A stretch of DNA of 31,815 nt from Candidatus Thorarchaeota archaeon (GCA_038893995.1 JAWAQK010000026.1:1-31815), one strand, 5' to 3'; shown: positions 1-31,815, counted from the first letter of the stretch. Made by a program: numbers and translations. The notes: generated by a model from the sequence alone, not told the origin.

Positions 1-919
1 GTCGCTTCACGACTAGCGCGGCTACACTCAATGCCCATGCTTCACCGTCAGGTAAGTAGCGGACAGAGATGGCGACGAGTGCCAATATGAGGGCGAGGAT
101 GATAATGATACCGAAGACGGGCGCTAAGACCAGGATTTCGAATCCCTCCCCATGACTGAATAGAAGAGCTGCTCCCACCACAATCCCAGCAAGCATGGTT
201 CCTACGAGGGCGATGACCCCTCTGCGGACGGTGCGTGGTAAGGGCCGACTCTCTTCCTCGTCATTGCCGTATTGAGATGGACGAATGTCGTCAGGGACCG
301 GGATGCCCATCATAACATGAATGAGTGCCAAGTCATAATCGACCCCGTATATCTTCTCGAGGTTCTGGTCGATGTCGATCCTATCTCTGAGTGTCTCGAG
401 GAGATACAGTGCTGACAAGACTAGGTATGGACTGAGGAAGTCGTACAAGTATGGCAAGTATTCCATCTTGCCCTCCAAGAATATTTCTGATACTAGTGTT
501 GAGAGGAGTCGGTTAGCAGCCAGGGATGCAAACCCGAAGAGAAGAACTCCTCTCAAGAACGCTGCGACTCGGCTAGATTTTCCAACCTTCAGTACCTCTC
601 TGGCGAGTACTACCTGGCCGTATACTCTTTCATTCAGCAGTCTTTTCATCATGGGGGTTGAAACAATGACCGCCCGGAAGAATGCATCCCTGGACGACGC
701 AAGAGTATATGTTTCATCGTCACGTTGCCAGAGTTCGATCCTGCTCGGGACATCAAGATGTTTCTTGACCTGCTCAAGGAGTTCAGCCATCTCGGGGTCT
801 GTCACGGGGTTGCGAAAGTGAGTCTTCTTGAGCAGACTGACGACGTACAAGGTGGCTGATCCGACCGTCAGGGTCAGGATGGTATACTGAAGAAATCCGA
901 TATGAAGATAGTCGAACAT
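1..919 (-). CDS. Membrane protein with degenerate M48/HtpX-like zinc-peptidase domain (3' end runs off the window)
   Basis: Not in the ORF track because there is no stop in the window. Manual translation from ATG 919: MFDYLHIGFLQYTILTLTVGSATLYVVSLLKK...DPEMAELLEQVKKHLDVPSRIELWQRDD...AVIVSTPMMKRLLNERVYGQVVLAREVLK, followed by several hydrophobic segments. The frame is open upstream to 1066, with an alternative GTG at 967. Confidence 0.75.
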   Translation of the reverse strand, partial: MFDYLHIGFLQYTILTLTVGSATLYVVSLLKKTHFRNPVTDPEMAELLEQVKKHLDVPSRIELWQRDDETYTLASSRDAFFRAVIVSTPMMKRLLNERVYGQVVLAREVLKVGKSSRVAAFLRGVLLFGFASLAANRLLSTLVSEIFLEGKMEYLPYLYDFLSPYLVLSALYLLETLRDRIDIDQNLEKIYGVDYDLALIHVMMGIPVPDDIRPSQYGNDEEESRPLPRTVRRGVIALVGTMLAGIVVGAALLFSHGEGFEILVLAPVFGIIIILALILALVAISVRYLPDGEAWALSVAALVVKR

Positions 920-1666
920 TGCAGCAGCAGTACTGACGAATGGCCACAGATATCCTGCTAGTAGCACCAGCTCATTACCGAAGATTAATGGCGCAGTGTT
1001 GAGAGACTCACGAAGACCATGTTCAGGAATACACGTCCCTCCCGTCGTCTTGATCGACAGTAGGCATTAGCGCCACGGTTCACACAGGAACCAGGGCCGA
1101 CGTACGCTTCCAGTCTTTGCGCCTATTGTCTCGACTCACGCTGGCAGTGCGAGTCTTTCTCCCGTGTAGCACGAATGTCGTACCTCGAAGTACCTGTCGT
1201 TAAGGTACACAACGTGGCAGAATTACTGTCGATGGCATTTCTATTTGTAGATTGTGCATGGCCATCAATGTCTGTGGGCCTTGGATCCGGAGCCCTCATG
1301 GGGATGTTGTTCGGTCAGGGTCTGACGGTCTCGCGCAGTCGTGTCCAGGTCAGGGCTGGCAACAAGACCACAGACCCTCTCTTGTCCATTCTCAATTCAT
1401 TGTCTCGAGTGATTTCGGGGTTGTCCAGTTGTCATGAGGCGTGGTGGGTTCATGTCGCAGTCATCGACAGCTGTGATGATAGAGGCTCATGACACAGGCT
1501 CCTCTTATCGCAGGCGCAGATGTCCTCCAATCGATAGACACATCAGGTGATGTCTACTCTGTCTGGATTGGGCTTGACAAGTGTGCCGCATCGTAGGATC
1601 CGATCATCTGTGCAGGGCTGATGCGTTCTCCTCTTCTGATAACGGAGTCTAGTCTTGGTGATAATG

Positions 1667-2920
1667 ATGTCAGACGGAGTCCTCGCATATCAGACTGGCC
1701 ACGGCCCATCATACAATGACAAGGTGTGCTCCAGATGCATGGGTCACAGAGCGTTGTGTGGAGTGCGTCCCTGTCCGATTGTGATGAGGGCCGTGACACT
1801 TGCAAGGATTGATGAGAGAATGTCTGGGAATGCCCTCTCTGGGTCATCCCCACCAGGTGTCTTTGTTGGGAGCTACGGTTATCCGCAGGTCTTGGTCGGT
1901 CCACTGATTCCGCCTCTCAGGGGTCCGGAAGTGACCCTGATGGAACGCCCTGACCTCTGGCTTGACAAGACACTGGATGAGATCATGGCACTGAGGTTCA
2001 ACCTGGTACGTACAAAGAGATCCATACGTGTCGAATCAGCAGTCGATCCTCCGAGGGTCCTTGCAGAGACCCAAACTCTGGTCCTCTCTGACTCACCAGC
2101 CGACACAGAGGCGACACTCCTCAAGAGACCTCAGTTCACCTCCATCTTTACCAGGGGTATGCTACCCATCGGACCCTCAGCACCCCTAGAACAGTTTCGC
2201 CTTGATGACAACCCCCATGTCCATCCTTCAGTGGATAGAGTCACGTCCGACACTGACATGAGAGCGGCTGACGGTGTAATGGCACTGTTCAGGGATAGGA
2301 TTGACGTACAGCATATTGTGCGGTTGTTCTCTGTGGGCCTGATCGGTCAGAACCGCTCACGGCGTCTAGTCCCGACCGAGTGGAGCATAACTGCAGTTGA
2401 TGACATCATAGGGCGAAGGCTGCACCGTCAGATACTGGATCTCGACTGGATATCGGATTATGAGGTATATGCGAGTCATGCCCTGGGCAACACAGTCGTA
2501 GTCCTCATGTCTCCCGGAGCCTGGCAGTACGAGGCACTTGAGTGTTGGCTCATGGGACCGCGAACGAACGTGATATCTGATCACGAACATACTAAGGGCC
2601 GAAGCAGCTATGCCAGCTCTGTCGTTGGCGCCTATTACGCAGCACGACTTCCGGTACTGGAACACCTCCACAACAATCGGAGGCAGGCATCTGTAATCGT
2701 GTTCCTGGAGATCGACCCCAAGCAGTGGCTTCCCCTTGGTGTCTGGAGGTTCCGTGAGATCGCGCGGCGCGCCCTGAGGGATGGTCCAAGGCGGTTCTCG
2801 ACGCTAAGGGACGCTATCATTGGGGTCAGCTCTCATCTGAGAGCGCCAATAGAGGCATATCTCCGAAGGAGTGCCCTGTTCGAGGGACTCGATTCGCAGA
2901 CTCAGCTGACCGAGTATTAG
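1667..2920 (+). CDS. nreA: Archaeal DNA repair protein NreA (PCNA-interacting)
   Basis: N-terminal CxxC...C...C (CSRCMGHRALCGVRPC), GSSPPGVFVGSYGYP, RLVPTEWSITAVD, GAYYAARL, PLGVWRFRE, and C-terminal PIP-like QTQLTEY. GGTGA at 1657-1661 favours ATG 1667 over TTG 1655. Confidence 0.93.
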   Translation: MSDGVLAYQTGHGPSYNDKVCSRCMGHRALCGVRPCPIVMRAVTLARIDERMSGNALSGSSPPGVFVGSYGYPQVLVGPLIPPLRGPEVTLMERPDLWLDKTLDEIMALRFNLVRTKRSIRVESAVDPPRVLAETQTLVLSDSPADTEATLLKRPQFTSIFTRGMLPIGPSAPLEQFRLDDNPHVHPSVDRVTSDTDMRAADGVMALFRDRIDVQHIVRLFSVGLIGQNRSRRLVPTEWSITAVDDIIGRRLHRQILDLDWISDYEVYASHALGNTVVVLMSPGAWQYEALECWLMGPRTNVISDHEHTKGRSSYASSVVGAYYAARLPVLEHLHNNRRQASVIVFLEIDPKQWLPLGVWRFREIARRALRDGPRRFSTLRDAIIGVSSHLRAPIEAYLRRSALFEGLDSQTQLTEY

Positions 2921-2959
2921 GCGGGCAGTTTAAGTGAGCGGCTCCCCCAGGTAGGTGCT

Positions 2960-4492
2960 GTGAGGACTCCACTGTATGAGAGAATGTGCAGGCTGGGCCG
3001 CAGGATCCCACTCTTGTCGAGGACTGACGCGGGCCGTGTGGACAGGGATCTTGCCCGGGCCGTACGCTTCCTCAGACCATCCATGAGTCTCGATGTCAAT
3101 GGGGTTGTTGGAGCTGCTAGGCTCCTCGCGATAGTGGCGTGGTCGTTGTCCCTTCTCTCTCTGATTGCGCTCACCGGTAGCGTCATAGTGTCCATTCCAC
3201 TGTCACTGATGGTTGGATTGCTGGCCTACTATGCAGCCATCTCCTATCCAATCAACCTGATGAACGCATATAGAATTGCTCTCTCAGAGGAGTCCGATCT
3301 CATATTTGAGCAGTTTGTGCTTGTCTTTCAATCGGGAGGAACCATCTTCGATGCCATTGAGCTGGTGGCACGCTCTTCTCATCCGGTCCTATCAAGGGCC
3401 TTCCAGGAGATGCTGAGTCGCATCAATGATGGAGTTCCTCCCGAGACATGTCTGCTTGAATTCGCTCGCGACCAGCCCTCAGACGATCTGAGGCGATACA
3501 TCATGGGCGTGATATCTTCACTCGAGAGGAAGACTGAGATGCTGGACCTGCTCTCCGGTCAGTCTTTTGAGGCAGAGATGACCCTCAGGTCGAAGAACCT
3601 TGAGCTTGAGAGTAGGCTACTGGTAGTAGCTGCACTCGCGACCTACGTCCCGGTCCTCGTCACACTGGCTGTCTCGCTGACGGGTTCTGCCAGTAGTCCT
3701 GTGGTCCTTGCCGCCGCTCCTTTCTTGATGTATCTGAACATGTTCTTGCGTGTGCGTTTCTCAAGGAGCTTCTCAGTCGACTTCGATCGTCCGAGGTCTC
3801 CGGGACCACTCGCTCCGAACCAGCGGGATATCATGACCGAGTATGAGGAATTCCTCAATTTTCTGATACTTCTGAGTGAGCGCCTCAGGGCTGGCGACAC
3901 CCTTGAACACAGTCTCCCTGAGATCAGGGGACAGGTCTCCACGGAGATACAGACGCTCATTGATCCTGTCATTCATGCCATCATTGAGGAGCACGCCGAC
4001 ATCAGAGAGGCCATGAGACGCGCTGCTGAGAGGTCAAAGGGCCTACGGGTCTCAAGGATGTTTCTAATGATACCTGAGATGTGTGAGATATCCTGCGTCA
4101 ACGCCGGGGATAGACTCGGGAAGATCGCCGGAAAGTTAGTCAGTCGTTCGCACATCGCCAAGGAGAGAGACTCGATTGTTCAGGCACAGAGGTTCAAGGT
4201 CTATCTGCTGACCCTGACCAGTGCTGTCGTCCTTGGTATGCTCACCTCTCTCTCTCCGTTCTTGTTCATAGGAGGCCTCCTCAATCAGACGACCGGTGGC
4301 TCTACAGGGCTGGTGGCTGGGAACCCGTTCTATCTCTTCGTCACAATGCTCTCAGTGGTGGCCTTCTCAGGGCATCAGAACTCTGTCATGGTCGGTGGCA
4401 GACGCCCGAGGCTGACAGCATCAGTGTGTGCTCTACTGTACTGGACATCGTTCTCGCTCTCATCGTTGTTGCTGGGCAGCGGCCTTGCGTGA
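2960..4492 (+). CDS. Type II secretion system F family / TadB-TadC / ArlJ-like pilus platform membrane protein (two T2SSF repeats)
   Basis: Two soluble helical repeats (FQSGGTIFDAIELVARSSHPVLSRAFQEMLSRINDGVPPE and RLRAGDTLEHSL), each followed by TM hairpins. This is the typical T2SSF layout. Confidence 0.75.
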   Translation: MRTPLYERMCRLGRRIPLLSRTDAGRVDRDLARAVRFLRPSMSLDVNGVVGAARLLAIVAWSLSLLSLIALTGSVIVSIPLSLMVGLLAYYAAISYPINLMNAYRIALSEESDLIFEQFVLVFQSGGTIFDAIELVARSSHPVLSRAFQEMLSRINDGVPPETCLLEFARDQPSDDLRRYIMGVISSLERKTEMLDLLSGQSFEAEMTLRSKNLELESRLLVVAALATYVPVLVTLAVSLTGSASSPVVLAAAPFLMYLNMFLRVRFSRSFSVDFDRPRSPGPLAPNQRDIMTEYEEFLNFLILLSERLRAGDTLEHSLPEIRGQVSTEIQTLIDPVIHAIIEEHADIREAMRRAAERSKGLRVSRMFLMIPEMCEISCVNAGDRLGKIAGKLVSRSHIAKERDSIVQAQRFKVYLLTLTSAVVLGMLTSLSPFLFIGGLLNQTTGGSTGLVAGNPFYLFVTMLSVVAFSGHQNSVMVGGRRPRLTASVCALLYWTSFSLSSLLLGSGLA

Positions 4493-4545
4493 CATATCTT
4501 TTTTAGACAGCAATGATGCTCTAGACGCATAGAGGTGTAATCTCT

Positions 4546-5202
4546 ATGCAGTTTGGGGTATTTGATCTGACCCTCGGCCAGATCATGGCCTATTTCCAGG
4601 ACGCTTGGGTCGTCGGATGGGTCCTGATTGGCTCTGGTGTACTGGCAGCGATATGGCTGTTCGAGAACCTGACAGATCCAATCCCGATACTCGGCAGCCT
4701 GGTGGACGTGTTCGTGGCCATCGGTGCCTATCTGGGCTTCATCGTTGGTATCTTGGATATGCTTGTTGGATACGTGGTCTGGACGACAAACCCCACCGGT
4801 ACGATTGTAGCCGTTGCCCTGATAGTGGTGGGCTTCTCGCTCTCGATGCGGCTCCTGTCAAAGGTTCCCCTGGCCCTAGTCTTCGCCCTTGCAGCCTCGG
4901 GATTCGTCACGTTCACGATCTACGGGTTCCTGATGCCGTACGCGACAGCCTCGATCCCGTATGTTTCTGACATAGCAGCAATGCTGGTCTCTCTCAAGGG
5001 AATGATAGTGATATTCCTGATAGTGTTCACGGTCGCCTATGTCGTAGGCGGAGTTGCACTGAAGGCCATACAGCTGATTGGCAGACTACTCTCCTCCACA
5101 CCAGTGAGCGTCGTCATAGGACTTGCTGCAATTGCCATAGGCGTCGTCGTAATCGTGATGCCAGCAATGGTCGGGCTCGTAGTACCATGGCCCACAACGT
5201 GA
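4546..5202 (+). CDS. Hypothetical polytopic membrane protein
   Basis: 218 aa, almost entirely hydrophobic, about 6-7 TM segments. GAGGTG RBS precedes the ATG and a T-tract follows the stop. Confidence 0.8.
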   Translation: MQFGVFDLTLGQIMAYFQDAWVVGWVLIGSGVLAAIWLFENLTDPIPILGSLVDVFVAIGAYLGFIVGILDMLVGYVVWTTNPTGTIVAVALIVVGFSLSMRLLSKVPLALVFALAASGFVTFTIYGFLMPYATASIPYVSDIAAMLVSLKGMIVIFLIVFTVAYVVGGVALKAIQLIGRLLSSTPVSVVIGLAAIAIGVVVIVMPAMVGLVVPWPTT

Positions 5203-5229
5203 GGGTGACTCCCCTCGCGTTGTCTCTTT

Positions 5230-5529
5230 TTATCTATCATTCAGTACGGGTGCAACCTGTCGAGGTTTCCTCAGTTCCCTGAACAGTACAAACCTGACCG
5301 ATCTCTTACTGTAGAAGCGTGCTGCTCCAATCATTGAGCTCTCGGCCTCCAGGATCGTGCTGAACCATTTCGACACGAAGAAGGACTTGTCGGGCAGTTC
5401 GCTCGTATCATCATCCTCCTCGTACTCGGCCGGAGCATCAAGTCCTGCAGGAATCAGGATGACGACCCTGAATGCCCTCTCGTCTCGGCTCATCTCCAAC
5501 CATATCTCACAGAAGGCCACGCGTATCAC
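5230..5529 (-). CDS. Small hypothetical protein (alternative start ATG 5493)
   Basis: Fills the gap between confident genes. Protein-like composition with an acidic patch EYEEDDD. AT-rich TTAATTA upstream at about 5565-5571 on the minus strand. Confidence 0.6.
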   Translation of the reverse strand: MIRVAFCEIWLEMSRDERAFRVVILIPAGLDAPAEYEEDDDTSELPDKSFFVSKWFSTILEAESSMIGAARFYSKRSVRFVLFRELRKPRQVAPVLNDR

Positions 5530-5767
5530 TTCGTTCCAGGCTCAAGAAACATTCTCGCCGGGCCTAATTAACTCTCGCCCGACGTCAGCTATCCTAAGGA
5601 CACCCAAAGGATTCAAATATCGTCAACGCCCAGTTCGCTATCATTGTCTATCAGTTCGCAATCCACATGTCGAATACTTGTAGGGTCGAAGCACACATTT
5701 GCAGGCCCACTGTCGCGCTGGGATGTGTGGCTGAGATCAGTCTAGAGTCAATTCCAGGGGGCCTCCT

Positions 5768-6319
5768 ATGTCGGGTGACATCAGGACTGATGGAAAGAGA
5801 AAGAAGATAATCAGTGTGACAATGAGCCAATCGATGGTCGAGCAGATCGACCGCCTAGTGGAACAGGATGTTGCCCGATCACGCGCCCAGTTGATCGAGG
5901 ATGCAGTAAGGTGGTTCATAGAGTACACTGTGCACAAGTGGAACGAACGGGGCATCTATGTCAACTCTTGTCGGATGGCCCTCGAGCCGGATACCATGTC
6001 CTCCCTCTTCTTCTCCAAGCTGACTCCGAACGATCAGTACGAACTTGGTCTGACCGCTGGAGCCAGATCGTCCATTGAGGATATAGCAAGACTTCACCAC
6101 AGAATCACCCCAGGCAGCCCTGCGAGTAGAGCCGTCATACTTAGGATCCTTCAGGACCTTGGTTGGGGCATGTTGGAGGAGTCAAATGACCTGATACTCG
6201 TAGGAAGTCCCTTCTATCCCCCGCAATTCATGAAGGGCTTCCTCGAGTCCCTACTCCGCATCAGGACGGAATTGGTTGAGACCCACGCGAAGGACAACAT
6301 GGCTCTACGGATCCTGTGA
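5768..6319 (+). CDS. CopG/ribbon-helix-helix regulator fused to a V4R-like domain
   Basis: N-terminal KIISVTMSQSMVEQIDRLVEQDVARSRAQLIEDAVRWFI is a classic RHH pattern. The C-terminal part has ELGLTAG...LQDLGWG...FMKGFLESLL, a V4R/Bet3-fold-like pattern. Confidence 0.8.
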   Translation: MSGDIRTDGKRKKIISVTMSQSMVEQIDRLVEQDVARSRAQLIEDAVRWFIEYTVHKWNERGIYVNSCRMALEPDTMSSLFFSKLTPNDQYELGLTAGARSSIEDIARLHHRITPGSPASRAVILRILQDLGWGMLEESNDLILVGSPFYPPQFMKGFLESLLRIRTELVETHAKDNMALRIL

Positions 6320-6336
6320 GAGGCGCTTCAGGTCTG

Positions 6337-6765
6337 TCACCAGTCTCCATCGACCTTTAGTATCTCAAATTCGCATGTGTAGAGGCCTGGTATGCTCTCG
6401 ATTGCTCTCCTGATGTTCTTCTCTTTCTCTGCCATATTGTCGGCTGCAAAATACACCTCGTACACGCACCTGTTCTGCTCGAAACAGAAGCCTGTCGTGA
6501 AGAGGACCTTGAGGTCGTACTGTTTGAACAGTGATGTCATTGTCTGCATGAGCGCAGGGTTGACTTTCTCGACTTCAAGTCTGATACGTGCACCGCTCTC
6601 CTTCGTCATTGGAAAGAGCCTGAGCTCTCCTGACCTCTCAAAGTGAATGACCATTGCTGCTCTCATGTCGCTGATCTCAGCGTTTGAGAAGTAATCCTTT
6701 GGCAGCCTGATCTCAGGCCTTCTCCTAATGTCTGCAATCATACCCTTTGTGATACCGGTCACCAA
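6337..6765 (-). CDS. Putative AbrB-like + ACT-domain regulator
   Basis: N-terminal IADIRRRPEIRLPKDYF resembles an AbrB/SpoVT swapped hairpin. The C-terminal beta-alpha-beta-beta-alpha-beta pattern ends RRAIESIPGLYTCEFEIL (ACT-like). GAGAGG RBS precedes the TTG. Confidence 0.6.
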   Translation of the reverse strand: MVTGITKGMIADIRRRPEIRLPKDYFSNAEISDMRAAMVIHFERSGELRLFPMTKESGARIRLEVEKVNPALMQTMTSLFKQYDLKVLFTTGFCFEQNRCVYEVYFAADNMAEKEKNIRRAIESIPGLYTCEFEILKVDGDW

Positions 6766-6954
6766 CTATCGCCTCTCTCTACTCTCAAGTCTGTATGAGG
6801 TCCGGCCTTTTCTTGCTTTCGCAGTCCGTCCTGATTGACTAGCACCTTGACATTGTCACCATCTGTCAAGTAATGAATCTTCTTAGTCTTTAGCTGGAGA
6901 GGTCTACCGAATTCTGGGGTGTCCCACCAGGTAGACCTTTCCGATTACGGATAG

Positions 6955-7881
6955 TCACCCAGCCGACTCTTGCACAGGCGAGTCCAGATCCGCTCCTTTG
7001 CGTCTTGCAAGACCGAGAGCCAACAGGACCATGGCGGTCCCTGCCACGATGGCCGGTGTTACGACCTCGAGAAGTAACCATGCGCCCATTGCCACAGCTA
7101 CCACCGGTTGAAGCATGAGATACACTGCAGAGGTAGTGCCTCCGGTATGCTCTAGTCCCTTGTAGTACAGAAGGTAAGCGACGCCTATCGACATCACGCC
7201 CAGATACAGAATACTCAGCTGGGCAACTGGGTTGGATATTCCAGCGGGAAGGACGTCTTCAAGCATGAGGGCTGCAGGCACCATGACGAGAGTCGTATAG
7301 ACTGCGTTTGGGACGGCAGTTCTCAATGCGCCTCCTACCTGACTCATTGCCATCTGAGCAATGACTATCCAGAGGGCCCAGACAACTCCGGCTGAGAACA
7401 CTAACAGGTTTCCCAGGGTCTCTCCGGCCAGCAGCATAGATGGATCCCCCCCGGTAGACACCAGGATTGCTCCAATGACGCTTATGACGAGAGCTGCTAT
7501 CTCTCGTCGTACTGGCATCTCCCGAACAACTGCGTATACAAATATGGGCACGAATGTGACCCCCACGTTCACGAGCACGCCCGCCTGCCCCGCGGTGGTC
7601 ATGCCTAGCCCGACGTACTGAAGGCAGTACGCCAGACCGTTCAGACAACCCAGTATCACCGTTGTCCTGCAGAAGAATGGTCCGATCAACGGGCCCTTCT
7701 GATCACCTCGGCCTCTGAAGATGAGGGCGAGTGCAAGTACAAGAGCTCCCAGTCCGTTCTCGAACAGTACGATATGTAGCGGTCCCAGATACACGAGAGC
7801 GACCTTGCCCACGACGAAGGTGGTCCCCCATATTGTCGAGGACACAATGAGCATGAGCCTAGCCGTAATCTCTCGGTCCAT
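6955..7881 (-). CDS. EamA/DMT family transporter
   Basis: IWGTTFVVGK, LQYVGLGMTTAGQAGVL, GNLLVFSAGVVWALW, YLLYYKGL...SAVYLMLQPVVAV, about 10 TM segments. Start reassigned to ATG 7881 (MDREITARL) because the longer ORF runs through the divergent promoter region. Confidence 0.93.
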   Translation of the reverse strand: MDREITARLMLIVSSTIWGTTFVVGKVALVYLGPLHIVLFENGLGALVLALALIFRGRGDQKGPLIGPFFCRTTVILGCLNGLAYCLQYVGLGMTTAGQAGVLVNVGVTFVPIFVYAVVREMPVRREIAALVISVIGAILVSTGGDPSMLLAGETLGNLLVFSAGVVWALWIVIAQMAMSQVGGALRTAVPNAVYTTLVMVPAALMLEDVLPAGISNPVAQLSILYLGVMSIGVAYLLYYKGLEHTGGTTSAVYLMLQPVVAVAMGAWLLLEVVTPAIVAGTAMVLLALGLARRKGADLDSPVQESAG

Positions 7882-7996
7882 CCCTGGCACCGTGGGCTTC
7901 GCCTGTCTGTGATATTTATGAATCTCTCTCAAGAGCGGCTGCCAGAACGTCACAGTCTTAAGTGAGTGTGATATGGGGCCGGTCGGTGCAACCAAC

Positions 7997-8116
7997 ATGG
8001 CAAAGGAAGGCGCAATCTACGTGTGTGATGTCTGTGGGCAGGTAGTTGAGGTCAAGAAGTCGGGCGCGGGAACTCTTGTCTGCTGCAATAGGCCCATGAG
8101 GCTGTACATCGAGTAG
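7997..8116 (+). CDS. Desulforedoxin-like protein (desulfoferrodoxin FeS4 iron-binding domain), 39 aa
   Basis: Manual translation MAKEGAIYVCDVCGQVVEVKKSGAGTLVCCNRPMRLYIE*. Contains the YxCxxCG...VEV...G.G.LVCC..PM signature. Below the ORF-track length cutoff. Confidence 0.93.
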   Translation: MAKEGAIYVCDVCGQVVEVKKSGAGTLVCCNRPMRLYIE

Positions 8117-8305
8117 TACCGATTCATACCATGTCCACGGTCCTAGACCGCATGTCATCTCATCGTGTGAGTGCCGATTGTCATCACATGCTCTGCTGAC
8201 GCGGCCGGTCTGTTGATGTGGGGCTCAGCAGGGCAATCATGCTCGGACAGACAGTGATTCAACCATTCCTATCGCCATTCTGACCGACTGTGCACACATT
8301 CGCTT

Positions 8306-8320
8306 GGCAACCTTTATATA
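8306..8320 (+). promoter_or_regulatory. Archaeal BRE/TATA promoter of rpo5
   Basis: GGCAACC followed by TTTATATA (8313-8320), about 47 nt upstream of the ATG in otherwise GC-rich DNA. Confidence 0.7.
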
Positions 8321-8367
8321 CGGTGTCTAGGCGCAACCACTAGTCTTCTGTCGGGTGTGCTCTTCAG

Positions 8368-8928
8368 ATGGTGGACCTTCCGGAAACTGTAGTCAAGACC
8401 AGAGCGATGCTGATGCTGCGGGGCTACACCGTTGATGAACTGTTTGAGTACGAGGATCACTACAGGATGTACCCCGTCAAGAAGTCCGGGGACGATATCA
8501 TCAAGTCGGTAGTGTGGATACTCAAACAGCCCACTGTCATAGGAGTGGCCACTATAAAGGACATCGAGGAAGTCATGGAGGAGATCTCCGCGCAGGAGGG
8601 TGTTCTTGTTGGGGGAACCAGGTACACTCCCTCGGCCAAGAAACGAGCAAAGCTTGTGAGAATCGAGCTAGTGGAGGGCACATACTCATCCTTTGACCTG
8701 TTTCAGCATGAGCTTGTGCCGAAGCACGTGATTGCCAGTGAGGAGGAGGTGCAGATGGTCCTGGACCACTACAGGATAAGCAAGTCTCAGCTTCCTCGGA
8801 TACTCAAGGACGATCCTGTAGCGAAGATGCTGGGAGCGAAGGTGGGTCAAGTACTTCGCATCGAGAGACCCAGTGAGACTGCCGGCGTTACGTTCTATTA
8901 TCGTCTTGTAGTTGATGGATCGAGATGA
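8368..8928 (+). CDS. rpo5: DNA-directed RNA polymerase subunit Rpo5/RpoH, long form with an RPB5-like N-terminal jaw domain
   Basis: C-terminal HELVPKH...SQLPRILKDDPVAKMLGAKVGQVLRIERPSETAGVTFYYRLVV is the Rpb5_C signature. The extra ~105-aa N-terminus contains MLMLRGY, VIGVATIK and YTPSAKK. Confidence 0.96.
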   Translation: MVDLPETVVKTRAMLMLRGYTVDELFEYEDHYRMYPVKKSGDDIIKSVVWILKQPTVIGVATIKDIEEVMEEISAQEGVLVGGTRYTPSAKKRAKLVRIELVEGTYSSFDLFQHELVPKHVIASEEEVQMVLDHYRISKSQLPRILKDDPVAKMLGAKVGQVLRIERPSETAGVTFYYRLVVDGSR

Positions 8929-8936
8929 TCCTCGGC

Positions 8937-9701
8937 CTATATCAGACCCATGTACAATGTGATGACATACATCACAATCGTTGTTCCGAACGGAACGGTC
9001 AGGTTGTCCGTTCCCTTTGGACTGACGAACTCAATGAGAGTCCCTGCAATGGCACCGGACAGTGGCAGAAGGACAAGTGGCAGATAGAGAATCGATCCCC
9101 CCGGCGCGAGGACTCCATAGTTCCAGACTGCAAAGAACAGCGTTGCGACCTGTGCACCAATGTAGCCAAATACTAGGAGCGCCAGAGAGCCGCACAGAGA
9201 CCTCTTGGAGCCGAGTATCCTATAGCAGTGCCCGCCTCCATACTTCATTCCGATGGGTGCTGACATCCCGTCTCCTATCATCATTATGTGAATCCCAGCG
9301 GCGCCCAGAAAATAGTACTGTTCGTTGCCGGTGAATGTAAAGAGCGCAGTTATGATGGTTATGGATACAGCGTACCAGAGCGACCCCCTTACGCTTCCAT
9401 GTTCGAGGTCCTCTGGCCTTGCCATAGCGTGGAAGAACCTCCCGAATCTCTCTGCGGTCATTACTGTCAGCATGATGACAAAGAGCAAGGCGACAAACGT
9501 GGCCACCCACGCATGAGTATAGTACGGGACTGTCCAGATTGCGCCTCCTGCAAAGAGGTGGATGATCTTCCTTGTGAAGTCTGAACCAAGTTCAAGCCTT
9601 CGCCTCCCAAGGTCTCCGACTGTCAGGACGAGGAGAGCGTAGGCAACTGCAATCACGAACACGGTCAGGTCGTTGAGGTCAATCGCCAGTTCCAACTGCA
9701 A
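8937..9701 (-). CDS. CTP-dependent polyprenol/dolichol/phytol kinase (SEC59/DGK1/VTE5 family)
   Basis: TRKIIH, IGDGMSAPIGMKYG, KRSLCGSLA, EFVSPKGTDNLTVP motifs in a multi-TM protein. Confidence 0.9.
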   Translation of the reverse strand: MQLELAIDLNDLTVFVIAVAYALLVLTVGDLGRRRLELGSDFTRKIIHLFAGGAIWTVPYYTHAWVATFVALLFVIMLTVMTAERFGRFFHAMARPEDLEHGSVRGSLWYAVSITIITALFTFTGNEQYYFLGAAGIHIMMIGDGMSAPIGMKYGGGHCYRILGSKRSLCGSLALLVFGYIGAQVATLFFAVWNYGVLAPGGSILYLPLVLLPLSGAIAGTLIEFVSPKGTDNLTVPFGTTIVMYVITLYMGLI

Positions 9702-9760
9702 CGTGATGACTCTCCTGAGTCTGACCCTCGGTGGGTGACGAAAATAGTTTTCGGAAACAA

Positions 9761-10561
9761 CTAGGCGTCGTCAGACTCCACTAGTGCACCGGTCCTCCTG
9801 GCGAGCGCACTGATTGCCTCCTGAACGAGAGATCTGGACCTCTCAGTCGTATCGCATCTCGCAGAGACCCAGACTCTGATAGTGTCTGAAGTACCGTACG
9901 GTCTCGGCATCGACTTGATGTATACCCCGGGATACTGAGTCATGACATCGTGAATTGCGGGCGCCAATACGGTCTCGTCGCTGGCCCCGAGTCGGACCAC
10001 TGTCTCGAAGTATCCCTCGCCAGTAGCGAGAAGCCCTGTCACGTGCGCGTCGAACATGGCCTTGAGCTCTGCGGGGACTCCTGGAAGACAGATGATTGTC
10101 TTCTGTTCCCGCTTCAGGACTATTCCGGGAGCTCCTCCCACACTATTGTCAATGGGTGTCGCGCCCCCCGGCAGCATGGCCATCTTTCTCCTTGAATCGA
10201 TGTAGTCTGGAGTATCAACGAGCCCCCTCTCATACAGTATTCGATACTGTCTCTTGACGATCTCGGCGGCAACTGGATGCTCCACCAGGTTGACACCACA
10301 GAACTTGGCCACTCCTGCAAGAGTCAGGTCGTCATGGGTCGGGCCAAGTCCTCCAGAGGTGATGGCGACATTGCAGACCTCCAAGATGAATGCGAGTCCG
10401 CTCACTATCTCTGTGATATCGTCTCGGACCGTCACGACGCGCCGGGTGATGATTCCCATACTGGTGAGCCTCTTCTGTATCCAGTTGGTGTTTGTATCCA
10501 GTACGAGGCCGTCCAGTATCTCGTTGCCCACGACCAGGATTCCAACGGACATACCATTCAT
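9761..10561 (-). CDS. CinA-like / molybdopterin-binding (MoCF_biosynth) domain protein, short archaeal form
   Basis: VGNEILDGLVLDTN, TSGGLGPTHDDLT, RRKMAMLP, GGAPG, LPGVPAELKAMF, then ETVLAP...YIKSMP. No PncC domain. Confidence 0.9.
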   Translation of the reverse strand: MNGMSVGILVVGNEILDGLVLDTNTNWIQKRLTSMGIITRRVVTVRDDITEIVSGLAFILEVCNVAITSGGLGPTHDDLTLAGVAKFCGVNLVEHPVAAEIVKRQYRILYERGLVDTPDYIDSRRKMAMLPGGATPIDNSVGGAPGIVLKREQKTIICLPGVPAELKAMFDAHVTGLLATGEGYFETVVRLGASDETVLAPAIHDVMTQYPGVYIKSMPRPYGTSDTIRVWVSARCDTTERSRSLVQEAISALARRTGALVESDDA

Positions 10562-10578
10562 GCTCTAGTCCCCCAGGA

Positions 10579-11238
10579 CTACCTGACCTGTTCGAGTTCT
10601 GCATCCAGCATCCTGCTGAGTTCCAGTATATGACCCAGCCTCTGATTGGCCATCATTCGACCTGCCTTCGTATGCATCGACGAGGCGATTCTGTGGGCAA
10701 GCGGAAGGAAGTCCCTCAGCTCACGTGCTAGGTCCTCTGTGCTCATGCCCGGCCTCAGCCTGAGCGCGTTCACGAGGTAGTGTATGAATCCCGAGACACC
10801 AAGCTTGACTATCTTGTCGGCCTCCCAGAGGGCCTGTGCCTCGGGCGATGCCAGTGGTCCATTAAGAGTCAGTCCAACATGTGCCTCAATGGTCTTGCAG
10901 ATGCGGTCGATGTCGTGGGGACTTACCCCCTGCGACGCCAGTATCTCCCTGGCTCTCTCTGCACTCTCCCGACCATGGTCTTCTGGACCACCAATGTCTG
11001 GCTTTGAGATGTCGTGGAGCCATGCCGCCAGGGTGACAATGCGTTGGTCGGCTCCACTATCGGCCGCGATCTTCTTTGCAAGAGCAACGACCATTCCAAC
11101 ATGGTCCTCACGGTAGTTGAATAATGGAGGGCCACCCGGCGATTGAGCAGTTCGCCATCCCTCTTGAGATGCAACACGAGTAGACTCGCTCAGGAGTCGT
11201 TGCAGATAGGACTCGAGTCCTGAATCGTCCGGTCGCAT
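10579..11238 (-). CDS. HD-domain phosphohydrolase
   Basis: H(VGMV)...AAWLHDISK...DHG...H...EADKI metal-binding pattern. Confidence 0.9.
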   Translation of the reverse strand: MRPDDSGLESYLQRLLSESTRVASQEGWRTAQSPGGPPLFNYREDHVGMVVALAKKIAADSGADQRIVTLAAWLHDISKPDIGGPEDHGRESAERAREILASQGVSPHDIDRICKTIEAHVGLTLNGPLASPEAQALWEADKIVKLGVSGFIHYLVNALRLRPGMSTEDLARELRDFLPLAHRIASSMHTKAGRMMANQRLGHILELSRMLDAELEQVR

Positions 11239-11275
11239 TAGGACTCACCTGATCGCTGCTGTCGGTCGCCCTGCC

Positions 11276-11290
11276 GAAAACCTTTATGAA
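11276..11290 (+). promoter_or_regulatory. BRE/TATA promoter of wecC (probably leaderless transcript)
   Basis: GAAAACC followed by TTTATGAA ends 21 nt before ATG 11312. Confidence 0.55.
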
Positions 11291-11311
11291 GTGACCGACC
11301 ACAGGCCACTC

Positions 11312-12652
11312 ATGGACGGCGAGAGCGCCAACAGGCTGCTCAGGCTGATCAGGAGTCGAGAGGCCACAGTGGGTGTGGTTGGCCTGGGTTACATAGGCCT
11401 CCCGACTGCGTCTATCCTGGCTGATGTCGGATTCACGGTCCTCGGTATGGACGTTGATCCCAAGAAGGTCACCGCTCTGAACTCTGGCGAGTGCTATATC
11501 AAGGAGGACAGACTCGCCGAGATCATCTCCTCCGTGGTCCGTCAAGGTCGTCTGAGCGCCGTCGCAGACTATGGCAGTCTTGTCAAGTGCAATGTACTGA
11601 TCTTCTGCGTCCAGACGCCGTCCAGTCCTGATGGCAGTCCCGATCTATCATTTCTGTTCAGTGCCGTCAACGGAGTGATTCCTCACGCAAGGACACCGTT
11701 GCTCGTGATATGCGAGAGCACAGTCCCTCCGGGGACAACTCAGAGGGTACTTGACGAGTTTGTCAGTCGACGCGGTCTGGTCCCCGACAGAGACATCTGG
11801 GTCGCACACTGTCCCGAGAGGGTGCTGCCAGGCCACGTGATTGAGGAGTTCAGGAACAACAGCAGGGTCATTGGCGGGGTGACGGAGAGTTCTGCTGCGA
11901 TGGCAAGACTGCTCTACGAGTCGTTCCTGCCTCCTGACAAGATAGTCACCACGACCAGTACTGTGTCGGAGTTTGCCAAGCTGGCAGAGAACACCTTCAG
12001 AGATGTCAACATCTCTCTGGCCAACGAGCTCGCGAAAATTGCAGACAGCCTTCAGGTGGACATATCAGAGGTCATACGAATCGCCAACATGCATCCGAGG
12101 GTGAACATTCACACGCCGGGGGTTGGGGTCGGAGGACACTGTCTGCCGAAGGATCCGCTACTACTGACCAGTACAAGTGCTGGTCATGGATTTACGCCTG
12201 AGCTGATACCGCTGGCCAGACGTATCAATTCCGACATGCCCCGCTATGTTGTTCATCGACTTAGCAATGTCCTCACCTCGGAGGGTCGTGACCTGAGGGG
12301 CCTTAGAGTTCTGGTACTTGGAACGAGTTTCAAGGAGAATGTCGATGACACGCGAAACTCGCCCTCGATGGACCTCATAGCGCTCCTCCGTGCTGCTGGC
12401 GCAATTGTCAAGGCCAACGATCCCTATAGCTGTGAGCGATTTGGAGCAGACGACACGGGTCTCGAAGAGGGCATCAACTGGGCAGACGTGATCATCCTTG
12501 CTGTTGCACATCGAGAGTATCTGGTCAGACTTCCCCTGATTGACATGAGTTCAAAGGTCTTCGTGGATGGCCGAAATGCTATCCGGGCTGGTGCCATCAA
12601 TGCTCGACTCTACTTTGGTGTGGGAAGGCCGGTGACCAGGTCCGGGAACTAG
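11312..12652 (+). CDS. wecC: Nucleotide-sugar dehydrogenase, UDP-N-acetyl-D-mannosamine dehydrogenase-like
   Basis: GLGYIGLP Rossmann motif, ESTVPPGTT, PERVLPG, KLAENTFRDVNI, HPRVNIHTPGVGVGGHCLPKDP, FKENVDDTRNSP. Start placed at ATG 11312 from the promoter position (the track uses GTG 11291). Confidence 0.92.
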   Translation: MDGESANRLLRLIRSREATVGVVGLGYIGLPTASILADVGFTVLGMDVDPKKVTALNSGECYIKEDRLAEIISSVVRQGRLSAVADYGSLVKCNVLIFCVQTPSSPDGSPDLSFLFSAVNGVIPHARTPLLVICESTVPPGTTQRVLDEFVSRRGLVPDRDIWVAHCPERVLPGHVIEEFRNNSRVIGGVTESSAAMARLLYESFLPPDKIVTTTSTVSEFAKLAENTFRDVNISLANELAKIADSLQVDISEVIRIANMHPRVNIHTPGVGVGGHCLPKDPLLLTSTSAGHGFTPELIPLARRINSDMPRYVVHRLSNVLTSEGRDLRGLRVLVLGTSFKENVDDTRNSPSMDLIALLRAAGAIVKANDPYSCERFGADDTGLEEGINWADVIILAVAHREYLVRLPLIDMSSKVFVDGRNAIRAGAINARLYFGVGRPVTRSGN

Positions 12653-13513
12653 GTCCGGGCGGTCCCTAGCAGTCGAGATGAGAAAGGCTGACCAGGGGAT
12701 AGCGATTGCCGCTCTTGCCAATGAGAGCATCATCGATGGTCTAGGAAGACTGCGGTACAGCTTGAGGTAGTCGCGAGGGGTCGTCTTCTTGTAGCTGGTC
12801 AGGACGATCGAATCATCGCCCTCGGGTATGACCTTGCACCCACACTCGATGGCCTCCATGGCCTTCTTCGAGAGTGCATCAATTCCCTTGTAGTCGAAAT
12901 AGTACTCGAACCTTGAGAGAAATGCCAGCATCTCAGCACTGGGAATGGACTCTCCCTTCCTACAGTCAACAACGGTGAGTTCCAACCCCCTTCTCCTGCA
13001 GTACTCCCGGGCGTCATCTGTCCTGTCCTTGCGTACGTCCTTTCCGATGATCAGTAGCGCCGTACCCGCCTTCCGTCCCCCCATGTAGTGAAAGCGGGGT
13101 GGTGTTGGGCATCCATACCACTCACCGAACCTCTAAAGGTCCGGCGTCGAGACAATCACCTTGTCAGCAAGTAGTCTGACATCGATATGGACAGACTCCC
13201 TATCTCTGACGTCGTCCCCGTGGTACTGCATGACCATGGGTAAGTGAGGTGCGCCTGCTCTCGCGATGGTGAGTGCTCGCAGGTTGCAGCTGACATGGAT
13301 GTGTGTGGGTCGCATCCTGCGAATTGTGGACAGAATACCCGTGTAGAACTCACGCAGCGTATCGAACAGAACACTGGTCTTGGAGATGCTGGTCCTTCCG
13401 TATCTGTCATAGGCCGAATGCATCAGGACGGCCGACTCGTGGCCCTGTTCATTGAGCCACTCCGCCACCGGAGTCATTGCCCCAGCAGTGTCCCAGATGA
13501 ATAGGATCCTCAT
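12551..13513 (-). pseudogene. Short GT-B (GT4-like) glycosyltransferase interrupted by one in-frame TAG at 13135-13133
   Basis: ORFs 13133..13513 and 12551..13084 share a frame: ...VIVSTPDL-TAG-RFGEWYGCPTPPRFHY-MGGRK... The N-terminus is MRILFIWD...YHGDDVR and the C-half has LSKKAMEAIECGCKVI, a GT4 E-A-x-x-C-G-like motif. Confidence 0.7.
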
Positions 13514-13569
13514 TGCATTCCTCCGTCGCTGGTGGCAGAGCTGCCTAGCAGTCCATAGGCAGTCCTGAA

Positions 13570-15261
13570 TCAGTCATGTCTGTGGTCTGACTCAGCCCTG
13601 GGCTCACCAGGAGATGAATCCTGCAGGTCACCACTGGGTACGATGGCCTCCAGTCGTACAATTAATCCTTTCGACATCCACCATACGGGCGGTATAACTC
13701 TGATCACCGAGGCGAAATTCTTCAGTTCTGTGGGTCCGAGGACACGGGTACGGATCGCCAGGTACATGTATGCGTACCACAGAGGGATCAGCAGCATGCA
13801 TGTCCCTCCTGCTATTACGACGTCGGGGACTGGCAGATCTCTGGCCAGAGCACCGACAATTGTGACAAGGATCCACATGATCAGTGTGAAGCCCACTCCC
13901 AGTACCATACTTCCTATGACTGACTTCTGGTCTACGACGATCTCATGCTTCCTCCGGGAGTAGACATGCATCAGCGCAAAGTGTGCAAGGTAGCTGATCC
14001 AGACAAGCGGGATGGCGACAACGCCAATGAGGGGTGCGAGAGTGACAATCCACAATGTCTGGAATAGTATCTGTGTCAGACTCGAGTAGACCATGCCGCG
14101 AACATCATCGACCGAGAAGAACAGGTTGTAGTACAGACCGGGGATCACCACGGCCATCTGTTCGAAAGACATCACCCTCAGATAGTATGCTGACGGAACG
14201 GAGTCTGCACCATACAGAACTCTGAGTATTGGTTCAGCAAATACGAAGACGGTCGCAAACAGAAATGCGGAGAGGGGCAACAGAGCTCTAGAGCTCTCTC
14301 TGAATTTCCTTCGTATCTCATCCCTGCGACCAATGCCGTACTCGAGTGCGAGGTTCGGGCCAAGCACAACCAGGGGCGCCGCAGCCAGTGTCCTCACAGT
14401 TTCACTGACACTCTGAGCGATCGAGTAGTATCCAACATCCTCGTTCGTTCCATATCCTGCCGGGCTGATCCATATGGTGGTGGCATTGTTGAGGTTTGCT
14501 ACTGCTATTGTCCCAACCAGCCCGACGAGGGAGACCCTGACGATCTTGGCAATGATCTCGCGGCCTGGGTTGAATCCCCAGGGGATGGAGTTCTCTCTCA
14601 TCAGTGAGGCCAAGACACCAAGACCGTAGGCCGCGCATATGACTGCCAGCACCAGATTGAGGGCTAGCACACTGAGAATGCTGATACCCCCATAGATGAA
14701 GAGGGCGATGAGAGAACCAGTCCTAATGAGGTTGTAGACTATGTCAATGTACACGGCATATCTTACCCGCTGGACACCCCAGAAGGCGGCTCTTGCCATG
14801 CGTAGGTAGGCGGTCGGAAGGATCGTGATCAGAATGATGACCCAATAGAACCTAAGTGCCTCAAGTGTGAGGCCCTCCTCAAGTGCATCCTGCAGGAGCA
14901 AGACATCCAGCATTAGAAGGGTACTCAGCAGGATCACCGCTAGACTGGTGACAGTAGAAACGAGTACGGAGAATCCTATTGTCCTGCCAATCTTCAGGCG
15001 GTCCGTGATGTACTCGGGGATAACTCTCACAATTGCGCCATTGATGCCAAGTAGCGCCAGGGGCAAGAGTATCGCATTTGCGTTGCTGAGTATCCTCACG
15101 ACCGCGTATTCGTCAATTGACCAGAATCCGAACCTTATGGCTCTCCACAGGATCACCGAGGAGACAACTCCCCCGACGAGGGCAAGGGTCCTCGATATCG
15201 ACTCGAAGACAACGTTCTTGCTGAATCTGTCGCGCTGAACGACCTCCTGTGTCTGGACCAA
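13570..15261 (-). CDS. Oligosaccharide flippase (MOP superfamily, Wzx/RfbX/AglR-like)
   Basis: About 14 TM segments, LLGINGAIVRVIPEY, DVGYYSIAQ, FAEPILRVLYG...YLRVM. Likely start TTG 15261 after GGAGG (the track starts at 15330). Confidence 0.9.
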   Translation of the reverse strand: MVQTQEVVQRDRFSKNVVFESISRTLALVGGVVSSVILWRAIRFGFWSIDEYAVVRILSNANAILLPLALLGINGAIVRVIPEYITDRLKIGRTIGFSVLVSTVTSLAVILLSTLLMLDVLLLQDALEEGLTLEALRFYWVIILITILPTAYLRMARAAFWGVQRVRYAVYIDIVYNLIRTGSLIALFIYGGISILSVLALNLVLAVICAAYGLGVLASLMRENSIPWGFNPGREIIAKIVRVSLVGLVGTIAVANLNNATTIWISPAGYGTNEDVGYYSIAQSVSETVRTLAAAPLVVLGPNLALEYGIGRRDEIRRKFRESSRALLPLSAFLFATVFVFAEPILRVLYGADSVPSAYYLRVMSFEQMAVVIPGLYYNLFFSVDDVRGMVYSSLTQILFQTLWIVTLAPLIGVVAIPLVWISYLAHFALMHVYSRRKHEIVVDQKSVIGSMVLGVGFTLIMWILVTIVGALARDLPVPDVVIAGGTCMLLIPLWYAYMYLAIRTRVLGPTELKNFASVIRVIPPVWWMSKGLIVRLEAIVPSGDLQDSSPGEPRAESDHRHD

Positions 15262-15401
15262 GAACAAGATCCTCCAGCTGACGTTGGCTACGGCGGTCCT
15301 GATATTAGGTTTGTGTGGAGGCACCTGCAACGCCTGCGGTCTTCCTGCGCATGGAATCGGAACTGTTAAGACTCATACGTCTTGCAGTCAGATGAGTCCA
15401 G

Positions 15402-17339
15402 ATGTGTGGCATCGTAGCTGTGTACATGAGGAGGCCCGACAACAGACTGAGCCGGCTACTCTCAAAAGCCACTGATATCATGAGTCATCGAGGCCCTGAT
15501 GGTCGTGGGTTCTACGCGGATGACAGGGTCCTTCTCGGTCACAGGAGGCTTGCCATTGTTGACCTTGGAGAGGGAGGCAGCCAGCCCAAGACATCCTCCA
15601 ACGGTATGGTTCACATAGTCTACAATGGCGAGGTGTACAACTACATCGAGATCAGAGATGAACTCAGGAAACGAGGTTGTGTCTTCAGTACGCAGTCAGA
15701 CACGGAGGTCCTGCTGGAGGCGTTTGCCCTGGAGGGCCCCGCGTGTCTGAGTCGGATGAATGGCATGTTCGGGTTTGTGGTCTGGGATACACGGACCCAT
15801 ACCATGTACGCTGTCAGAGACCGATACGGAGTCAAGCCCCTCTACTACCTCAAGAGCGATGGTTTCGTGGCCTTCGCCTCGGAGATCAAGGCCCTGCTAC
15901 CCTTCATTGATGTGTTGCAACCGAATGACCCCATCATCTACGACTACCTACATCACAACTGTGTTGATCACACGGATGAGTCCTTCTTTCTTGGAATCCA
16001 CAGGGTGCCCGCAGGTCACTACGTCATGGTCACTGAAATGGACTTTCGTGTTATCCCGTGGTATGATCTCAGGGCCGCCGTGGCCCAGAAGGTCCGAGAG
16101 CTGGCCTCAGGGCGTTGTTCCGCCAGAGACAATGTAGAACGGTTCCGTGAGCTGTTCATCAACTCTGTGAGACTTCGGCTTCGGAGTGACGTTCCAGTTG
16201 GATCTTGCCTGAGCGGGGGCATTGACTCATCAAGCATAGTCTGCGTTGCAGTCAGCCTTCTTGGCGACAAGGCGCCTGGTACGTTCCAGACCTACACAGC
16301 ATCATACGGACGCGGCTTCGCGAGTGACGAGAGCCGCTATGTGAAGCTGCTCACGAATCATCTGGGTATCAACGCTAACTTCATCCATCCTACTGTGGAC
16401 GATCTGAATGACCTCTTTGCTGACTTCATATACTGCCAAGAGGAGCCTGTCACATCGACAAGCCCCTTCTCCCAGTACATGGTCATGAGACTGGCCCATA
16501 GCAAGGGCGCAAAGGTACTCCTGGACGGTCAGGGTGCAGACGAGATACTGGCCGGATATCACTACTTCCTGGGGCAGTTCCTTGCAGAGCTACTTCGAAG
16601 AGGGCGGCTTGTCAGGTTTCTGAAGGAACTGGCACCGTTGGTCAGACGCAGAAACGTAATTGCACTGAAGGCTCTCATGAGCCATCTTCTTCCACACTCA
16701 GTCCGGCTTGCTGCATCTGCCAGGCCCCATCAACTGCTAGACCGCTCCTTTGTGAAACGAAATGTTGGCCGACGTGCTGTCGAGAAGTTCCTACTCGATC
16801 CACGTGGTCTGAACAACAGTCTCGTGAATCACATACTGTTTAGGATACAACACCTACTGCGATGGGAGGACCGAAACTCTATGGCCTTCTCCATCGAGAC
16901 AAGGGTCCCCTTCATGGACTACCAGCTTCTGGCATACACGCTGGCCCTACCGCCTGAGTATAAGATACGAGGCGGGATCACAAAGTGGGTATTGAGAGAG
17001 TCCCTCAGAGACATGGTGCCTGCCCGAATATTGGGAAGGACCGATAAGATCGGGTTCGCCACTCCTGAACGCTACTGGGCATCTCATCATGACTTCCGGC
17101 TACTCAAGGATCTCCGTGATTCTCCTCATCCCATGCTGGCAAGATACGTAGACATGAAAAGACTCTCTTCAGTCCTCTCCGGGGACGTGTCGCAGATGAG
17201 CACGAGGACATGGCAGCTCGTCTTCAGGATCATGTGCCTTGACTGCTGGTTCAAGTTGTTCTTTCCAGCAGGACCGGGCGGAGTCATACTGCCACCCTGT
17301 GACCGGCCCCTGCGTCATACCGGCGCACGACGAGTCTAG
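15402..17339 (+). CDS. asnB: Asparagine synthase (glutamine-hydrolysing) family amidotransferase, probably glycan-modifying
   Basis: MCGI N-terminal nucleophile, HRGPD, LGHRRLAIVDL, YNGEVYNY, RDRYGVKPLYY, CLSGGIDSS, LDGQGADE, EDRNSMAFSIETRVPF, KIGF. Confidence 0.95.
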   Translation: MCGIVAVYMRRPDNRLSRLLSKATDIMSHRGPDGRGFYADDRVLLGHRRLAIVDLGEGGSQPKTSSNGMVHIVYNGEVYNYIEIRDELRKRGCVFSTQSDTEVLLEAFALEGPACLSRMNGMFGFVVWDTRTHTMYAVRDRYGVKPLYYLKSDGFVAFASEIKALLPFIDVLQPNDPIIYDYLHHNCVDHTDESFFLGIHRVPAGHYVMVTEMDFRVIPWYDLRAAVAQKVRELASGRCSARDNVERFRELFINSVRLRLRSDVPVGSCLSGGIDSSSIVCVAVSLLGDKAPGTFQTYTASYGRGFASDESRYVKLLTNHLGINANFIHPTVDDLNDLFADFIYCQEEPVTSTSPFSQYMVMRLAHSKGAKVLLDGQGADEILAGYHYFLGQFLAELLRRGRLVRFLKELAPLVRRRNVIALKALMSHLLPHSVRLAASARPHQLLDRSFVKRNVGRRAVEKFLLDPRGLNNSLVNHILFRIQHLLRWEDRNSMAFSIETRVPFMDYQLLAYTLALPPEYKIRGGITKWVLRESLRDMVPARILGRTDKIGFATPERYWASHHDFRLLKDLRDSPHPMLARYVDMKRLSSVLSGDVSQMSTRTWQLVFRIMCLDCWFKLFFPAGPGGVILPPCDRPLRHTGARRV

Positions 17340-17399
17340 AGCCCCTAGTTGAGCCCCAGAATAGTCCCCCTGCGAGGCTGATACCCAGCGGAACCTGAC

Positions 17400-18395
17400 T
17401 CATTTTCTGAGCGCCCTCTCGCAGGCCTCGAGAATGGTTTTCTCGTTCAGCTCCCAGACATAGTTCCTCTGGGCATGACCTGCAATCTCTTCAGGGTCAA
17501 TGTCTGGAAGATTACGGATCAGGTCTGGGAGTTCTGAGTAATCGTCATACGAGTGGACGAACTTCAGGTGCTGGAATCGTCTTGCCAGCTGACGGTTCAT
17601 GATGACCTGCAGACCGGCATGGAAATACTCGTAGTTCCTGTTCTGGTCCTTGTAGAGGTGCACCAGATGGAACCGCCATGGCGTCAGGCCCACTCTGTAC
17701 TGAGTGAGTCTCTCCATCATCTGCCTGTGCGGGAGACCACATATGACGTCAAACTCCACATGGCCCCTCAGTCCAGTCATGTCTCGGATTGGACTGAATC
17801 TGTTTCTCCGAAAGTCACATCCTGAGTAGACGACACCCTGTCGAGGCTGCCTTAGATTGAGTCCCCTCACCATGTCCATCAGCGGGTAGTTCGGAACGAC
17901 TCCTACCCATTCCGTGTACTTTCTGTATTCCTCCGCCACTGCCTCGTGAGTGACAATTGTGACGAACTTGGAAACTATTTGCCTCTCCCATCGGGGGACG
18001 AGGTACCGGAATGGTGCAGACCGCACCCTCATCGGAAGATCCTTTGTATAGCTGGGGTCCGACTTGACTGACATCGACCAGTATTCGTGATCGTCGTATA
18101 CGAGAGGTATTCTTGAGTCGATGAAGTCCTTTGCACTCACAATGTTGTTGGCGACTATGATATCTGGTCGCACCGACTCCACGATCTTACGAAGCCTGTG
18201 TCGCCTACTCAGGTCGAACACAGTCTTCACGTATCCGCCGTGCGAGTAGGTGTGAAGCTTGTCAAAGGCACCCAGATATTGTCTTGACTCTGGACCCACG
18301 AAGTGATTCTCGTGTCCATGCTTTCTGAGTGTCCATGCAGTCTTCTCGACACGCATGTCAGGAAGCGCATTGTTAGACACGTGAAGAATCCTCAA
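17400..18395 (-). CDS. Divergent GT-B glycosyltransferase (paralogue of 24167..25186)
   Basis: LRILHV...DMRVEKTA...RPDIIVANN...LVYDDHEYW...VVPNYP...YFHAGLQVI...NYVWE. Likely start TTG 18395 after GAGGAG. Confidence 0.8.
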   Translation of the reverse strand: MRILHVSNNALPDMRVEKTAWTLRKHGHENHFVGPESRQYLGAFDKLHTYSHGGYVKTVFDLSRRHRLRKIVESVRPDIIVANNIVSAKDFIDSRIPLVYDDHEYWSMSVKSDPSYTKDLPMRVRSAPFRYLVPRWERQIVSKFVTIVTHEAVAEEYRKYTEWVGVVPNYPLMDMVRGLNLRQPRQGVVYSGCDFRRNRFSPIRDMTGLRGHVEFDVICGLPHRQMMERLTQYRVGLTPWRFHLVHLYKDQNRNYEYFHAGLQVIMNRQLARRFQHLKFVHSYDDYSELPDLIRNLPDIDPEEIAGHAQRNYVWELNEKTILEACERALRK

Positions 18396-18905
18396 GGCAA
18401 TCTCCTCTGGAATTCTACGAGTTCCATCACCGCGATCGAAGACACTCGACCCCATGACTGAGGCCAGGTGGATCGCTTGATGCGTACTTCATGGTCGTCT
18501 TATGAGTATCACCATTCCGATTGTCGAGGATCAACACTATCAGCAACCGGACTCACCAGAGGGGCCAATTGACTCTCCGGTCATGAGGTTTTCTGTTTCG
18601 CCTGGCCGCAGAGACAGGGGATCTGTTGTAGCTTTCCGTTGAGATTGTTCAGTATGGCCCGATGTCCCGGATGCGTTAGTCTGACATGGTGCACTCCGAG
18701 ATTGATGGCCGCCTCGAGAGAACGGTTCCGGGTCAGGGCTCTCTGGCTTGTTCCTGCCGTCAGTATTCTTGGTCCCTCCGCTGCTGATGGAGCGCATGGA
18801 CGCCTTGCTGATTGGCCGTCTGCCCGTCGATTCACAGTCAAGACATCTAGAACCAAAGTCTGATCCCGTCGGGCCACCAGCCTGGCCTATCTCCACACGT
18901 GGTAC

Positions 18906-18924
18906 ACAGAAAAAGTATTTAGAA
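18906..18924 (+). promoter_or_regulatory. Putative BRE/TATA element upstream of the GT-C gene
   Basis: CAGAAAAAGTATTTAGAA is the clearest AT-rich tract in this intergenic region. Confidence 0.4.
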
Positions 18925-19030
18925 GCGTGACAGGGCGTCCGCTTCATCCAGTCCGGATCTATTGCTGATTCCACAATCATGAGTCCAGCTATGATGACAC
19001 ATCGACATCACTTGGTGGTGCGAACACAAC

Positions 19031-20752
19031 ATGCGGCGCCCGCTGATCATTCAGGTCATGTTGTTCGCCATGGGGATTGCGACTTCGTTAGTCCTCATGC
19101 TGAGGGGGAACCTGATGGAGGCCCCCTTTGGAATACTGTTCAGCCCGTTTGTTGGACTGCTTGCTCAGGTCGAATGGGTGCTCCTTGTGCAGCCCCTCAG
19201 CATACTGATACTCATCGCAGGGATTGTCTCATTCGCACTCTTTGTGCTGTTCCCTGGACTCATCCTGTCATATCTCATCTATCCTCATCTACTGATCTAC
19301 ACTAGAGTCCTCATTGGGACATTCCTCACACTCATTCTCATCTATTTCCCGACCACAGTCTTTCTGCTCTTAGGTATCCCACCACCATTCTTTCTGCTCG
19401 GGGGGCCAATCTCACTCAGTCTGGCCATGATACTCTTTAGACCGGCCCTGTTAGGACAACTCCAGCGTGATGTTATCAAGTGGCTGTCATGGCTGAGACA
19501 TGACGTGACAGACCGGAGCCACGCATGGTTCTGGATGGCTGTCTCGTTCCTCGTACTTACGCGCTTAGCGCTCTTCTCTTTCACAGACTCCTATTCGTCA
19601 GACTCGGCCGCTTATGTAGACTATTCGAGAGCCATAGGCATGGGTATATTCCTCAGGGGGTACGAGATTGTCCACCCACCTGGCTATCCCCTCCTATGCA
19701 TGCCCTTCGTATGGATGAGTGGTGGTCCGACCTGGGGGTTGGCTGTGGCAAGCTGGGTCCTCGCATCCATCGCTCTGTTCGGCGCGGTACCTCTGGTGGA
19801 TCGGTTGCGTAGAAACTGGCCCACGACGAGAAAACCCCCTCTGAGAGTCCTCGTACTGACGGTGTTGTCTGTACCATGGCTCACCATCCTCATGTCAAGC
19901 ATCCTCTCTGAGTCTACCCTGCTGTTTCTGACCCTCGTTGGTGCATGCTCGGTCGGAGAGAGACTCACGCACAGGGAGGCATTGCTCGGTTTGGCGTCCG
20001 GACTGGCCTACCTTGTCCGGCCCACACATGCCCTCATGTTCATATCCTTCATGATCTGGCCCCTGTGGGAGAATCGCGGTTCCGCGGTCATGTTCGTGAA
20101 GACCGGCCTGAGATCGCTCACAGTCGTCCTCCCTGTAGCCCCAAGACTCATCCGCAACCTGCTCGTGAAGGGCGTACTGCTCGACGAGCCCGACCTACAG
20201 TTCTTTGGAATGCACAATGTGGTGCCAGTCGCTCGAGTGATAGTGTCATTTGTGATCAACTCGGACTACGGCTTCTTCCCACTACTCTTTCTGTTTCCGT
20301 TGCTCTGGGTGCTGCCCGGGGTTGTGAGGAGAATCGGGAAGCTCAGTTCTGAGATACTGTCCTGGATACTGTTCTGTGTACTCAGTACGACAACATTTCT
20401 TCTCTGGCCAACCCTACAGCCCCGGTTCTTCGCATTCATGATATGGATGGTGCCCACCGTCCTTGTCCTCGAGGCGTGGCAAAGAGAATGGTATCTAGTG
20501 GTGTACTCCCTCATCGGCTGGATGCTACTGATAGTTGGAGCTATTCAGTACTCGTCAACTGGATGGCTCATCGACATGTCCAGTAGTCATCTGACACTGG
20601 TCCCCGGCATAGTCCGTGAGTACCCAGATCCACTCTTGCTCATGGCGGCGCCGCTGGGTCTGGTGGCCCTACTGATACTGCTGTCGTACGACGTAGGTTG
20701 GTCCAGTCGTCCATCCAGGCTGAGTGTGGATTCACCTGTCCCCGAACGCTAA
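19031..20752 (+). CDS. GT-C fold integral membrane glycosyltransferase (PMT/ArnT/GT39-GT83-like)
   Basis: More than 12 TM segments. External-loop SDSAAY, HPPGYPLL, LSESTLLFL, GLAYLVRP and QPRFF match the motif order of lipid-phosphate-sugar-dependent GT-C enzymes. Confidence 0.7.
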   Translation: MRRPLIIQVMLFAMGIATSLVLMLRGNLMEAPFGILFSPFVGLLAQVEWVLLVQPLSILILIAGIVSFALFVLFPGLILSYLIYPHLLIYTRVLIGTFLTLILIYFPTTVFLLLGIPPPFFLLGGPISLSLAMILFRPALLGQLQRDVIKWLSWLRHDVTDRSHAWFWMAVSFLVLTRLALFSFTDSYSSDSAAYVDYSRAIGMGIFLRGYEIVHPPGYPLLCMPFVWMSGGPTWGLAVASWVLASIALFGAVPLVDRLRRNWPTTRKPPLRVLVLTVLSVPWLTILMSSILSESTLLFLTLVGACSVGERLTHREALLGLASGLAYLVRPTHALMFISFMIWPLWENRGSAVMFVKTGLRSLTVVLPVAPRLIRNLLVKGVLLDEPDLQFFGMHNVVPVARVIVSFVINSDYGFFPLLFLFPLLWVLPGVVRRIGKLSSEILSWILFCVLSTTTFLLWPTLQPRFFAFMIWMVPTVLVLEAWQREWYLVVYSLIGWMLLIVGAIQYSSTGWLIDMSSSHLTLVPGIVREYPDPLLLMAAPLGLVALLILLSYDVGWSSRPSRLSVDSPVPER

Positions 20753-21053
20753 CGATCCCCAACACGTGCAATGATCCACTAGTCTCCTCCTGACGCCGTA
20801 TCTACGCCCAGACGATTACTGGACAGCGCGACCGCGGTACTGGCTGGACGAGTTCGCGACAGGAATAAAAGACACGTTCCCCCGGCTGTGTGTATCGGTT
20901 CTTGACGGAGCCTACTTCTATGTGCCTCAAGGGACGGTGAGAAGATGACAAGGGTCGTCCTAATAGGCAGCGAGCCCGAACGCATGACAAGGCTGAGACG
21001 GACATGCCGTAGACTCCGATCCCTTGGCATCGACGTGAGTGTCCTGAACCCAT
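20488..21053 (+). repeat. Copy 1 of a ~565-bp diverged direct duplication (GT-C 3' end + intergenic + GT4 5' end)
   Basis: Shares near-identical blocks with 22578-23142, for example tcaactggatggctc..cgacatgtccagtagtcatctgacactggtccccggcat, cgacaggaataaaa, gaacgcatgacaaggctgag and ctccgatcccttggcatcga.gtgagtgtcctgaacccat. Confidence 0.9.
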
Positions 21054-21163
21054 GCGGGTCCGATGGAAGAAGACTCAGAGATTCCTCAACGTACGGACTC
21101 TCTCTGGACCTTCTCAGCAGAATATGGACTCCATTTGCGCCGAGCAAGACCAAGTCACTCTAG
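20945..21163 (+). pseudogene. 5' remnant of the GT4 gene at 23034
   Basis: MTRVVLIGSEPERMTRLRRTCRRLRSLGIDVSVLNP versus MRRVVLVGSEPERMTRLRRTYSSLRSLGIDVSVLNP. Similarity is lost after about 36 codons. Confidence 0.85.
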
Positions 21164-21211
21164 GTGACACGTGGGGAACGCCTGAGCCCCGGAGTCCCTT
21201 GTCGTGACCAT

Positions 21212-22474
21212 TCAGACTGAGTCCCCATGTGTTGCACAATGATGGTACGGAACTGAATCTTCTACCAGATAATGTTCCGCGCCTGGTCCATGTGTGAGAT
21301 ATCCCTGACCATCAAATGCCATCAGTACTCTTGCCTCCCGAACATGTGTGATCCTCACAGTCGGATAACCCCCTGAAGGCTCAGTTGGCTCTCTCTGTTT
21401 CAAGCATCCCTCTTTGTAAACTTGGACGATCTTGTCGACGATTCTTCTACCGGCACCTTCTTGATAGGTGACCGGGGTTGTCACTCGGGTGGTCTGTAGT
21501 GCATCATGTGCTGCCTTGACAATTGCCTCGTCGTCTGCAGCGACAAGTCTGTTGAGACCAGACCATATCGTTTCGGGCCACTCCGTACTGTTCCTTACAG
21601 TGATTGTCTGTTTGCCCAGAAGGGCCGCCTCCTCCTGCACACCACCACTATCAGTAATCACGAGTCTGGAATTGACTAGCAGGTTGACGAAGCTGACATA
21701 GCCCATTGGAGCGATCAATTCCAGATTCGAACTGGGCCCTGGCTCGATATGGAATCTCCTCATCTGTTTCATGGTGCGGGGATGAACGGGGAAGACGCAC
21801 TTGATGGGAAGACGGTCAAGGGCACGGACTATGTTCTTGAGTCGGTCTCTACTGTCAGTATTACTGGGCCTGTGAATCGTGGCCACGCAGTAGGGATCTT
21901 CGTAGGGGGGTTTCCTGCTGGCTGTCAGTCGCAGTCCCTCCTTGAGGGCTTCTAGCGCTGTGTTACCGACCAGTTCAGTGCGCTCAGGTCCTCTGCCCTC
22001 TCGGATGAGGTTGTAGTAAGCTGTTTCGCTGGATGCAAACATGAGGTCTGCTATCGAGTCTATGATGATTCGGTTGTTTTCCTCCGGCATTGTTCGGTCA
22101 AAAGACCTACAACCCGCTTCGACATGACCAAGGGCTACCCCTGTCAGCGATGCTGCCAGTGCACACCCCAGTGCCGTGTTGGTGTCGCCCTGAACCAAGA
22201 CGAGATCTACTCCTTCCTTTGAGAGCACATCCACAGTGCGAGACGCAGTCTCAGTCGTTTGCAGGACTGGGGTATGTGACCCTACACCCAGGTGGTAGTC
22301 CGGTTCACTCAGGGCCAGTTCCTCGAAGAAGATGCGAGACATCTCGTAGTCGTAGTGCTGGTTCGTGTGTATCACAATTGTTTCGATACAATCTCTGCTT
22401 CTCAGCTCTCTTAGGACAGACCACATCTTGACTATTTCGGGACGGGTGCCGATGGCCACTGCTACTTTCAGCAT
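21212..22474 (-). CDS. wecB: UDP-N-acetylglucosamine 2-epimerase (non-hydrolysing)
   Basis: GTRPEIVK, HTNQHYD, VQGDTNT, HVEAGCRSFD..MPEE.NR, TIHRPSN, FPVHPRT, TDSGGVQEEA, R.STEWPE. Confidence 0.95.
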   Translation of the reverse strand: MLKVAVAIGTRPEIVKMWSVLRELRSRDCIETIVIHTNQHYDYEMSRIFFEELALSEPDYHLGVGSHTPVLQTTETASRTVDVLSKEGVDLVLVQGDTNTALGCALAASLTGVALGHVEAGCRSFDRTMPEENNRIIIDSIADLMFASSETAYYNLIREGRGPERTELVGNTALEALKEGLRLTASRKPPYEDPYCVATIHRPSNTDSRDRLKNIVRALDRLPIKCVFPVHPRTMKQMRRFHIEPGPSSNLELIAPMGYVSFVNLLVNSRLVITDSGGVQEEAALLGKQTITVRNSTEWPETIWSGLNRLVAADDEAIVKAAHDALQTTRVTTPVTYQEGAGRRIVDKIVQVYKEGCLKQREPTEPSGGYPTVRITHVREARVLMAFDGQGYLTHGPGAEHYLVEDSVPYHHCATHGDSV

Positions 22475-22577
22475 AGATATTCACCGTAGACCTGCCGGCA
22501 ACACGTCTGATCGCGCATAAAAATAGAACTTGTGCTAGACAGCAGGCTGCGTCGGGAACTGCACCCGGACGCATCGC

Positions 22578-22790
22578 ATGGTGCCTGTTGGTGTACTCTC
22601 TTGTTGGATGGATACTACTGGTAGCTGGGGGCCATTCAATACTCATCTCAACTGGATGGCTCTCCGACATGTCCAGTAGTCATCTGACACTGGTCCCCGG
22701 CATGGTCCGCGAGTATCCATTCCTCATCTCCACTATTGTGTGCGCCTCTGGGTCTGGTAGCCCTGCCGATTCTGTTGCTGTCGAACGACC
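22578..22790 (+). pseudogene. 3' remnant of the GT-C membrane gene (19031..20752)
   Basis: VYSLVGWILLVAGG...STGWLSDMSSSHLTLVPGMVREYP versus VYSLIGWMLLIVGA...STGWLIDMSSSHLTLVPGIVREYP, then protein-level similarity is lost. Confidence 0.85.
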
Positions 22791-23142
22791 TACGACTGTC
22801 AGGGCGTTTCGTCCAGACATGACATGGGGTCACCCACAATGGAGGGCCACGATGGTTCTCAGATACGACATTCAGTCCGTTCTTGATACTGGGCGTGGGC
22901 GCACATGACGGCCAAGTGGGGCGACTGCAGTAGATGCCAACAGGCTCACGACAGGAATAAAAAAGGTGTGTTCCCTGGGCCCTGCACGTCAGTCCTGAGT
23001 CTGCTTCTGTATTTCCTCAGGGGCAGTGAGAAGATGAGAAGAGTTGTTCTCGTGGGTAGTGAGCCTGAACGCATGACAAGGCTGAGGCGAACATACAGTA
23101 GCCTCCGATCCCTTGGCATCGATGTGAGTGTCCTGAACCCAT
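22578..23142 (+). repeat. Copy 2 of the diverged direct duplication
   Basis: Offset from copy 1 is 2090 nt at the left end and 2089 nt at the right end. Confidence 0.9.
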
Positions 23143-24083
23143 ATTCCGTTCCGAGAGGGCGACCCAGGCTTCTCACTGCGCTGGTCAGATACCTGCTGAT
23201 AATGGTCCAACTGGTCCTCCTCCGAGCGGACGTATATCATCTATACAATGTACCAGACCTGATTGGGCTCCCCCTCCTGCTGAAGAGGGGCATGCTGGTC
23301 TACGATGTGAGATCGCCCTGGTTCTCGACCGTCAGAGAGTCCCTCGGTGGCGACATCCTGTGGCGGTTCGCTGAAACCGTAGAGTGGATGCTGACTAGAA
23401 GAGCTGACTATGTGGTCACGGCCAATACCCCTCTTGCCATGCGAGCCAGAAGATGGGGCGCCAGACGTGTCATGGTGGTGCCAAACTATCCCCCGACCAG
23501 CTTCAGATCTCGTCGGACGCGAGAAGAGATGCGTGTCCAGCTTGGCCTTGGGGCTGGACCAGTGATCGCATTTGTGGGGAAGATCTCCCGTCTTGAGGGC
23601 TCTGAGCTCCTAAAGCGTATCATTGGAGAGGTCTGCCGCTCTCATCCAGAGGTTGTGTTTCTCATCGTTGGAGATGGTCCTGCAAGGGCTTCTCTGGAGC
23701 AGTTCATCAGGTCACGTGGACTCACGCAACGTGTGCGTTTCGTAGGATGGGTTGCTCATTCGGAGGTACCGGACTACATTGTCGCTGCAGATCTGTGCCT
23801 GCTTCCGCGCCTCTGGACCTCATTCTCCCCCTACACGACACCTGAGAACATTCTGAAGGTCAACGAGTATCTTGCGCTCTCGAGGCCTGTAGTTGCCCCG
23901 AAGATGGGGGGCTTCTCCGACGCCTCCTTTCCGGTGATTGCAGTGCCTCCTGAGAGGATGGGCCAGGCTGTCCTTGACTACCTCAGAGACCCACGCCCGT
24001 TTCCCGACACTGAGCGTCCCACTTGGCAGGTGAGTGAGTCGCGGCTGGCGCAGGTATATCGTGAACTGGGCGTATTGGCATGA
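23034..24083 (+). CDS. Glycosyltransferase family 4
   Basis: VYDVR, ADYVVTAN, VVPNY, FVGKISRLEG, FLIVGDGP, VRFVGWVAHSEVPDYIVAADLCLLP, KVNEYLALSRPVV. Start reassigned to ATG 23034. Confidence 0.92.
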   Translation: MRRVVLVGSEPERMTRLRRTYSSLRSLGIDVSVLNPYSVPRGRPRLLTALVRYLLIMVQLVLLRADVYHLYNVPDLIGLPLLLKRGMLVYDVRSPWFSTVRESLGGDILWRFAETVEWMLTRRADYVVTANTPLAMRARRWGARRVMVVPNYPPTSFRSRRTREEMRVQLGLGAGPVIAFVGKISRLEGSELLKRIIGEVCRSHPEVVFLIVGDGPARASLEQFIRSRGLTQRVRFVGWVAHSEVPDYIVAADLCLLPRLWTSFSPYTTPENILKVNEYLALSRPVVAPKMGGFSDASFPVIAVPPERMGQAVLDYLRDPRPFPDTERPTWQVSESRLAQVYRELGVLA

Positions 24084-24166
24084 CACAGCTGGAGGTGTGC
24101 TGAGCCACCAATTTGCAGTCACGTATATAGAGGAATGCGAGCTAGCGAGAGGCCGAAGGTGAGTCG

Positions 24167-25186
24167 GTGCGCATACTGTTTGCCAGCCATAAGGGACTGC
24201 CAGATCACCGAATAGAACGAGCTGCGCAAGTGGCCAGAGCCGCTGGACACACGGTGACCTTCCTTGGGCTCGGAACTACCCGTCAACCACTGTTGAATGT
24301 CTTTGAGTCCCTGACCATGCTCCGGTCCATAAACAACAGACAGGCCGCACTCGACCAGAGGATCCGCATGGAGTGGGCCGATGCAGTCAGGCAGATCGAT
24401 CCGGACCTGGTCCACGCGAGCAACATCATTGCGGCGCACTTCACAGATAGGCTTGACATGCCAATGGTCTATGACGATCACGAGTACTGGAGCGCCCAAA
24501 GAATAGTCTACCAGAACTGGCCCGCCTGGAAGAGACTGGCTATACGCCCGTTCCTGGAGAGCATTCCCAGATGGGAGCGGGAAATAGTGTCCCGACACGT
24601 CACCATCACAGTCAGTGAGCCTATCGCAGCAGAACACAGACGTTACGGCCCGAATGTGTTTGTGTTGCCCAATTACTCAAGCCTTGTCGAGGTAAAGGAC
24701 CTCCCTGTCAACCCCCAAAGAGTGGGGATCGCGTACGTCGGAGATGACTTTGTCCGTCCTCGATTCTCGCCTCATCGTGACATGACCGGCCTCCGCGAAC
24801 ATGTCTCGTTCGATGACTTTCACGGCCTCCCGAGAGACGAGCTCTATCGACGGTTGACCAGGTACAAGTTTGGACTAGTACCGTTTCGCGACTCCGCTTA
24901 CTCCAGGTATATCGCGTGTTCAAAGACGTTCGACTACCTAAACTGTGGGCTGCAGGTGCTCATGACCCGGACTTTATACGAGTCTCATGGTCGACTGCCA
25001 TTCACCCATGCCTTCGACAGTTATGATGAGATAGAGCCGCTCACAAGGAGGCTGCCTCATGTCGATCCAGCCGAGATAATGCATTATGCCCACGAGAATC
25101 TGGTCTGGGAGGCGCAGAGTGACAAACTGCTGGCTGCCTACGAACTTGAGCTCCAGCTACATGGGGCTGGTCGCGGGCAACGGTGA
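24167..25186 (+). CDS. Divergent GT-B glycosyltransferase (paralogue of 17400..18395)
   Basis: MRILFA...DHRIERAA...DPDLVHASN...VYDDHEYWS...VLPNY...KTFDYLNCGLQVL...NLVWE. AAGGTGA RBS upstream. Confidence 0.82.
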   Translation: MRILFASHKGLPDHRIERAAQVARAAGHTVTFLGLGTTRQPLLNVFESLTMLRSINNRQAALDQRIRMEWADAVRQIDPDLVHASNIIAAHFTDRLDMPMVYDDHEYWSAQRIVYQNWPAWKRLAIRPFLESIPRWEREIVSRHVTITVSEPIAAEHRRYGPNVFVLPNYSSLVEVKDLPVNPQRVGIAYVGDDFVRPRFSPHRDMTGLREHVSFDDFHGLPRDELYRRLTRYKFGLVPFRDSAYSRYIACSKTFDYLNCGLQVLMTRTLYESHGRLPFTHAFDSYDEIEPLTRRLPHVDPAEIMHYAHENLVWEAQSDKLLAAYELELQLHGAGRGQR

Positions 25187-25213
25187 CAGTAGCACCGTGC
25201 CCCTCGGTATCGA

Positions 25214-26785
25214 TCAGATCAGACCCGCCTTCTGTGCGAATCTCCTGTATCCCTTCATCAGCAGCTTGACGATGTTGAGCCTCAGGTTGAACAGGATGCG
25301 CTCAGCCTCCGTGCCCTCCTTGAAGAGGCGTCCAAACTCTCTTGCGTACTCGTCCTCACCCTGCGTGGAGACTAGCCTCTTCACAGCGCCTGGAGTGAAG
25401 AAGAGTTCAACATCGGGATTCTCAGCCCTATGTGAAATGACCTCGATTCTGTCCCTGTCAGTCACGTGGACGTGGAACCTGTCTCCCCTGATATCATAGT
25501 CGATCACAGCGTCCTTCTTGAGTCCCTCGAATATCTTGGGATGAGCAGCAAGGTAGTCCATGAACTCTCTCTTCAGGAGGTTCTCCTCCTGAGTGCGTGG
25601 TCGTGGACCGGCCTTCAGGTATGGGAGCAGGAATGTCGGTAGGTCCATTATCTTGAGACTGCTCCCGCGTGACTCTGCCCCGTCCTCAAGTCCCCGATGA
25701 CAGAATGGGCATGCGGTCAATAGGACCTGTGCACCGGTCCGTTCAGCCTCCTCGACCCGGTCCGCCGCTATCTCATCGGCAAGTTCACCATATGTGCCCT
25801 TGACACCTCCGCCTGACCCACAGCAGTGAGCGTACCTCTTGTTAGTTTCCATCTCGACCAGCTCAACGTTGCTGACGGACTGGATCACTCTCCTTGGGGC
25901 CTCATACACTCCTGCATGACGTCCCAGGTGACATGGATCATGGTAGGTGACTCTGATTGGTGAGGGTGCCTCAAAGTGGACTACACCCTGCTTGACAAGC
26001 TCGTCGAGATACTCAGTCACATGGAGCACTCTGAATGGATACTTGAGTCCCTGCGCGGGGAAATCCTGTTTCCATGTCCTGAAACAGCCCGCACAGGCAG
26101 TCACGAGAGTCCTTGCACCAGTCCTTACGATGGCGTCAATGTTGTGTTTTGCTAGGCTCTTGAAGGACTGGGTACGGCCCAGTCTCAGTAGCACTGAACC
26201 GCAGCATCTCTCGTTCGGAATGACTGTGAAGTTCAGTCCGAGTCTGTCGAAGATCTCGACAGTCGTCCTCGCAATCTCCTTCTCCCTGTACGCACTTGTG
26301 CAACCGACGAAATAGACGACGTCGGCTCTCTCGGGCCATTTCCTGTCGCCAAAGACAAGTGACCTCGTGTCCTCACTCTCTCTGTACGGGTTGCCGTTGT
26401 TGACTATCGACTCTTCGATCTCTACATGCTTGGGGATAGCAAAGCCATTCTCAACCAGGTCTCTCCTGAGCGCCTCCATCATCTCAGGAACTCTGATGCC
26501 CTCGGCAGTGGCCGTGCATGTCTCCTGGCAGTTCTTGCAGGTGGTGCAGGTGTATGCCCAGTCAACGATGTTCTGGTCAACCTCGAGTTCTCCATTCAGA
26601 AGGTCGTCCAGGATCATGACCCTGCCGCGAGAAGAGTATGCTTCAAAGCCAAGTATATTCTTCACAGCACAGGGATGGTAGACATCCCTTCCGCTTGCCT
26701 CTATCTTGTCGGCCAGAGAGCAGTCTCCGCATCTGCCGCACACCCAAAGGTCGTCCGCATACTGCCTGACATGTCTGAGCTCCAT
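25214..26785 (-). CDS. HdrD/GlpC/GlcF-like Fe-S oxidoreductase (ferredoxin-like + two CCG domains) with a C-terminal SCP2-like extension
   Basis: CGRCGDC...C, CTTCKNCQETC, YFVGC, ERCCGS, TACAGC, YHDPCHLGR, HCCGSGGG, TACPFC, plus about 120 extra C-terminal residues. Start ATG 26785 lies 1 nt after the upstream stop. Confidence 0.9.
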   Translation of the reverse strand: MELRHVRQYADDLWVCGRCGDCSLADKIEASGRDVYHPCAVKNILGFEAYSSRGRVMILDDLLNGELEVDQNIVDWAYTCTTCKNCQETCTATAEGIRVPEMMEALRRDLVENGFAIPKHVEIEESIVNNGNPYRESEDTRSLVFGDRKWPERADVVYFVGCTSAYREKEIARTTVEIFDRLGLNFTVIPNERCCGSVLLRLGRTQSFKSLAKHNIDAIVRTGARTLVTACAGCFRTWKQDFPAQGLKYPFRVLHVTEYLDELVKQGVVHFEAPSPIRVTYHDPCHLGRHAGVYEAPRRVIQSVSNVELVEMETNKRYAHCCGSGGGVKGTYGELADEIAADRVEEAERTGAQVLLTACPFCHRGLEDGAESRGSSLKIMDLPTFLLPYLKAGPRPRTQEENLLKREFMDYLAAHPKIFEGLKKDAVIDYDIRGDRFHVHVTDRDRIEVISHRAENPDVELFFTPGAVKRLVSTQGEDEYAREFGRLFKEGTEAERILFNLRLNIVKLLMKGYRRFAQKAGLI

Positions 26786-26786
26786 C

Positions 26787-28211
26787 TTACTCCACCCCCG
26801 TGAACACATCTGGACAGAGGATGCCCTTTGGATCAAGGGCATTCTTTATTGTCCTGTACACATTCATGAATTCGGGCCGCGTCTGCGCGAGGGCCCGGTC
26901 CTCCCAGAGGAGTCCGTTCCAGTAGGGACATCCGCCAGTCTCGATGATGGCATCTAGCATCTCGTTCCATGCCGCTAGTGCAGGCTCCATCTTCTCTCTG
27001 GTGGGGGCAAACAGGGTCACCCAGCCAGTCGCGTAGGTCCTTTCCGATCCCAGGCAGCTGGCTATCCACTTTATTCCCTTCTTGGTGAGACTGTGTTTCT
27101 TGAATATCGCCCACATCCTGTCCATCAATGTTGGGATTGACGGAATCGGCCTGAGGTGACAGGTATTGAGCCAGAAGCCATTGTTGTAGAGTGGTTGAAC
27201 GAGATTGAACATCTCACGCCAGTGCATCTGAGATGCAAAGTTTCCCAGGTCCTTTCCATTGTGTGCGAGTGCTATCTCTCTGACAATCTCGATCTTCCGT
27301 TGAGCAAGGGCCTCATCAGTCTCCTGGACTATGGCGGCAAACATGGCATTGACATCCTTGTAACTGTCCAGGAAGCCCGGGAAGAACGTGTCTGTGGACT
27401 CCCTGTCAGCCAACAGGTTCAGTTCCTCGGTCAGCCCCCTCTTCTGGATCTCGAAGAAGGCTGCCACTGCATCTCTGAGGTTCGTGAATCCAAAGTCACC
27501 ATAGGTGATGTGGTCTGCCCTCGGATAGATCTTCAACGTGGCCTTTGTCTTCACACCCAGCGTGCCATGGTCTCCGAGAAATAGTCCCGTGAGATCGTTG
27601 TAGGTGGAATAGCGCCCAAACAAGCGAGCATTCCTGTTCCAGCCTGTCCCTGTCTGAAGTACAGTTCCATCGGCCAGGACCACTTCCAGCGATATGACAC
27701 TCTCCGGCGAGGGGCCGAACTTGGACGCAGCATAACCGATGCTGTTTACGCTCAGGGACCCTCCCACAGTGCCCACGTTCCCGCCGTACGGCCCCCTGAA
27801 GCCGAGCCTGTAGCCTTTCTCGACGAGCCTGTGGATCAGTTCTGCCCATCTGATGCCCGTCTCGACAGTGACGGTCATGACATCTTCGTTGATGCTGACA
27901 ACTCTGTCCATCTTGACCATGTCGAGCATCACAGCACCATCCACTCGCGGAAGGCATGCTCCGCAGATACCATTCCTCCCTCCTGCAGCCACGAGTGGAG
28001 TACCAGTATCTGAACACAGTTTCACTATCTGCTGCACCTCTTCGACCGACGTCGGCATGACAACGATACCGGGCCTTCTGGCGGTCAGATGAGAGGCATC
28101 GTGGCTGTAGGCAGATATGACAAGTCGACTATCAGTGACTCTGTCGTCGCCTATCATGGATGCCAGCCTATCGTAGAGGGGGTGAGTGTGTTGGGCCTTG
28201 GCCACATTCAT
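26787..28211 (-). CDS. FAD-binding oxidoreductase (FAD_binding_4 / VAO-GlcD-alkyl-DHAP synthase superfamily)
   Basis: YSHD...PGIVVMPTSVEEVQQIVK, GGRNG, TVTVETG, TVGGSLS, SLEVVLADG, DLTGLFLGDHGTLGVKTKATLK, IKNALDPKGILCP. Start ATG 28211 after GAGGT. Confidence 0.92.
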   Translation of the reverse strand: MNVAKAQHTHPLYDRLASMIGDDRVTDSRLVISAYSHDASHLTARRPGIVVMPTSVEEVQQIVKLCSDTGTPLVAAGGRNGICGACLPRVDGAVMLDMVKMDRVVSINEDVMTVTVETGIRWAELIHRLVEKGYRLGFRGPYGGNVGTVGGSLSVNSIGYAASKFGPSPESVISLEVVLADGTVLQTGTGWNRNARLFGRYSTYNDLTGLFLGDHGTLGVKTKATLKIYPRADHITYGDFGFTNLRDAVAAFFEIQKRGLTEELNLLADRESTDTFFPGFLDSYKDVNAMFAAIVQETDEALAQRKIEIVREIALAHNGKDLGNFASQMHWREMFNLVQPLYNNGFWLNTCHLRPIPSIPTLMDRMWAIFKKHSLTKKGIKWIASCLGSERTYATGWVTLFAPTREKMEPALAAWNEMLDAIIETGGCPYWNGLLWEDRALAQTRPEFMNVYRTIKNALDPKGILCPDVFTGVE

Positions 28212-28329
28212 GGAAATACCTCTGGTGGAGTGGTCTAGTACGCACATAAGTATCCAGCGGAAGATACATGTGTTTCCCGAGTGACAACCTTTAATGCAGC
28301 CCAGCACACGCCAGGCTTGAGGCCACGAC

Positions 28330-28812
28330 TTGTTGAGAATAGGTGTCGTACTTGGACAGGGTGGTCACACTGCACAGACCTTCTCGCTGGTCCGCCTACT
28401 GGGTGATGAGTTCAGATATGTCTACTTTGTGGGGCTCTTCGACCGGTTGACCCCCCTCAGGATCCCCATTCCAGGTACCATACTGCGGGTCTTGCCGCCC
28501 CGTCTCCTGCCTCAGGACTCGAAAATAATGTCTGTCTTCAGGACAGTGTGCACGTTCCTGTTGTCCCTGCTGTACGTGGTCGTCATGAGACCTGCCGTCG
28601 TGGTGAGCTGTGGAACTGGCTTGACTGTCCCTATCTTCCTCGCGGCCCGCCTCTGCGGGGTCAGGACAGTGTTCATCGAGAGTATGTCGAGGGTGGAGTC
28701 GCTCTCAATGACAGGCCGGTTGCTGCTGGGTCGGGTGGACCTATTCATAGTACAGTGGCCAAGCCTTGCTGAGAGAGTCCCTGGTTCAGTCTACGGAGGA
28801 CAGCTATTATGA
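28330..28812 (+). CDS. alg14: Alg14-like acceptor-binding subunit of a UDP-GlcNAc transferase
   Basis: GQGGHTAQ, VSCGTGLTVP, FIESMSRVESLSMTGRLL, DLFIVQWPSL, VYGG. Confidence 0.88.
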   Translation: MLRIGVVLGQGGHTAQTFSLVRLLGDEFRYVYFVGLFDRLTPLRIPIPGTILRVLPPRLLPQDSKIMSVFRTVCTFLLSLLYVVVMRPAVVVSCGTGLTVPIFLAARLCGVRTVFIESMSRVESLSMTGRLLLGRVDLFIVQWPSLAERVPGSVYGGQLL

Positions 28813-29267
28813 TATTCGTGACGGTAGGTACAGCTCAGTTTGACGAACTGGTGATGGAGGTCGACGGCCTTGTCCGATCTGGAGTCATCAGAGACAGAGT
28901 GGTCGCCCAGATTGGCCGAGGGAGATATGTGCCGACCTCCATCGAGTATTTCAGGCTGGCCCGGTCACTCAATTCTGCATACGACCACGCAGATGTCATC
29001 GTCAGTGCCGGGGGCGCTGGTACCATAATGGAGTGTGTTCGGAGGGGGCTCAGGCTCGTGGTGGTCGAGAACAGGAGTCTGATGGAGGGACATCAGGCAC
29101 AGCTGGTCCGTGAGATGGCTCGTCGTGGGCATCTGCTGTGGTGTCCCAGCGTGTCTGAGATCGCCGAGTACGTTGAGCGTGCGCGTCACATGAGATTCGA
29201 ACCCTTTGTCAGTGATCCGCCGCGAGCACATCTCCTGATTCGAGACCTCCTCCGGAGACCAAGATGA
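28809..29267 (+). CDS. alg13: Alg13-like catalytic subunit (Glyco_tran_28_C)
   Basis: IFVTVGTAQFDEL, QIGRG, ADVIVSAGGAGTIME, VVVENRSLMEGHQAQL. ATGA start/stop overlap with alg14. Confidence 0.88.
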   Translation: MIFVTVGTAQFDELVMEVDGLVRSGVIRDRVVAQIGRGRYVPTSIEYFRLARSLNSAYDHADVIVSAGGAGTIMECVRRGLRLVVVENRSLMEGHQAQLVREMARRGHLLWCPSVSEIAEYVERARHMRFEPFVSDPPRAHLLIRDLLRRPR

Positions 29268-29484
29268 GCCATATTTTCCATTTGGCGCCAAATCTACAAT
29301 GCCTTGGTACCAGTCGCGTGTGTCGCAGGCAGCGAGTTGTTATCCCGATATGTATGTGCATCCTCATCCGGGTAGTCCCCTGCTATTCTCCTGATTTGAT
29401 GTCTGCTTTTTATTCGACCATTCCACCGGAAGCAAAGGTCAGTGACTCTCGATCTACTGACCGAAATGCACGGGATGATCAGAC

Positions 29485-30231
29485 TTGAGCAAGAAGTCGA
29501 CTCGTACTAAGGAATCTAGACTTATTCGGACCAGAGGGATTGGTCTCTCGGTCAAGCTGTTCCGCCTCAACGGGACGGAGAAGGGTGCCAGCGAGATCAT
29601 GAAGGTCCTTGAGACGTATACGTACCAGCCTTCAGAAAACAACGGTGGAGCTGGCTTCAAGAATCTGAAGGTGTCGGGGAAGACGGTCGGCGGAGAATTT
29701 GTCGCCAGCTTCCCTGTGGCAGTGCTCAACTATGACTCAGAAGGCAACATCATGCCAGTCCATTACATGAGCTTCGATAGGGGAGAGGTCTTGGTCAAGA
29801 CCGATCGCCAGACCGTCGAGGTCCGCGGCTCGGAGAGGATCGCGAGGAAGTTCAAGCGGGTCTTCGAGGAGCTGACGGGTCTAGAACTGTCTCCACTGAA
29901 CCTCAACGGAGGCACACTGAAGCTCTACGAGACCGCAACCGAGATCGATGCAGTCCTAGTGACTGGTCTCGACAAGGGAAACCTGACTCAGGCCGAGTTC
30001 AGGGGCTCTGGGATACAGCGCGAGGACGAGATTGGCATGTACACCCGTCGATACAAGGGTCAGATCTCGAGGTTCAGGGGGACCTTCCCCTACCCCAGCG
30101 GCGCTCTGCTCACTACCACTGTGAATACTCTCTCGGGTTCTTTCACAGTCTACAAGAGCGGTGATGGAATCCTGGAGAAGGACCTGAACTGGATAGTCGA
30201 GCTGATGGAGAACGCTGCACACGGCACCTAG
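29485..30231 (+). CDS. Hypothetical soluble alpha/beta protein
   Basis: 248 aa open frame with coding-like codon usage. TTTTTATT upstream at about 29407-29414. No family recognised. Confidence 0.8.
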   Translation: MSKKSTRTKESRLIRTRGIGLSVKLFRLNGTEKGASEIMKVLETYTYQPSENNGGAGFKNLKVSGKTVGGEFVASFPVAVLNYDSEGNIMPVHYMSFDRGEVLVKTDRQTVEVRGSERIARKFKRVFEELTGLELSPLNLNGGTLKLYETATEIDAVLVTGLDKGNLTQAEFRGSGIQREDEIGMYTRRYKGQISRFRGTFPYPSGALLTTTVNTLSGSFTVYKSGDGILEKDLNWIVELMENAAHGT

Positions 30232-30233
30232 GA

Positions 30234-30521
30234 GTGGCCCCCCGAGGGCCCTCCCCTCCCGATCTTCGTCTCACGGACTGTCTGGGTCTGTCCAATGAGA
30301 CATCGGCAATCGCACTCACCAGAGTTCTGTCTGCGACGCTCGTCGCCGACACCAGACGGCATGGACGGCCGTCACCAGTTCTTCTCGAGACTGTCCTTGA
30401 CAGTGAGCGGCCTCCGCCCGATGTGTCATGGGACCGATTGTCGGTGGCGGACCGAGACATGCGGTACTTCAGATGGTCCTGGTATGCACTTGCCATCTAC
30501 TGCGTGAACCACACGGGGTGA
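30234..30521 (+). CDS. Possible small hypothetical protein
   Basis: Exactly fills the gap between two + strand genes (2 nt and 6 nt spacing), but has no recognisable motif. Confidence 0.3.
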   Translation: MAPRGPSPPDLRLTDCLGLSNETSAIALTRVLSATLVADTRRHGRPSPVLLETVLDSERPPPDVSWDRLSVADRDMRYFRWSWYALAIYCVNHTG

Positions 30522-30527
30522 CTGGAA

Positions 30528-31316
30528 TTGGCCACGCACATCGTTAATAGACAGTGTGAACACACGCCACTGGCAGAAATGGTCCCTGACCCCGACATAG
30601 TTTCGCGTGTCTTCACGCATCGCGGTACTACCTACAACTGCAGGTGGAATCGTACCAATCACGCGCGGCTTGGAAAGGAAATGGGAGACCTGGCGTCCCT
30701 CTGGGGACATCTCTCCTCTGTGCTCACTGGTCGAGTTCCCGAGAATCCATTCATGGGCCTCCCTTACAGGCGGGCGTCCTCTCTACACCTTGACCTGAGT
30801 AGCAAGACCTCAAAGATTCGGCTAAGGAATAGACTGATGAGTTCTGGCATGATCACCAGTCGAGTAGACGACGACCTCGTCAGACTGACACGTGAGTTTC
30901 ACCGGCTGAGGAGGGAGGACAGCTACTGTGCTGACCACTCGATCCTTGAGGAGTTCCTCATGCGTGACCCAAATACTATTGCGACAGAGGTCCCCGTCTG
31001 GTCCGACAGGCATATGCTCTCAGGCCATATTGACTTGGTCAGAGCGGTCGATGGCATCATCCAGGTGTGCGACTACAAGCCTGGCCCGCTGCACGAGACC
31101 GGCCAGCGGTTCTTGAACTCTCTCCCCCAGGTGGCCGCCTACGGGGAGATGATGGCCTACCATCTCTCCGATACCCTGCGCAGTGCAGACAGTGGCGGAC
31201 TCTTGCCCCGTGTCATATGTACGGTCTTCGACTCTCACTCCAGCTGGTACTTTGGTGCAGAGTTGTTCGTGACATTGTGCTCAATGGGCGTCATCAGGGA
31301 CTTCTCTTTGTCCTGA
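30528..31316 (+). CDS. PD-(D/E)xK nuclease family protein (RecB/Cas4-like core, no Fe-S cysteine cluster)
   Basis: H...TEVPVW...LSGHIDLV...IQVCDYKPG...QVAAY matches RecB-type motifs E, GxxD, DYK and QxxxY. GGGGTGA RBS precedes TTG 30528. Confidence 0.85.
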   Translation: MATHIVNRQCEHTPLAEMVPDPDIVSRVFTHRGTTYNCRWNRTNHARLGKEMGDLASLWGHLSSVLTGRVPENPFMGLPYRRASSLHLDLSSKTSKIRLRNRLMSSGMITSRVDDDLVRLTREFHRLRREDSYCADHSILEEFLMRDPNTIATEVPVWSDRHMLSGHIDLVRAVDGIIQVCDYKPGPLHETGQRFLNSLPQVAAYGEMMAYHLSDTLRSADSGGLLPRVICTVFDSHSSWYFGAELFVTLCSMGVIRDFSLS

Positions 31317-31815
31317 GCCTGTTGTCCTGTTTTGATATCCTGACTGACTCCTCTATCCTCAGGGACTGAGATGATGTCCTGTTGTACCGGAGCAGGATCG
31401 TGGGACGCTCCGAGACAAGGCCCTCGCGCATTCTTGCAAAGTACCTCTCTGTGAGTATCCCAAATCTGTCCAGTGCAGGATCGACAGGGACCCAGCCATA
31501 GCGCTGTAGCAGGACCTCGCACCAGGCATGAGCCTCGGACCGGTCCTCGTCCCTGAAGTAGTGACCCACTACGCGTCTGGCTGGAATCTGTACCGCTCTT
31601 GCGAGCGTCACAAGCAGGTCGGCGTGCTCGTCACAGTCCCCCTCCTTCTCCCTAAGTGCCCTGGCCGCACCCCGTCGCTCGTTGAGGTGAGTCTTCAACT
31701 TGACTCGCTCGCGTACTACTCTGTGGGCCAGCCTGACGTAGGTCTCGTCACTGTTACTCTTCTCTGCTATCATGTGTACTAGCTCCTGGACTCCTTCATC
31801 TTCTGTCTCCCAGTA
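31294..31815 (-). CDS. Transglutaminase-like domain protein (5' end outside the window)
   Basis: GDCDEHA...LARAVQIPARRVVG...HAWCEV...GWVPVDP gives the Cys-His-Asp triad. The frame stays open to the window edge (YWETEDEGVQELVH...). Confidence 0.9.
   Translation of the reverse strand, partial: YWETEDEGVQELVHMIAEKSNSDETYVRLAHRVVRERVKLKTHLNERRGAARALREKEGDCDEHADLLVTLARAVQIPARRVVGHYFRDEDRSEAHAWCEVLLQRYGWVPVDPALDRFGILTERYFARMREGLVSERPTILLRYNRTSSQSLRIEESVRISKQDNRLRTKRSP

Follow-up and report, generated by a model that had tools for sequence, protein, structure and literature searches.

The window analysed here is a stretch of 31,815 nucleotides from a Candidatus Thorarchaeota archaeon (GCA_038893995.1, JAWAQK010000026.1:1-31815), in which the gene rpo5 (rpoH) encodes a protein of 186 amino acids (Table 1). 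This gene stands alone. Its upstream neighbour, carried on the opposite strand, encodes an EamA-family transporter, and the 369-nt intergenic region common to these two divergent genes contains the TATA-box-like sequence TTTATATA, a candidate archaeal promoter for a monocistronic rpo5. Downstream, a hydrophobic protein for which no Pfam family was found at E <= 0.001 converges on rpo5, and beyond it lies a MoCF_biosynth (CinA-like) gene. Since the orthologues of Thorarchaeota rpo5 share the same MV(D/E)LP start, the start codon of the 186-aa frame is right. Among public sequencing runs, the stretch was found in two independent metagenome runs, both of DNA and from one hot-spring study, and no RNA run containing it is listed.

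Table 1. Positions of the features at the rpo5 locus, counted from the first nucleotide of the window
Feature	Position	Strand	Basis or remark
TATA-box-like TTTATATA	8313..8320	+	48 nt upstream of rpo5 ATG, read from the sequence
rpo5/rpoH CDS	8368..8928	+	ATG start, 186 aa + stop
N-terminal domain, residues 1-106, predicted Mrr-type PD-(D/E)XK fold	8368..8685	+	model and profiles
TPSA motif T87-P88-S89-A90	8626..8637	+	aligned to human RPB5 MTPSAKQ (phmmer, N-only profile)
C-terminal assembly domain Rpb5_C (PF01191), residues 109-181	8692..8910	+	Pfam match
254-aa hydrophobic protein, converging on rpo5	8937-9701	-	ORF

The original prediction had described a protein carrying the motifs MLMLRGY, VIGVATIK, GVLV and YTPSAKK ahead of about 75 residues of canonical Rpo5, and both parts of this description hold. 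The four motifs are all present in the translation and in that order (residues 14-20, 57-64, 78-81 and 86-92). The C-terminal domain is matched by the Pfam family RNA_pol_Rpb5_C over its whole profile (positions 1-73/73, E 1.4e-28, 98.9 bits for a cut-off of 23.5) and by the NCBIfam RpoH equivalog NF007129 at residues 108-183 (102.7 bits, cut-off 83). Compared by Foldseek to archaeal Rpo5 chains, it gives TMt values of 0.81-0.88 with 40-55% identity. A six-frame search of the genome (2.33 Mb, 91% complete) revealed a single gene bearing an Rpb5_C domain, the one at 8368-8928. The genes rpoB (1121 aa), rpoA' (885 aa) and rpoA'' (402 aa) are found together on contig 2, apart from rpo5. In other archaea, the position upstream of rpoB is that of rpoH; in this genome, neither rpoH nor an rpoH relic was found there. 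Given one Rpb5_C match genome-wide and no rpoH at rpoB, the two-domain gene must supply polymerase subunit 5, and the 186-aa protein is thus, as far as gene content tells, the sole Rpo5 (RpoH) of the genome, in a long two-domain form. The only frame in the ~1.3 kb upstream of rpoB (contig 2, L093:6201-7487) has 70 codons and a TTG start.

The length of this protein could have a trivial origin, i.e., a mis-assembly, or the upstream extension of a short rpoH that starts at an internal methionine. Some public annotations point this way. The GenBank 'RpoH' entries of several Thorarchaeota (P0095-P0100) have 106-116 aa and have their start placed at an internal Met, that of GMLVGG or of MEE, which drops about 80 residues of the N-domain. 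However, such truncated gene calls would halve a beta-strand of the N-domain fold, and independent assemblies show the 186-aa frame uninterrupted and conserved. Its best database relatives are ~100 protein clusters of 178-193 aa, with 55-73% identity, which are called 'Candidatus Thorarchaeota RpoH' where the source gives a name, and the two-domain form is present in 40 of 43 genomes from the family to which the window belongs. Moreover, for the four Thorarchaeota orthologue pairs with an estimable synonymous distance, dN/dS amounts to 0.03-0.09 in the N-domain and in the C-domain alike, so that purifying selection acts on the two with equal strength, and the AF2 model of the N-domain alone reaches a pLDDT of 94.8. 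By their conservation, their predicted order and their selection, the N-terminal 106 residues are no chance extension of the frame. Considering also that two independent metagenome runs contain the stretch, an artefact is hardly conceivable.

Full-length comparisons are carried by the C-domain, and for this reason we cut out the N-domain for separate tests. An N-only profile was built from 35 sequences, i.e., the window and 34 loci of Thor, Heimdall, Hod, Wukong and Bathyarchaeia genomes, in which R18, G59, T87, E100 and L101 are invariant from Thorarchaeota to Bathyarchaeia. Used as a single sequence against PDB sequences, the N-domain of the window gave no relevant match, and the relation described below is detected by profiles only. 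Run against 177,635 PDB sequences, the N-only profile matched 11 distinct RPB5 proteins of animals, plants and fungi (best E 1.2e-7), which are the sole matches up to E 0.03; further matches appear from E 0.22, and no nuclease was found at E < 10. The comparison of the archaeal N-domains to ten eukaryotic RPB5 by HHalign gave a probability of 96.5% (E 9e-10) over 81 columns, with LRGY/DRGY at one end and TPxAK at the other and all of them inside the eukaryotic N-domain, and a re-aligned set gave 97.6% (E 3.5e-12). By phmmer, the window protein and human RPB5 form one alignment (residues 47-181) that spans both domains with small gaps only. The helical insert of ~25 residues that eukaryotic RPB5 carries between helix 1 and the sheet is gapped in the archaeal N-domains, by HHalign as well as by MAFFT. 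Hence, at the profile level and with the C-domain excluded, the archaeal N-domain and the eukaryotic RPB5 jaw are homologues.

The Pfam families give a different picture. An HMM search had been proposed as a check in the original prediction, and its two halves came apart: Mrr_cat (PF04471) matches all 35 archaeal N-domains (best 1e-11), as does NA-iREase1 (PF22722) for 34 of them, whereas RNA_pol_Rpb5_N (PF03871) matches none of the 35 at E <= 0.1, nor the window protein at E <= 1. With the window protein, Mrr_cat scores 19.7 bits on the whole sequence and 21.6 bits on the N-domain alone, for a cut-off of 21, and NA-iREase1 remains below its cut-off of 27 (16.7-18.3 bits). The motifs of eukaryotic RPB5 put forward in support of a jaw have a similar fate. 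They are present, but RGY, VGxxxxK and TPxAK are general Mrr_cat motifs, found in live nucleases too, so that the motif argument identifies the superfamily and not the jaw. In addition to RGY, the window N-domain and the Mrr nucleases have in common VGV..V.EL, FT..A(K/R) and the ending IEL(I/V)(D/E)G.

The predicted structure agrees with the anticipated restriction-endonuclease-like domain. The N-only model presents the order alpha-beta-beta-beta-beta-alpha-beta-alpha-beta and superposes, using VIA-align, on the RPB5 jaws of human, yeast and plants with Z scores of 9-10 over 101-102 of its 106 residues. The same method gives Z 11.1 with the nuclease NucS/EndoMS and Z 10.7 with the Mrr-like AF1548 (PDB 1y88), a tie with the jaw on fold alone, the identity in these alignments being 18-22% to RPB5 vs 7-14% to the nucleases. 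With Foldseek, the N-only model reaches TM 0.63-0.68 with RPB5 vs 0.53-0.61 with the other matches, and the identities are also highest for RPB5. The fold search of the N-domain alone was rejected as a test for a jaw, the jaw being inseparable in this way from NucS, AF1548, AspBHI and MspJI. As for the full-length model (pLDDT 88), its best 35 Foldseek matches are all full-length RPB5 (TMq 0.75-0.79), and classical archaeal Rpo5 chains cover its C-domain alone. We give this full-length superposition modest weight, because AlphaFold may have learned the domain arrangement of RPB5 from solved polymerases. As modelled, the N-domain would thus have the PD-(D/E)XK fold of the jaw and, with this modest weight, the two domains would be arranged as in RPB5.

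We then compared the catalytic positions of this fold to those of live Mrr nucleases (GDGGID / GIDL, VQCK). R33 takes the place of the metal-binding Asp in the window protein and I51 that of the E/Q, K53 being kept, so that the D...(E/Q)xK signature of the Mrr nucleases is broken. These substitutions are kept across Thorarchaeota. In Heimdall/Hod-type forms and in eukaryotes alike, a Pro stands at the position of the lost catalytic Lys, the very Lys that Thorarchaeota keep, and the metal-binding Asp is kept in some Heimdall-type and Cys-family relatives. Read from these residues, the N-domain is a catalytically disabled Mrr-type restriction-endonuclease domain; since the acidic residue and the E/Q of the catalytic site are gone, it is expected to bind nucleic acid without cutting it. 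It also differs from the Mrr nucleases in having no DNA-recognition or winged-helix partner and in being fused to a polymerase subunit.

One could nevertheless imagine an active nuclease or defence module carried along by Rpo5, which would form no jaw at all and might, for instance, cut DNA that the polymerase encounters and that is invading or modified. The marginal Mrr_cat match of the window, the K53 kept in Thorarchaeota and the Asp kept in the relatives just mentioned would fit such a module. On the contrary, R33 and I51 occupy catalytic positions and are conserved as substitutions across Thorarchaeota, the protein is the sole Rpo5 of its genome and is under the strong purifying selection of a core subunit, and defence genes are usually patchy in their distribution, unlike a form found in nearly every genome of the family. 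We regard this module as highly improbable and retain a disabled domain.

In human Pol II, the TPSA motif of RPB5 touches downstream DNA (PMC6690254). It is conserved in the window Rpo5 and is followed by a basic helix, with a net charge of +5 over residues 86-99. TPSA is also present in some Mrr nucleases and is thus not exclusive to jaws. By analogy with RPB5, we infer that TPSA and the basic helix are the predicted downstream-DNA contact of the archaeal Rpo5.

The long form is widespread in Asgard archaea. We drew 201 Asgard genomes evenly, and 195 of them gave an Rpo5 match. In 21 of the 27 families sampled (about 141 genomes), Rpo5 has two domains. Named records of the long form come from Thor-, Hermod-, Heimdall-, Hod- and Wukongarchaeota, as well as from about 28 Bathyarchaeia loci. 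The six remaining families (about 54 genomes), which include the largest non-Thor family and one with 1.4-Mb genomes, have only the short form, in a frame of 81-125 aa. In all six of the genomes examined, this short rpoH lies directly upstream of rpoB, in the classical operon position, unlike the monocistronic rpo5 of the window, which is away from rpoB-rpoA. Within 1.5 kb of the short rpoH, no separate N-domain ORF was found in six Asgard genomes. Some proteins go further and carry two or three jaw-type domains in tandem before one Rpb5_C, connected by lysine-rich linkers, e.g., P0144 (481 aa), P0192 (436 aa), P0195, P0207 and P0239; in the Asgard families f14 and f26, the open frames of such tandem-domain Rpo5 reach 432-500 aa.

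Several other arrangements were observed during this survey. Many genomes of the window's family have two adjacent full-length two-domain rpo5 genes (G192:C3:4321-5508, G046:C19:28813-30002, G080:C32:8001-9178 and others), the window genome having one. A paralogous family of 190-283 aa (P0164, P0172, P0176, P0179, P0182, P0183, P0185, P0197 and P0200) has the same dead-nuclease N-domain without Rpb5_C, and carries instead a Cys-rich C-terminal module with the conserved motifs C..KCG.IPK....C.G and Y.C..RL.SDNA.FH. In Pfam, these paralogues match Mrr_cat and NA-iREase1 only, and in the N-domain tree they intermix with one Bathyarchaeia-type Rpo5 group. In P0186 (561 aa), the Rpb5_C of a two-domain Rpo5 is split by an insert of ~365 residues that matches Cpn60/TCP-1 (thermosome-like), which may be genuine or may reflect a chimeric assembly. 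A contig binned with a bacterium (L074, DATKWY010000300.1, labelled Candidatus Desulfaltia sp.) also bears a Bathyarchaeia-type two-domain rpo5 and is probably archaeal DNA placed in the wrong bin. Finally, one short rpoH match, in a complete-looking Asgard genome (L084, G012:C1:519674-519895), contains one in-frame TAG.

The archaeal and eukaryotic two-domain proteins could result from one fusion or from two, and this was approached by asking to which group the N-domains are closest. Against 1.84 billion representative proteins, the N-only profile gave 1343 matches, of which the best are two-domain Rpo5 proteins, followed by intact Mrr nucleases at 45-50 bits; the eukaryotic RPB5 of the PDB score at most 35 bits with this profile, below the live Mrr nucleases. 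The HHalign scores follow the same line: the archaeal N-domain scores 124 with Mrr (99.6% probability) and 69 with the eukaryotic N-domain. Taken group by group, the archaeal N-domains score 94-102 with live Mrr, 92-111 among phyla and 45-67 with eukaryotes. On these scores, live Mrr nucleases resemble the archaeal N-domain in sequence more than the eukaryotic jaw does. The order is another one when the eukaryotic domain is the starting point. The eukaryotic N-domain scores 51 with Mrr in HHalign, against 67 with the Heimdall-type and 69 with the archaeal N-domain, and the HMM of the eukaryotic N-domain gives a median of 18.5 bits for archaeal Rpo5 N-domains and 11.0 bits for sampled Mrr nucleases (Mann-Whitney p 1.6e-7, a value overstated since the rows are mutually related). 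By these measures, the archaeal N-domain is a slowly evolving intermediate, from which the eukaryotic jaw is less distant than from the nucleases.

The Thorarchaeota form is, on profile scores, not the nearest to eukaryotes, since the Heimdall/Hod-type scores higher (67 vs 45). The view of this locus as a pre-eukaryotic full-length RPB5 should be adjusted in this respect. The two-domain organisation and the profile homology support it, but the Thorarchaeota protein has no helical insert and is not the closest archaeal form.

The phylogeny of the N-domain was established on 79 of 119 rows, leaving out P0160, P0165, P0186 and P0171 (long-branch), 18 near-duplicate archaeal rows and 18 of the 33 Mrr rows. 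As outgroup, it has only those Mrr relatives that lie closest to the archaeal profile. In the maximum-likelihood tree, the eukaryotic clade falls within a set of Heimdall, Hod and Wukong sequences, and the split between this set with eukaryotes and the Thor, Bathy, Cys-rich paralogue and Mrr sequences has a support of 92/95. A topology in which eukaryotes branch outside every archaeal N-domain was not rejected by the AU test (p = 0.21). In the full-length tree, eukaryotes stand on a long branch beside divergent unnamed sequences, with no clear sister group.

These results also bear on convergence, in which archaea and eukaryotes would each have joined an Mrr-like domain to Rpo5/Rpb5, making the archaeal domain an analogue of the jaw and not its ancestor. 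Such convergence would account for archaeal N-domains that are about as close to live Mrr as they are among themselves across phyla, and much further from eukaryotes, for their place under Mrr_cat and not Rpb5_N in Pfam, and for the AU result and the lack of a clear sister group in the full-length tree. It would have to produce, however, the same domain order with a near-identical junction spacing, a whole two-domain model that superposes on RPB5, and a eukaryotic jaw that resembles archaeal Rpo5 N-domains more than it does the sampled Mrr nucleases. It would further leave to chance the nesting of eukaryotes among Heimdall/Hod-type forms in the maximum-likelihood tree, the Pro that these forms and eukaryotes have in common at the lost catalytic Lys, and the presence of the fusion in the very archaea among which the ancestry of eukaryotes is placed. 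We consider two independent fusions unlikely. The original prediction had named two outcomes as speaking against it, a failure of the N-domain to superpose on the jaw and a grouping with independently fused Mrr nucleases; neither was found. Given the identical domain order, the unbroken alignable junction and the phyletic position of Asgard archaea, one fusion event common to archaea and eukaryotes is the most economical reading of the sequences and, although the AU test leaves the alternative unrejected, we hold it with good confidence.

This long form changes the usual contrast between archaeal and eukaryotic subunits. The archaeal Rpo5 was expected to be short and the eukaryotic RPB5 to have about 210 aa, and this is what the solved chains show (77-84 aa vs 205-230 aa). 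The window protein, with its 186 aa, resembles canonical archaeal Rpo5/RpoH (PDB 8cro_H, 4qiw_H, 7ok0_H, 2waq_H) by its C-domain, its RpoH equivalog match and its sole copy, and differs from it by the extra N-domain of 106 residues. It resembles the eukaryotic RPB5 taken as reference (205-235 aa, PF03871 + PF01191, e.g., PDB 1dzf, 8uhd_E, 7vba_E) by the succession of a predicted inactive PD-(D/E)XK domain and an assembly domain with a contiguous alignable junction, by the TPSA motif and by the whole-protein model, but it lacks the helical insert and the PF03871 match, and the identity of its N-domain remains low. Eukaryotic Rpb5/RPABC1/POLR2E is common to Pol I, II and III; hence, it serves three polymerases, and the window Rpo5 serves one. 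In published work, archaeal Rpo5 is described without a jaw and the jaw as eukaryote-specific (PMC6690254, PMC2675907), and a census of the PD-(D/E)XK superfamily assigns Rpb5_N to Eukaryota alone (PMC3424549). The Thorarchaeota Rpo5 is modelled in a 2026 survey of archaeal small-subunit domains, but the extra domain goes unmentioned there. In the literature within reach of our search, which leaves aside subscription journals and the supplementary ESP tables of Asgard papers, the long archaeal Rpo5 is not described. It may have gone unnoticed because some public gene calls truncate rpo5.

Overall, we think it likely that this protein is a sole, long Rpo5, whose domesticated Mrr-type N-domain serves as an RPB5-like jaw, and that it stems from a single archaeal fusion inherited by eukaryotes. 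In this protein, the C-terminal 75-80 residues are, by family membership, the universal archaeal/eukaryotic assembly domain, and would be anchored on the largest subunit, at Rpo1'', by a docking proposed from solved polymerases. The N-terminal 106 residues would be a domesticated Mrr-type domain, able to bind nucleic acids without cleavage and, from its homology with RPB5, would lie as a lower 'jaw' beside the clamp head, touching the downstream DNA that enters the cleft. Its surface of contact with Rpo1 would be small. There, the TPSA loop and the basic helix would sit on the downstream duplex and may stabilise the open and elongation complexes. In Sulfolobales, the jaw locus is occupied instead by Rpo13, which, unlike the window N-domain, is a separate helix-turn-helix subunit with no sequence or fold relation to it.

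A historical scenario can be proposed from these elements. The nuclease domain would have joined Rpo5 in a single archaeal event, no later than the Asgard ancestor, Bathyarchaeia also having the fusion, and the fused gene would have left the rpoH-rpoB-rpoA operon. Eukaryotes would then have inherited the two-domain gene, and their jaw would have diverged fast and gained its helical insert. The jaw of eukaryotic polymerases thus probably arose in archaea. In its complete form, which we put forward with somewhat less assurance while still judging it fairly probable, this scenario makes the lower jaw of Pol I, II and III an archaeal invention: a disabled Mrr-type defence nuclease, welded onto Rpo5 before the Asgard radiation, moved out of the operon with the fused gene and passed by vertical descent to eukaryotes. 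The polymerases of Asgard archaea and Bathyarchaeia would already be jawed, and Lokiarchaeia-like and Odin-like families would have lost the jaw or never gained it.

The jaw of eukaryotic polymerases contacts downstream DNA and binds TFIIB, HBx and RSC. A long Rpo5 in most Asgard families would remove one of the few points of architecture that still set archaeal RNA polymerase apart from Pol II, and would add an item of the transcription machinery to the eukaryotic signature features that can be traced to Asgard archaea. It offers for the jaw a concrete origin, which would be a domesticated Mrr nuclease, and it would make the function of the jaw testable in a system with a single polymerase.
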